Part shown: positions 1 through 31,234 of the stretch, piece after piece
Position numbering within the stretch: the first letter of the stretch is position 1
Layout of the letters: each line of letters begins with the position of its first letter
Source: an uncultured Candidatus Saccharibacteria bacterium
GTDB lineage: Bacteria; Patescibacteriota; Minisyncoccia; Phycocordibacterales; UBA5272
Assembly (NCBI GenBank): GCA_964577625.1
Contig: CAZNZP010000001.1
Coordinates: forward strand, 1-31,234
Direction of reading: 5' to 3'
DNA: 31,234 nucleotides
Notes under the pieces: model-generated
Database searches by the model: none
What the model was told of the DNA's origin: nothing
The model's input: the letters and a program-made list of their open reading frames with translations, nothing else
Program-made: the position numbers and the translations under genes

Positions 1-371
1 TCATTGATAAAAAGATTTTCAGGTTTTAAATTAAATTGTTTTTTAGCTAAAAGATTTTCTAATATTCTTAATGCTTCAATCACAATCTCCACATTCATAC
101 GAGAGATTAAATTACTTTCTTTAGTGATAGTCAGATAAGAGATTAATAGAGAGACATTATCTAAAGAATTTCTATAAATAGAAAGTGTATCTTTGTGTTC
201 AAGATAAGCTAAAGAGTTGAGAGATTTAATTAATTCATTCGCTTCTTTTCGGAGTTCATGTTTAATTGATTCTGTGTCTTTTAGAAATTGAGAAATCAGA
301 TAAATAGCCGTAACAATTTTCTCTGTCTTTTTAGCAATTAACAAATTGTAATTTGTGGACCCAGTATTCAT
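1..371 (-). CDS. Hypothetical helical protein, 5' part only (runs off the window); resembles the N-terminus of a Parcubacteria family recalled to carry a C-terminal winged-helix domain
   Basis: Manual translation from ATG at 371 is open to position 1: MNTGSTNYNLLIAKKTEKIVTAIYLISQFLKDTESIKHELRKEANELIKSLNSLAYLEHKDTLSIYRNSLDNVSLLISYL... An in-frame TAA lies just upstream of the ATG, and TATAAT is on the minus strand at 390-385. Absent from the ORF track because no stop falls in the window. Family assignment is from memory. Confidence 0.75.
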   Translation of the reverse strand, partial: MNTGSTNYNLLIAKKTEKIVTAIYLISQFLKDTESIKHELRKEANELIKSLNSLAYLEHKDTLSIYRNSLDNVSLLISYLTITKESNLISRMNVEIVIEALRILENLLAKKQFNLKPENLFIN

Positions 372-374
372 ACT

Positions 375-703
375 TGTCTTTTATATTATATTATTTCTAT
401 TAACTCCCACAATTAATTCTTTACTCAAATACTATACTTTTTTTCTGAAAATATCAAGTTTGTTTTTAAACTCTGATTTTAGTGTCTTTTATATTTTTTT
501 TATAGCTTGTCTTTTACATTTTTTAAAGATGTTGTGTCTTTTATATTTTTAATGTCCTTTATTTTTAGTTATTAAATTAATACTAATGTCCTTTATTATT
601 CTGTCCTTTTGTTTATAAAGGACATTAGTATATTTAATAATGTCCTTTATAAAATGTCTTTTATATGTTGTGTCTTTTCTAAACTAATTTATTTTTGTCT
701 TTT
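375..703. repeat. Array of TGTCYTTT octamers with an embedded 17-bp inverted repeat
   Basis: Copies start at 375, 483, 508, 535, 553, 587, 602, 641, 655, 671 and 696, with one reversed copy at 617. Further copies at 275 and 324 lie inside the left gene. Inverted repeat ATACTAATGTCCTTTAT (580-596) / ATAAAGGACATTAGTAT (615-631). Confidence 0.9.
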
Positions 704-716
704 ATAAATTAAAAAG

Positions 717-725
717 TTATCCACA
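717..725 (+). promoter_or_regulatory. Perfect DnaA box
   Basis: TTATCCACA matches the DnaA R-box consensus and abuts the ftsK extended -10. Confidence 0.6.
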
Positions 726-734
726 TGATATAAT
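726..734 (+). promoter_or_regulatory. Extended -10 promoter element for ftsK
   Basis: TGaTATAAT about 40 nt upstream of the probable ATG at 775. Confidence 0.55.
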
Positions 735-774
735 TCAAATGAAGAAACCTTCGGCTTATTTATTATTTATATTT

Positions 775-3285
775 ATGAAAAAAGACAAGAAAAAAGAAAG
801 TTCCACAAAAAATACACATCGTGAAAAAAGGAAAAAGTTATTTACTAGCACTACTTCAGCAATTATCTTTTTCTTATTGGGAGCTATTGCACTCTTTTCC
901 TCTTTTAATGCCGGAGGACAAGTAGGCGCTTCTATTTTTGGAACTCTAGAATTAATTTTGGGCTGGGTGGCCTATATTCTCTTTTTAGGATTCTTTTGGG
1001 TGGGTTATAATTTTTGGAGAGATAAAGAAGATACTCGTCCTGATTTTGTTTCTATTTTAGCTCTTCTTGTGATTCTTTTTTCTTTGACTACTTTTACGGC
1101 TTCTATTGGTCTAGGCAATTCTGGAGTGGTCGGAGAATATTTTTCAGCTTTTCTAAAAGATAACTTTGGAAATATTTTGCCAGCCATTTTGTCTTTTGCT
1201 TTAGGTCTTATAGCTTTTGTAATTCTCTATCAAGACAAACCTTCTCTTAAGTTGCTTAAAAAGAAAAACGAAGAAGCTGAAGAAATAGAAAATTCTCAAA
1301 CTGAAGACACTTCTACTCTATCTTTAGACTATACTCGCACACCTTTGGATACTCCAAAAAAGTCTGCTGGAAAGATTTGGGGGGGAACCTGGAAAGCCAT
1401 ACTCACCTTCTTTAAGAAGATCTTTTCTTTTTTGATTTTTATTTTTTCTTTTAAATGGTTACGAGATATTTTGGCGAAGAAAAAAGCTCAAAAGAAAATT
1501 TTAGAAGACTTGGAAAAGCCAGAATCTGAGATTTATAAAGTTTCTAATCTTCATTTAGAAATGATGAATAATTTTGAAAGTAATAAAGAAGAAACTCCTG
1601 AAGAACATCTAGATATAGAAACTCCTCATTTTGAAAGCGAGCATGCAGAATTACAAAAAGCTAGACAAAAGCCGGATGAAGAAAGAAAACAAAGTATTTT
1701 GGAAGAATCCAAACCTGTCTTTATTGAAGATGAGTTTGAAGCTCCAGATTTAGGGCTTTTAAATCCTGATCAAGGAAAATCCTCAGCTGGAGATTCTAAA
1801 TTTAAAATGAATATTATTCAAAAAGTTTTGAATCAATTTAATATTCCAGTAGAAATGGGAGAAGTGACTGTCGGACCTTCTGTTACTCAATTTACCTTAA
1901 AACCAGCTCAAGGAGTAAATGTGAGGAAAATTTTAGGACTCAAAGATAATCTTCAAATGGCGCTTTCGGCTACTAATATGCATATTGAAGCCCCAATTCC
2001 AGGTAAACCTTTTGTGGGTATTGGTATTCCAAATGAAAAGAAAACTTTGCTCGGACTTCGTAGTCTTTTAGAGCTTGATGAATTTAAGGAAGCTTCACCA
2101 CTAGCTTTAGCAATTGGTAAAAACATTATCGGTAAACCAGTCATTTCCGATCTTTCCAAAATGCCGCACTTGCTGGTAGCTGGTGCGACAGGTACAGGAA
2201 AATCTGTGACTTTGCACAACTTAATCATTTCTTTACTCTATAAAAATTCTCCTTATGATTTGAAATTAATTATTTTAGATCCAAAAAGAGTAGAATTTAC
2301 CGCTTACAACTCTTTGCCTCACCTCTACACTCCTATCATTAAAGATGCGAAAACTGCTATTAAGTCTTTGTCTTGGGCTGCTCAAGAAATGGACAGAAGA
2401 TATGATGTGCTTGGAGAATACGGTATGCCTAATATTACTGAATACAATAAAAAAATATTCTTCCCAGCTTTAGAAAAAGCTAAAAAGAAAAGTAGTGAGG
2501 GAGAATATGTGAAAGGACTTCCTCCAAAAATGCCGTATGTAGTGATAGTCTTTGACGAGTTTAATGACTTTATGCTTACCTATCCAAAAGAAATCACTCC
2601 GGTCATCACTTCTCTTACTCAAAAAGCTCGTGCGGCTGGTATTCATCTTATTTTGACCACTCAAAGACCAGATGTGAAAGTTATCACTGGTACTATCAAA
2701 GCCAATATACCATCTCGTATCGCCCTTAAGACTACTTCTCAAATAGACTCTCGCACCATTCTTGATCAAGCTGGAGCGGAAGATTTGCTTGGAAATGGAG
2801 ATATGCTTTATATGAATGGCTCAACTATCACTCGTGTTCAAGCTCCTTTTGTATCTAGTGAAGAAATCAAAGCCGTCATCACTCATATCAAAAAACGTTA
2901 TGAAGACTTTTTACCTGATATTATTGATGTGCAAAAAGTAAATATTTCTTCGTCTGCTACAAGTGGTTATAGAGAAATGGGAGGAGTAGATGAAAGAGAT
3001 CCTACTCAAGAGCCAATGGATGATGAAGATTATATGAGTGCTAGAGACTATGTGATTTCTACTGGTAAAGCTTCTACTAGTGCACTTCAAACTGCTTTCC
3101 GTTGGGGCTATAACAAATCTGCTCGTATCATTAACGATTTAGAAGCTTATGGTATTATCGGTCCGGCTGTTAGCGGACGCCACCGTGAAGTTTTGTTTGG
3201 AAAACCACAAGAAAGTGAAGTAGAAAAATTAGAAAGAGAATTAGAAGAAATGGAGAGTGATAACGACGAAGATGAAGACGAGTAG
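775..3285 (+). CDS. ftsK: DNA translocase FtsK/SpoIIIE
   Basis: N-terminal TM segments, PHLLVAGATGTGKS Walker A, VIVFDEF Walker B, KARAAGIHLILTTQRP, C-terminal gamma domain (ASTSALQ..FRWGYNKSARII). ORF is open from 739; the ATG at 775 is more likely. Confidence 0.97.
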   Translation: MKKDKKKESSTKNTHREKRKKLFTSTTSAIIFFLLGAIALFSSFNAGGQVGASIFGTLELILGWVAYILFLGFFWVGYNFWRDKEDTRPDFVSILALLVILFSLTTFTASIGLGNSGVVGEYFSAFLKDNFGNILPAILSFALGLIAFVILYQDKPSLKLLKKKNEEAEEIENSQTEDTSTLSLDYTRTPLDTPKKSAGKIWGGTWKAILTFFKKIFSFLIFIFSFKWLRDILAKKKAQKKILEDLEKPESEIYKVSNLHLEMMNNFESNKEETPEEHLDIETPHFESEHAELQKARQKPDEERKQSILEESKPVFIEDEFEAPDLGLLNPDQGKSSAGDSKFKMNIIQKVLNQFNIPVEMGEVTVGPSVTQFTLKPAQGVNVRKILGLKDNLQMALSATNMHIEAPIPGKPFVGIGIPNEKKTLLGLRSLLELDEFKEASPLALAIGKNIIGKPVISDLSKMPHLLVAGATGTGKSVTLHNLIISLLYKNSPYDLKLIILDPKRVEFTAYNSLPHLYTPIIKDAKTAIKSLSWAAQEMDRRYDVLGEYGMPNITEYNKKIFFPALEKAKKKSSEGEYVKGLPPKMPYVVIVFDEFNDFMLTYPKEITPVITSLTQKARAAGIHLILTTQRPDVKVITGTIKANIPSRIALKTTSQIDSRTILDQAGAEDLLGNGDMLYMNGSTITRVQAPFVSSEEIKAVITHIKKRYEDFLPDIIDVQKVNISSSATSGYREMGGVDERDPTQEPMDDEDYMSARDYVISTGKASTSALQTAFRWGYNKSARIINDLEAYGIIGPAVSGRHREVLFGKPQESEVEKLERELEEMESDNDEDEDE

Positions 3286-3649
3286 AAGAAATAAAAATAA
3301 ATACTATCAACCTTTTAGAGATAAATTAAGAGTCTGGCTTTTCTTTGGACTTTTAATTTTTATTTTGATTTATTTTTCTTTTAAGATTTTTAATTATTTT
3401 TCTGGTCCAAAAATAGAAGTTTTCTATCCTCAACCTTATGAAGTTATTACTGGAGAAACTTTTTTTATTTCTGGAAATGTAAAAAATGCTAGAAATATTT
3501 ATTTGAATGGTAGAGAAATTACTATTGATGAGAAAGGAGACTTCAAAGAAGAGTTAATTTCCAAAAGCCCATATACCTTAATAGTTTTGCATGCTATAGA
3601 TAAATATAGTAAAGAAAGTGAATTGGTTTTACAAGTTGGAAAAGATTAG
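3272..3649 (+). CDS. Small membrane-anchored Ig-like-fold protein (CPR-type)
   Basis: One TM helix, then GP.I.V..P...ISGNVKNA..IYLNGREI..D..G.F.EEL, a beta-sandwich pattern. Overlaps the ftsK stop, suggesting translational coupling. Confidence 0.75.
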   Translation: MKTSRRNKNKYYQPFRDKLRVWLFFGLLIFILIYFSFKIFNYFSGPKIEVFYPQPYEVITGETFFISGNVKNARNIYLNGREITIDEKGDFKEELISKSPYTLIVLHAIDKYSKESELVLQVGKD

Positions 3650-3736
3650 TATTTTTCTCTTTCCTTCAAAATCCCCTTGTTTTTCAATGATTTTTTGATA
3701 CCACAAAAAAGGTTATTAATTTTTAATTAAAAATAC

Positions 3737-3765
3737 TTGACATAAAAATATATCTATGCTAATAT
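3737..3765 (+). promoter_or_regulatory. Strong sigma70 promoter
   Basis: TTGACA (3737-3742), 17-nt spacer, TG at -15/-14, TAATAT (3760-3765). Confidence 0.8.
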
Positions 3766-3771
3766 ATTATC

Positions 3772-4109
3772 AGACTTGAGTTGATGGTTTTAGTTTTGAC
3801 CAACTGTTAGACAGTGTCATCCATCATTTAACCGCTCAAGAAAATATATATTATAAAAAAATAAAAACTCGAAAAACCGAAAAAAATGCCGAAAATTCGA
3901 GATCAGACGCTCTGGTAAAATATTCAGACGTCTAAATAAAAATTAAAAAACCGTGCCCGAATTAAGAGAGACCCTAATTCTTCGGCCATAAAATATGGTC
4001 TCTCACTTAGCTCCGCCGATATCGCTTGGAGCACATTGCACGGAACCAGCGGAGAACGTTCCGCAAAGAAGAGGTTTGTCCTCGCCCCCTAGAGAATCTA
4101 GGGGGTTTT
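3772..4109 (+). ncRNA. Candidate structured non-coding RNA of unknown family
   Basis: Bounded by a consensus promoter and an intrinsic terminator, with no ORF longer than a few tens of codons. Many GC-rich helices in an AT-rich background. No RNase P, tmRNA, SRP or 6S signature recognised. Confidence 0.55.
4085..4109 (+). terminator. Intrinsic terminator
   Basis: CCCCCTAGA-gaa-TCTAGGGGG followed by TTTT. Confidence 0.8.
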
Positions 4110-4117
4110 ACTTTATA

Positions 4118-4126
4118 TGTTATAAT
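4118..4126 (+). promoter_or_regulatory. Extended -10 promoter for recA
   Basis: TGtTATAAT 25 nt upstream of the recA ATG. Confidence 0.65.
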
Positions 4127-4150
4127 TCGGACATAATTTAGAAAATATAT

Positions 4151-5263
4151 ATGGCTACAAAGAAAAAAGTTGCAAAGAAAACAACAGCAAAAAAAGTTAC
4201 TAACGTTACCAAAAAAGATTCTGAAGAAAAAGGTGTAAATACAGATGAACTTTTGAAAGAAATTCAGCATAAATTTGGTGAAGGAGCTATCATGAAGCTT
4301 GGAGAAACTCCGAAAGTTCATGTCGGTGCTGTACCTACAGGATCCATTGGTCTTGATTATGCTCTTGGAGTTGGCGGACTTCCACGAGGAAGAATTATTG
4401 AAATTTTTGGACCGGAATCTTCTGGAAAGACCACTCTTACACTTCATGTCATTGCTGAAGCACAAAAAATGGGAGGCACTTGTGCTTTCATTGATGCAGA
4501 ACATGCTATGGATCCAGAGTATGCTAGAAAGTTAGGAATAAAAATTAATGAGCTTCTAATCTCTCAACCAGATAATGGTGAACAAGCTCTAGACATTGCT
4601 GAGACTTTGGTAAGAAGTGGAAAAATTGATGTGGTAGTCATAGACTCTGTAGCTGCTCTTACTCCTCAAGCTGAAATTGAAGGAGATATGGCCCAAGCTC
4701 ATGTCGGAAGACAAGCTCGCCTTATGTCTCAAGCTTTGAGAAAGCTCACAGCTATTGCTCACAAATCAAAGACTGTAATTATTTTTATTAATCAGATTAG
4801 AATGCAAATCGGTGTCATGTTTGGTAATCCAGAAACTACTCCAGGAGGAAAAGCTCTCAAATTCTATTCTTCTGTGCGTCTTGATATTCGTAGAATTGCA
4901 CAAATCAAAAAAGGAGACGATGTACTTGGTGCTAGAACTAGAGTTAAAGTAGTCAAAAATAAAGTTGCTACCCCATTCAAATCTACTGAGTTTGATATTA
5001 TGTATGGTGAAGGTATTTCTCATGAGGGAGAACTTTTGGCTCTTGGAGAAAAGTTTAAAATCGTTTCTAAAGCTGGAGCTTCTTATAGCTACGGAGAGGA
5101 AAAGCTTGGTCGTGGATATGATGCAGCTAGAACTTTCTTAAAAGAAAATAAAAAAGTTTCTAAAGATTTAGAAAAGCAAATTCGTAAAAATCTTGAAGGT
5201 GGAGGACTAGATTTTGCTCCTAGCCGTGAAGAGACGGAAGAGGATGAAGCTCCGGAAGAATAG
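4151..5263 (+). CDS. recA: Recombinase RecA
   Basis: [59 protein letters not shown]. Confidence 0.99.
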
Positions 5264-5321
5264 ATTTGATTGTTTTTTAAAAAGGAGGTTTTTTATTTTT
5301 GACATCGTGTTATATTAAAAG

Positions 5322-5410
5322 AGTTCTAAGTAAAATAGAATGAACTAGGTATTCATGCGAAAAATGTTCTTTACGCTTTCCGGTTGTGAAATTGGAGGGC
5401 GTATTTTTTT
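5322..5410 (+). ncRNA. Possible ~90-nt small RNA or attenuated leader between recA and rpsA
   Basis: Extended -10 TGtTATATT at 5308-5316. 14-bp hairpin 5372-5403 with four G-U wobbles that pair only on the + strand, followed by T7. Confidence 0.35.
5372..5410 (+). terminator. Intrinsic terminator-like hairpin
   Basis: TACGCTTTCCGGTT-gtga-AATTGGAGGGCGTA-TTTTTTT. Confidence 0.7.
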
Positions 5411-5525
5411 GCCTTAAATCCCCTTTTATGTTATATTTCTTTTTGTAATTTGTTAAACCAAAAATAAATAATAAACACAGATTTCTGTATCTATTTATAT
5501 TTTTGACACAAATTCAAAATTAATT

Positions 5526-5547
5526 CGCCTTCGCTATAGCTTCGGCG
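5526..5547. repeat. REP-like small palindrome with TTC/GAA bulges
   Basis: CGCC-TTC-GCTATAGC-TTC-GGCG just upstream of the rpsA start. Confidence 0.45.
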
Positions 5548-5558
5548 TAATAAAAAAT

Positions 5559-6701
5559 ATGGAAAATAAAAATGCAAAGAATGTTGTAGTTCTTGATGAC
5601 TATACAAAAATGGTTTTGGAGCCAATTTCATTAATAAAAGAAGAAGATATTGTGGAGGGCTCAGTCTTAGCTATTACCAATACTGCGGTTTATGTAGATC
5701 TTGGACCAATCGGTACAGGTATCATCTACGGTATTGAATACATTAACGCTAGAGACCTTATTAAGAAAATTAATATCGGAGATATTATTTCCGCTAAAGT
5801 AATTGAGAAAGAAGACAAAAATGGATATATTGATCTTTCTCTTCGTGAAGCAAAACATGCTCTCATTTGGAGTGAAGCGGAAATCTTCCTTAAAGAAAAA
5901 AGAGTTCTTTCCCTTGTGGCCAAAGAAGCAAACAAAGGTGGACTTATTATGGATTGGAATGGTATCAACGGCTTCTTACCTTCCTCTCAACTCAAAGGTG
6001 AAAATTATCCTAAAGTAGAAGATGGAGCAAAAGATCAAATTTTGAATGAGCTTAGAAAGCTTATCGGTAAAAGAATTCCAGTCACTATTATTGCCGCTAT
6101 TCCAAAAGAAGGAAAACTTATTTTCAGTGAATCTACAGATCCGGTCTTAGAAGATGGAGAGCTTAAAGAAGGTAAAAAGAAAGAAGAGACAGTTAAAGAT
6201 ACAAAAGTTATTACTAAAATTATTTCCAAATACAATCTTGGCGATCAATTAGATGGTGTAGTCACTGGAGTAGTAGATTTTGGAATTTTTGTAAAAATTG
6301 ATAACGAAATTGAAGGTCTTATTCATAAAAGTGAAATTGATTGGGGTTTGGTAGAAAACACCAAAGACTATGCGAAAGTTGGCGATACTGTCAAAGTAGA
6401 AGTGATTGAGATTAAGGACAACAAAATCTCTCTCTCTATGAAAAAATTAAAAGAAAATCCTTGGAATGCTGCGAGTAAAAAGTATAAAAAAGGAGATTTT
6501 GTAGACGGAGTAATCATTAGATTCAATAAGCATGGGGCGCTCGCCTCTATTGAAGAAGGTGTAGCTGGCTTAGTGCATATTTCGGATTTTGAAAATGAAG
6601 ACAAAATGAAAGAAGAATTATCATTAGGTAAAATCTACAAATTTGAAATCACTCTCTTTGATGGTAAAGAAGAAAAAATGACTCTCAAATTACAAAAGTA
6701 A
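5559..6701 (+). CDS. rpsA: 30S ribosomal protein bS1 (short form)
   Basis: Repeated S1/OB domains: EGLIHKSEIDW, AGLVHISD, ISLSMKKLKENPW, GFLPSSQL. Confidence 0.92.
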   Translation: MENKNAKNVVVLDDYTKMVLEPISLIKEEDIVEGSVLAITNTAVYVDLGPIGTGIIYGIEYINARDLIKKINIGDIISAKVIEKEDKNGYIDLSLREAKHALIWSEAEIFLKEKRVLSLVAKEANKGGLIMDWNGINGFLPSSQLKGENYPKVEDGAKDQILNELRKLIGKRIPVTIIAAIPKEGKLIFSESTDPVLEDGELKEGKKKEETVKDTKVITKIISKYNLGDQLDGVVTGVVDFGIFVKIDNEIEGLIHKSEIDWGLVENTKDYAKVGDTVKVEVIEIKDNKISLSMKKLKENPWNAASKKYKKGDFVDGVIIRFNKHGALASIEEGVAGLVHISDFENEDKMKEELSLGKIYKFEITLFDGKEEKMTLKLQK

Positions 6702-6705
6702 AACT

Positions 6706-6746
6706 ATTAATATAAAAACCGCTACAATAGCGGTTTTTATATTAAT
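6706..6746. terminator. Long perfect hairpin, rpsA terminator
   Basis: ATTAATATAAAAACCGCTA-caa-TAGCGGTTTTTATATTAAT (19-bp stem). Confidence 0.85.
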
Positions 6747-6755
6747 CTTTAAAAC

Positions 6756-6785
6756 TTGACACAAAGTCTAAAAATATGTTAACTT
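6756..6785 (+). promoter_or_regulatory. Sigma70-like promoter for the orphan ORF
   Basis: TTGACA, 18-nt spacer with TG, TAACTT. Confidence 0.55.
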
Positions 6786-6842
6786 GAAAATAAGTTTATA
6801 AAGGCTAGTTCTTTTGAATATTCACTTTTAAAATAAAATATT

Positions 6843-7094
6843 ATGGTACCTGAAATGGAAACAACCATTCTGATTCCTTTTAATAAAGAGGAACTAATAA
6901 AGACTCCCCGAGTAAGAAAACTTTTCATTGCTTATGGTGAAGAAAAGTTTATTCACGAAGTTTTGGAAAAATACTTTTCTGATTCAGAAATTGGAAAAAT
7001 TTTCGCTGGCGGCCTAAAAAATTGGCAGTCACGTCTAGAAAAACTTTTAAAAGAAGCTTCTGAAGCAAAAGCGGAAGCAGAAGTAGAGTGTTAA
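6843..7094 (+). CDS. Hypothetical protein (83 aa)
   Basis: Has its own promoter and terminator and a plausible helical composition. No recognised motif. Confidence 0.6.
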   Translation: MVPEMETTILIPFNKEELIKTPRVRKLFIAYGEEKFIHEVLEKYFSDSEIGKIFAGGLKNWQSRLEKLLKEASEAKAEAEVEC

Positions 7095-7107
7095 ATTTTT
7101 AAAACAC

Positions 7108-7136
7108 AAACCACATACGACAATCGTGTGTGGTTT
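7108..7136. terminator. Bidirectional terminator between the orphan ORF and pth
   Basis: AAACCACATACGA-caa-TCGTGTGTGGTTT. Confidence 0.75.
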
Positions 7137-7137
7137 T

Positions 7138-7671
7138 TTATTTTTCACCTTTTAGGACTTTTTCTAAATAAAATAAAACTCTTTCTAAAAATTTGTCTTC
7201 ACTTAAAATTTCTATTTCTTCTTTGGTAAATTTACCGAGCACATATTTTTGTACTACATCACCATGTGGAGGAATGAGATTATTTTTCCCTGTACCTTTT
7301 GGAGCAATGCCGATACGAAGACGGTAAAAGTTTTTTGTACCAAGATTTTCAATAATATTTTTAAGTCCATTATGTCCTCCATCTCCCCTATCAATCACTA
7401 AACGCACATCTCCAATTTCTAAATCTTTATCATCATACATGACTATAATATTTTCTTTGTTTAAATTTTTATTTTTCAAATGACTTTTAAGAGCTTTACC
7501 AGATTCATTCATAAAGGAATCTGAAATAAAAACTTTGGTTTCAGTATTTTCTAAAAGATTTTTAAATTCTTCATTTTTTTTGAGCAAGGTAAAAACTATT
7601 CGTCCAGCATTATGACGAGTCTTAGCATATTTTTCACCTGGATTACCTAATGGAAAAAGTAAATAATTCAT
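7138..7671 (-). CDS. pth: Peptidyl-tRNA hydrolase
   Basis: LGNPGEKYAKTRHNAG, FMNESG, GGHNGLKNII, RLRIGI. Confidence 0.97.
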   Translation of the reverse strand: MNYLLFPLGNPGEKYAKTRHNAGRIVFTLLKKNEEFKNLLENTETKVFISDSFMNESGKALKSHLKNKNLNKENIIVMYDDKDLEIGDVRLVIDRGDGGHNGLKNIIENLGTKNFYRLRIGIAPKGTGKNNLIPPHGDVVQKYVLGKFTKEEIEILSEDKFLERVLFYLEKVLKGEK

Positions 7672-7837
7672 ATCCTATTTAAATTTTGAAAGAAACTGTT
7701 TTTAAAATCTTCGCGAAGCGGGGTTGATTTAAAAAATAGTTTCTGAAAAATTTGGTTTTTTTAAAATTATTAATAAATTATAGCAAAATATTTGCGTCTC
7801 GGCGATTGGCTATGCTATAATCTTTGTAACTTAATTT

Positions 7838-8569
7838 ATGAGTAGTAATTTTAATGATTTATTGAATAATTTTATAAATGATACTTTAGGTAATCCATAC
7901 AGTCTACTACTCTCCACTATCATTTTTGTTTTCCTTCTACTTCTTTTGGTGGCAACTTTTTCAAAAGGTACACGAAAAGCCCTGGTAAAAATGAAACTTC
8001 TTGAAAAAGAAGAATCTCCTGGTAAACTTTTAGCACTTCTCGTCTCTATTCTTGTCATTATCAAACTTATACAAGGTTTTGTCATTCAACCATTCTTAGT
8101 AGATGGAGGATCCATGCTTCCAAATTTAAAATCTGGAGAACTTTTACTAATAGATAAATTAACTTTTGATATTGATAATTTAAAACGTGGCGATGTGATA
8201 GTTTTCAGACATTCAAAAAATGATCAATATAATGGTAAATATTTTATTAAAAGATTAATTGGTTTACCTGGAGATAAAGTGGTAGTAGAAAATGCAGTGA
8301 CTACAATTTATAACTCTCAAAATCCTAACGGTCTTATTTTAGATGAAAGTTTTGTCAGATATAAAGATAATGTAAAAAATATTACTATCACCTTACAAGA
8401 GGGAGAATATTTAGCTTTTGGTGACAACAGGGCCGAGAGTTATGACTCAAGAAGTTGGGGGGTAATTTATAAAAAAGATATTTCTGGAAAAGCGGTCTTT
8501 AGACTCTTCCCTTTTAAAGAAATAAGTGTCAATCCTGGAGAGGTTGCTATTAATTTTATTAACAAGTAA
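7838..8569 (+). CDS. lepB: Signal peptidase I
   Basis: PFLVDGGSMLPNL (catalytic Ser), FIKRLIGLPGD (catalytic Lys), GDNRAESYDSRSWG. Confidence 0.96.
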   Translation: MSSNFNDLLNNFINDTLGNPYSLLLSTIIFVFLLLLLVATFSKGTRKALVKMKLLEKEESPGKLLALLVSILVIIKLIQGFVIQPFLVDGGSMLPNLKSGELLLIDKLTFDIDNLKRGDVIVFRHSKNDQYNGKYFIKRLIGLPGDKVVVENAVTTIYNSQNPNGLILDESFVRYKDNVKNITITLQEGEYLAFGDNRAESYDSRSWGVIYKKDISGKAVFRLFPFKEISVNPGEVAINFINK

Positions 8570-8581
8570 AATAAATATAAT

Positions 8582-9922
8582 ATGAGAAAGAAAAAAGAAG
8601 AGAAGAAAGTCAAAAATGTAGAGCCAAGTACTTCCTTAAAAGGAATGAATGATATTATCGGAGATAGATTTTATCAATTTCAGGGCATGTTTGAAAAAGC
8701 TCAAGAGATCGCCGTCTATTATGGATTCAAGCCGATTGAAACTCCCGCTTTAGAAAAGGAAGAAGTTTTTGTGCGAGGTATTGGTGAAGGTACAGATGTG
8801 GTAGATAAAGAAATTTACTCTTTTAGGACTAAAGGTGGTGAAAGGGTAGCTTTAAGACCAGAATACACTGGAGCGATAATGCGTAGCTATATAGAAAATG
8901 GTATGAATACTCTCCCTCAGCCAGTAATGTTTTATAGCTATGGACCACTTTGGAGACATGATAATCCACAAAAAGGAAGATTGCGAGAGTTTAGACAATT
9001 CAATTTAGAAATTCTTGGTACAGACAAATCTATTGCTGACGCTCTTGTGATTCGTACTCTCATGACTATTTTAAAAGAATATGGTTTTGAAGATTTGATT
9101 ATCGATATCAATAGTATGGGAAATAAAGACGATAGAGCTGTCTTTACTCGTGAACTTATTTCTTATTACAAAAAACATAGCGCTAAAATCTGTAAAGATT
9201 GTCAGAATAGACTCTTAACCAACCCTCTTAGACTTTTAGATTGTAAAAGTGAACAATGTCAACCATTAAAAGAATTAGCTCCAGCTTCTATTAATTATTT
9301 AGGGACTGATTCTAAAAAACACTTTCGTGAAGTTCTTCAATATTTAGAAGAGATGGGTATTGATTATAGAATTAACAACTGTTTAGTAAGAGGATTGAAT
9401 TATTATACCCACACAGTCTTTGAGGTGATCAAATTAGAAAAAGAAACAGATGAAGAAGGAAATGAAATTGAAGATGGAAAAGAAAAAGAAATAGCTATCA
9501 CTGGAGGAGGAAGATACAATTATCTTGGCCGTGAACTTGGAAGCAAAAAAGAAATTCCGGCTGTCGGAGCTGCCTTAGGACTAGATAGAATGATGCTCTT
9601 TAAAGAGTGTAAAAATCTTGAGCCAAAGATTATTAAAAAACCAAAAATCTATTTCTTACAGCTTGGTTTTGAAGCAAAACTTAAATCCTTAACTATTATG
9701 GAAATTTTGAGGGAAAATAGAATTCCTGTTTATCAAAACCTCTCTAAAGAATCTCTTTCCGCTCAACTGGCTATGGCTGATAAAAAAGGAGTTCCTTATT
9801 GTATAATCTTTGGACAAAAAGAAGCTATGGATGGTACAGCAATTGTCCGTGATATGAAAACTCATTCCCAAGAAATTATCCCTATAGAAAAACTAGGAGA
9901 ATATCTCAAAAAATTGAAATAA
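8582..9922 (+). CDS. hisS: Histidine-tRNA ligase
   Basis: LRPEYTGAIMR, PQKGRLREFRQF, LVRGLNYYT, GGGRYNYL, GAALGLDR, anticodon-binding domain. Confidence 0.97.
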   Translation: MRKKKEEKKVKNVEPSTSLKGMNDIIGDRFYQFQGMFEKAQEIAVYYGFKPIETPALEKEEVFVRGIGEGTDVVDKEIYSFRTKGGERVALRPEYTGAIMRSYIENGMNTLPQPVMFYSYGPLWRHDNPQKGRLREFRQFNLEILGTDKSIADALVIRTLMTILKEYGFEDLIIDINSMGNKDDRAVFTRELISYYKKHSAKICKDCQNRLLTNPLRLLDCKSEQCQPLKELAPASINYLGTDSKKHFREVLQYLEEMGIDYRINNCLVRGLNYYTHTVFEVIKLEKETDEEGNEIEDGKEKEIAITGGGRYNYLGRELGSKKEIPAVGAALGLDRMMLFKECKNLEPKIIKKPKIYFLQLGFEAKLKSLTIMEILRENRIPVYQNLSKESLSAQLAMADKKGVPYCIIFGQKEAMDGTAIVRDMKTHSQEIIPIEKLGEYLKKLK

Positions 9923-9969
9923 GCTTGAAACAATAAAGCTTTTGTGATAATATAGACAAGTTAATTTAT

Positions 9970-10212
9970 ATGGCAAATACAAATGTAAAAGTAGAAAGAA
10001 GAGAAAAAGATAATTCAATGACTCTTCTTCATAGATTTCAAAAGAGAGTTCAAGAAAGCTCAGTTCTTCCTACTGTTCGCGGTAAAAGATATAATAATCG
10101 CGCAACATCTAAAGCAAAAATCAAAAAAGGAAAAATAAAAAGACTTAAAAGCGGAGAAAAATACGAAGAACTAAAAAGGTTAGGTAAGTTAGTCAGAAGA
10201 ACTAGAAAGTAA
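9970..10212 (+). CDS. rpsU: bS21-like ribosomal protein
   Basis: Small basic protein, V.V.R.E.....LLHRF.K.VQESSVL...R..RY pattern; position between hisS and ybeY. Confidence 0.65.
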   Translation: MANTNVKVERREKDNSMTLLHRFQKRVQESSVLPTVRGKRYNNRATSKAKIKKGKIKRLKSGEKYEELKRLGKLVRRTRK

Positions 10213-10217
10213 AAGTA

Positions 10218-10619
10218 ATGATATTAGAGAGTAAAAATCTAATAGTAAATAGAAAAAAAGGGCTTATTGAAAAAGCTCTTTTTTCTCGTATTCAGAAAAT
10301 TAAAAACGAAATTTTAGGAGAAAGTTTTTTTCTTTCAGTAAATTTTATATCTCCAGCTCTCGCAAAAGAATTAAATATTAAATACAGAAAGAAAGATTAC
10401 ACTCCAAATATTTTATCTTTTCCCCTTTCTAAAAAAGAAGGAGAAATTTTTATTTGTTTATCTGTAGCTAGAAAAGAAGCAAAAAACTTTTCCCTGTCAT
10501 ACAAAAACTTTTTAACTCTCTTAATAATTCACGGCTGTCTACATCTGAAAGGAATAGATCATGGAGAGAAAATGGAGCAAGAAGAGAGCAAATATTTGAA
10601 AAAATATATGCTAAAATAA
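10218..10619 (+). CDS. ybeY: rRNA maturation endoribonuclease YbeY
   Basis: LN.KYRKKDYTPNILSFPL and IHGCLHLKGIDH (H3xH5xH Zn motif). Confidence 0.95.
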   Translation: MILESKNLIVNRKKGLIEKALFSRIQKIKNEILGESFFLSVNFISPALAKELNIKYRKKDYTPNILSFPLSKKEGEIFICLSVARKEAKNFSLSYKNFLTLLIIHGCLHLKGIDHGEKMEQEESKYLKKYMLK

Positions 10620-10623
10620 GAGA

Positions 10624-11796
10624 ATGAGTAAGACAAAATCTCATCTTGTTATTGGTGTAGACATTGGAAGCAGTACAACAAAAGTTTGTGCGGTAGTTCA
10701 CTTTGAGGAAAAAGATTTGCACCCAGAAATAGTTGAGATTCAAGAGACTTACACCGAGGGTATATATAAAGGAAATATTGTAGATGAAAAAGAATTAGCC
10801 AATACCTTACACAGAGTTATCAATCAATTCAAAAGCAATGTTTTTGAAAGAAGAAATCACATAGTCTTAGCTTTAAATACTTCTGGTATCAGTAGTGGTA
10901 TCACCAATACTTCTATTATCAACTCCAGTATAAATAATGAAGTGACCAGATTGGATTTGGATAGACTAGAAAAAGAAGCAGCTCTTTCTGTAGCAAACAT
11001 TAAAAATAAAAGACTAATACACACTATACCTATCAAATACAAAATTGATTTAGCTGAAGTACAAACTACCCCTATTGGTATGTTTGGGAAAAGAATTGAT
11101 GGTAAATTTTTATTCGTCTTTTGTCCAAATTTATATATAGAAAAATTGGAACAAATTCTAAAAGGTATCAGATTAAATATTGAAGAAGTGGTGATTGGAC
11201 CTTTTGCAGAAAGTGTTCCCCTTCTGAGTAAAAGACAAAGAATAGCAGGTACAGCTTTGGTGAATATTGGACACTCTACCACTAGTATTTTGGTTTACGA
11301 AAATAATAATCCAATTTTAGCTTCTGTTTTAGGTATTGGCAGTAATGATCTCACTAACGATATTGCTCTTGGTCTACAAGTTTCTCTTGAGGAGGCAGAA
11401 AATATTAAACTTGGACAAAGTGATATCTCCTATTCTAAAAGAAAGCTAGAAGAAATAACTGAAGCTAGAATAGAATTTGTTTGCGAAAGAATAAACCTAG
11501 AATTAGATAAGATTAGTCGTAGAGAATTATTACCTGGTGGAATAGTTTTGACTGGTAACGGAAGTAAACTTCCAAAGATAGATTATATGTTTAAAAGTTA
11601 TATGAAATTACCTGTGAAGTTTGCTGAGGAAGAAATTCGTGATTTCTCTGATGGACAACTTGGAGATTCTGCTTATGCTAGAGCTTATGGTTTGACATTT
11701 TTAGCACCAATCATCACTTCTGATTATAAAGTGACAAAACTTTTTAAAAATTTCTTTAAAAATATAAAAACTTTCTTACGAAAACTTTTGCCATAA
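10624..11796 (+). CDS. ftsA: Cell division protein FtsA
   Basis: VIGVDIGSSTTKV, LVNIGHSTT, DIALGLQVSLEEAENIK, GGIVLTGNGSKL; directly upstream of ftsZ. Confidence 0.93.
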   Translation: MSKTKSHLVIGVDIGSSTTKVCAVVHFEEKDLHPEIVEIQETYTEGIYKGNIVDEKELANTLHRVINQFKSNVFERRNHIVLALNTSGISSGITNTSIINSSINNEVTRLDLDRLEKEAALSVANIKNKRLIHTIPIKYKIDLAEVQTTPIGMFGKRIDGKFLFVFCPNLYIEKLEQILKGIRLNIEEVVIGPFAESVPLLSKRQRIAGTALVNIGHSTTSILVYENNNPILASVLGIGSNDLTNDIALGLQVSLEEAENIKLGQSDISYSKRKLEEITEARIEFVCERINLELDKISRRELLPGGIVLTGNGSKLPKIDYMFKSYMKLPVKFAEEEIRDFSDGQLGDSAYARAYGLTFLAPIITSDYKVTKLFKNFFKNIKTFLRKLLP

Positions 11797-11920
11797 AAAT
11801 TTTTATAAAATTCGTAAATTATTAAGCCATATTTGATTTTTTTTGGCAACTCTTTGCATTTTTCTGCACCGAATGATATACTTTTTCCACCTACTAGAAA
11901 CTAATAGAAATAACGAAAAT

Positions 11921-13288
11921 ATGTCTAAAACACTACCTGAAATCCAAAGTTTTGCAAGAATAAAAGTCATCGGAGTTGGTGGCTCTGGAAAAGGAGCTAT
12001 CAATCATATGATTAGCTCAAATTTGAAAGGGATTGACTTTATAGCGATGAATACTGACACTCAAGATTTACACAACTGCTTGGCTAGCAAAAAAATTCAT
12101 CTTGGAAAAAATTTAACCAAAGGACTTGGAGCTGGCATGGATCCAGAAATTGGTAAAAAAAGTGCGGAAGAAACTAAAGAAGAAATTCAAGACGCAGTGA
12201 AAGGTGCAGACATAGTTTTTATTGCTTGTGGAATGGGAGGAGGGACAGCTACTGGTGCAGCTCCTGTCATTGCTAGAGCAGCTAAAGAAGAAGGTATTTT
12301 AACTGTAGCTATTGTCACCAAACCTTTCTTCTTTGAAGGACAAAAAAGAGCAGCTATCGCTGAAGGTGGTCTTGCAGAATTAGAAAAAGAAGTAGACGCG
12401 CTTATCGCTATACCAAATGACAGACTTCTTTCAGTGATTGATAGAAACATGTCTGTCAAAGACGCTTTTAAGATGGTAGACGAAGTTCTTAAACAAGCTG
12501 TAGATGGTATTGCAGATATTATTAAAACTGCTGGAACAATTAACTTAGACTTTGCAGATATTAAGAGAGTACTTAAAGACTCCGGAACAGCCCTTATCGG
12601 TATTGGTACCGCTAGCGGTGAAAATAGAGCGATTGAGGCAGCCAAAGCAGCTATTTCTTCCCCCCTTCTTGATGTTTCCATTAATGGAGCTAAAGGTCTT
12701 CTTTATGCTATTTATGGTAATGAAAATCTTTCAATGTTTGAAGTTTCTGAAGCAGCAAAAGTCATTACTGAATCTGTTGATAAAGATGCGACAATTATCT
12801 TTGGTATAGTGAATAGTGACACTTTGAAAAAAGATGAGATGAAGATAGTAGTCATTGCTACCAAATTCCCTTCCAATTACCGAATGCCTTTACATAGAAG
12901 CTCTGAGCCAGTTTATATGAATATTGATGCAGAAAAATTAAAACCAGAAGTGGTAGAAGAAAAAGTTGAGAAAGAAGAAAAAAAAAGCGAAAAAAAAGAA
13001 GTTAAATTTAAAGAAGATAAAGAAGAAATAAATGTCAAAGAAAGTATCTCTTCTTTTATGAGAAATAAGAAACCAGAGCCAACTATTTCTGAAGCTGAAG
13101 AAAAGATTAAAGGACGACTAGAATTAAATAATGAATTAGATGAAGACAACCTCCTTGATATTAAAAGAATGAGAAAAGCTAAAGAAGAGAAAAATGATAA
13201 AAAAAGTATCTTCTTAGAAGATGTTGATGAAGATGAAGAGGATGATGATTGGAGTATGCTTCCACCATTCTTAAGAAAAAAGAAATAA
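11921..13288 (+). CDS. ftsZ: Cell division protein FtsZ
   Basis: IKVIGVGG, NTDTQDL, GLGAGMDPEIG, GMGGGTATGAAPVIA, INLDFADI, C-terminal LPPFLRKKK. Start is likely ATG 11921, although the ORF is open from 11843. Confidence 0.98.
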   Translation: MSKTLPEIQSFARIKVIGVGGSGKGAINHMISSNLKGIDFIAMNTDTQDLHNCLASKKIHLGKNLTKGLGAGMDPEIGKKSAEETKEEIQDAVKGADIVFIACGMGGGTATGAAPVIARAAKEEGILTVAIVTKPFFFEGQKRAAIAEGGLAELEKEVDALIAIPNDRLLSVIDRNMSVKDAFKMVDEVLKQAVDGIADIIKTAGTINLDFADIKRVLKDSGTALIGIGTASGENRAIEAAKAAISSPLLDVSINGAKGLLYAIYGNENLSMFEVSEAAKVITESVDKDATIIFGIVNSDTLKKDEMKIVVIATKFPSNYRMPLHRSSEPVYMNIDAEKLKPEVVEEKVEKEEKKSEKKEVKFKEDKEEINVKESISSFMRNKKPEPTISEAEEKIKGRLELNNELDEDNLLDIKRMRKAKEEKNDKKSIFLEDVDEDEEDDDWSMLPPFLRKKK

Positions 13289-13295
13289 AATCTCT

Positions 13296-13320
13296 AAAAA
13301 CCGCCTAAAAGCGGTTTTTC
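13296..13320. terminator. Intrinsic terminator after ftsZ
   Basis: AAAAACCGC-ctaaaa-GCGGTTTTT. Confidence 0.75.
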
Positions 13321-13364
13321 TTTTATTTTTAATTTATTTGACTCATATGATATATTATCTAGAT

Positions 13365-14312
13365 ATGGAAAAAAATATCTTTGATTTAATTATTGTTGGT
13401 GGTGGACCAGCTGGAGCTAGTGCAGCTGTCTATGCCGCTAGAAAACGTTTGAAAACTGTTTTAATTTTAAAAGAATGGGGCGGACAATCAGTAGTCAGTG
13501 AAGATATACAAAACTGGATTGGTACTCCACATATTTCTGGTATGGATTTAGCCAAAAATTTAGAAACTCATGTGAAAGAATATGCTTCGGATGTTTTGGA
13601 AATAAAAACTGAAAATCTCGTAACCAAAGCTGAAACTCTTAAAGATGAAGAAGAGAAACTTATTAAAGTGACTTTGGAAAATGGAGAGGAGGTCTTTGGA
13701 AAATCTTTACTAATTACTACTGGATCAACTAGACGCCGCCTACAAGCTATTAATGCTGATAAGTTTGAATTTAAAGGATTAACTTATTGCTCCACTTGCG
13801 ATGGTCCAATGTTTTCTGGAATGGATGTGATTGTAGTTGGAGGAGGAAATGCTGGATTTGAAGCTGCCGCCCAATTACTCGCCTACTGTAAATCTGTTAC
13901 TCTTTTATCTCGTTCTGAACCAAGAGCTGAAAAAATTATTATTGATAAGCTTTTAGAAAATCCTAATTTCAAATTAATTAAAAATATTACTATTAAAGAA
14001 GTCCATGGTGAAACTTTTACAAATGGACTCACTTATGTAAACAAATTTACTGGAGAAGAGACCAGATTAGACACTGGAGGAATCTTTATAGAAATCGGAC
14101 AAATCCCAGCTACTGATTGGGTAAAAGATATTGTAGAGTTAGATGAGGAAAATAAAGTAAAAATTGATCCTTGGACTAATAGAGCTTCGGGAGAAAATCT
14201 TATTTGGGCAGCAGGAGATTGTACCAATATTCTTTATTATCAAAATAATATTGCTAGTGGTGAAGCGATTAAAGCTATAGAAGATATTTATAAAACTTTA
14301 AAGACAAGATAA
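13365..14312 (+). CDS. trxB: Thioredoxin-disulfide reductase (TrxB/AhpF C-terminal type)
   Basis: IVGGGPAGASAAVYAAR, redox CSTC, VVGGGNAG, WAAGDCT. Confidence 0.9.
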   Translation: MEKNIFDLIIVGGGPAGASAAVYAARKRLKTVLILKEWGGQSVVSEDIQNWIGTPHISGMDLAKNLETHVKEYASDVLEIKTENLVTKAETLKDEEEKLIKVTLENGEEVFGKSLLITTGSTRRRLQAINADKFEFKGLTYCSTCDGPMFSGMDVIVVGGGNAGFEAAAQLLAYCKSVTLLSRSEPRAEKIIIDKLLENPNFKLIKNITIKEVHGETFTNGLTYVNKFTGEETRLDTGGIFIEIGQIPATDWVKDIVELDEENKVKIDPWTNRASGENLIWAAGDCTNILYYQNNIASGEAIKAIEDIYKTLKTR

Positions 14313-14413
14313 AAAGGACGAAAAACTATATAAAATAAAAGGAGTTTAGTAGATTTCTTTTATTTTTATTTACCTTTCACATGGTATAATTAGAGGGTAA
14401 ATTATAAAAATAT

Positions 14414-14887
14414 ATGAAGTTAAAAGATGCTAGAAAAAATCACAAAGTGAGATTAATTGTGATAATAGTTTTATTATTGATAGTTGCGTTTCTTTATTTT
14501 AGAGGCGTAAATTGGTCAAATATGACCTCTTGGGAAGGTATTAAGAGTGAACTTGCAGCAAACTATAAACCAGATACCACTGACAAGAAAATTTTAGCTG
14601 GAGCTGGAGCTGTGCTCACTGGAGCTGGTATTTTGGAAGCTACTCAAAACGACTGGGATTTATCTACTGGCCAAAAAGTTTTGAGAGACTTACAAGGTAA
14701 TGTGGTAGATCCAAATTCTCCAGAAGCCGCCAATGCAAAATACACAGATGAATACAACTGTGCTGACTTTAAAACTCAACCAGAAGCTCAAGCTTTCTTT
14801 ATAAAAGCTGGCGGCCCATCTAATGATACAAATAGATTAGACGGAGACAAAGATGGTACAGCATGTGAAGCTTTACCAAAGAATTAA
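14414..14887 (+). CDS. Membrane-anchored Excalibur calcium-binding domain protein
   Basis: N-terminal TM helix; C-terminal [13 protein letters not shown]...[12 protein letters not shown]. Confidence 0.85.
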
Positions 14888-14906
14888 TTAAAAAAATACT
14901 AAATAT

Positions 14907-15173
14907 ATGGATTTAATCATTAGTTTACTTTCAGGTGCTATTGGTGGAAATGCTGTAGGTGCAGCAAACAAAAAACAAAATATGGGTGTGCTTTGGAATA
15001 CTGTCATTGGTCTTATTGGAGGACTTGTTGGATCTGAAGCTTTACAAGCTCTCGTTTCTAATTTAGTCGCCAATACTCTTGGTAATGTAATAGGTTCTGC
15101 AGCTGCTGGTGCTGTTGCTATTTATATAGTAAATTTCATCAAAGATCTTTTAGCTAAAAAGAAAAGTGCTTAA
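14907..15173 (+). CDS. GlsB/YeaQ/YmgE (transglycosylase-associated) family small membrane protein
   Basis: Gly-rich TM helices, GAIGG...MGVLWNTVIGLIGGLVG pattern. Confidence 0.75.
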   Translation: MDLIISLLSGAIGGNAVGAANKKQNMGVLWNTVIGLIGGLVGSEALQALVSNLVANTLGNVIGSAAAGAVAIYIVNFIKDLLAKKKSA

Positions 15174-15187
15174 GATAAAAAATTAAA

Positions 15188-15220
15188 TAATAAAACTCCT
15201 CAATTTGAGGAGTTTTATTA
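15188..15220. terminator. Bidirectional terminator
   Basis: TAATAAAACTCCTC-aattt-GAGGAGTTTTATTA. Confidence 0.85.
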
Positions 15221-15221
15221 T

Positions 15222-15341
15222 TTGTGACCTTACGGGGAATCGGTCACTAAATATATTCGCTACGCTCATTATTTCGCGACCCCGCTTCGTCGTCTCACTC
15301 ACTTCGTTCGTGACTTCGTAGACGACTCAGTTCGATTCCCC
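15222..15341 (-). repeat. tRNA-Glu 3'-end duplication with a palindromic REP-like insert
   Basis: TTGTGACCTTACGGGGAATCG at 15222-15242 is identical to 15396-15416. An inverted T-arm copy GTTCGATTCCCC lies at 15330-15341, and the internal helix GTCGTCT/AGACGAC is present. Confidence 0.75.
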
Positions 15342-15359
15342 TTAATTTCAGATTTTGCA

Positions 15360-15387
15360 AAACACCACTCCTTACAGAGTGGTGTTT
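15360..15387 (-). terminator. Hairpin downstream of tRNA-Glu
   Basis: AAACACCACTC-cttaca-GAGTGGTGTTT. Confidence 0.75.
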
Positions 15388-15398
15388 AAACAAAATTG

Positions 15399-15470
15399 TG
15401 ACCTTACGGGGAATCGAACCCCGATTTCATCCGTGAAAGGGACGTGTCCTAACCGTTAGACGATAAGGCC
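15399..15470 (-). tRNA. tRNA-Glu(UUC), CCA not encoded
   Basis: GGCCTTA/TAAGGTC acceptor, CGTCC-CTTTCAC-GGATG anticodon arm, GGGTTCGATTCCC T-arm. Confidence 0.96.
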
Positions 15471-15564
15471 ATCCAAACTAAAAATCTTTTATAAATAAAA
15501 GTTTTTTAGTTTAGAAAAAAATTATAACACAAAAAACCTTTTTTTCAAAATTCAAAACTTTTTC

Positions 15565-17310
15565 CTATTCTTCATCTACTAGATTTCTCAAGACTTTTTC
15601 AGGAACTTCTTTCATACCTTCCTCTATTTCAATGACTGGAACTTTTACTTCTTTTTCTATAATCAAAGTTTCTTTACGAACTTTTTCTTCTTGCATAGCT
15701 TTAGCCAAAGCATCTTTGAGGGAGGTATTATTAGCACTTAGTTCTTGTTTAGCTTTTTTAGCTTCTTCTCTGACTTTACTAATATTCACATTGTCAATAT
15801 CACTCTCTCGTCTCTTAGAGCGAGTTCTTCCTCCAAATCTTTCATTTCTATTCTCAAAATTTTGTCTCTCAGATTTTTCATTTCTTTCTTGTCTTTCATT
15901 TCTAAAATCTTTTCTAAATTCCCTATTATCTTTATTTTCAAATTTGTTGTCAGAGAAAGCAGGTTTTTCTGAATGTTCTTTTTTAAAAACTGGTGTATAC
16001 CATTCTTCAATTTCTTTTTCTACTTCTTCTTTCTTTTTTCCATATTGATGACGAGAGTATTCTATAATATCTTCTGCATGGGAAGTGTCAGGTTTAGCTA
16101 TTGGTGGAAGTCCACGTGCTGAAAAAGGTTTTGAGCCGACATTGTCTATCATAAGTCGAAGATACATTTGATAAGCAGAAAGATTTACAATATCGTCCGC
16201 TGTAAAGACTGGAGCGAATTCTTTTTCAAAAACTTCTGCATCACCTGCTCCTACTCTAAAGGTCACCATAGTTCCTACATTTCCAAAAATTGCCGCTTTG
16301 ACTTCATCGGTCATTTGTTCAATATATTGATGCCCTACCGCAAGAGCTAATTGATATTTCCTAGCTTCAGACAAAATTTGCGCAAAAGAGTCATTAGCAA
16401 AATTTTGAAATTCATCTACATAAAAATAAAATGGGGGTAATTCATTTAGCTTGTATGGATCAACATCCGCCCGACTCATTGCTGCCAAATAAATTTTTGT
16501 AATCAAAAGTGAGCCGATAAGATTCGCATTCCCTTCCCCCATTTTTCCTTTAGAGAGATTAATAATTAAAATTTTCCTTTCATCCATCACTTCGCGAATA
16601 TCAAAACTTGTTCTCTTTTGTCCAATAATATTTCTAATGAGAGGGTTGGAAGTAAATTGTCCAATTTTATTTTGAATAGCTGGAGCAGCTTCTTGTTGAT
16701 ATTTTTCTCCTGCTTTAGCAAACTCTTCTGTCCAGAAAGATTTGATAGATGGGTCTTGCACGTTGGCTACCATTTTTTTACGATAGTCTTTATCACTCAA
16801 CATACGATTAATACCAATCAAAGTCTCATCATCATTTTCTAGGAGAGCTAGGATAATATTATTCAAAATATTTTGCATTCTATCTGAAAATTTATCTTCT
16901 CCAAAGACTTTTTTGAAAGCTGCCATGAGACCATTAGCTACCAAATGTCTTTTACTAATATCCACTTTTTCAAGCACATTTAAAGCTATTGGATATTCTG
17001 TATCAAAAGGAGCAAAGTAGATTACGTCTTTTTTTCTATGCTCTGGTACGAAATCCAAGAGCTTCTCAGCGCTTCCTCCATGAGGATCCATAAAAGCTAC
17101 CCCTTCCCCATTTTGAATGTCTTGAATCGCCATATTTTCAAGCAAAGTAGACTTTCCCATCCCAGACTTTCCAATCACATACATATGTTTTGTCCTATCT
17201 TTGGCTTTAATGCCAAATTTGACCATCTTATTACGATAGTCAATATTACCCATATAGGTAATTTTATTTGGGTCATTTATGTATTCTTTTTTTTCTACAT
17301 TTTCTGACAT
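15565..17310 (-). CDS. VirD4/TraD-like (HerA/FtsK-fold) ATPase, type IV secretion coupling-protein-like
   Basis: HMYVIGKSGMGKS Walker A, FMDPHG, FYVDEFQNF Walker B, LSEARKYQLALAVGHQYIEQ, GNVGTMVTFRVG. Confidence 0.88.
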   Translation of the reverse strand: MSENVEKKEYINDPNKITYMGNIDYRNKMVKFGIKAKDRTKHMYVIGKSGMGKSTLLENMAIQDIQNGEGVAFMDPHGGSAEKLLDFVPEHRKKDVIYFAPFDTEYPIALNVLEKVDISKRHLVANGLMAAFKKVFGEDKFSDRMQNILNNIILALLENDDETLIGINRMLSDKDYRKKMVANVQDPSIKSFWTEEFAKAGEKYQQEAAPAIQNKIGQFTSNPLIRNIIGQKRTSFDIREVMDERKILIINLSKGKMGEGNANLIGSLLITKIYLAAMSRADVDPYKLNELPPFYFYVDEFQNFANDSFAQILSEARKYQLALAVGHQYIEQMTDEVKAAIFGNVGTMVTFRVGAGDAEVFEKEFAPVFTADDIVNLSAYQMYLRLMIDNVGSKPFSARGLPPIAKPDTSHAEDIIEYSRHQYGKKKEEVEKEIEEWYTPVFKKEHSEKPAFSDNKFENKDNREFRKDFRNERQERNEKSERQNFENRNERFGGRTRSKRRESDIDNVNISKVREEAKKAKQELSANNTSLKDALAKAMQEEKVRKETLIIEKEVKVPVIEIEEGMKEVPEKVLRNLVDEE

Positions 17311-17341
17311 ATTATATTTAAATTATAACATCATTTTTTCT

Positions 17342-18301
17342 TTACCCTTTTTTCTTTTTTCCTTTCACTCTTCTGGCGGGGACAAATAAAAATAATAATT
17401 TATAATAATATTTGAAGAAAATCAAAGCTAATGCTGCTATAGTAAAATTAAATATAAAATGAGAAAAAGCTACTTGACTATGTAAGACCAAAGGTAAGCT
17501 CTGAATAAATGCTGAAAATTCTTTAATGAAAGGAAGGAATAAGATTACTCCTATAAAGCTAAATAAAAAATGAGCCACCGCAATTCTTTTTCCATCGTTG
17601 TTAGACACAATAGAAGCCACAAGAGCAGTAGTCGTAGTACCAATATTTGATCCCAAAATTAAAGCAAAAGATTGATCAAAATTTAAAATACCTTTAGCGG
17701 CTAAAATCACAATAATACTAGTCATGAGAGTTGAAGACTGTAAAATATTTGTCAGCACAAATCCAATAAAAGTCCCTAGCCAAATATTGGAAGCTAAAGA
17801 AGCCATTTGTAAAACAGTCTCAGATTCAGCCAGAGGCTGAGTAATCATTGAAATTAAATATAAGGATGAAAAGATTAATCCAAAATAAAAAATCAATTGT
17901 CCATAAACTTTAGCTCCATTTCTTGCTTTCATTAAGAGAAATCCTAAAATTATTAAATATGGAGCCACATCCAAAATTCTAAAGGATAATAATTGTACTG
18001 TGAGAGTGGTGCCCAAGTTAGCACCAATAAGCACAGCCAAAGCTCCCGCCAAAGTAATCAATTTACTTTTAGTCATGGTCACCAACAAGACAGAAACTGC
18101 GGTACTAGACTGTAAAAGAGCGGTAATTATAAAACCAATAAAAACCCCTAAAATAGGAACTTTAGTCCATCTATGCAAAATTCTTTTTATATCATCTTTA
18201 AAAGCTTGTTCCGCATAAAAAGAGAACTTTTGAATAGCAAAAAGAAAAAGACAAATGATAGCTACAATTGATATAAAAATACCAAAATTCGGGTAAGACA
18301 T
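17342..18301 (-). CDS. Na/Pi cotransporter family membrane protein
   Basis: Two repeats of QSS(T)...G(A/S)N(L/I)GTT typical of NptA/SLC34. Confidence 0.9.
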   Translation of the reverse strand: MSYPNFGIFISIVAIICLFLFAIQKFSFYAEQAFKDDIKRILHRWTKVPILGVFIGFIITALLQSSTAVSVLLVTMTKSKLITLAGALAVLIGANLGTTLTVQLLSFRILDVAPYLIILGFLLMKARNGAKVYGQLIFYFGLIFSSLYLISMITQPLAESETVLQMASLASNIWLGTFIGFVLTNILQSSTLMTSIIVILAAKGILNFDQSFALILGSNIGTTTTALVASIVSNNDGKRIAVAHFLFSFIGVILFLPFIKEFSAFIQSLPLVLHSQVAFSHFIFNFTIAALALIFFKYYYKLLFLFVPARRVKGKKKKG

Positions 18302-18363
18302 ACTCTTACACTATTTTAGCATAGAAATTTTTATCAAAATGACAATAAGTAATTTCTGAAAAT

Positions 18364-19782
18364 TTACTTTTCTTCTTTTTCTAATTTTATACCTAATTCT
18401 TTCAAATGTTTATCACTAGTTGGAGCTGGAGTTTGAATAAGCAAGTCTTTTCCTTCACCTGTTTTTGGAAAAGCTATCACTTCACGAATATTTGGCTCAT
18501 TTACAAGTATCATGATAAGCCGATCAAATCCCCAAGCAATACCTCCATGTGGAGGAGTGCCTGATTTGAAAGCACGAAGCATATGTCCAAAATTTTTATC
18601 AATTCTATTTTCATCGTAACCCAAAATTTCTAACACTTTTTTCAAATCCTCTGCTTTGTGATTTCTGACTGACCCACCACCAAGCTCATAACCGTTCATG
18701 ATGATATCGTATTGTTGAGTGATAATATCCCCAATATTTTTCTTATCATGAAGATCTTGCATATTTTCTTCTTTAGGGCGAGAAAATGGGTTGTGAGTAA
18801 AAGTCCATTCTCCTTCAGCTTCAGGATCATCAGAGTCACTGGTACGCTCAAAGAAAGGAAAGTCTACCACCCATTCAAAAGCGAGTAAATCTGGATCATC
18901 TTTATCTTCTCTCAAATCTGGTCTATCATTACCATATTTTTCCATCGCTTCTTTGTAGGTAAGTACCGGGAAAGGAATTTGTTGAATTCTTTTTTCTGGA
19001 AAAAGCTCTTGTACCATTTTGATTAAAATCTCTTCATTCACCTGACGAATCTCTTCTGCGGTAGCAAAACTCATTTCAATGTCTAACTGGGTAAATTCTG
19101 GCTGTCTATCACCTCTAGTATCTTCATCTCGCATACATTTAGCAAATTGAAAATATCTTTCCATACCACCGCTCATGAGAAGCTGTTTATATTGTTGAGG
19201 AGATTGTGGTAAAGCGTAAAAACTTCCTTTCCAAAGACGACTAGGTACAATATATGAGCGAGCCCCTTCTGGTGTAGGATTGGTGAGAATTGGAGTTTCT
19301 ACTTCTACAAAATCTCTAGCTAAAAATTCTTTTCTTAAAAAGTTTTGGACTTTACTTCTCAAGCGAAGATTGTTTTGGATTCTTTCTCTTCGCATATCTA
19401 AATATTTTTTTTCAAGACGCACATCTTCACTTATTTCTTTACCATCAGTAGAAATATCAAAAGCTGGAGTTTCTGCTTCATTCAAAACTTGTATACTCAA
19501 AACTTCTAGTTCAAGATCTCCATTCAAAACTCCTTCTTTTCTATTTCTTTCTGGACGCTCATTGACTTTGGCAGAAATTTCTACCACCCATTCTGGACGA
19601 AGTCTCTCTGCTACAGCTTTAGCTTCTTCATGATTTGGAAGCACTACCGCCTGCACTTTTCCTGAGAAATCACGAATGTCTAGGAAGATTAATTTCCCCT
19701 GATCACGTCTCACATCTACCCAACCTTTTACAGTTATTTCTTTATTAATATTGTCTTTTAAATCTCTAATTAAAGTCCTCAT
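18364..19782 (-). CDS. aspS: Aspartate-tRNA ligase, compact form
   Basis: GWVDVRRDQGKLIFLDIRD, ALPQSPQQYKQLLM, RDEDTRGDRQPEFTQLDIEM, HNPFS, PPHGGIAWGFDRL, FPKT. Confidence 0.96.
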   Translation of the reverse strand: MRTLIRDLKDNINKEITVKGWVDVRRDQGKLIFLDIRDFSGKVQAVVLPNHEEAKAVAERLRPEWVVEISAKVNERPERNRKEGVLNGDLELEVLSIQVLNEAETPAFDISTDGKEISEDVRLEKKYLDMRRERIQNNLRLRSKVQNFLRKEFLARDFVEVETPILTNPTPEGARSYIVPSRLWKGSFYALPQSPQQYKQLLMSGGMERYFQFAKCMRDEDTRGDRQPEFTQLDIEMSFATAEEIRQVNEEILIKMVQELFPEKRIQQIPFPVLTYKEAMEKYGNDRPDLREDKDDPDLLAFEWVVDFPFFERTSDSDDPEAEGEWTFTHNPFSRPKEENMQDLHDKKNIGDIITQQYDIIMNGYELGGGSVRNHKAEDLKKVLEILGYDENRIDKNFGHMLRAFKSGTPPHGGIAWGFDRLIMILVNEPNIREVIAFPKTGEGKDLLIQTPAPTSDKHLKELGIKLEKEEK

Positions 19783-19857
19783 AAAATTATATTTTTAGCT
19801 ATTAAGATTTGTATTATAGCAAAATAACAGACAAAAAGAAAAACCACTTTTATAGGT

Positions 19858-20289
19858 TTAGAGAATACTTATATATGAACTAATAGCAATTAAATAGATA
19901 GTTATACTAGAAAATAAATGCCAAAAAACATGTGACCAAGTGTAAATAAGCTCATCACTTTCTTTGCTATAAAATAAAGAAAGTATCCAGTTTAAAAGAG
20001 CGATAATGCTTAAGACAAAAATATGATTGGCGCTATTACTTGCGATTAAATTGTTTTCATAAATAAACCAAATGAGATAAGCAGCAAAAGATGCTGAAGC
20101 TATCCAATCAGCAATTCTAAAATAAATATTTTTTGGATAAGAGTGATAAAAAATACAAGTCAAAAATACTAAAAATAAAAAGCTTATAATTATCTTATTA
20201 GTGCCATTGAGAGCTATAGCTGTCACTATATAAATAAAAGAAGAGAATAAGACAATTTTATTTCCTGGTATGCCTTTTAAAGCAGTCAT
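19858..20289 (-). CDS. Small multi-TM protein, possibly CREST/haemolysin-III-like
   Basis: About five hydrophobic helices with TCIFYH and HVFWH motifs. Confidence 0.55.
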   Translation of the reverse strand: MTALKGIPGNKIVLFSSFIYIVTAIALNGTNKIIISFLFLVFLTCIFYHSYPKNIYFRIADWIASASFAAYLIWFIYENNLIASNSANHIFVLSIIALLNWILSLFYSKESDELIYTWSHVFWHLFSSITIYLIAISSYISIL

Positions 20290-20308
20290 ACTAATATTAT
20301 AGCAAAAA

Positions 20309-20337
20309 TAAAAAGCAGATTTGTGTTCTGCTTTTTA
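20309..20337. terminator. Intrinsic terminator
   Basis: TAAAAAGCAGA-tttgtgt-TCTGCTTTTTA. Confidence 0.75.
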
Positions 20338-20359
20338 TATTTAACTATTTTACTAAAGT

Positions 20360-21445
20360 TTACCAAAGACCTTGATTGAGATAGAGTAGAAGCGTGAGAA
20401 TAATCATAGTCACTACTCCATAAATCATATGAAGCCAATGTCCTTTTTTATACTCTACCACAAGGAAAGAAATGAGAGAAATACCAAGCACAGCCATGAC
20501 TATTTTATAAAAAGTATTCAAGTTGTACCAAAAATTATAAATAAATCTTTGCCAAGGAGTAGAATAGTGGTCTACTTGTGTGCTAGTAGAGACCCCTGTA
20601 AAAATATCTGTATCTGTAGCATTTTCATAAGTTTCCCTATCAGCTACTATCATAGTATTGTTTTCATTTACTAAAGTCACATAATTTTCTCCTGTCTCCA
20701 TAACAGGTGGAGATGGTAAAGTCGGAGTAGAAATAGTAGCATTACTAGTAGAAGCTCCAGCCACCTCACCAGCTGTCCCAGTTGCAGTCTCATCTATCAC
20801 AGGATCTATAGCTGCAGAAGCCATTGGTACAATCGCAGTAGTAGCCGCACTCGCTTTTGGAGTACCAAACATTTGCACAACATAAATAGTATTGTGTCCG
20901 TCTATCATCCCCTCTTTGACTGTAATACCAATCTCTGTAAATTTACTATTCAAAATATTTGCTTTATGGGTCGGAGATTTCATCCAAGCATCTGAAACAT
21001 CTTTAGACTGAGTAAAGTCTACAGCTAAATTTTCTCCAGCATACATAAAATCATAGCCAGCTTTTTTAAGCCAATACCAAGGAGTTTTCCCTGTTGGAGA
21101 ATTGTGAGCAAAATATTGATAAGCCGCCATGTCGTCTGCTTTATATGCTGAAGCTTGCTCTAAAAGAGAATTTTTTTTCAAAGGAGATTCACCATACTTT
21201 TGACGAGTCTCATTAGTGAGGTCAATAAGAACGGAAGAAACTATTTCTTGACCTTGCACAGTCCCATGTAAGAAATAATATCTCGCAAAAGAAATTCCGG
21301 ATAAAAACAAAGACACACTAATAATGGCTATTAAAGTAAACTCATGCAACATGTGCGGCTTATGATGATTCTTTTCACTCGGAATAAAAGAATATTTCAA
21401 AAGTTGGCCCATTTTTTTAATTTTTTCCTTTTCGTTCATATTCAA
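20360..21445 (-). CDS. CAP (SCP) domain membrane protein
   Basis: LIDLTNETR, KADDMAAYQYFAHNSP, GENLAVDF, WMKSPTHKANIL; N- and C-terminal TM helices. Confidence 0.93.
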   Translation of the reverse strand: MNMNEKEKIKKMGQLLKYSFIPSEKNHHKPHMLHEFTLIAIISVSLFLSGISFARYYFLHGTVQGQEIVSSVLIDLTNETRQKYGESPLKKNSLLEQASAYKADDMAAYQYFAHNSPTGKTPWYWLKKAGYDFMYAGENLAVDFTQSKDVSDAWMKSPTHKANILNSKFTEIGITVKEGMIDGHNTIYVVQMFGTPKASAATTAIVPMASAAIDPVIDETATGTAGEVAGASTSNATISTPTLPSPPVMETGENYVTLVNENNTMIVADRETYENATDTDIFTGVSTSTQVDHYSTPWQRFIYNFWYNLNTFYKIVMAVLGISLISFLVVEYKKGHWLHMIYGVVTMIILTLLLYLNQGLW

Positions 21446-21456
21446 TATTTTACCAT

Positions 21457-21487
21457 AAATAAAACCCGCTTTTAGCGGGGTTTATTT
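21457..21487. terminator. Intrinsic terminator
   Basis: AAATAAAACCCGCT-ttt-AGCGGGGTTTATTT. Confidence 0.7.
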
Positions 21488-21515
21488 TATATACTAAGTT
21501 TTCTTTTATTTGGTT

Positions 21516-24500
21516 TTATTCAGATAAAAGGGCGCTTATTTCAGAGTTTTCTAAAAGCATTTCATTTGCAGATTGCTTTGTAGACCAGTAAAAGTTTCCT
21601 GTCCCTTCATTATCAAAGATTTCTACTCTTTGTAAAATAATATCGTTCGCTTCTTGGAATCTAATTACAGCATCTCTGGTTTTTGGACCAAATACATCTG
21701 TCTCATTTCCTTTTGAACCAGGACCAACTTCAGCCACAGTGAATCCTTTTGCATTTAAGAATTTTTGAAGAGCTTTTACTTCATCATGTACTGATCCGAG
21801 CTTAAGATTTTGTGTAAATTGATAAGCTGTAGCACCAAGTACTCGCCCTCCTGTTGAAGGAGTTGTTACTGCTGTGCTAAACGTCGCAGGAGTGAATACT
21901 ATTAATCCTCCTCCACCTGATGTTATAGCAGGAGTAGTTTCGGGAGTTGTTGAAGAATTATCATCTCCTTCACCTCCATTATCACCACCATTTTCACCAC
22001 CATTTTCAGGCGTGATAACTGTAAAGTTAGATGTCCATCCAGCAGTACTACTATTTCCTGCCATATCTGTTACTGATACATGTGCTGCAAAATCTCCGTC
22101 CACACATGCTGTTGATGTACCAGTTACTGTTAATGTAGAGATATCATAATCTACTGACCAAAGTGAACTTGTTGAGAATGGAGAAGTTATTAAGTTTACT
22201 GTTGTTCCACCACAACGATCATTTGTTACACGACTTACTAGTTGAACATATACTCTGTTTAGAGCAAGATTATCTGTTGCAGTTCCACTTAAAGTAAATT
22301 TACCGTCTACTACAGAGCTTACATTGATGTCTGTCGCTGGTGAAGTTTTATCAAAGTAATAATGAACTGATTTACTCCATGCTCCAGCATTACCGTCTAC
22401 ATCAATAGCGCGTACCCAAATAGTCACTCCACCTTGTTCACTGTCTGCTGGTTGATGACTTCTTGAAGTTCCATTATTAACATCACGACAACCAATAAAT
22501 CCATCTACACCAACCATAACCAATCCTGGACATGTATTCACGCCACCAAATGTATGTCCATCGTCATAGTTGTAAGCTATCTGATAATGGTCAATCTCTT
22601 CATCATCACCGTTTATATCTTTTGTCACTTCTGACCAAGCATTTAATATTGGTGAAGATTTAAGCCATTGTCTTGCTGTTGGAGCTAATATTATCGGAGC
22701 AGCAGGAGCTGTTCTATCAATTGTGTAAGTTATCTCAAAAGGATTACTACAATTTGACTCGTTACCTGCAGCATCAACAGCTACAACACAATAATAATGT
22801 GTTCCTTCGCCTTGATTAAATACTCCAGCTAGTGATGTAGTATTTACAGTTGTTGTATATTCACTACCAACTTTATATTGATTTCCATCAATAGCATTCC
22901 AGTATTTGTAAATATAATGATCTACATCAGATGAAGCACTTGCATCCCAGCTAGCTGTTCCAGATACTTCTTTTGTTGCTCCACCATTTGGAATTATATT
23001 ATTTTTAGCTGTAGTCCAAGATAGATTTGTTGGAGCAGTTGGAGCAGTATTATCTACTGTAATTCTCCATAATGAACTCCAAGCACCTAATATATTATTT
23101 CCATCTATACCTCGTACACGCCAGTAAAATATAGCATCAGCAACATTGTTAGCTGTTTTTGAAGTGGTAGCAAATTCTTCTTGCCATCTTAAACTAGTAG
23201 CCGCAGAATCATTAAAGCTTTGATACTGATATTTCACTGCACCTACTACCTGACTCCAAACATTGGTAATAGAGTCACCTTTTACTACAGAATTATCTAC
23301 TGGAGAGATTAATGTTGGTGCAACTAATTTTAGTTTATAAAATCTATCTCCAGATACAAATTTGTCATCTAGATAAGAGTATTGATTATTAACATCAACT
23401 ACTTCACCCTTTGTTATATCGTCTACATAAATATCAGGAATAATTGATGATTCTTGATGATTACTTGTAGAAGAAATTTCTAGATGAGATTTATTATTAT
23501 TTCCATCTAACTTATCCACGTTTATTCCATGCCAACCATTGTTCTCTGTAGTAATATTTGTAACTTTTACATTTGAGCCATTAATACCAAGTCCTGTTCT
23601 GTCATTATTTTTAACAGTTACAGAATTTATTTCTACATTTTTTGAACCAAAGACATTGATACCGTGTAAGTCTGTACCCTGATTACCGTCAATCACTAAG
23701 TCATTTATTTTTACATTATCAGACTGAACTCCAATCGCTGAATTATTACTATTGTCAGTCTTTGTAAAGGTTGGAGTAATAGTATTTCCATTACCATTAA
23801 ATATAATGGCTTTTGTTATAGTGATTTGTTTATTAGTTGAAATATCTGAATCTAATTCAATAGTATCACCATCTTGAATAGCAGCTAAAACACTACCTAG
23901 ATTGTCTAATGTGCTATTTACATGATAAGTAATACTTATTGAGCCAGAAGTTGCATTACCACTATTATTAAAACCAGTACTGTAACGATAAGCGTTTATC
24001 CAATTAATATTAGTTGTGTTAATTATTTCTACATTATTGAAATCAACATTTGTACCACTTGGTGAATATCTAAATGAGATACCTGCATTATTTATCATAA
24101 CATTCTCGACTGTATGATTACCAGAATGATTAAAATAAAGCGAACCACCCCATTGTTGCGCTCCTTCTTTAGTCATACTTTGAGCCATTGCATTATCGTA
24201 TTCTGATATATCAGTAAGAGTATTTGGTTTTATAATAATATTTTTAATTGTTACATCATCTCCCAACACTTCAATAGTTTTGTTTGGTTGGATTTTTGGC
24301 ATTAAAGTAAGACCATTTAGAGTTACATTATTTCCAAAGATTGAAATAAGGTTTTGTGTTGCCCAATTACCGTTAGATGTATAACCAGTACCATAAATAG
24401 TCGTCTGATCTGCGCCAGCACCATTTATTGTTAAATTGTTAGCTGTTATTGGAAAATACCAACCAGTTTGTCCGCCAGCTAAAATACTACCAAAAGAACT

Positions 24501-24962
24501 TAATCCATAATTTCCAGCAGCAATATTCCAAGTTTGCCCATCCGCTTGATGTTCAATCGCATCACGAAGTTCTGCAACAGTTGTAATATTTATAATTACT
24601 GGAGCATTTGCTAATGTGGTAACAGTAGCGTCATCAGTCTTAAATACTGGCTGAACTGAAGAACCATCTTTAACTACAGCATTAACTTTCATAACATAAG
24701 TAGTAGAAGCTGAAAGCCCTGTTACTGAATATGTTATAGAAGTTGTTGTAGCTATGGATACACCATCCTTAAATACTTCATAGTAATCTAAAGTACTAGA
24801 AGGATCAAGAGTAATAGCATTCCAAGTCAAATCAAAAGAAGATGATGTGATGTTAGCTGATGCTAAATTAAGATCACTCTCTGCAAAGATTTTATTAGAA
24901 TTATTTACAACTACAAGAATAGAAGCGATTGCTAGACCCGCAATCAATAATATCTTTTTCAT
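21516..24962 (-). CDS. Large secreted surface protein: FN3, beta-helix repeats, Ig/FN3-like domains, C-terminal peptidoglycan-binding-like domain
   Basis: Signal peptide; ITSSSFDLTW..YEVFKDG..GLSASTTYVMKVNA (FN3); N/D-rich beta-helix turns (GLGINGS, GWHGINV); DNTAPTAP and DRTAPAAP linkers; FTQNLKLGS..VKALQKFLN. Confidence 0.8.
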   Translation of the reverse strand: MKKILLIAGLAIASILVVVNNSNKIFAESDLNLASANITSSSFDLTWNAITLDPSSTLDYYEVFKDGVSIATTTSITYSVTGLSASTTYVMKVNAVVKDGSSVQPVFKTDDATVTTLANAPVIINITTVAELRDAIEHQADGQTWNIAAGNYGLSSFGSILAGGQTGWYFPITANNLTINGAGADQTTIYGTGYTSNGNWATQNLISIFGNNVTLNGLTLMPKIQPNKTIEVLGDDVTIKNIIIKPNTLTDISEYDNAMAQSMTKEGAQQWGGSLYFNHSGNHTVENVMINNAGISFRYSPSGTNVDFNNVEIINTTNINWINAYRYSTGFNNSGNATSGSISITYHVNSTLDNLGSVLAAIQDGDTIELDSDISTNKQITITKAIIFNGNGNTITPTFTKTDNSNNSAIGVQSDNVKINDLVIDGNQGTDLHGINVFGSKNVEINSVTVKNNDRTGLGINGSNVKVTNITTENNGWHGINVDKLDGNNNKSHLEISSTSNHQESSIIPDIYVDDITKGEVVDVNNQYSYLDDKFVSGDRFYKLKLVAPTLISPVDNSVVKGDSITNVWSQVVGAVKYQYQSFNDSAATSLRWQEEFATTSKTANNVADAIFYWRVRGIDGNNILGAWSSLWRITVDNTAPTAPTNLSWTTAKNNIIPNGGATKEVSGTASWDASASSDVDHYIYKYWNAIDGNQYKVGSEYTTTVNTTSLAGVFNQGEGTHYYCVVAVDAAGNESNCSNPFEITYTIDRTAPAAPIILAPTARQWLKSSPILNAWSEVTKDINGDDEEIDHYQIAYNYDDGHTFGGVNTCPGLVMVGVDGFIGCRDVNNGTSRSHQPADSEQGGVTIWVRAIDVDGNAGAWSKSVHYYFDKTSPATDINVSSVVDGKFTLSGTATDNLALNRVYVQLVSRVTNDRCGGTTVNLITSPFSTSSLWSVDYDISTLTVTGTSTACVDGDFAAHVSVTDMAGNSSTAGWTSNFTVITPENGGENGGDNGGEGDDNSSTTPETTPAITSGGGGLIVFTPATFSTAVTTPSTGGRVLGATAYQFTQNLKLGSVHDEVKALQKFLNAKGFTVAEVGPGSKGNETDVFGPKTRDAVIRFQEANDIILQRVEIFDNEGTGNFYWSTKQSANEMLLENSEISALLSE

Positions 24963-25219
24963 AAATTTGTTTAATTAATAAAAACTGAATAATAAATAAT
25001 AATCTTATTTGATGTCTCAATATCAAATAAATCACACAATCAATAGTTAGTAAAACTAATAACAAATATATAGATCTCAAATAAAAAATGCTATATATGA
25101 CCCGATTATATCATTTAAGGGATGGAATGCAACTAAAAAAGACTTGTCGTCAATAGGAGTTTTGGGGTGGCTTTTTGTGTGGTAAATAGGATTTATCCAC
25201 CACAAATATATTTTTTCTG

Positions 25220-25293
25220 CGCAGTGAATGGGATTCGAACCCACGACCCCCGCCGTGACAGGGCGGTGCTCTAACCAGCTGAGCTACCACTGC
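25220..25293 (-). tRNA. tRNA-Asp(GUC), CCA not encoded
   Basis: GCAGTGG/TCACTGC acceptor, CCGCC-CTGTCAC-GGCGG, GGGTTCGAATCCC. Confidence 0.96.
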
Positions 25294-25417
25294 ATACTAT
25301 CTAACAAATAATAATTATTCATTAGACAGTTCAAATATTTTAACATATTTAATTTTGGTTTGCAAAATCTAAATTAAAGTGATATTATTTTACATACCTA
25401 TAAAATATATAGAATAT

Positions 25418-25488
25418 TGCGGAATGGAGTAAAGGTAACTCGCAAGGCTCATAACCTTGAAACCCAGGTTCGAATCCCGGTTCCGCTA
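25418..25488 (+). tRNA. tRNA-Met(CAU), probably initiator fMet
   Basis: Unpaired 1:72 (T:T), CAAGG-CTCATAA-CCTTG anticodon arm, GGTTCGAATCC. Confidence 0.85.
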
Positions 25489-25500
25489 CAAGAATTAAAT

Positions 25501-25528
25501 AAAAAACTCCAGAAAGTTGGAGTTTTTT
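25501..25528. terminator. Bidirectional terminator between convergent tRNAs
   Basis: AAAAAACTCCA-gaaagt-TGGAGTTTTTT. Confidence 0.8.
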
Positions 25529-25533
25529 ATTTT

Positions 25534-25610
25534 TGGTGTCAGTAGGTGGAATTGAACCACCGACCTTGGCTTTATGAGTGCCACGCTCTAACCAACTGAG
25601 CTATACTGAC
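25534..25610 (-). tRNA. tRNA with CAU anticodon (elongator Met or Ile2), CCA encoded
   Basis: GTCAGTA/TACTGAC acceptor plus ACCA, AGCTCAGTTGGTTAGAGC D-arm, CTCATAA loop, GGTTCAATTCC. Met versus Ile2 cannot be decided by eye. Confidence 0.9.
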
Positions 25611-25660
25611 ATGTATAGAAAATATATCATATTTTCTATATCTTTTCAAAAAATAAATTT

Positions 25661-28417
25661 CTATTTTTTCTTATTTTCTTTCAAATTTTCAGCCTGTATT
25701 GGAGAAACTATTTTTTCTTTTTTTATCTTTTTAATTTCAACAGATATTTTTTTATTTATTTCTTTAGAATTTTTGTCTTTTTCTTCTTTGAGATCTACTT
25801 CTACGACATTGTCATAAGTGAGGGAAGTTTTTGAAAAATCAAATTCTAATAAATCCTTTGCTAATTCATTCAAGACATTTGTTTGAATATATCTTTTGAC
25901 TGGTCTTGCTCCATAGTGAGTATCATAAGACGAATCCGCAATGAACTCTCTTGCTTTATCTGAGACAGACAATTTCAACTCTCTTCCTACTAATCTTTTT
26001 TCTAATTCATTGATTTGAAGATCTACAATCTTTCTAATTTCTTCTTTTTTCAAAATATCAAAGATAATAATCTCATCTAATCTATTTAGAAATTCTGGAC
26101 GGAAAAAATCTTTGAGAGATGACATAACTTTTTCTTTTGTTTCTATATAGTCATACTCTTCATCTCCAGCATGACTACTAAATCCATAACTCTCCATTTT
26201 TTGAATATATTGTGAGCCAATATTACTAGTCATGATGATAATAGTATTTTTGAAGTTCACAAATCTTCCTTTACTGTCTCTCAATCTTCCTTCATCTAGT
26301 ACTTGAAGCAAAATATTAAAGACTTCTGGATGAGCTTTTTCAATCTCATCAAAAAGTAGTACGGCATAAGGTCTATGACGAACAGCTTCAGTTAAATGTC
26401 CTGACTCATCATAGCCGACATATCCAGGAGGAGAGCCAATCAATTTAGATACAGAATGCTTTTCCATATATTCACTCATGTCTACTTTGATTAAAGCTTT
26501 TTCATCATTAAACATAAATTCTGCTAAAGCTTTAGAGAGTTCTGTCTTCCCTACTCCTGTCGGACCGAGAAACATAAACGATCCAATTGGGCGATTCGGA
26601 TCACCAATACCGACTCTTGATCTTCGGACTGCATCAGAAATTTTTTCAATAGCTTCTTTTTGTCCAATCACTCTTTTACTGAGTTCATCTTCCATTTTAC
26701 GAAGTTTAACTTGTTCTTCTTCAAGCATTTTAGCTAAAGGTATACCAGTCCAACGAGCGACTACATTTGCAATATCTTCTTCTGTAATCTCTTCTCGCAA
26801 AACTCTTCTATTTTTTTGAATCTTCTTAAGTTTATCCAATTTAGAATTTAAATCTTTAGTGAGTTTAGGTACTTCACTATATTTAATTTCAGCGATTCTT
26901 GCTAAATCTCCTACCGCTTCAAGGTTTTCAGATTCAGTTCTTAAATAATCTAATTTTTTACGAATATCTTTTATGTCTTCCAAAATATTTTTCTCATTAT
27001 TCCAACGAATCTCTAATTCTTTGACACCTTCTTTAATATTCGCAATTTCTTCATCAACTTGCTTAATACGAGATTTCAATTCCACATTTTTACCTTTTGT
27101 CGCCGCCAAATCTTTACTTAAAGCTTCTTTTTCAATTTGAAGTTTCAAAATCTTTCTATGAGCTTCTTCTAAATCAGAAGGTTTATTTTCTAAAGAAATA
27201 CGCATACTGGAAGCTGCTTCGTCTATGAGGTCTACTGCCTTATCCGGAAGAAATCTATTGGTAATATATCGGACAGATAAATTGGTAGCTGCCAATAATG
27301 CATCATCGGTAATACGCACTCCATGAAAGAGTTCGTATTTTTCTTTGAGTCCACGCAAAATTGCTAAAGTGTCTTCTATGGATGGCTCATCTACATAAAT
27401 TGATTGAAATCTTCTAGCGAGCGCAGAATCTTTTTCAATATGCTTTTGATATTCAGAAAGAGTTGTCGCACCGATGACTTTGATTTCTCCTCTCGCGAGT
27501 GCCGGCTTTAAAAGATTAGCCACATCACTTCCACCTTCTGCTGCCCCTGCTCCGACAATAGTATGAATCTCATCAATAAAGAGAATAATTTTTCCTTCAC
27601 TTCTTTCAATCTCTTTCATGATTTGCTTCAACCTCTCTTCAAATTCACCTCGGAATTTTGTACCAGCGATAAGCATACCCAGGTCTAAAAGTACTATCTC
27701 TTTATCTTTTAGAGATTCTGGCACATCTTGCCTAGCTATTCTATTTGCCAAACCTTCCACAATAGCGCTTTTTCCTGTACCTGCATCGCCGATTAAAATC
27801 GGATTATTTTTGGTACGACGAGAAAGGATTTCCATGAGACGCATAATCTCATTATCTCTTCCGATGACTGGATCAAGTTTGTCTTGTCTAGCGAGCTCTG
27901 TCAAATTACGAGTAAATTTGATAAGCCATTTATTTTTCTTTGGTGCTGGAATATTTTCGGAATTAGAATTTTTGAATTCTAAAACTAAATTTCTAACTAC
28001 ATCTTTATCTATTTTAAATTTCTTTACTATTTCTTCTACTTGCTGTCCTCCAGCTTCAAGTATTGCTAGAAAGAGAATTTCTACACCAATGAATTCATCT
28101 TTCATCTCTTTAGAAAGATGTATAGATCTTTCTAAAGTCTGAGCAAAATCTCCAGTCAAATACATTTGTGGAGTTGGTGAAAGTGTGGTCGCTGCTGGGA
28201 AACCTTCAATATTTTCCAAAAGAATATCTAAAAGTAAAACATAATCTACATTCATTCTTTCTAAAATTGGCACGACCATATTATCTTCCTGTAAAAGAAG
28301 ACCGGCAAACAAGTGTATAGAAGACACATGGTTTTGATTTCTTTCCATAGCCAATTGATGGGCTCTATGAATAGCGTCTTTGGCTTTAGTTGTAAAATTG
28401 TTAAATGCTGGAGGCAT
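25661..28417 (-). CDS. clpB: AAA+ chaperone ClpB
   Basis: [28 protein letters not shown], coiled-coil M-domain, [32 protein letters not shown]. Confidence 0.96.
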
Positions 28418-28493
28418 AGTTTGTATTGTTTTAGTTATAGATTCAAAAAATATTTTTTGAATCTTACATTTACATAAGTGTATTAATTAATAA

Positions 28494-29072
28494 TTAATTA
28501 TTTTCAAATCTCTCTTCTATTACTTTCCAATTAACATTTTCTAGAAAAGCATCTATATATTCACCCTTTTTGGTACCATAATCTGGAATAAAGGCGTGCT
28601 CAAGCATATCCATACAGAGAAGAATCTTTGAATTAGCAAAAATTCCTGTACTATGCTCCTCAAACCACAAATTAAATAACTTGTCTGTCCCCTCTTCTTT
28701 TACAAGAGCGACCCAGCCAATACCACGAGCAAGTCCAATATTTTTAAATTCTTTTAAGAAGTTTTCAAAACTTCCATAAGTTTCATTTATTTTTTTTACC
28801 AATTTACTTTCCCGATTAATTTCTCCTTTTTCTTTAGAGAGAGATTCAAAATAAATTTCGTGTAATTTCATTCCATTGTATTCCCAGGCAAATCGTCTCT
28901 GTACTTCTGATTTTTCTATACTTCCATCTTCTAATTTCTTTCCGTCAAACTTTTCAAGAATACTATTTACATTTTTAACATATCCCTCATAAAGAGTAAA
29001 GTGAATATTAAGTGCATTATCTGAAAAACCATTCATTCCTAATAAATTTTTATAATCTTTTGCTGTATACAT
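28494..29072 (-). CDS. Fe/Mn superoxide dismutase family protein
   Basis: HFTLYEGYVKN, LHEIYF, GIGWV, DMLEHAF (variant of DxWEHAY); all four metal ligands apparent. Metal specificity not assignable. Confidence 0.88.
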   Translation of the reverse strand: MYTAKDYKNLLGMNGFSDNALNIHFTLYEGYVKNVNSILEKFDGKKLEDGSIEKSEVQRRFAWEYNGMKLHEIYFESLSKEKGEINRESKLVKKINETYGSFENFLKEFKNIGLARGIGWVALVKEEGTDKLFNLWFEEHSTGIFANSKILLCMDMLEHAFIPDYGTKKGEYIDAFLENVNWKVIEERFENN

Positions 29073-29140
29073 ATGTATATATGTTATCACAAAAGATATT
29101 TTTGTTATAAAATGAGTACTAAATTTTTAACAAAAATGAG

Positions 29141-29169
29141 TTGACATAAGTCAAAAAATATGTTAAGCT
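29141..29169 (+). promoter_or_regulatory. Sigma70-like promoter for the OmpA gene, overlapping the divergent sod promoter
   Basis: TTGACA-17-TAAGCT with TG; TTGAC-ATAA-GTCAA palindrome supplies a -35 on both strands. Confidence 0.6.
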
Positions 29170-29216
29170 AAAGCCAGATAGTAAAGTTAGTAATGTACTT
29201 ATAAAAATTAATAAAA

Positions 29217-30575
29217 ATGAAGAAAATTTTATTCCTTTCTTGCCTTTTGGCAGTGACGATGGGTCTAAGTGCTCAAAATCAAAACTTCAATGGATGGCGT
29301 GTTACCGCCAAGGTTGGATTACTGGAAAGTAATCTAAATAAATACTATGGACTTGCTGATGGGATCTGTACTGAAACAGGTCAAGCGTCACAAGTAGAAC
29401 TTGAAAGGTTTCCATTCGGACTCGGAAACGAAAAAAGAAATGGAGCTATAATTGGCGCAGCGCTCGGTCACAACTGGGCGTCAGATAATCTTTTAATTGG
29501 TCTAGAAGGAGGGTTCTATAAAACTTTTATGGAATACGATTTTTATAACCAAAATTGGTTACAAAATATTCCGGAAGGATTGGTGATGACAAATCTAAAT
29601 TTGGATTATCTTGCTGATGCGAGTTTAATCTTGGGAGGAATTGTAGCCGAAAAAGTTTTGATTTATGGAAAAGGTGGTTTCACTGCCGGATACTTCAATC
29701 ATTTAGACAGGGTTAATGTGAGTAATGACAGAGCTTATTATCAAAAGCTTTGGAACCCTGGTTATACTGTTGGTGGTGGCATTAAATATGCTATCAATAA
29801 TCGTTATGCTTTAGGTCTTGAATATGGTTATTCTAAATTTAAAGATCTAAATCAATTGACCTATAATAAAGTAGGACAATGGGAAGGTACTTTTGTTACC
29901 AAACAACATGTGAACTTGCATGCTGTCATGGCAACATTTACAATTGGTCTAGGACAAAAAGTTTCAAAAGTTCCTCGTCCTCGTATAACCACTCCTCCCG
30001 TAATTAAACAACAAAGACAACAAGAGCCCTGTATGGAATGTCCTCCAGAAAGACCGGTGACAACAAAAAGACAAAGACCGGTGGTGGTAAAGGAGATAAT
30101 AAAAGAACGTGAAGTAATTCGCGAAACTATTCGCGAAACCGAAACGAAACACGATTTTGGAAAGCCGGAAGTTGGAAAAATCATAACCTTAAGAGCGATC
30201 TACTATGATTTTGATCAGGACTATATTCGTCCTGACGCAAGACCAGACTTAGATAAAGTTGTAGCATACATGAACGAATATCCTGATATGGAGATAGAAC
30301 TTTCATCCCATACAGATAGTCGTGGTAGCGATAGTTATAACTTGGATTTATCTCAACGTCGTGCCCAAAGCGCTGTGAATTATATTGTCTCTAGAGGAAT
30401 AAGCTCTTGGAGAATTGTAGCTAAAGGATATGGGGAAAGAAGATTGGTAAACAATTGTTCTGATGGTGTTAATTGCTCTGAAGGAGATCATCAAAGTAAT
30501 AGACGCACCGAAATAATGATTACCAAACTCAATGGAAAAACAATTCCTGTAGAATCCAGTTACCGCTCCAGATAA
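29217..30575 (+). CDS. OmpA-family protein: N-terminal outer-membrane beta-barrel plus C-terminal OmpA-like peptidoglycan-binding domain
   Basis: Signal peptide; amphipathic strands (GYTVGGGIKYAINNRYALGLEYGY); IYYDFD..IRPDA, IELSSHTDSRGSDSYNLDLSQRRAQS, KGYGE, C-x5-C, NRRTEI. Confidence 0.92.
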   Translation: MKKILFLSCLLAVTMGLSAQNQNFNGWRVTAKVGLLESNLNKYYGLADGICTETGQASQVELERFPFGLGNEKRNGAIIGAALGHNWASDNLLIGLEGGFYKTFMEYDFYNQNWLQNIPEGLVMTNLNLDYLADASLILGGIVAEKVLIYGKGGFTAGYFNHLDRVNVSNDRAYYQKLWNPGYTVGGGIKYAINNRYALGLEYGYSKFKDLNQLTYNKVGQWEGTFVTKQHVNLHAVMATFTIGLGQKVSKVPRPRITTPPVIKQQRQQEPCMECPPERPVTTKRQRPVVVKEIIKEREVIRETIRETETKHDFGKPEVGKIITLRAIYYDFDQDYIRPDARPDLDKVVAYMNEYPDMEIELSSHTDSRGSDSYNLDLSQRRAQSAVNYIVSRGISSWRIVAKGYGERRLVNNCSDGVNCSEGDHQSNRRTEIMITKLNGKTIPVESSYRSR

Positions 30576-30598
30576 TTAATTCATTTTTAAAAACAATT

Positions 30599-30627
30599 AA
30601 ATAACCCCTTTTTGATAGGGGTTATTT
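30599..30627. terminator. Bidirectional terminator
   Basis: AAATAACCCCT...AGGGGTTATTT. Confidence 0.8.
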
Positions 30628-30658
30628 TTATTTTCTAATTTTTCTAAAAGTCTTTATT

Positions 30659-31234
30659 TTAACTTGATTTATATTTAAAATAAATTTCTTTTAAAATTTT
30701 TGCAAACCTCTTTAAATCTTCTTCTTTAGTTTCAGAGTTTATACTAATACGAATAGTCTCTTTAGCGATTTTAATAGCTTCAGGTTTTTTCTTTTTGTCT
30801 TTATGTAAAGCAAAAATCACATGACTATAATCATCATTTTTTGCACTACAAGCTGATCCAGCAGATATCGCAAAACCTTTTTCATCCAATCTTAAGACCA
30901 TTTCATCAGATGGAAAATCCGGAAGCCAAAGAGAAATATTAGAAGGTATTCTTTTAGCTTCTCTTTCTTCTCTAGCAATACCAACCTTTTCAACTTTCCA
31001 TTCATTTTCATTCCAAGCTCCGTTTAGTTTGGCTTCTGGAATATTTTTAAAAATTTCTTTTAAGAAATTATTTCTTTTAACTGCTATACTTTCTAAAAAC
31101 TTTGCATCTTTAATTTTTTTTTGCGCTTCTTCAAGAGCTACTGAAAGTCCTACTGCTTTTTCAATATCTACAGTACCTGAAAAAATATTTCTTTCTTGTC
31201 CCCCACCAAAATAGCTTCCTAAAATTTTTACATA
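30659..31234 (-). CDS. Cysteine desulfurase (IscS/NifS family), 3' part
   Basis: Frame is open from the window end: GGEQERNIFSGT...RIPSNIS...LDEKGFAISAGSACSA (catalytic Cys)...TIRISI. Confidence 0.9.
   Translation of the reverse strand, partial: YVKILGSYFGGGQERNIFSGTVDIEKAVGLSVALEEAQKKIKDAKFLESIAVKRNNFLKEIFKNIPEAKLNGAWNENEWKVEKVGIAREEREAKRIPSNISLWLPDFPSDEMVLRLDEKGFAISAGSACSAKNDDYSHVIFALHKDKKKKPEAIKIAKETIRISINSETKEEDLKRFAKILKEIYFKYKSS

Follow-up and report, generated by a model that had tools for sequence, protein, structure and literature searches.

A direct-repeat array between ftsK and a divergent winged-helix gene is a probable multivalent operator in an uncultured CPR bacterium

What reads a dense run of short, mostly same-facing repeats that separates the cell-division gene ftsK from a divergent, uncharacterized gene? 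The question arises in an uncultured member of the CPR/Patescibacteria, organisms with tiny genomes and very few recognizable regulators. To our knowledge, experiments have so far revealed nothing about the control of division or replication in these organisms. The repeats lie near the start of a 31,234-nucleotide stretch of DNA (the window) that forms the beginning of contig C1 of its assembly. The original prediction, made from the sequence of the window, held that the repeats bind the product of the leftward gene and form a candidate CPR-specific segregation or origin module linked to ftsK. In the literature, we found no paper on this protein family or its box.

A motif search of positions 375 to 703 recovered 12 copies of TGTCYTTT, 11 forward and 1 inverted. 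These include all eleven copies of TGTC(C/T)TTT that had been placed in 483-703 (ten on the plus strand, one inverted), along with the extra copy at 375-382 that had been assigned to the start of the leftward gene, where it falls 3 nt short of the ATG (371-369). Aligning the sites gave a longer consensus, TGTCYTTTATAA, and a full box of TGTCYTTTATA, 11 to 12 bp in length. The features of the locus are as follows.

3..371, minus strand: first 123 codons of the regulator gene (the leftward gene), encoding the four-helix-bundle domain (ORF and translation)
275..283, plus strand: 9-mer box TGTCTTTTA within the regulator coding sequence
375..385, plus strand: box within the regulator's 5' leader, kept in the two closest species
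375, 483, 508, 535, 553, 587, 602, 641, 655, 671, and 696, plus strand: starts of TGTCYTTT
617, minus strand: start of the inverted TGTCYTTT
429..457, minus strand: regulator promoter, with TTGATA (457-452), a 17-nt spacer, and a -10 of TATAGT or TAGTAT (~434-429)
483..707, plus strand: array of 11 boxes TGTCYTTT(ATA), 10 forward and 1 inverted, pointing to ftsK
580..653, no strand: two overlapping palindromes centered on the inverted box
614..624, minus strand: sole inverted box, TATAAAGGACA on the plus strand
717..725, plus strand: perfect DnaA box TTATCCACA, abutting the ftsK extended -10
726..734, plus strand: ftsK extended -10 TGATATAAT, conserved in orthologues
775..3285, plus strand: ftsK, with 4TM, alpha, motor, and gamma domains

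The whole window holds 23 copies, compared with 5.53 ± 2.05 expected from dinucleotide shuffles, the largest of which reached 10. Outside the array, its density across the whole 518-kb assembly is 0.32 per kb, versus 12 copies in about 0.33 kb within the array. A genome-wide map of the octamer had been proposed as a check: the array is far denser than the rest of the genome, but it is not unique, being one of about eight box clusters. Among the loci examined in this analysis, the array of the window is the largest upstream array. The box at 275..283 may be an incidental copy.

The inverted repeat that had been described at 580-631 was also found. Its arms (580-596 and 615-631) match perfectly over 17 nt, and the 18-nt loop contains the copy at 602-609. 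A second palindrome (612-630/635-653; 19 nt, 95%) overlaps the first, and the region 580..653 folds as single-stranded DNA with an energy of -13.8 kcal/mol (z = -7.0). Most orthologous arrays also carry an inverted box in mid-array. The spacings between boxes cluster near multiples of ~13 bp (R = 0.57 at period 13), a register that departs from uniform spacings at P < 0.0005 in a set of loci that are not independent of one another. Such spacing is unusual for face-of-helix cooperative repressors. An RNA element was considered and rejected, given that the array sits between both promoters with almost no RNA-library coverage and that an Rfam search of window positions 1-5000 and the other box-bearing regions returned no family above noise.

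Gene orientation diverges at the array, as the ORF map confirmed, and the 11 boxes occupy the interval separating the two divergent promoters. This spacer is ~20% GC, and other intergenic regions of the genome are likewise AT-rich. The regulator promoter, detected as a minus-strand scan match, does not vary among the three closest species. Toward ftsK, the last array box abuts the -35 position of the ftsK promoter, the DnaA box lies within the promoter spacer, and the transcript is predicted to start near 741. Although the ftsK ORF is open from ATG 739, the start is most likely ATG 775, which is favored because of the promoter and because the earliest RNA-library contig starts at 748. The array is upstream of both core promoters and not squarely over them, so it could activate ftsK, affect it weakly, or leave it unaffected.

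Because the window begins at a contig end, the leftward ORF (3-371) holds only the first 123 codons of its gene. The rest, which encodes a linker and a winged helix, is on contig C10 (3-491) of the same assembly. There, a 5'-open ORF at the contig start matches the C-terminal half of orthologues of 288 to 329 aa almost residue for residue, from which we conclude that C1 and C10 abut with a gap of ~10-15 codons. The family profile (A1) matches both pieces, at C1:6-383 (profile positions 8-133) and at C10:51-485 (profile positions 136-263). The next gene at the regulator locus encodes a 996-aa PG_binding_1 protein.

The complete regulator is ~300 aa long, and its orthologues range from 274 to 329 aa. 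An AlphaFold2 model, built on an uninterrupted orthologue that is 87% identical, predicts a four-helix bundle (residues 8-112, pLDDT above 90), a disordered linker of ~100 residues rich in K, E, and N (~120-225), and a confident winged helix (wHTH; 226-297). A wHTH domain had been anticipated in the full-length leftward protein, and the model places one confidently at the C-terminus, where Pfam yields sub-threshold matches only (HTH_DeoR, HTH_11, and HTH_36, each below its curated cutoff). The HTH is closest to HTH_DeoR, which gave a weak match in 19 of 27 members with a best E value of 5.4e-5, below the cutoff in the members listed; the DeoRC effector domain had no match among the same 27 members. 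The regulator, a four-helix bundle with a single wHTH, has neither a Rep-like fold nor tandem winged helices.

Structural matching of the bundle (VIA) returned Z scores of 15.8 to 2gsc and 2rld, both of the 23S-rRNA-IVS family, and of 14 to 14.8 to Avd, a retroelement protein. These alignments cover 103 to 108 residues at an rmsd of ~2 Å and preserve the topology of that family, with the superfamily match standing only modestly above the Z scores of up to 13 that generic four-helix bundles reach. The AlphaFold-DB clusters labeled "four helix bundle," "23S rRNA-associated," and "bAvd-like" rank after CPR proteins of the same architecture. The family profile also matched stand-alone ORFs of 122 and 130 aa in two relatives (E = 6e-6 and 7e-4), which belong to PF05635 at an E value of ~1e-38, and hhalign gave a probability of 85% (E = 6e-6). 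From the structure matches together with the profile matches, the N-terminal domain is, as judged by model and alignment, a remote member of the 23S-rRNA-IVS/Avd superfamily (PF05635, PF22296). Direct membership of the bundle in PF05635 was looked for and not found: Pfam gave no PF05635 match in the regulator proteins or genomes. A PDB sequence search with the family profile returned insignificant matches only (BlaI, E = 0.16; 2gsc, E = 1.2).

Avd is a pentameric barrel (PMC6182149). When residues 1-125 of the regulator were modeled in four copies, the self-association score was 0.48, compared with 0.09 for the best control. In a calibration that is not itself four-copy, 21 of 30 solved homo-pairs and 0 of 23 single chains attained this mark. 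One subunit of the model contacts two neighbors through two different faces in a ring-like geometry. This modeling supports self-association of the bundle. The regulator probably forms rings, for which the stoichiometry would be that of its relatives.

The pairing of protein, array, and ftsK extends well beyond this genome. The regulator protein is present in 38 of 41 relatives, and its family comprises 2,355 clusters at E ≤ 1e-30 in a library of 1.84 billion proteins. Whether orthologues keep the array and the synteny had been put forward as a check, and they do: all 11 loci in the genus have a divergent ftsK with a TATAAARGACA array between both genes, and the divergent neighbor is ftsK in 28 of 29 loci from 17 families. 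Across three species, the boxes stay in position as the spacers diverge. Within the genus, one species uses TATAAACGACA throughout and three species are mixed. We searched genomes for box pairs, defined as two boxes 3 to 20 nt apart, with the reversed box as a control. Genomes of the genus contain 3 to 25 pairs, versus 0 to 2 for the reversed control. More distant genomes (G027, G028, G030, G033, G036, G037, G039, and G040) have few pairs, which lie on or just upstream of the regulator gene, and AAARGACA is the commonest 8-mer of the gene plus its upstream region in many of 18 distant loci.

The recognition helix of the regulator is nearly invariant as CSEKTIQREL, and in this genus it reads CSVKTIQREL. 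The sole genome with an altered helix (FGPKMIQRDL) has TATAGGACA boxes, a single case of covariation. The fifth base of the box varies (C or T here, G in G008) with the helix unchanged within the genus, and this base is evidently not one that the predicted recognition helix reads. Boxes inside genes (the regulator linker and cca) occur in two codon phases and are translated as KD or as KGQ, which argues that it is the DNA word, not the peptide, that is conserved. A comparison with genomes that lack the protein is too weak to lean on: the one qualifying genome (G026, 92% complete) has neither box pairs nor composites of a box with a DnaA box, G006 is only 71% complete, and G029 contains withheld bases and still has a composite site. 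The comparative association strongly supports the product of the leftward gene as the predicted reader of the box. The original claim that the array binds this product has gained in standing through the synteny, the box-pair searches, and the wHTH model, with the binding being a prediction.

Sites for the regulator are spread over the genome. In this genome, the roughly eight clusters are in the ftsK/regulator spacer, the linker of the regulator, the HU-tig spacer, ung/yraN, a cupin promoter, the promoter of a 1139-aa BNR/sortilin surface protein, the interior of cca, and the start of contig C27. In G002, a complete genome from the same genus (614,345 bp), sites are found in the ftsK spacer, the regulator gene itself, the HU-tig spacer, a 515-aa ORF adjoining parB (a box pair), and the promoters of three genes of surface-protein size (733-1422 aa). 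Between genes there are 38 boxes, where shuffled 9-mers average 5.0 and reach 24 at most. At the giant surface-protein genes, the last box overlaps the -10 (TGTCGTTTATAAT), and a box also overlaps the -10 of a candidate small-RNA promoter; the cupin gene, too, has boxes over its -35/-10 elements. In distant families, the box TGTCCTTTACA provides the -35 TTTACA. Box orientation tracks the downstream gene and not the replichore. Judging from this distribution, the box marks a small conserved regulon and not a unique site. Boxes that cover the -35 or -10 of unrelated promoters and also lie within coding sequences form the pattern of a transcription factor, most simply a repressor.

The array was said to end at a perfect DnaA box, and TTATCCACA is indeed found at 717-725, as the sole DnaA box with at most one mismatch in the array region. 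A DnaA box with at most one mismatch occurs at the same place in the ftsK promoter in 7 of the 11 genus loci. Perfect DnaA boxes lie 10 to 21 bp from a box in 3 of 12 cases in this genome and in 3 of 11 in G002; among 300 9-mers of the same composition, none reached 3. Composites consisting of TTATCCACA, 1 to 5 nt, and a box gave 25 matches in 18 of 41 genomes, and those with TGTGGATAA gave 28 matches in 21 of 41, with zero matches for the reversed controls in each case (53 versus 0 overall). A frequent form is a sandwich, in which one DnaA box is flanked by two outward-facing boxes immediately upstream of a -35. In distant families the sandwich lies between xth and cca, and in this genus it lies upstream of a conserved small RNA candidate as its predicted driver. 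We read these composites as promoters that DnaA, acting as a transcription factor, and the wHTH protein may control jointly. A role for the composites in replication control is a minority alternative.

RNA data came from four metatranscriptome runs as unstranded, shallow assembler contigs, in which DNA carry-over is possible. In these contigs, coverage of ftsK begins at 748 and is of low depth, and the regulator coding sequence (1-420) has no coverage. Positions 567-747 are almost without coverage, and one 135-nt piece spans 432-566. Since the data are unstranded assembler contigs, we did not take contig ends as RNA ends; those at 432 and 566 are probably strain branch points. The coverage would fit an ftsK promoter that is active and a regulator gene under tight repression.

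The explanation that we favor, and hold to be likely, is that the array serves as a multivalent operator for a regulator that acts on its own gene and on ftsK and that probably forms rings. The Avd-like four-helix bundle would build a ring oligomer, and the disordered linker of ~100 residues would tether each bundle to the head that reads TGTCYTTTATA, a DeoR-like winged helix at the C-terminus. With several tethered heads per particle, the functional unit would be a cluster of at least three loosely spaced boxes. By occupying the twelve boxes, the protein would restrain transcription from its own promoter (429-457), with the leader box at 375-385 taking part, and would also control the divergent ftsK promoter (726-734). 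Repression is the favored sign of regulation. A more ambitious version, in which the regulator acts in Paceibacteria-type CPR as a cell-cycle hub, ring-shaped and multi-armed, that co-occupies the box-DnaA box-box sandwiches with DnaA, seems to us rather unlikely. If true, it would use these sandwiches and the ftsK array to couple the state of the initiator to expression of ftsK, the small RNA, and the surface-protein genes, making it a functional counterpart of CtrA/GcrA-type circuits on an Avd-like scaffold.

Several other explanations compete with the operator. The array could organize or segregate the chromosome in the manner of parC/ParR, tubC/TubR, or matS/MatP, working with the FtsK translocase and not through transcription. 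Such a function would suit the near-universal pairing with divergent ftsK (28 of 29 loci), direct repeats in a nonhelical ~13-bp register, boxes within genes where a promoter role is not obvious, and a predicted oligomeric hub with flexible DNA-binding arms; TubR is also among the fold matches of the wHTH, at low rank. However, each of the four genomes checked, this one included, encodes a canonical ParB, and no partition NTPase (ParA, ParM, or TubZ type) is encoded beside the regulator, whose neighbors are ftsK and the PG_binding_1 gene. Boxes lie over the -35 or -10 of several unrelated genes, facing with the downstream gene and not the replichore, and distant genomes mostly confine them to the regulator's own locus, which autoregulation fits better. 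The segregation module of the original prediction therefore found no support, and we consider this function unlikely; a structural role, for which the ftsK pairing and the ~13-bp register would leave room, is likewise unsupported. It is less likely again that the wHTH protein gates access of DnaA at a DnaA-modulating site (datA/DARS-like or CtrA/Spo0A-like) with replication or the cell cycle as the main output. The proximity of perfect DnaA boxes and the composites, both exceeding their controls, point that way, as do the frequent sandwiches. Against this, the window has one DnaA box for twelve wHTH boxes, and that one is inside the ftsK promoter spacer; the conserved sandwiches are immediately upstream of a -35, a classic position for a transcription factor; and DnaA already has such a role in other bacteria (as reported, for example, in PMC13438810). 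We give similarly little credence to a different reader of the boxes, either another regulator or RNA polymerase itself. The box does contain promoter-like half-elements (TTGTCY resembling a -35, TATAAA a -10), a 14- to 15-bp spacing mimics a -35/-10 pair, and the neighboring protein is a putative binder by association. Yet box pairs co-localize with the regulator gene across 17 families, the sole helix variant is accompanied by a box variant, and RNA contigs are nearly absent over 567-747. We know of no precedent for twelve tandem promoters that all face in one direction.

A replication origin, whether oriC or of the plasmid iteron type, strikes us as highly improbable, and the origin module that had been proposed is not borne out. 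An AT-rich spacer with iteron-like repeats, a perfect DnaA box, and divergent transcription would suit an origin, and joining C1 to C10 puts a divergence of both gene orientation and GC skew at the array. In this assembly, however, the skew goes with the direction of the genes and reverses again within 15 kb, and because skew follows gene orientation in a fragmented genome, it is uninformative on its own. GC skew had been suggested as a check for an origin here, and G002 argues against one: its cumulative skew has a minimum at ~535 kb and a maximum at ~179 kb, dnaA maps to 481.5 kb, and the array, at 34.7 kb, lies ~110 kb away from the minimum and ~170 kb away from dnaA. This orthologous array has two DnaA boxes with one mismatch and no DnaA-box cluster, and the array of the window has its single box. 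In this genome, dnaA is on a different contig (C47) with its usual rnpA-rpmH neighbors. Clusters of this kind number about eight per genome, some of them inside genes, and the regulator lacks a Rep-like fold. On these grounds, we rejected the array as oriC. We also rejected a plasmid iteron origin, as there is no adjacent Rep protein and the locus is chromosomal, with ftsK-recA synteny across 17 families. Plasmid iterons, moreover, are 17 to 22 bp long and in helical phase, whereas the boxes here are 11 to 12 bp at multiples of ~13 bp.

The proposed operator has partial counterparts among known systems. Autoregulated repressors with several separated operators, more than one of which is required for full control, include E. 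coli DeoR (O1, O2, and OE), LacI (O2 in lacZ), and GalR (OI in galE). Like these, the regulator has an HTH, is encoded beside its own sites, and has multiple operators with auxiliary sites in coding sequence, and as noted for Pfam, its HTH is most similar to that of DeoR. Unlike DeoR, its HTH is C-terminal and is accompanied by neither DeoRC nor another sensor domain. In place of the two or three palindromic operators of DeoR, LacI, and GalR, there are up to 12 to 19 direct-repeat boxes, the in-gene boxes in two frames shape the protein's own linker, and oligomerization would be through an Avd-like bundle. MraZ forms rings and binds a direct-repeat operator at the head of the dcw cluster, regulating its own gene and division genes. 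The likeness lies in an oligomeric regulator with a series of direct repeats ahead of both its own gene and cell-division genes; MraZ, in contrast, has a SpoVT/AbrB-like fold and heads its operon, whereas the fold here is another and the target is divergent, and the in-gene boxes and DnaA-box partners found here are not known for MraZ. In tubC/TubR and parC/ParR, arrays of short direct repeats are coated by a small wHTH (TubR) or RHH protein. The locus shares with them an array of short direct repeats and a wHTH protein, but it has no cognate NTPase gene, is chromosomal in a genome with its own ParB, and places boxes over unrelated promoters.

Two further comparisons concern how the boxes are read and what the bundle is. 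BldC of Streptomyces, a small MerR-like protein, is reported to bind direct repeats in variable numbers as head-to-tail cooperative multimers (PMC5859096). As in that account, the boxes here are asymmetric direct repeats whose number varies per target, and the reader would be a multimer and not a symmetric dimer; the DNA-binding fold is unrelated, and BldC is not known to have a separate oligomerization domain or a long linker. With the 23S-rRNA-IVS/bAvd proteins (2gsc, 2rld, 4dwl, and 8ub7), the regulator shares its N-terminal fold and remote profile homology; its modeled self-contacts would suit a ring, and Avd is a pentamer (PMC6182149). Known IVS/bAvd members stand alone, are ~110-130 aa long, and go with rRNA IVS elements or with diversity-generating retroelements. 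The bundle here differs in being linker-fused to a wHTH, chromosomal, syntenic with ftsK, and below the Pfam threshold.

For the CPR, the locus offers a concrete regulator-site pair, with a defined 11-base box, a small conserved regulon, and a protein family of thousands of diverged members. Its predicted architecture, an Avd-like ring carrying floppy winged-helix arms, is unusual, and some of the sites of the regulator are embedded in coding sequences, where they fall in two reading frames. The DnaA boxes beside the regulator boxes hint at a link between the status of the initiator and gene control. If confirmed, this would be among the first defined transcription circuits of the large uncultured CPR radiation, and it would represent a new way to build a multivalent DNA-binding protein.

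In the spacer between the HU gene and tig, the box (TGTCYTTTATA) lies at the promoter of a small-RNA candidate of about 120 to 150 nt, designated L045. Upstream of the HU gene, this spacer also contains a second conserved element; candidate and element both have counterparts in G002, the complete genome of the same genus.

G000 (this assembly) contig C5, 3464-3613, minus strand: small-RNA candidate L045
G002, 531,077-531,203: counterpart of L045
G000 contig C5, 3207-3330, and G002, 530,830-530,960: second conserved element

The box overlaps the -10 element of the promoter, upstream of which a DnaA box is flanked on both sides by boxes. The candidate is kept in five species of the genus and has two conserved helices (21 predicted pairs) with little covariation; a comparison with Rfam gave no match. 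In the second element, GTCGCTGGACATG...CATGTCCAGCGA forms the basis of a long hairpin, after which the arm occurs a third time.

Boxes were also found within a coding sequence, that of the CCA-adding enzyme.

G000 contig C31, 3955-4006, minus strand: four boxes within 52 bp, inside cca

Translated in two phases, these boxes give DPIKDIIKDIYKGQDDIKDK; they adjoin the region encoding the conserved DxxxGxxDL motif. In distant families, cca is instead followed, just beyond its 3' end, by a module of DnaA box and box, with xth on the other side. An inverted core also falls within ftsK, and it is without conservation in relatives.

Window 780-787: inverted box core AAAAGACA, ftsK codons 2-4

As conventionally annotated, the ftsK reading frame opens at the ATG at 739, merely 5 nt past the -10 hexamer. 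Translation more likely initiates at 775, at the conserved start ATG AAA AAA GA.

A non-coding stretch upstream of recA (window 3780-4060) exceeds every other piece in the RNA libraries by a wide margin in abundance, and no Rfam family match was found for it. Its word depth was 148 to 524 in run X15 and 54 to 95 in run X17, with a single contig at 987, compared with only 2 to 12 for ftsK. In one RNA run, a variant had window 3645-4144 replaced by 36 different letters. These observations agree with a structured transcript that stands alone.

A candidate for a conventional oriC lies downstream of dnaA, both here and in the equivalent region of G002 (480.8-481.3 kb).

G000 contig C47, 1-460: non-coding AT-rich DNA, about 460 bp, downstream of dnaA

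This DNA contains several degenerate DnaA boxes, and its G002 equivalent contains three with one mismatch each. The GC-skew minimum of G002, however, is about 54 kb from the oriC candidate beside dnaA. In the window, gene orientation and GC skew flip from plus to minus at about 14,000-16,000. They thus converge just 15 kb away from the array, where they diverge, which shows that skew in the window tracks the direction of transcription.

The gene for the regulator, the putative reader of the box, is split by an assembly break between window position 1 and position 1 of G000 contig C10. Its two halves are the reverse complement of the window start and the start of C10, about 30 to 45 bp apart. 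Two stand-alone genes of PF05635 (23S rRNA IVS protein) occur in CPR relatives.

G027:C2:35364-35732: L067, 122 aa
G038:C3:30778-31170: L068, 130 aa

Judged by sequence, L067 and L068 are the closest bridge from the regulator N-domain to the Avd/IVS family.

Follow-up and report, generated by a model that had tools for sequence, protein, structure and literature searches.

A candidate stand-alone structured RNA of undescribed family upstream of recA in one species of Patescibacteria

Introduction

What occupies the 501 nt that separate the stop of a short ORF (3649) from the start of recA (4151) in the bacterium studied here, and is it of any use to its host? Bacteria of the CPR/Patescibacteria are common in wastewater and digesters; their genomes are tiny, and most of them cannot be cultivated on their own. 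To our knowledge almost nothing is known about their regulatory and structural RNAs. The host of this locus is an ultra-small CPR/Patescibacteria species with anaerobic digesters as its habitat, and its assembly has 518 kb in 48 contigs and is 95% complete.

The DNA analysed is a window of 31,234 nt, by which we mean the whole stretch and not the feature under study. A preliminary description of this window, made from its letters, placed a stand-alone structured transcript of about 335 nt upstream of recA, enclosed by a promoter and a terminator. It saw no real gene in the transcript and no RNA family that it recognised, and suggested a new lineage-specific ncRNA. Here we follow up these claims using fold calculations, a comparison of relatives and of alleles within the species, RNA-family and homologue searches, and public metatranscriptomes.

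Results

Promoter, terminator and predicted fold

The features of the locus are listed in Table 1. The promoter claimed for the transcript was found with all of its parts, is near-consensus and is the sole strong sigma70-like site nearby. The claimed intrinsic terminator was located as well, with a stem at 4084-4106 that has 6 GC pairs among its 10 bp and a 3-nt loop, followed by the T-run. Between the two lies a unit of about 335 nt without a convincing gene. The earlier statement that there is no real gene holds for conserved ORFs of more than 10 codons, of which none was found in the unit, but it has to make room for a micro-ORF of 9-10 codons in the linker, which is common to both alleles of that region and is discussed below. 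A 48-codon frame from 3995 was also considered as a gene and rejected: it passes through the terminator, and its ATG is lost in one allele from the same species (L071).

Table 1. Coordinates of the features at the locus, in window positions.
Feature	Position	Strand	Remarks
Upstream 125-aa ORF	3272-3649	+	Overlaps the ftsK end; directly before recA in relatives
Cassette, ~460 bp	3650-4116	+	A/T-rich stretch, promoter, RNA and terminator; missing in all relatives examined
Promoter	3737-3765	+	TTGACA, 17-nt spacer, TG-extended TAATAT
Predicted RNA, ~338 nt	3772-4109	+	Start inferred from the promoter; fold and contigs from RNA runs
5' domain	3775-3840	+	Basal stems 3775-3787 with 3821-3840; internal loops 3788-3796 and 3827-3833; apical hairpin 3797-3819
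A-rich linker	3843-3950	+	Helix A' 3875-3881/3896-3903; hairpin B 3905-3933
Micro-ORF, 10 codons	3886-3918	+	MPKIRDQTLW; AUG within the A-rich loop of helix A'
Three-way-junction domain	3951-4043	+	P1 3951-3956/4038-4043; P2 3966-3973/3997-4004; P3 4010-4015/4027-4032
P4 hairpin	4049-4064	+	Invariant across alleles
P5 hairpin	4071-4083	+	GAGG/CCUC, 5-nt loop
Intrinsic terminator	4084-4109	+	10-bp stem, T-run
recA extended -10	4119-4127	+	TGTTATAAT; orthologue of TGCTATAAT in relatives; upstream region overlaps the terminator
recA	4151-5263	+	

The minimum-energy fold of 3772-4112 has an energy of -97.4 kcal/mol. Dinucleotide-shuffled versions give -66.6 +/- 5.0 kcal/mol (z = -6.15), and all 100 of them fold less well. 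The opposite strand gave a z of -4.1. The fold is multi-domain with local hairpins, and its 5' and 3' ends are not paired together. Every helix that had been proposed by eye appears in it, that is the long interrupted hairpin at the 5' end (3775-3780/3835-3840, 3781-3787/3821-3826, 3797-3800/3816-3819 and 3803-3807/3811-3815), the helix CCGTGC/GCACGG that closes the 3' domain, and the two hairpins that follow it at 4049-4064 and 4071-4083. The composition also agrees with the A-rich linker and GC-rich 3' domain that had been described, as 3843-3950 is 55% A and the 3' domain has 51% G+C compared with 33% for the window.

A cassette between the upstream ORF and recA

The recA gene was located in 27 other genomes from the genus, family and order, and 26 of these had enough upstream sequence to be evaluated. 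The cassette is absent in all 26, where an ORF of about 120 aa is followed by recA after a gap of 0-226 nt, mostly 40-80 nt, compared with 501 nt here. Three further relatives from Logan (L079 to L081), in which the ORF is 70-76% identical, are also without it, and in L080 and L081 the gap is 39-46 nt. In the host the ORF is listed in another version as 130 aa long, starting from a GTG at 3257.

All close relatives have TATGCTATAAT ahead of recA, and their short spacer is little more than that extended -10. Its orthologue in the host is TATGTTATAAT at 4117-4127, on the far side of the terminator. The preliminary description was thus right in giving recA an extended -10 of its own after the terminator. 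Given that the relatives are without the cassette and have the same recA -10, we infer that the host has gained about 460 bp here, downstream of the ORF stop and ahead of the ancestral recA promoter. The unit is single-copy, with no second copy or repeat family in the host genome, and it has only weak A/T-rich terminal inverted repeats. No DnaA boxes were found by inspection of 3650-3736.

Transcription of the unit

Of the words that make up the 501-nt spacer, about half are present in RNA libraries from anaerobic digesters and sludge in the Logan index. When assembled contigs from four metatranscriptomes were compared with 3000-5300, each run had one contig in the unit (3783-4087, 3789-4054, 3788-4051 and 3793-4037). 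In the same four runs no RNA contig lies on 3231-3769, and recA has scattered low-depth pieces only. Looking up the 305-nt core returned 14 RNA-labelled runs under 11 study codes, with 0.69-0.90 of the sampled words present.

The unit is transcribed as a discrete piece, and the signal comes from RNA rather than from DNA contamination, because contamination would also cover the flanks. The transcript ends are placed from the promoter and terminator and from the contig limits, which are compatible with transcription that starts a few bases past the -10 and stops within the terminator or shortly ahead of it. Since strand cannot be read from the contigs, the assignment to the + strand is made from the promoter and terminator. 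The depth of the contig in one run is 589 compared with 2-6 for the recA pieces, and while such figures cannot rank genes they hint at a high abundance of the RNA. The expectation that this region would be seen in RNA data was borne out, with contigs from RNA libraries that coincide with the predicted unit and leave its flanks uncovered, and with many RNA runs that contain it. Having its own promoter and terminator, the unit is a stand-alone sRNA and not a part of a neighbouring mRNA.

Alleles within the species

The 30 same-species Logan contigs, recognised by the same ORF or RecA, all carry the spacer, in 12 distinct versions. Most versions differ by a few SNPs, for example 4034 C>U in an unpaired junction, and three alleles are mosaics. 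On the same contigs the flanking genes are 92-100% identical compared with 74-84% for segments of the RNA. The -35 of the promoter is invariant in all alleles and the -10 is found as TAATAT, TAAGAT or TAAGCT. P1, P3 and P4 are identical in all of them.

The 5' half of the RNA is most informative in L083. Here, as in L086, the apical 5' hairpin has been replaced (17 of 26 positions), and none of the 46 positions in the basal stems and internal loops (3772-3795 and 3821-3842) has changed. The linker of L083 is diverged at 46 of 112 positions (41%) and the non-coding stretch ahead of the promoter at 5 of 87. Between L083 and the reference, both partners differ in 5 of the 9 pairs of the apical hairpin, with standard pairs throughout in either allele. 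This count is taken from a covariance-model alignment of two alleles, and such an alignment leans towards the model. Slid controls, in which the partner was moved by 1-3 columns, gave 0-1 two-sided pairs. Helix A' of the linker is kept in L083, with pair 3880-3897 going from A-U to G-C. The helix that the minimum-energy fold places in the linker (CUCGAA/UUCGAG) is not kept, whereas helix A', which overlaps it, is. Hairpin B keeps its outer AGAC/GUCU stem in this allele and has a new inner stem of 7 bp.

The 3' half varies in other alleles. L071 and L075 have 11-13 changes in a 40-nt patch around P2, where 3959-3999 is hypervariable, and the two innermost pairs of P2 are lost in both. In L075, P5 and the terminator are rewritten at 23 of 51 positions. 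In P5 of this allele the stem is GAGGC/GCCUC and the loop is 9 nt long; in the terminator, pairs 4089-4101 and 4090-4100 have changed on both sides, the first from C-G to U-A and the second from U-A to C-G.

Compensatory changes of the kind looked for in a stand-alone sRNA are therefore present, within one species and with only 2-3 allele states per module. As far as can be judged from the allele sequences, an untouched scaffold beside modules that are rewritten but still paired is the pattern of a functional structured RNA. The modules are 25-65% diverged compared with 0-11% for the other non-coding DNA of the locus, and since their pairing is kept, this leaves room for a further reading, in which a conserved scaffold carries exchangeable hairpin cassettes under diversifying selection and the RNA is part of a system with which an episymbiotic CPR bacterium handles conflict or recognition. 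If this were true the sequence of the hairpins would keep changing while their shape is kept, for example in phage defence or evasion, or in partner-specific recognition. We regard this reading as clearly unlikely.

Relation to recA

The position of the unit suggests that it could act in cis on recA, either as a leader with a regulated terminator (an attenuator, or riboswitch-like) or by promoter occlusion. The end of the T-run is 9 nt away from the TG of the recA extended -10. The terminator thus adjoins the recA promoter, so that polymerases finishing the RNA would occupy its upstream region. Additionally, a 13-nt direct repeat (AGAAAATATATAT) links 3839-3851 with the start region of recA at 4140-4152. 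However, the repeat is not kept in L083, and the same extended -10 is found at the same distance in the 26 relatives that have no cassette, which argues against a role of the cassette in recA expression. The terminator stem is strong and has been kept through the two-sided changes at two pairs described above, and the aptamer-like P1 is 40 nt away from it with two hairpins between.

A riboswitch or attenuator leader of recA finds no support, on three grounds: the ancestral promoter that follows the terminator, an antiterminator that could not be found by inspection, and the lack of an RNA contig that bridges 4087 to 4151, where it should be kept in mind that contigs show presence and not absence. 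Taking both forms together, we find action in cis on recA quite improbable.

Comparison with known RNA families

At gathering score, Rfam finds four tRNAs in the window and nothing else. When the threshold was relaxed to E <= 10 for 3600-4250 on the + strand, the only match was mir-9428 with 14.1 bits and an E-value of 7.7, which is at the level of chance, and a search of two divergent alleles at E <= 1 gave no match. The claim that the RNA matches no recognised family has therefore stood up for the reference and for the two divergent alleles. The best overall match was the C/D-box sRNA snoCD11 (RF00538), with 23.4 bits compared with a gathering score of 60 and an E-value of 0.067. It was dismissed because it lies on the minus strand, without promoter or terminator, and is sub-threshold as well.

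The signature motifs of tmRNA and RNase P RNA had also been reported as absent, and at the locus Rfam is negative for both and ARAGORN for tmRNA. For tmRNA (RF00023), there is no signal of the model at the locus, and ARAGORN finds none in the window or genome. SmpB is encoded in the host, and a tmRNA was not found in its assembly using Rfam and ARAGORN. Canonical tmRNAs of about 390 nt are present in 20 of 24 relatives, scoring 76-143 bits and having no similarity to the orphan RNA. Because these tmRNAs are canonical and unrelated to the orphan RNA, the tmRNA of the host most likely lies in an assembly gap. The host copy of RNase P RNA (RF00010) is on contig C27 with 91.9 bits, with no signal for this family at the locus. 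Bacterial SRP RNA (RF00169) has no signal at the locus and was not detectable in the host genome.

Two resemblances to parts of known RNAs were tried and rejected. For an HDV-like ribozyme at 3951-4043 there is no Rfam match, and the pseudoknot pairs are unsupported by the alleles: in the candidate pseudoknot 3957-3964/3975-3985, 4 of 8 pairs are lost in L071 and L075, and only 3963-3976 has changed on both sides. A mimic of the 23S GTPase-associated centre (H43) was suggested by a shared CCAUCAUU, which is not significant. The best local alignment to the host's own 23S region is 14 nt long and is equalled by 87 of 2000 shuffles.

The last candidate in this group is 6S RNA. No match to its model (RF00013) was found at the locus, and using the same model none was found in the host genome or in 30 relatives. 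This leaves a place for a very diverged housekeeping RNA or a non-homologous analogue, most plausibly one that binds RNA polymerase like 6S or mycobacterial Ms1, and the high apparent abundance of the orphan RNA, its consensus promoter of the stable-RNA kind and its size near that of Ms1 would fit this. On the other hand the fold is made of several local domains, unlike the rod expected of 6S, which has a central bubble and paired ends. The relatives are without the orphan RNA too, so it cannot be the general 6S substitute of the lineage, and tmRNA, RNase P RNA and SRP RNA are excluded as described above. A reading of this type seems very improbable to us.

Homologues outside the species

A BLAST search of the unit against 40 relatives and the whole genus returned A/T-rich low-complexity matches only, and the 3' domain gave no match by BLAST in 400 genomes of the phylum. 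The covariance model of the 3' domain (R1) had no match in 150 genomes of the order, nor in 39 relatives at E <= 1, and the model of the 5' hairpin (R2) had none in the 39 relatives. In the five nearest genomes no copy of the invariant 20- and 23-mers was found, with up to 3 mismatches allowed. Helix-pattern matches in JGI metagenomes and GTDB came to two unrelated contigs of about 60% G+C, both from one pattern, and a JGI contig of cluster member P0016 belongs to an unrelated organism; these were rejected. Phage and plasmid collections had no match to the RNA, and six pattern scans of IMG/VR, which included both alleles of the variable hairpin, had none either.

The RNA is species-restricted, in the sense that it was not found in the relatives searched, with the order and phylum sampled. 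Describing it as a lineage-specific ncRNA is therefore correct in that it is new and belongs to no known family, but the lineage is narrower than the term suggests and consists of one species, with the cassette missing in all relatives searched. The same can be said of covariation: the searches gave no covarying homologues in other species, and two-sided changes are seen within the species in the apical 5' hairpin, helix A' and the terminator.

Given this distribution, the unit might be left over from mobile or horizontally acquired DNA, still transcribed but without a cell function of its own. Its presence in only one species, its insertion into an otherwise conserved gene junction, a G+C above that of the genome, and the mosaic alleles, which suggest frequent recombination, all fit such an origin. 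They have to be set against the presence of the unit in all 30 same-species contigs, from many runs, against the 46 scaffold nucleotides that are unchanged beside modules diverged by 41-65%, and against the pairing maintained through two-sided changes. Mobile DNA also sits poorly with a single genomic copy that has only weak A/T-rich inverted repeats and no match in the phage, plasmid and IMG/VR collections. Because the unit is fixed in all sampled strains and has an invariant scaffold, a functionless relic is unlikely, and it is the reading that we credit least.

A micro-ORF in the linker

In both alleles of the 41%-diverged linker there is an ATG with an in-frame stop after 9-10 codons. The reference would encode MPKIRDQTLW and L083 MRKIRDQTF, and both AUGs are in an A-rich loop. 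This suggests the strongest rival to a trans-acting sRNA, in which the micro-ORF is translated and the RNA is dual-function or translation-gated. Its product could be a leader or arrest peptide whose synthesis remodels helix A' and hairpin B, or it could be a tiny functional peptide. The core K-I-R-D-Q-T is kept between the alleles, and all three changes in those 18 nt are synonymous changes at third positions. A missing Shine-Dalgarno (SD) sequence is no objection to translation because the host hardly uses such sequences: an SD-like 4-mer precedes only 5% of 273 long host ORFs, whose leaders are A/T-rich, and SD-less initiation is thus usual in this host.

Looking at the possible problems with this reading, it comes from a single pairwise comparison, and codon 2 and the C-terminus differ between the alleles. 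One of the synonymous changes (3897) is explained equally well by the change of A-U to G-C in helix A', and GAUCAGAC may be conserved as an RNA motif. Translation of the micro-ORF would leave the invariant 5' stem unexplained, as well as the 190 nt of conserved structured RNA that follow its stop, and by inspection there is no antiterminator pairing with the arms of the terminator. Although it is the main rival, we consider it rather unlikely.

Discussion

Our goal was to account for the 501 nt between the upstream ORF and recA. The reading that we prefer, at a probability of roughly 0.6, is that a structured ncRNA of about 335 nt, stable and strongly expressed, is encoded there by an independent gene and acts in trans. 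Such an RNA would most likely work as a protein-binding scaffold or sponge, that is as a component of an RNP, rather than as an antisense regulator. Protein binding is favored over antisense action because it is the helices, internal loops and junctions that are conserved and not a single-stranded seed. The invariant scaffold of this RNP would consist of the 5' basal stem with its two internal loops together with P1, P3 and P4, and the modules that may be replaced as long as pairing is kept would be the apical 5' hairpin, hairpin B, P5 and the terminator. The variable hairpins may then serve as structural spacers, with a sequence that is either free or under diversifying pressure.

There are observations that do not fit a trans-acting ncRNA easily. 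P2 loses two pairs in some of the alleles and its long loop is unexplained. Additionally, no homologue was found outside the species, and a gene restricted to one species could be dispensable.

The locus provides a concrete RNA gene of a CPR bacterium that is seen as RNA, and it assembles in many independent metatranscriptomes where the neighbouring genes mostly do not. It indicates that even a genome of 0.5 Mb acquires a new RNA gene and fixes it at the level of the species. With an invariant scaffold beside replaced modules, natural variation itself shows which parts of the RNA matter. In practical terms the RNA can be used as a marker transcript for its host in RNA data from digesters. If the micro-ORF were translated, the locus would additionally illustrate leader-peptide control without an SD in the CPR.

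Comparison with known systems

In kind the RNA is known, as an independently transcribed structured sRNA of bacteria; its family is undescribed. The closest parallels are the orphan, abundant structured ncRNAs that were first seen in metagenomes and metatranscriptomes, such as IMES-1 to -4, GOLLD, HEARO, raiA-motif RNA and OLE. Those families were discovered through covariation and are conserved in many species. The RNA described here resembles them in being stand-alone, ORF-poor, strongly folded, a few hundred nt long and prominent in environmental RNA, and also in that its function cannot be deduced from the neighbouring genes. It differs in that it has no Rfam match and belongs to one species, with replacement of modules between strains.

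Leader-peptide attenuators and antibiotic-responsive leader ORFs, of the trpL, hisL, ermCL and catA86 types, are the systems to which the micro-ORF would be compared. The likeness is a short conserved ORF in a structured transcript with an intrinsic terminator just before a gene. The differences are that recA keeps its own ancestral promoter here, that no alternative between terminator and antiterminator was found, and that the ORF is separated from the terminator by about 190 nt of conserved structure.

A third comparison is with 6S RNA (RF00013) and with the mycobacterial Ms1 of about 300 nt (PMC4191392). The orphan RNA shares with these an abundant sRNA in the range of 180-300 nt, a strong promoter, and a lineage without a recognisable 6S. 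Unlike them it has no rod with a central bubble; RF00013 gives no signal, and the RNA is not common to the relatives of its host. Sequestration of a protein would nevertheless be a plausible analogy for how a scaffold of this kind could act. The unusual features of the RNA are its distribution in one species and the cassette-like replacement of its hairpins.

Sequence motifs within the RNA

Inspection of the approximately 335-nt predicted RNA upstream of recA brought out two motifs. The invariant loop (4016-4024) of P3, a helix of the 3' domain, carries CGAUAUCG, an octamer complementary to itself, so that two copies of the RNA could dimerise through their loops. The tetramer AGAC occurs five times, against about 1.8 copies expected from base composition, and is retained in the apical loop of both alleles of the 5' hairpin. 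On the opposite strand, a sub-threshold match to a C/D-box snoRNA contains a box C-like AUGAUGG and a box D CUGA; that strand has neither a promoter nor a terminator there, and the match is probably due to chance.

Coordinates of motifs, spacer and RNA matches (window positions unless a contig is named)
Feature	Position	Strand	Remarks
AGAC tetramers	3772, 3809, 3905, 3926, 3969		by inspection
snoCD11 C/D-box snoRNA-like match	3762-3837	minus	23.4 bits against 60, E 0.067, sub-threshold
Spacer, recA to S1-domain gene	5264-5558		strain-variable
RNase P RNA	G000:C27:155-557	minus	91.9 bits

Housekeeping functions of the source genome

Neither Rfam nor ARAGORN found a tmRNA in the whole assembly of the source genome, contigs C13 and C43 included, and C43 encodes SmpB. 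The SRP RNA and the Ffh M domain (PF02978) were likewise not found in this assembly. Because canonical tmRNA is present in relatives, the missing genes probably lie in gaps between the 48 contigs. The RNase P RNA falls just short of Rfam's gathering threshold for bacterial type A (100) and would therefore be overlooked by standard annotation.

Only 5% of the long ORFs (n=273) show an SD-like 4-mer between -20 and -5, and their starts follow short A/T-rich leaders, often with TATAAT 10-25 nt before. This scarcity of SD-like motifs, together with the nature of the leaders, suggests that initiation is largely SD-independent or takes place on near-leaderless mRNAs.

Spacers around recA

The spacer behind recA varies among same-species Logan contigs: compared with L084-L087, the next gene of L088 and L089 starts 137 nt farther downstream, and in the alignment of L071 identity goes down to 28-52% beyond 5285. 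No RNA contig from the four metatranscriptome runs aligned to 5264-5300, the part of this spacer included in the comparison. In L039 (G029:C2), the recA locus of a same-order relative, the spacer between the ORF and recA is 226 nt long. Within it, some 130-225 nt ahead of recA, lies a long, almost perfect palindrome (GTGTCATTCCCGCGCAGGCGGGAATC ... GATTCCCGCCTGCGCGGGAATGACAC) that looks like an insertion of the REP/MITE type and has no relation to the RNA at 3772-4109.

Follow-up and report, generated by a model that had tools for sequence, protein, structure and literature searches.

A family of small non-coding repeats sits behind tRNA and tmRNA genes in Candidatus Saccharibacteria, and each copy is built in part from the very gene that it follows. 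A copy is composed, in order, of a trailer with a hairpin, an antisense stretch of the local tRNA (positions ~72 to 53), a core of ~90 nt and a direct copy of the local tRNA starting at C56. By this anatomy, the tail of the tRNA is present three times, i.e., direct, inverted and direct, and the gene itself is intact; the core occupies the T-loop of the folded-back spare copy. The copy described here spans positions 15222–15416 of the window, by which we mean the whole stretch of 31,234 nucleotides that was analyzed. With somewhat more belief than doubt, we regard this segment as a 174-bp copy of a selfish, protein-less family that is linked to tRNA and tmRNA genes, is co-transcribed with them and resembles the RtT repeats of Escherichia coli, its arms being copied from the target, perhaps by template switching. 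No description of the element in Saccharibacteria or Patescibacteria was found in the literature.

Organization of the tRNA-Glu Locus

The locus extends over positions 15185–15548 of the window and is read on the reverse strand. The tRNA-Glu(UUC) gene (15398–15470, reverse strand), identified by ARAGORN and by the Rfam tRNA model (60.8 bits), is intact and encodes no CCA. It is preceded by a sigma-70-like promoter (15521–15548, reverse strand) composed of TTGAAA, a 16-nt spacer and TG-TATAAT, with 11 of 12 hexamer matches and an extended −10, which is the likely start of a transcript through the element. The first-pass annotation of this DNA had reported that the 21-bp end of the tRNA is duplicated 174 bp away. 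Indeed, the segment from C56 to A73 followed by CAA (TTGTGACCTTACGGGGAATCG; 15396–15416, reverse strand) recurs with 100% identity at 15222–15242 (reverse strand), at a spacing of 174 nt. The downstream copy, delimited by repeat search, begins exactly at C56 and constitutes the 3′ arm of the arm helix P0.

Three segments on the reverse strand separate the two direct copies. Closest to the gene is a perfect 11-bp hairpin (15360–15387), found by inverted-repeat search, which has a weak terminator tail (TTTTG) and is the centre of the fold-back. It is followed by an inverted copy of tRNA-Glu positions 53–73 plus the first trailer bases (15330–15356), complementary to the tRNA at 18 of 21 positions, which constitutes the 5′ arm of P0. 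The inverted T-arm copy previously placed at 15330–15341 is thus part of a longer pair of arms (15330–15356 and 15393–15419) of 27 nt and 81% complementarity, by which the 3′ end of the tRNA and its trailer pair with the inverted copy around the hairpin 15360–15387. A second inverted pair in the window joins 15209–15242 to 15333–15366. The third segment is the conserved structured core (15243–15329), defined by its recurrence, by covariation and by the covariance model R1, with which the window copy scores 107 bits. The first reading had also drawn attention to ~90 bp of GC-rich hairpins studded with TTCG and CGAA. The segment 15243–15333 does have a G+C content of 48%, against 33% for the whole window and 20–26% for the flanks, and holds four mini-hairpin motifs of the form R-C-G-N-A-G-Y, which are the TTCG/CGAA words read on the opposite strand.

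The locus ends at a strong bidirectional terminator (15185–15223, both strands) with an 18-pair stem and a T run, recognized by terminator scoring and as an inverted-repeat pair, which is common to a convergent 88-aa ORF and to the tRNA-element transcript. The two hairpins that had been described as terminators boxing the unit both exist; this one is a strong terminator, whereas the hairpin at 15360–15387 has the weaker T tail and was not scored as a terminator. Because of this layout of promoter and terminator, and because of the E. coli precedent described below, the element is likely to be co-transcribed with the tRNA, from the promoter 15548–15521 to the terminator 15223–15185.

Two further features of the window were observed. 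Directly upstream of the tRNA-Glu gene, a 581-aa ORF (15565–17310, reverse strand) matches the ATPase domains of TrwB/TraG-type coupling proteins of type IV secretion. Farther away (25219–25610), a tRNA-Asp gene is found with two tRNA-Met genes, which converge on one shared bidirectional terminator; the CCA is encoded in one of the two and absent from the other.

The Arms Are Copied from Each Local tRNA

At every site in G000, the genome to which the window belongs, the core is preceded by an imperfect reverse complement of positions 53–72 of the local tRNA and followed by a copy of that same tRNA beginning exactly at C56. In relatives, too, each copy has arms that match the tRNA beside it. 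The inverted arm of the window copy mirrors, in addition, the trailer, which is known at the tRNA-Glu locus alone: no second locus carrying this trailer and its hairpin (15360–15387) was found across the genus. In genome G010, near-identical cores are found at the genes for Ser-TGA, Ser-GGA and Leu-GAG, and in each of them the local antisense arm is flanked by element-borne segments. The arms are, in short, templated from the target.

The two kinds of arm differ in fidelity. The antisense arm is far more diverged (3–7 mismatches in 21) than the direct copy (0–2 in 21), in young copies included, and the arm helix P0 contains many uncompensated mismatches. The direct duplication ranges from 21 nt in the window to >55 nt elsewhere, and in loci L060 and L061, as at E. 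coli proK, it extends through the terminator.

The Core Is a Covarying Structure on the tRNA-Sense Strand

The core folds into three helices, P1, P2 and P3, with a 2-bp mini-hairpin of the form R-C-GAA-G-Y between P1 and P2, and with tandem G·A pairs. In the window, all on the reverse strand and all supported by covariation, P1 pairs 15320–15326 with 15289–15295, the mini-hairpin ACGAAGT occupies 15313–15319, P2 pairs 15306–15312 with 15296–15302, and P3 pairs 15264–15281 with 15242–15260; the junction GAAGCGGGG also lies within 15243–15329 on this strand. In one covariation test over the aligned copies, 96.3% of the cells are paired, compared to 80.4% in shuffles and 29–42% in slid-partner controls, and 17 of 27 pairs change on both sides. 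Taken with a further test, the ranges are 96–97% of cells paired, 28–42% in slid controls and 17–18 pairs that change on both sides, and none of 500 shuffles reached the observed values. The closing pair of the mini-hairpin itself covaries, being G-C in 12 copies and A-U in nine. The strand can be told from the G·U pairs that are valid on the tRNA-sense strand alone, of which there are 28, one of them invariant, versus four A·C pairs. Folding as RNA is also stronger for the sense strand (−45.3 kcal/mol, z −5.2) than for the antisense strand (−35.7 kcal/mol, z −3.7).

Several small motifs are shared between the parts of the element. Tandem G·A pairs with an adjacent C-G pair recur in P2 of one subtype, at the P3 tip and where the arm helix ends on its inner side; in the arm, this motif arises where GGATGAGAAC replaces GGATTCGAAC. 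Most copies have a trailer hairpin built from the very module, AAATAATGAG-hairpin-GAATATATTT, that makes up the interior of P3. The unpaired motifs CGGGGUCGCG, GUGACC and RCGAAGY are conserved across the order. Together, the conserved fold and the unpaired motifs suggest that the core is recognized by a protein or works as RNA, neither of which a purely passive DNA parasite would need.

Some rearranged forms were encountered. Behind tRNA-Gly(UCC) in genome G013 (contig C25, 1160–1295), a deletion derivative has its gene fused to the tip of P3 via AAATAATGAG, a sequence that the trailer and P3 have in common; the fusion shows that recombination between the two modules can occur. P3-like hairpins (AAAYAAKGAGC..GCGACTATRTTT) also occur distant from any tRNA, in genomes G146 (contig C6, 1501–1598) and G162 (contig C1, 1501–1575). 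Their outer stems are swapped and still complementary (GTCAATG/CATTGAC and TGACACA/TGTGTCA), so the inner module of P3 may be a separate unit.

Three other identities of the core were considered and rejected. A scan of window positions 14800–15800 against Rfam (E ≤ 10) matched the tRNA alone. In a by-eye comparison of junctions with the hammerhead ribozyme, CUGA and GAA are present, G8 and A9 are missing, and CUGAG is unconserved in distant copies. A short ORF in P3 has a Shine-Dalgarno-like AAGGAG; its ATG is made by a covarying pair, and the frame beyond it consists of locus-specific tRNA sequence.

Recurrence and Distribution

The first-pass annotation had proposed a non-autonomous mini-element tied to tRNA genes, and had pointed to recurrence of the core beside other tRNAs, with arms matching each of them, as the way to check it. 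Such recurrence was found. The core is present in seven copies in G000, a genome of 518 kb in 48 contigs with 33% G+C, of which the window is contig C1. The six copies outside the window follow Lys-UUU, Val-GAC, Arg-UCG, Gly-UCC, Arg-CCU and a tRNA truncated by a contig end, and all seven cores lie ~55–65 nt behind the tRNA in the same orientation. When the 35 tRNA genes of G000 were compared, downstream copies of the tRNA end, both direct (0–2 mismatches in 18) and inverted (3–7 in 18), were found only where the core is present; genes without a core have 7–10 mismatches in 18 to their own end downstream, so that the match is well beyond a chance level. The exceptions are Gly-gcc on contig C27, which scores on an adjacent tRNA gene, and Ile-tat on contig C4, which has a direct copy alone.

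The latter case deserves its own description. The tRNA-Ile(UAU) gene of contig C4 (complement of 348–423, within ~280–423) has its last ~30 nt, including the whole T-arm, repeated exactly 62 nt downstream, and neither an inverted copy nor a core accompanies the repeat. The tRNA is here partly duplicated in another manner than at the element; the repeat could be a genuine att-type scar or a deletion derivative. Two other contigs stop inside or beside copies of the element (the end of C30, 6912–7094, and the end of C44, 3008–3132), as is expected where a repeat breaks the assembly.

With model R1, built from 21 copies, 0–19 copies per genome were counted in the genus, with seven of 15 genomes positive; among the eight genomes without an R1 copy, one is closed. 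In five relatives, 27 of 28 R1 matches lie behind a tRNA or tmRNA gene, at a distance of 15–91 nt (mostly 54–61), to which some add the length of one tandem unit. Weak R1 matches were obtained in many other families of the order, and most of them show the same anatomy on inspection. Altogether, the same core is found at over 20 different tRNA and tmRNA genes. The element is carried by independent assemblies across the order, which disposes of the concern that the structure in the window could be a local misassembly.

Signs of Mobility

Filled and empty sites can be compared directly. Genome G005 has an empty site at the tRNA-Glu locus: both flanks are syntenic, and in place of the two tRNA ends that are spaced by 174 nt in the window there is a single one. 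The window copies at 15222–15242 and 15396–15416 both map to that one end (locus L021, 1501–1521), and the terminator 15185–15223 has the position of the terminator in the empty site. The downstream copy (15222–15242) is therefore probably the original chromosomal end of the tRNA-Glu gene.

The distribution of cores is also that of a mobile repeat. In a tree of cores, copies cluster by genome subfamily and not by tRNA, to the point that the Arg-TCG copies of three genomes fall into three clades. The set of tRNAs that bear the element differs among close relatives, and tandem arrays, partial units, deletion derivatives and decayed arms are common. By these sequence comparisons, i.e., filled and empty sites between genomes, variable copy number and paralogues closer to each other than orthologues, the element would act as a mobile or selfish repeat. 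The bursts of near-identical cores within a genome suggest an efficient, possibly enzymatic process. One array has a composition of its own: behind a full element at tRNA-Leu(UAA) in genome G012 (contig C10, 1377–1600), two or three tandem units of 117 nt are composed of P3, the spare tRNA end and flank, and nothing else.

Searches for an Enzyme and for a Parent Element

The enzyme searches covered a limited set of families (PF00078, PF07282, PF01797, PF01548, PF03432, PF00239 and PF00589), and the genome of the window is ~95% complete in its 48 contigs. No match to reverse transcriptase (PF00078), TnpB (PF07282), Y1 transposase (PF01797) or IS110 transposase (PF01548) was found in G000, G010, G012 or G013; the Y1 and TnpB searches, which covered four to five element-carrying genomes, gave no match. 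Relaxases (PF03432) were found in none of 41 related genomes. Serine recombinases (PF00239) are absent from G000; they are present in many genomes and uncorrelated with the element. Each genome tested has one Xer-like tyrosine recombinase (PF00589), which in G000 is on another contig than the window. It is present with or without the element and is housekeeping-like. Of the RAYT/IS200-like transposase and the tyrosine recombinase that the first reading had advised looking for, no Y1/RAYT enzyme was found, and one Xer-like recombinase is present.

No larger relative of the element came to light. The exact core motif is absent from viral contigs. A looser pattern gives at least 120 matches there, mostly by chance; among the 80 listed, one is real and two are false positives in coding sequence. 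BLAST against phage and plasmid collections gave no match. The one real match is a GC-rich true member of the family (IMGVR_UViG_3300033463_005745, 3077–3177) on a 34.7-kb contig classed as viral, with no tRNA detected in the 3.3 kb examined. Two further possibilities were considered and rejected. A cut between T55 and C56 by a restriction enzyme of the TaqI/BstBI type (T^CGA) was rejected because tRNAs with a TTCAA loop (Leu, Cys and tmRNA) also carry the element. By eye, no dif-like motif was seen in the conserved AAATAATGAG...GAATATATTT module.

Comparison with the RtT Repeats of Escherichia coli

RtT repeats have been known since 1978, to our knowledge solely as an unexplained E. coli curiosity. 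The RF00391 model identifies 16 repeats in E. coli K-12, each of them within a tRNA operon (tyrT/V, proK, lysT-valT, lysV, serX and argQ). In the copies inspected, the order is tRNA, trailer, antisense local T-arm, core, direct tRNA copy from A58–T60 to CCA, and trailer again. At proK, lysV and serX, the trailer has a terminator hairpin; where present, this terminator is repeated after the spare copy. The core is GC-rich, with the mini-hairpins CCGAAGG, GCGAAGC and GCGCAGC and the motif GAGCGAAGCGAG. The annotated RttR RNA (rttR/tpr, tyrT-tyrV operon) begins 7 nt past tyrV and stops precisely on the CCA of the spare copy.

The E. coli repeat and the Saccharibacteria element have much in common. 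Both lie behind a tRNA on the same strand and end in a direct copy of its 3′ end; both have an antisense local T-arm on the 5′ side and, between the arms, a GC-rich core of C-GNA-G hairpins; both form tandem arrays, with a unit of 178 nt in E. coli and 174 nt in the window; and they share the antisense variant GGATGAGAA(C/G) and the motif GAGCGAAGCGA. However, the helices of the two cores cannot be confidently aligned. The inverted arm of the E. coli repeat is the T-arm alone and its direct repeat takes in the terminator, whereas the Saccharibacteria fold-back reaches through the acceptor strand and the trailer. RF00391 has no match in window positions 14800–15800 (E ≤ 10) nor at five Saccharibacteria loci (E ≤ 1), while four E. 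coli units score 133–138 bits with it (gathering score, 45 bits). Conversely, R1 does not detect the E. coli repeats (7.5 bits). As neither covariance model detects the other family, the window element is treated as working like RtT and not as a member of RF00391.

Two observations concern the E. coli copies. The antisense arms at tyrV (NC_000913.3, 1285800–1287600), proK and serX (loci L230, L235 and L242) carry a TC-to-GA change (GGATGAGAA), which is also found in several Saccharibacteria copies and which, opposite A58-G57, would yield tandem G·A pairs. A mobilome-sequencing preprint reports that the rttR-tyrT region is enriched in exonuclease-resistant DNA under stress, and calls its mode of action unknown (10.1101/2024.07.17.603846).

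It is possible, though we lean towards doubt, that RtT-type repeats form a single class across phyla, in which protein-less elements spread among tRNA genes by copying the tail of the target forwards and backwards around a folded core, and whose transcription would yield RNAs that have a programmable, tRNA-like acceptor end. If true, this would be a mode of insertion for which we know of no described counterpart.

How New Copies May Arise

The least certain part of this account is that new copies would arise without any enzyme encoded by the element, through template switching (copy choice) during replication; we infer this from the layout of the arms and consider it doubtful rather than probable. 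Inverted triplications are known to result when replication switches its template at short inverted repeats (PMC4689423, PMC7202029). The direct-inverted-direct order of the tRNA tail is the signature of such a process, in which the repeats would here be the terminator hairpin and the T-arm. In the proposed sequence of events, a nascent strand that has passed the 3′ end of the tRNA gene would depart from it and copy a donor element. It would snap back on the trailer or terminator hairpin and copy the local tRNA tail in reverse, re-align on the T-loop complement TCGAAC and copy the core, and finally go back to the local T-loop CGAWTCC and copy the tail again. All the putative switch points are sequences common to tRNA genes: the A-rich stretch where the trailer begins, the palindromic trailer itself, TCGAAC and CGAWTCC. 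The mini-hairpins could stall the polymerase. The variable length of the direct repeat, and junctions placed in the T-loop sequence shared by all tRNA genes, point the same way. What stands against template switching is that three or four switches are needed per event, or else rapid stepwise correction, and that ~60 copies included no intermediate with foreign arms; the bursts of near-identical cores, the conserved fold and unpaired motifs, and the greater divergence of the antisense arm also weigh against our reading. Once transcribed, the element would adopt a three-way junction, closed by a stem that mimics the acceptor and T stem of the tRNA.

An alternative, which we think unlikely but grounded in several of the features above, is that the element is a functional RtT-like small RNA of the tRNA operon, of ~130–170 nt and processed from the tRNA transcript, with a role in tRNA processing or stability or in mimicry of (uncharged) tRNA. 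Its closing stem and 3′ tail would then copy the acceptor end of the neighbouring tRNA, its spread would be secondary, and identical cores would result from gene conversion. Such an RNA would account for the structure on the tRNA-sense strand with its invariant G·U pair, for the promoter before the tRNA and the sole strong terminator after the copy, for unpaired motifs kept across the order, and for the annotated E. coli RttR, whose 3′ end falls precisely on the CCA of the spare copy. It fits poorly with a family that is missing from eight of the 15 genomes of the genus, the closed one included, that varies from 0 to 19 copies and occupies different tRNAs in close relatives, and whose copies decay, delete and amplify in tandem. 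Nor would it lead one to expect the many uncompensated mismatches in P0, or Arg-TCG cores of different subfamilies in three genomes. The element might instead move as single-stranded DNA and be served in trans by an unrecognised enzyme. Candidates for this enzyme are the single Xer-like recombinase, which would act on the folded hairpin in the manner known for CTX-phi, a primase, and a nuclease, either of a novel HUH type or of another kind. Its substrate would be the tRNA-sense strand in its single-stranded state, as occurs at replication forks, within R-loops or following DNA uptake. GCGNAGC-type hairpins are extraordinarily stable as DNA, bind SSB poorly and are found at the G4 origin, ssiA and N4 promoters (reviewed in PMC13037366); the core is packed with mini-hairpins of this type, known from single-strand initiation sites (PMC13037366), and their closing pair covaries. 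Moreover, when folded as a single strand, P0 would restore the target as a duplex; the finding of identical cores behind different tRNAs speaks for an efficient process, and every genome tested has one tyrosine recombinase. Yet that recombinase is independent of the element and looks like a housekeeping Xer, neither an HUH/Y1 transposase nor a relaxase was found in the genomes searched, and the phage and plasmid collections hold no copy, with one real copy among the listed viral-contig matches. A site-specific recombinase would explain neither the re-templated arms nor direct repeats of variable length. We judge this explanation quite improbable.

The first reading had itself considered a simple integration scar and an analogy to REP/BIME hairpins and their RAYT transposases. 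In these terms, the segment would be a cargo-less attL/attR scar left by a tyrosine integrase of a phage or island in the T-loop of tRNA-Glu, or else a miniature element derived from REP/RAYT or IS200/IS605. One class of elements that integrate at tRNA genes typically has direct repeats starting in the T-loop, and small hairpin-rich repeats are typical of REP and PATE elements; the segment has both. However, integrases leave no inverted copy of the target, and the same core occurs at more than 20 tRNA/tmRNA genes with arms that are always local, so a scar is contradicted. An att scar would be recognized by an associated integrase and a repeat carried by the element: the Xer-like recombinase lies on another contig, no second integrase was found in G000, and the repeats always belong to the locus. 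The REP analogy also fails. No Y1/RAYT or TnpB gene was matched in the genomes searched, nothing like REP doublets is seen, and the arms, in place of element-borne inverted repeats or hairpin ends, differ at every locus. No cargo-bearing relative was found among viral contigs or in the phage and plasmid collections. We regard both forms of this explanation as close to refuted. The reading that we retain is that of a selfish, protein-less, RtT-like family whose arms are copied from each target, perhaps by template switching.

Relation to Other Systems and Significance

The element shares features with several known systems, and each comparison also marks a difference. Islands, prophages and integrase-less remnants (tycheposons, CIMEs) that integrate at tRNA genes likewise target a tRNA or tmRNA, start their direct repeat in the T-loop and leave the gene intact. 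Here, however, there is no integrase or cargo, the repeat is always local, an extra inverted copy is present, and one core is found at many tRNAs. MITEs, REP/REPIN-RAYT systems and IS200/IS605 PATEs are also small, non-coding, hairpin-forming and multicopy, with strand-specific structure and a patchy distribution; the Saccharibacteria element differs from them by its target-copied arms, its long and variable target duplication, its strict association with the T-loop and the lack of any cognate transposase among the families searched. Triplications formed by template switching (ODIRA, PMC4689423, PMC10766183; tandem inversion duplications; quasipalindrome correction, PMC7202029) have the same direct-inverted-direct order and junctions at short hairpin repeats, but they are sporadic and do not recur as a family, and their second junction holds no conserved core. 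CTX-phi and the other elements that exploit Xer (IMEX) provide a precedent for a folded single strand that mimics a chromosomal target duplex with no need for an element-encoded recombinase, yet their target is dif and not a tRNA, their dif-like arms are fixed, and no dif-like motif is seen in the Saccharibacteria element.

We know of no described transposon, integrase or MITE that copies its arms from each target. An insertion into a single-copy tRNA gene should be lethal, and it has been survived because the tail of the gene is duplicated. Up to 19 copies of the element are found even in small genomes with almost no mobile DNA. The link to RtT would provide a comparative data set for a 45-year-old unexplained feature of E. 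coli and, in return, a genetically tractable model for the elements of Saccharibacteria. If template switching holds true, this would be a selfish element that needs the replication fork alone; if it is the RNA that matters, it would be a small-RNA family in which each member mimics the acceptor end of a different tRNA.

Follow-up and report, generated by a model that had tools for sequence, protein, structure and literature searches.

Beta-barrels of the outer membrane count as a hallmark of diderm bacteria and as BAM-dependent. The present locus, in a patescibacterial genome in which no outer-membrane pathway was found, raises the question of the membrane in which the encoded barrel resides. 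In the 31,234-nucleotide stretch analyzed herein (the window), the open reading frame at positions 29217-30575 on the plus strand encodes a 452-aa protein consisting of a signal peptide, a barrel, a linker and an OmpA_C domain. The evidence described below makes it very likely that this is a genuine, transcribed gene of a ~0.5-Mb Elulimicrobiales bacterium living in digesters and sludge, that an ancestor of a small subclade of one genus obtained it, together with its own promoter, by horizontal transfer from a GC-richer donor of the Bacteroidota type, with later loss in some descendants, and that it encodes a Sec-exported protein of the OmpA family. Our literature search, incomplete in coverage, found no earlier report of a barrel-OmpA protein in Patescibacteria.

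The N-terminus, MKKILFLSCLLAVTMGLSA followed by QNQ, has a typical n-h-c region and reads as a Sec/SPase I signal peptide (residues 1-19; 29217-29273, plus strand) with a predicted cleavage at LSA/Q. No lipobox Cys was found in the signal peptide region; the predicted cleavage exposes Gln, and this Gln20 was invariant in every aligned family member, including the patescibacterial, phage and Bacteroidota copies. Our own crude census of signal peptides and the Q-rule across the genome was discarded, as it cut inside h-regions and misplaced the site of the OmpA gene itself. Residues 20-246 (29274-29954, plus strand) correspond to an 8-stranded beta-barrel domain of the OmpA/OmpW type, as judged from a Pfam OMP_b-brl match (PF13505; residues 8-213, 32.9 bits with a cut-off of 28.7), the AlphaFold2 strands and structural superposition. 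The AlphaFold2 model comprised a confident barrel with high-pLDDT strands at approximately residues 26-244, a disordered linker at residues 248-310 and an alpha/beta C-domain, and the modeled barrel (residues 22-246) superposed on the OmpA transmembrane domain, OprG, OmpW and NspA with Z scores of 15-17 and rmsd values of 2.4-2.8 Å.

The linker (residues 247-310; 29955-30146, plus strand) contains Pro, charged and Cys residues, including the stretch EPCMECPPERP, and is predicted to be disordered, with pLDDT below 50 across residues 248-310; in the alignment it measured 64 aa, as compared with 30-43 aa in the homologs. It is followed by an OmpA_C-type peptidoglycan-binding domain at approximately residues 311-440, the segment closing with a short tail of variable sequence before the stop codon (30147-30575, plus strand). 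Pfam OmpA (PF00691) matched residues 329-418 at 65.4 bits, above its cut-off, and the modeled C-domain superposed on Pal/OmpA_C structures at Z of about 13, the DAP-peptide complex 3TD5 among them. The motifs SSHTDSRG and NRRTE and a C414-x5-C420 loop are present in this domain, and T366/D367/R369 and R382 were invariant across the family and aligned with PorE (6TOP). These residues may be the counterparts of the DAP-contacting Asp and Arg residues in liganded structures. All the elements listed in the original prediction, namely the predicted LSA/Q signal peptide, the OmpA-like barrel, the CMECPP linker and the OmpA domain with its C-x5-C loop, were thus recovered by sequence, Pfam and AlphaFold2, and the N-terminal domain does model as a barrel.

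The closest named relative of the source genome (G000) is Candidatus Elulimicrobiales of the Patescibacteria group. The genome amounts to 518 kb, with a completeness of 95.4% and a contamination of 0.04%, and no match to BamA/Omp85, LptD, LpxC, TolC/OEP or secretin was obtained in it, which bears out the earlier assumption of a lineage without an outer-membrane pathway. The window protein was the sole barrel and the sole OmpA domain in the genome; a second weak PF13505 match on contig C9 was rejected since it is a family-2 glycosyltransferase. Among 400 other Patescibacteria genomes, a PF13505 match was found in a single one, and that match was doubtful. The window protein is an OmpA homolog by sequence and fold, but with neither BAM nor the other outer-membrane pathway genes found in the genome, the canonical mode of action of OmpA is not available to it in this cell.

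Such an incongruous gene located 659 nt from the contig end, with a GC content above that of its flanks, could have been a Bacteroidota fragment joined to a patescibacterial contig during assembly or binning, and one assembly (X13, from another study) indeed breaks into overlapping pieces at 29075-29315. These pieces carry strain differences and resemble a polymorphism bubble, and X13 contigs bridge both gene junctions. A single X3 contig covers 28000-31234 without differences, an independent X3 contig extends beyond the end of the window, and the stretch was present at 98-100% in DNA runs of more than 10 studies; altogether, more than 16 studies contain the locus. Moreover, the order ClpB-SOD-[OmpA]-CysDes(-IF2-RbfA) was identical in two further species, G005 (275-kb and 333-kb contigs of two assemblies) and L030, so that three species, represented by at least five assemblies made independently and by contigs of up to 333 kb, share one insertion with identical flanks. 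The divergence of the orthologs was also roughly in step with that of the flanking superoxide dismutase (dN of 0.30 and 0.23, respectively). The junctions at 29090-29217 and 30575-30659, for which read continuity had been raised as a concern, are spanned by independent assemblies with no chimeric junction, and the artefact reading is refuted for practical purposes.

The gene is inserted at a variable junction, in the opposite orientation, between the genes for cysteine desulfurase and superoxide dismutase. On the left lies an Fe/Mn superoxide dismutase (SOD; 28494-29090, minus strand), which probably starts at the ATG at 29072 as in its orthologs, and on the right a cysteine desulfurase (Aminotran_5; 30659-31234, minus strand) cut by the contig end. 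Neither phage nor defence genes flank the insert, and there is no prophage around it. The OmpA gene was detected in 1 of 14 other congeneric species (1 of 60 relatives), and a further ortholog was found in the third species, L030. The corresponding SOD/cysteine desulfurase junction was empty in six congeners (G002, G006, G007, G008, G009 and G010) and filled by unrelated small ORFs in five others. ORF coordinates placed SOD 32-92 bp downstream of the cysteine desulfurase gene in six congeners, with nothing between, and no gene remnant was found at the empty junctions; the one significant short match was the SOD leader, outside the insert. All carriers fell within one subclade (support 99/99) that also holds the non-carriers G007 and G008, and because G007, the closest sister species, is devoid of the gene, it must be dispensable.

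The composition of the gene departs from that of its genome. Its GC content of 38.1% lies at the 96th percentile of the genome's long ORFs (32.7 +/- 3.0%), its GC3 is 27.4% as compared with 21.7%, and its codon-usage fit corresponds to the 5th percentile. The gene is thus GC-richer than its neighbors, as had been noticed, albeit moderately. The shift toward donor values was strongest in G005 and L030, in which the GC3 of the gene reached 36-37%, whereas that of neighboring genes was 17-22%; the Bacteroidota copies had 36-45%.

A putative sigma-70-type promoter, TTGACA-N17-TGn-TAAGCT with a TG-extended -10 element, lies at 29141-29169 on the plus strand, and a TTGACA-N17-TGn-TA(G/A)(A/G)(T/C)T block occurs upstream of the orthologs in G005 (L001) and L030 despite saturated synonymous sites. 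A generic promoter scan, by comparison, performed at chance (8 sites versus 8.0 expected), and the support for this element is its conservation across species. A 5' leader at 29175-29216 (plus strand) likewise contains a block aligned in the three carrier species, and it has no Shine-Dalgarno site. This absence was considered as a mark of foreign origin and rejected: SD-like cores precede only 3% of the genome's long ORFs, which equals the shuffled expectation, and a missing site is therefore uninformative in a genome lacking them throughout. Downstream, a bidirectional intrinsic-terminator hairpin with an 11-bp stem is situated at 30599-30627, between the convergent OmpA and cysteine desulfurase genes, and a scan for terminator-like sites found 4 against 1.0 expected. 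Of the transcription signals originally proposed, the terminator hairpin was recovered by the scan, and the promoter was supported by the G005/L030 comparison but not by the generic scan.

The nearest full-length homologs outside the lineage (~40% identity) were found in Bacteroides or Bacteroidota contexts, with one relative on a phage-like contig. These contexts included a TonB_C, DUF4890 and GH20/84 neighborhood, an RNase Y 92-93% identical to that of Bacteroides species, and a UpxY-Wza-Wzc locus. All named proteins among the best 120 matches were from Bacteroidota, as was every named top match of the OmpA_C domain. A word-seeded search with the barrel alone retrieved the three orthologs only, and an exhaustive profile search was needed; run against GTDB species genomes, the barrel profile matched the Elulimicrobiales genome and two weak, unrelated alphaproteobacterial proteins only. 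No named Bacteroidota reference genome with this barrel-OmpA subfamily was found among the GTDB species representatives scanned, and a metagenome scan yielded nothing beyond a further assembly of the G005 species and a single weak match. A cluster look-up of nine family members returned no source names. The subfamily is indeed rare, with 5 representatives at E<1e-30 among 1.84 billion.

Its members on Bacteroides/Bacteroidota metagenome contigs (P0005-P0009 and P0123) were collinear with the window protein, with an identity of 39-41% (43-45% when aligned by MAFFT) across 96-97% of the length, and shared with it the Gln at +1, the Gly and aromatic positions of the barrel, the position of the linker and the C-x5-C loop. 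In the patescibacterial copies, by comparison, the mature N-terminus is shorter, loop L1 contains Cys, loop L3 is reduced by ~13 residues, and W-x-P-G stands in place of W-N-W-G. In the phylogeny, the patescibacterial clade was nested inside the Bacteroidota copies at weak branch support (68-77). The insertion, the patchiness, the raised GC3 and the homolog contexts agree with the earlier proposal of a horizontally acquired gene with Bacteroidota affinity in both domains, and horizontal acquisition from Bacteroidota is well supported. Bacteroidota have been reported as frequent gene-sharing partners of Patescibacteria (10.1101/2022.10.05.510940). The Q-rule has been described for SPase I substrates of Bacteroidota (PMC5837995), and the window protein carries the corresponding Gln at +1; because no glutaminyl cyclase was found in the source genome (no PF05096 or PF04389 match), this residue looks like a relic of the donor.

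The protein was compared with known systems. Escherichia coli OmpA, Pseudomonas aeruginosa OprF and OmpA-like proteins of Bacteroidota have the same succession of signal peptide (predicted in the present case), 8-stranded barrel, Pro-rich linker and OmpA_C domain, and the best structural match of the whole model was E. coli OmpA (Z 17.4; Foldseek E 4e-11). Unlike these proteins, the window protein comes from a genome in which neither a further outer-membrane protein nor any BAM, LPS or Lpt machinery was found, its linker extends over ~64 aa, and its gene does not belong to the envelope core but is an accessory insertion of patchy distribution. The C-domain was closest to the PorE (T9SS) and CHU_0125-family proteins of Bacteroidota, with the C-domain of PorE (6TOP, 83.7 bits) as the best solved sequence match. 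Membership in either family was rejected, since the last ~130 residues scored 156 bits against CHU_0125 (NF053607; cut-off 620) and 101 bits against PorE (NF052230; cut-off 600), and only the profile positions of the C-domain were matched (509-637 and 494-598, respectively); in contrast to those proteins, it has a barrel on the N-terminal side and is devoid of TPR, WD40/PD40 and CarboxypepD_reg modules. A Pal or OmpA_C lipoprotein was also rejected in view of the Gln instead of Cys after the predicted cleavage site, the presence of the barrel, and 71 bits against Pal_lipo (TIGR02802; cut-off 125). OmpA_C domains do occur without a classical outer membrane, as in M. tuberculosis ArfA/Rv0899, MotB/MotS and the G036 protein P0397, and the modeled C-domain superposed on that of ArfA/Rv0899 (2LBT) at Z 12.6 and on MotB at Z 12.4; these monoderm proteins are anchored by transmembrane helices, whereas the window protein has an outer-membrane-type beta-barrel.

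The gene is kept in use, as indicated by purifying selection, the conserved promoter and coverage by RNA contigs. Between G005 and L030, dN/dS was 0.047 for the barrel, 0.061 for the whole gene and 0.092 for SOD, values that are approximate because dS was at or near saturation. Hydrophobic strand positions were kept at 44 of 54, with r=0.73 versus a shuffle maximum of 0.24; such retention would also follow if only the fold were being maintained. The ORF is covered by contigs of RNA libraries from two studies; in X17, these contigs end short of the two intergenic regions, into which DNA contigs extend. Genes cannot be ranked by the depths of RNA contigs, and a gap in the coverage of an RNA run does not indicate absence.

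Since the barrel and its hydrophobic pattern are maintained by selection although the genome offers no outer-membrane machinery, we propose a three-step model of Sec export, wall grip and BAM-free insertion. The protein would be exported by Sec, its C-domain would hold peptidoglycan, and the barrel would fold BAM-independently into a bilayer that is not built by the cell's own pathways. The likeliest such bilayer would be the outer membrane of a diderm partner, Bacteroidota or similar, in which the protein may act, where symbiont and host touch, as an adhesin or as a tether from one envelope to the other. Every step after translation, from export and peptidoglycan binding to bilayer insertion and the choice of bilayer, is one that we infer, and this mechanism is put forward tentatively. 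To the explanation as a whole, with identity, origin and mechanism taken together, we assign a probability of roughly 0.4. Its boldest form, in which a monoderm, BAM-less episymbiont plants a stolen Bacteroidota OmpA barrel in the outer membrane of its diderm partner while the C-domain rests on peptidoglycan, building a bridge between two cells, appears distinctly unlikely. In a weaker version, prompted by the related copy of a tRNA-rich phage, the gene would be traded by phages that infect these ultra-small bacteria.

For the tether speak the OmpA_C fold with its family-invariant motif block shared with PorE, and, in a relative, the presence of an OmpA_C domain on a membrane-anchored protein of monoderm style. 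OmpA-type barrels can fold into bilayers without BAM in vitro (PMC7383365), the external loops L1 and L3 are shorter in both the patescibacterial and the phage copies, and the accessory, hotspot-borne distribution of the gene fits a partner-specific role. Against it, the unfolded barrel would have to cross the cell's own wall without chaperones of the Skp/SurA type, and native lipid headgroups are a kinetic barrier to unassisted barrel insertion (PMC7383365). In addition, both diderm bacteria (PMC11393006) and archaea (PMC9600506), the latter devoid of an outer membrane, are among the known hosts of Patescibacteria in reactors of this kind. The MurE of the organism has SDPY in place of the DNPR of DAP-adding enzymes, which is suggestive only, and binding of the C-domain to the cell's own wall is uncertain for this reason.

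What makes the locus significant is an intact, transcribed outer-membrane barrel gene under purifying selection in a genome without an outer-membrane pathway. If the barrel does fold into a bilayer, it may exemplify either BAM-independent assembly in vivo or the insertion of a protein by one cell into the outer membrane of another. The gene also offers handles on an uncultured lineage, as a candidate attachment factor and as a pointer to Bacteroidota as donor and possible digester partner. The carriers G000, G005 and L030 and the non-carrier sister species G007 and G008 provide a natural comparison, and if the protein bridges to a partner, the split within the genus would mark a difference in host range. 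Should it prove to be no more than a passenger or a strut bound to the wall, what is left is a well-documented cross-phylum transfer into Patescibacteria.

The strut just mentioned, which we consider rather unlikely, would operate entirely within the cell's own envelope: after Sec export, the barrel would insert from outside into the cytoplasmic membrane, or pack against it, while the OmpA_C domain binds the cell's own wall. Membrane and wall would thereby be tethered much as by OmpA or MotB, and no partner cell would be needed. This membrane is the only bilayer always available and the one at which the unfolded chain emerges, OmpA in vitro inserts from the side of addition with its C-domain staying there (reviewed in PMC7383365), the relative noted above already uses an OmpA_C domain on a membrane-anchored protein, and purifying selection with a retained hydrophobic pattern fits residence in any bilayer. 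However, a housekeeping role is hard to reconcile with a gene that only 1 of 14 other congeners has and that the sister species G007 has lost, a barrel in an energised membrane risks leakage, the MurE without DNPR leaves own-wall binding uncertain, and nothing favors the own membrane over that of a partner. An outer lipid layer built in the Elulimicrobiales lineage by unrecognised machinery could house the barrel and account for its maintained hydrophobic pattern, and envelope architecture has been directly observed in few Patescibacteria only (PMC8871954). Such a cryptic diderm is nonetheless highly improbable given a 95%-complete, 518-kb genome with one barrel and no BamA, LptD, LpxC, TolC or secretin, and close congeners without even the OmpA gene; it is implausible that an outer membrane would have just one protein, and a dispensable one, at its service. 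The gene might also be a functionless foreign passenger that happens to be transcribed and is heading for loss, with which its loss from, or failure to become fixed in, G007 and G008, its still atypical composition and the missing canonical assembly pathway of its family are compatible. The intact ORF in three species differing at 35-40% of residues, the barrel dN/dS of ~0.05, similar to that of the neighboring SOD, the conserved promoter and leader, and the retention of the family-invariant Gly and aromatic residues and of the PorE-shared motif make this reading quite improbable.

A role toward phages, only a little less improbable, would make the protein a mobile surface protein of the "moron" type that alters or masks phage adsorption and moves between phages and cells. 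The copy that groups as sister to the patescibacterial clade (98/100) and shares rare indels with it is carried by the phage-like contig L032, inside an island of 21 tRNAs, and the insertion site is a variable junction at which small accessory ORFs of various kinds are found in other congeners. Expression of lambda Lom or of OmpA/OmpX-like barrels blocks phage adsorption (10.1101/2025.02.28.640651), and such phage morons (lambda Lom, Ail/Lom) have a similar small 8-stranded barrel fold, with Z 12.7 for Ail against the model. There was no Ail/Lom Pfam match at E<=1, and the window protein differs from them in its added OmpA_C domain and chromosomal location. Known examples, moreover, act inside an outer membrane, which this cell does not have, and no other phage or defence genes accompany the gene. 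The sampled phage was rejected as a recent vector on account of its GC3, 10% in the phage copy versus 27-37% in the patescibacterial copies. No host link emerged for L032 either, because only its ClpP (33%) and RNase H (29%) matched the source genome, and a viral-contig scan with the phage copy as query found nothing.

The ORF at 29217-30575 (+) encodes a 452-aa product, in which Pfam matched an outer-membrane beta-barrel (PF13505) at residues 8-213 (32.9 bits against a cut-off of 28.7) and an OmpA domain (PF00691) at residues 329-418 (65.4 bits). An AlphaFold2 model, for which nine homologs served as input, consisted of a confident barrel (approximately residues 26-244), a disordered linker (residues 248-310), and an alpha/beta C-domain, and its top structural match as a whole was full-length E. 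coli OmpA. Superposition gave Z of 15-17 (rmsd 2.4-2.8 Å) for the barrel against the 8-stranded OmpA TM domain, OprG, OmpW, and NspA, and Z of approximately 13 for the C-domain against the peptidoglycan-binding domains of Pal, OmpA_C, and MotB. The original prediction of a two-domain barrel/OmpA gene was thus confirmed, including its N-terminal domain modeling as a barrel, and all the motifs it quoted (LSA|Q, CMECPP, SSHTDSRG, C-x5-C, and NRRTE) were found in the protein. As read from the strand pattern of the model, the barrel would have the usual OmpA topology: residues 90-91, 145-146, and 193-196 would form short turns facing the periplasm, and the loops at the opposite end would be long. 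NCBIfam matched the C-terminal ~130 residues alone, best with the CHU_0125 family of Bacteroidota (156 bits) and then with PorE (101 bits), both far under the whole-protein cut-offs; these proteins are the nearest kin of the C-domain, but the protein is an equivalog of neither, nor is it a Pal-type lipoprotein.

The window's genome (518 kb, 48 contigs, 95.4% complete, 0.04% contamination) contains the window as all of contig C1. Its nearest named relative is a Candidatus Elulimicrobiales MAG of the Patescibacteria group (G005). A 275-kb contig of G005 places the ortholog at the same position, in the order ClpB-SOD-[OmpA]-cysteine desulfurase-IF2-RbfA, as does a 333-kb contig of G005 from an independent assembly, and this arrangement recurred in a third species (L030) and in L033, another strain of the species to which the window belongs. 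The stretch 28400-31234 was present at 98-100% in public runs of more than 10 sludge, digester, and biogas studies. A single contig of X3 crossed both junctions with zero differences, and overlapping contigs of X13 bridged both, with a strain-polymorphism bubble at 29075-29315; the continuity check thus showed no chimeric junction. The recurrence of the locus across species, independent assemblies, and public runs ruled out chimeric assembly for practical purposes, leaving an artefact with virtually no weight.

The locus is variable at the strain level. L033:2455-3819 and the window come from different strains of one species; their SOD genes are identical, but the OmpA gene differs at 34 nt, 28 of which fall in its last third (window 30147-30575), including a different C-terminal tail; the X13 assembly split into overlapping variant contigs over the OmpA promoter and 5' end. 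RNA-library contigs of X15 fit the window until 28803 and 29207 and continue with ~255 nt of unlike sequence, which may stem from the context of a different strain or from chimeric assembly of transcripts.

All named proteins among the best 120 matches were from Bacteroidota, matching via the OmpA_C domain with 55-66% identity. The remaining full-length relatives, 39-41% identical in BLASTP and collinear along 96-97% of the length, were all on contigs with Bacteroidota hallmarks, namely TonB_C, DUF4890, and GH20/GH84; ZapA-RNase Y, the RNase Y being 92-93% identical to named Bacteroides species; and, on contig L031, a tandem pair of paralogs next to a UpxY/NusG-Wza-Wzc capsule locus. The latter (L031:4962-8720; 614 and 616 aa, directly upstream of the capsule locus) have CarboxypepD_reg-like domains inserted between barrel and OmpA_C. 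This Bacteroidota barrel-OmpA subfamily, the nearest kin of the whole protein, is rare: when 1.84 billion representatives were searched exhaustively with a profile, five reached E<1e-30, with a steep drop to generic barrels below them, and none of the GTDB Bacteroidota representatives scanned contained it. The GC3 of the gene was 36-37% in G005 and L030 (neighbors 17-22%) and 27% in the window's genome (ORF mean 21.7%; SOD 20.6%, ClpB 22.3%), as compared with 36-45% in the Bacteroidota copies, and this composition likewise points to a Bacteroidota source. Gln at +1, the "Q-rule" of Bacteroidota (PMC5837995), was invariant in all aligned copies; since neither type of glutaminyl cyclase was found in the window's genome, it looks like a relic of the donor. 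The tree of the family placed the patescibacterial copies as a monophyletic group (99/99) among Bacteroidota-context copies, with weak nesting branches (68-77). For the direction from Bacteroidota to Patescibacteria, distribution and composition gave good support and topology only modest support, and the presumed horizontal acquisition held up on patchy insertion, homolog contexts, and GC3. In an earlier study, Bacteroidota were among the phyla most often sharing genes with Patescibacteria (10.1101/2022.10.05.510940).

A 400-aa copy on a 27-kb phage-like contig, L032, grouped as sister to the patescibacterial clade (98/100), although a long-branch effect may underlie this placement. L032 (30.5% GC) carries small unidirectional ORFs, RNase H, phosphoesterases, a ClpP-type prohead protease, and 21 tRNA genes within ~10 kb, and its OmpA gene (10001-11203 of L032:1-21203) lies inside this tRNA island. 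The L032 and patescibacterial copies nevertheless have rare indels in common that are absent in Bacteroidota copies: a short mature N-terminus, a Cys in loop L1, a shortening of loop L3 by ~13 residues, and W-x-P-G replacing W-N-W-G. As the GC3 of the L032 copy was 10%, whereas that of the patescibacterial copies is elevated, its phage lineage is unlikely to have recently carried the gene into Patescibacteria; the source of the phage copy may be a patescibacterium or a common unsampled donor. Among the other genes of L032, no link to the window's genome was found.

Within the genus, the gene was present in one of the 14 other species (G005); a search of 46 less close relatives did not find it. 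The cysteine desulfurase-SOD junction, where both carriers have the OmpA gene in opposite orientation, spans 32-92 bp with nothing between in six congeners (ORF coordinates) and holds unrelated ORFs of 108-152 aa in five (G001, G003, G004, G011, and G014); this junction (29091-30658 of the window, with its counterpart in L013-L026) is a hotspot of gene insertion. In a ClpB+SOD tree, the carriers fell within one subclade (99/99) also holding the non-carriers G007 and G008, G007 being the sister of G005 (100/100), and no OmpA remnant was detected at the empty junctions. One ancestral gain followed by losses is favored over repeated gains, because the carriers share insertion site, orientation, promoter, and leader, and because the dN of the gene between the window's genome and G005 (0.30) is near that of the flanking SOD (0.23).

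Between G005 and L030, dN/dS was 0.047 for the barrel, 0.061 for the whole gene, and 0.092 for the neighboring SOD, values that are approximate with dS near saturation. Strand-column hydrophobicity correlated between patescibacterial and Bacteroidota copies (r=0.73; maximum 0.24 in 1000 shuffles), 44 of 54 hydrophobic strand positions were kept, and this comparison gave no sign of decay of the membrane-type barrel surface. A sigma-70-type promoter at 29141-29169 (TTGACA, 17 nt, TG-extended -10) and a leader block were kept in the three carrier species despite saturated synonymous sites. Metatranscriptome contigs of two studies covered the ORF; in X17, a 1174-nt RNA contig corresponded to 29272-30445, and no RNA contig reached into either intergenic region, though DNA contigs run on there. 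These contigs are not strand-resolved and their depths cannot rank genes, but they are good evidence that the gene is transcribed. A passenger gene is a decidedly improbable reading. As side observations, an SD-like core precedes 3% of the long ORFs of this genome, equal to the shuffled expectation, and translation apparently starts without SD pairing; TGA is the stop in 4 of 274 long ORFs.

The genome (95.4% complete) gave no match to Omp85/BamA, LptD, LpxC, OEP/TolC, or secretin, upholding the premise of a lineage without an outer-membrane pathway, and the gene encodes its sole OmpA domain and sole barrel; a cryptic outer layer is accordingly very unlikely. A weak second PF13505 match was a glycosyltransferase. 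Among 400 evenly sampled other Patescibacteria genomes, one matched PF13505 (L036, G225:C48:6142-6798; a 276-aa barrel), but it was distrusted as probably a binning contaminant, on a 55-60% GC contig of an oversized 1.7-Mb, 120-contig bin. The protein is an exported-looking OmpA-family member whose barrel is intact and whose OmpA_C fold has the invariant family motif; it is under selection in a BAM-less cell and departs from its family in that its own cell has no BAM-built outer membrane. Cross-phylum transfer is ordinary biology, but it is out of the ordinary for a monoderm without BAM to retain and express an outer-membrane barrel; a literature search of incomplete coverage found no prior report of such a protein in Patescibacteria.

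As to function, T366/D367/R369 and R382, a motif block common with PorE, were invariant across the family, and this motif, together with the OmpA_C of a helix-anchored protein in a relative, suggests that the C-domain grips peptidoglycan. The barrel would enter a bilayer without BAM, as can occur in vitro, where lipid headgroups pose a barrier (PMC7383365). We consider, at a probability of about 0.35, that this bilayer is the outer membrane of a diderm partner and that the protein would act as a tether or adhesin between envelopes: the gene, an accessory located at a hotspot, encodes an envelope part lately borrowed from what may be a partner phylum, the external loops L1 and L3 are trimmed, and sister species dispense with it. 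Of the original interpretation, docking on a host and binding of DAP-type peptidoglycan are candidate roles. A strut in the cell's own membrane is nearly as likely, though likewise doubtful. Against the diderm partner, the hosts of Patescibacteria in such reactors include archaea (PMC9600506), although diderm bacteria are likewise hosts there (PMC11393006), and no chaperones are evident. The genome does encode peptidoglycan synthesis (MurE, 289 bits), with SDPY in MurE (L034, G000:C30:2700-3893) at the place of the DNPR carried by m-DAP-adding MurE enzymes; this hints that the third-position residue of the wall is perhaps not m-DAP, renders own-wall binding uncertain, and also counts against the diderm partner. 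A phage-interaction role, beside which stands the L032 copy, is improbable.

The helix-anchored protein, P0397 (L009:1501-3303, -), comes from G036, a relative in the same family. Its 601 aa comprise an N-terminal membrane anchor, a ~450-aa extracytoplasmic middle region without a Pfam match, and a C-terminal OmpA_C (78 bits), a peptidoglycan-binding architecture of the monoderm style.
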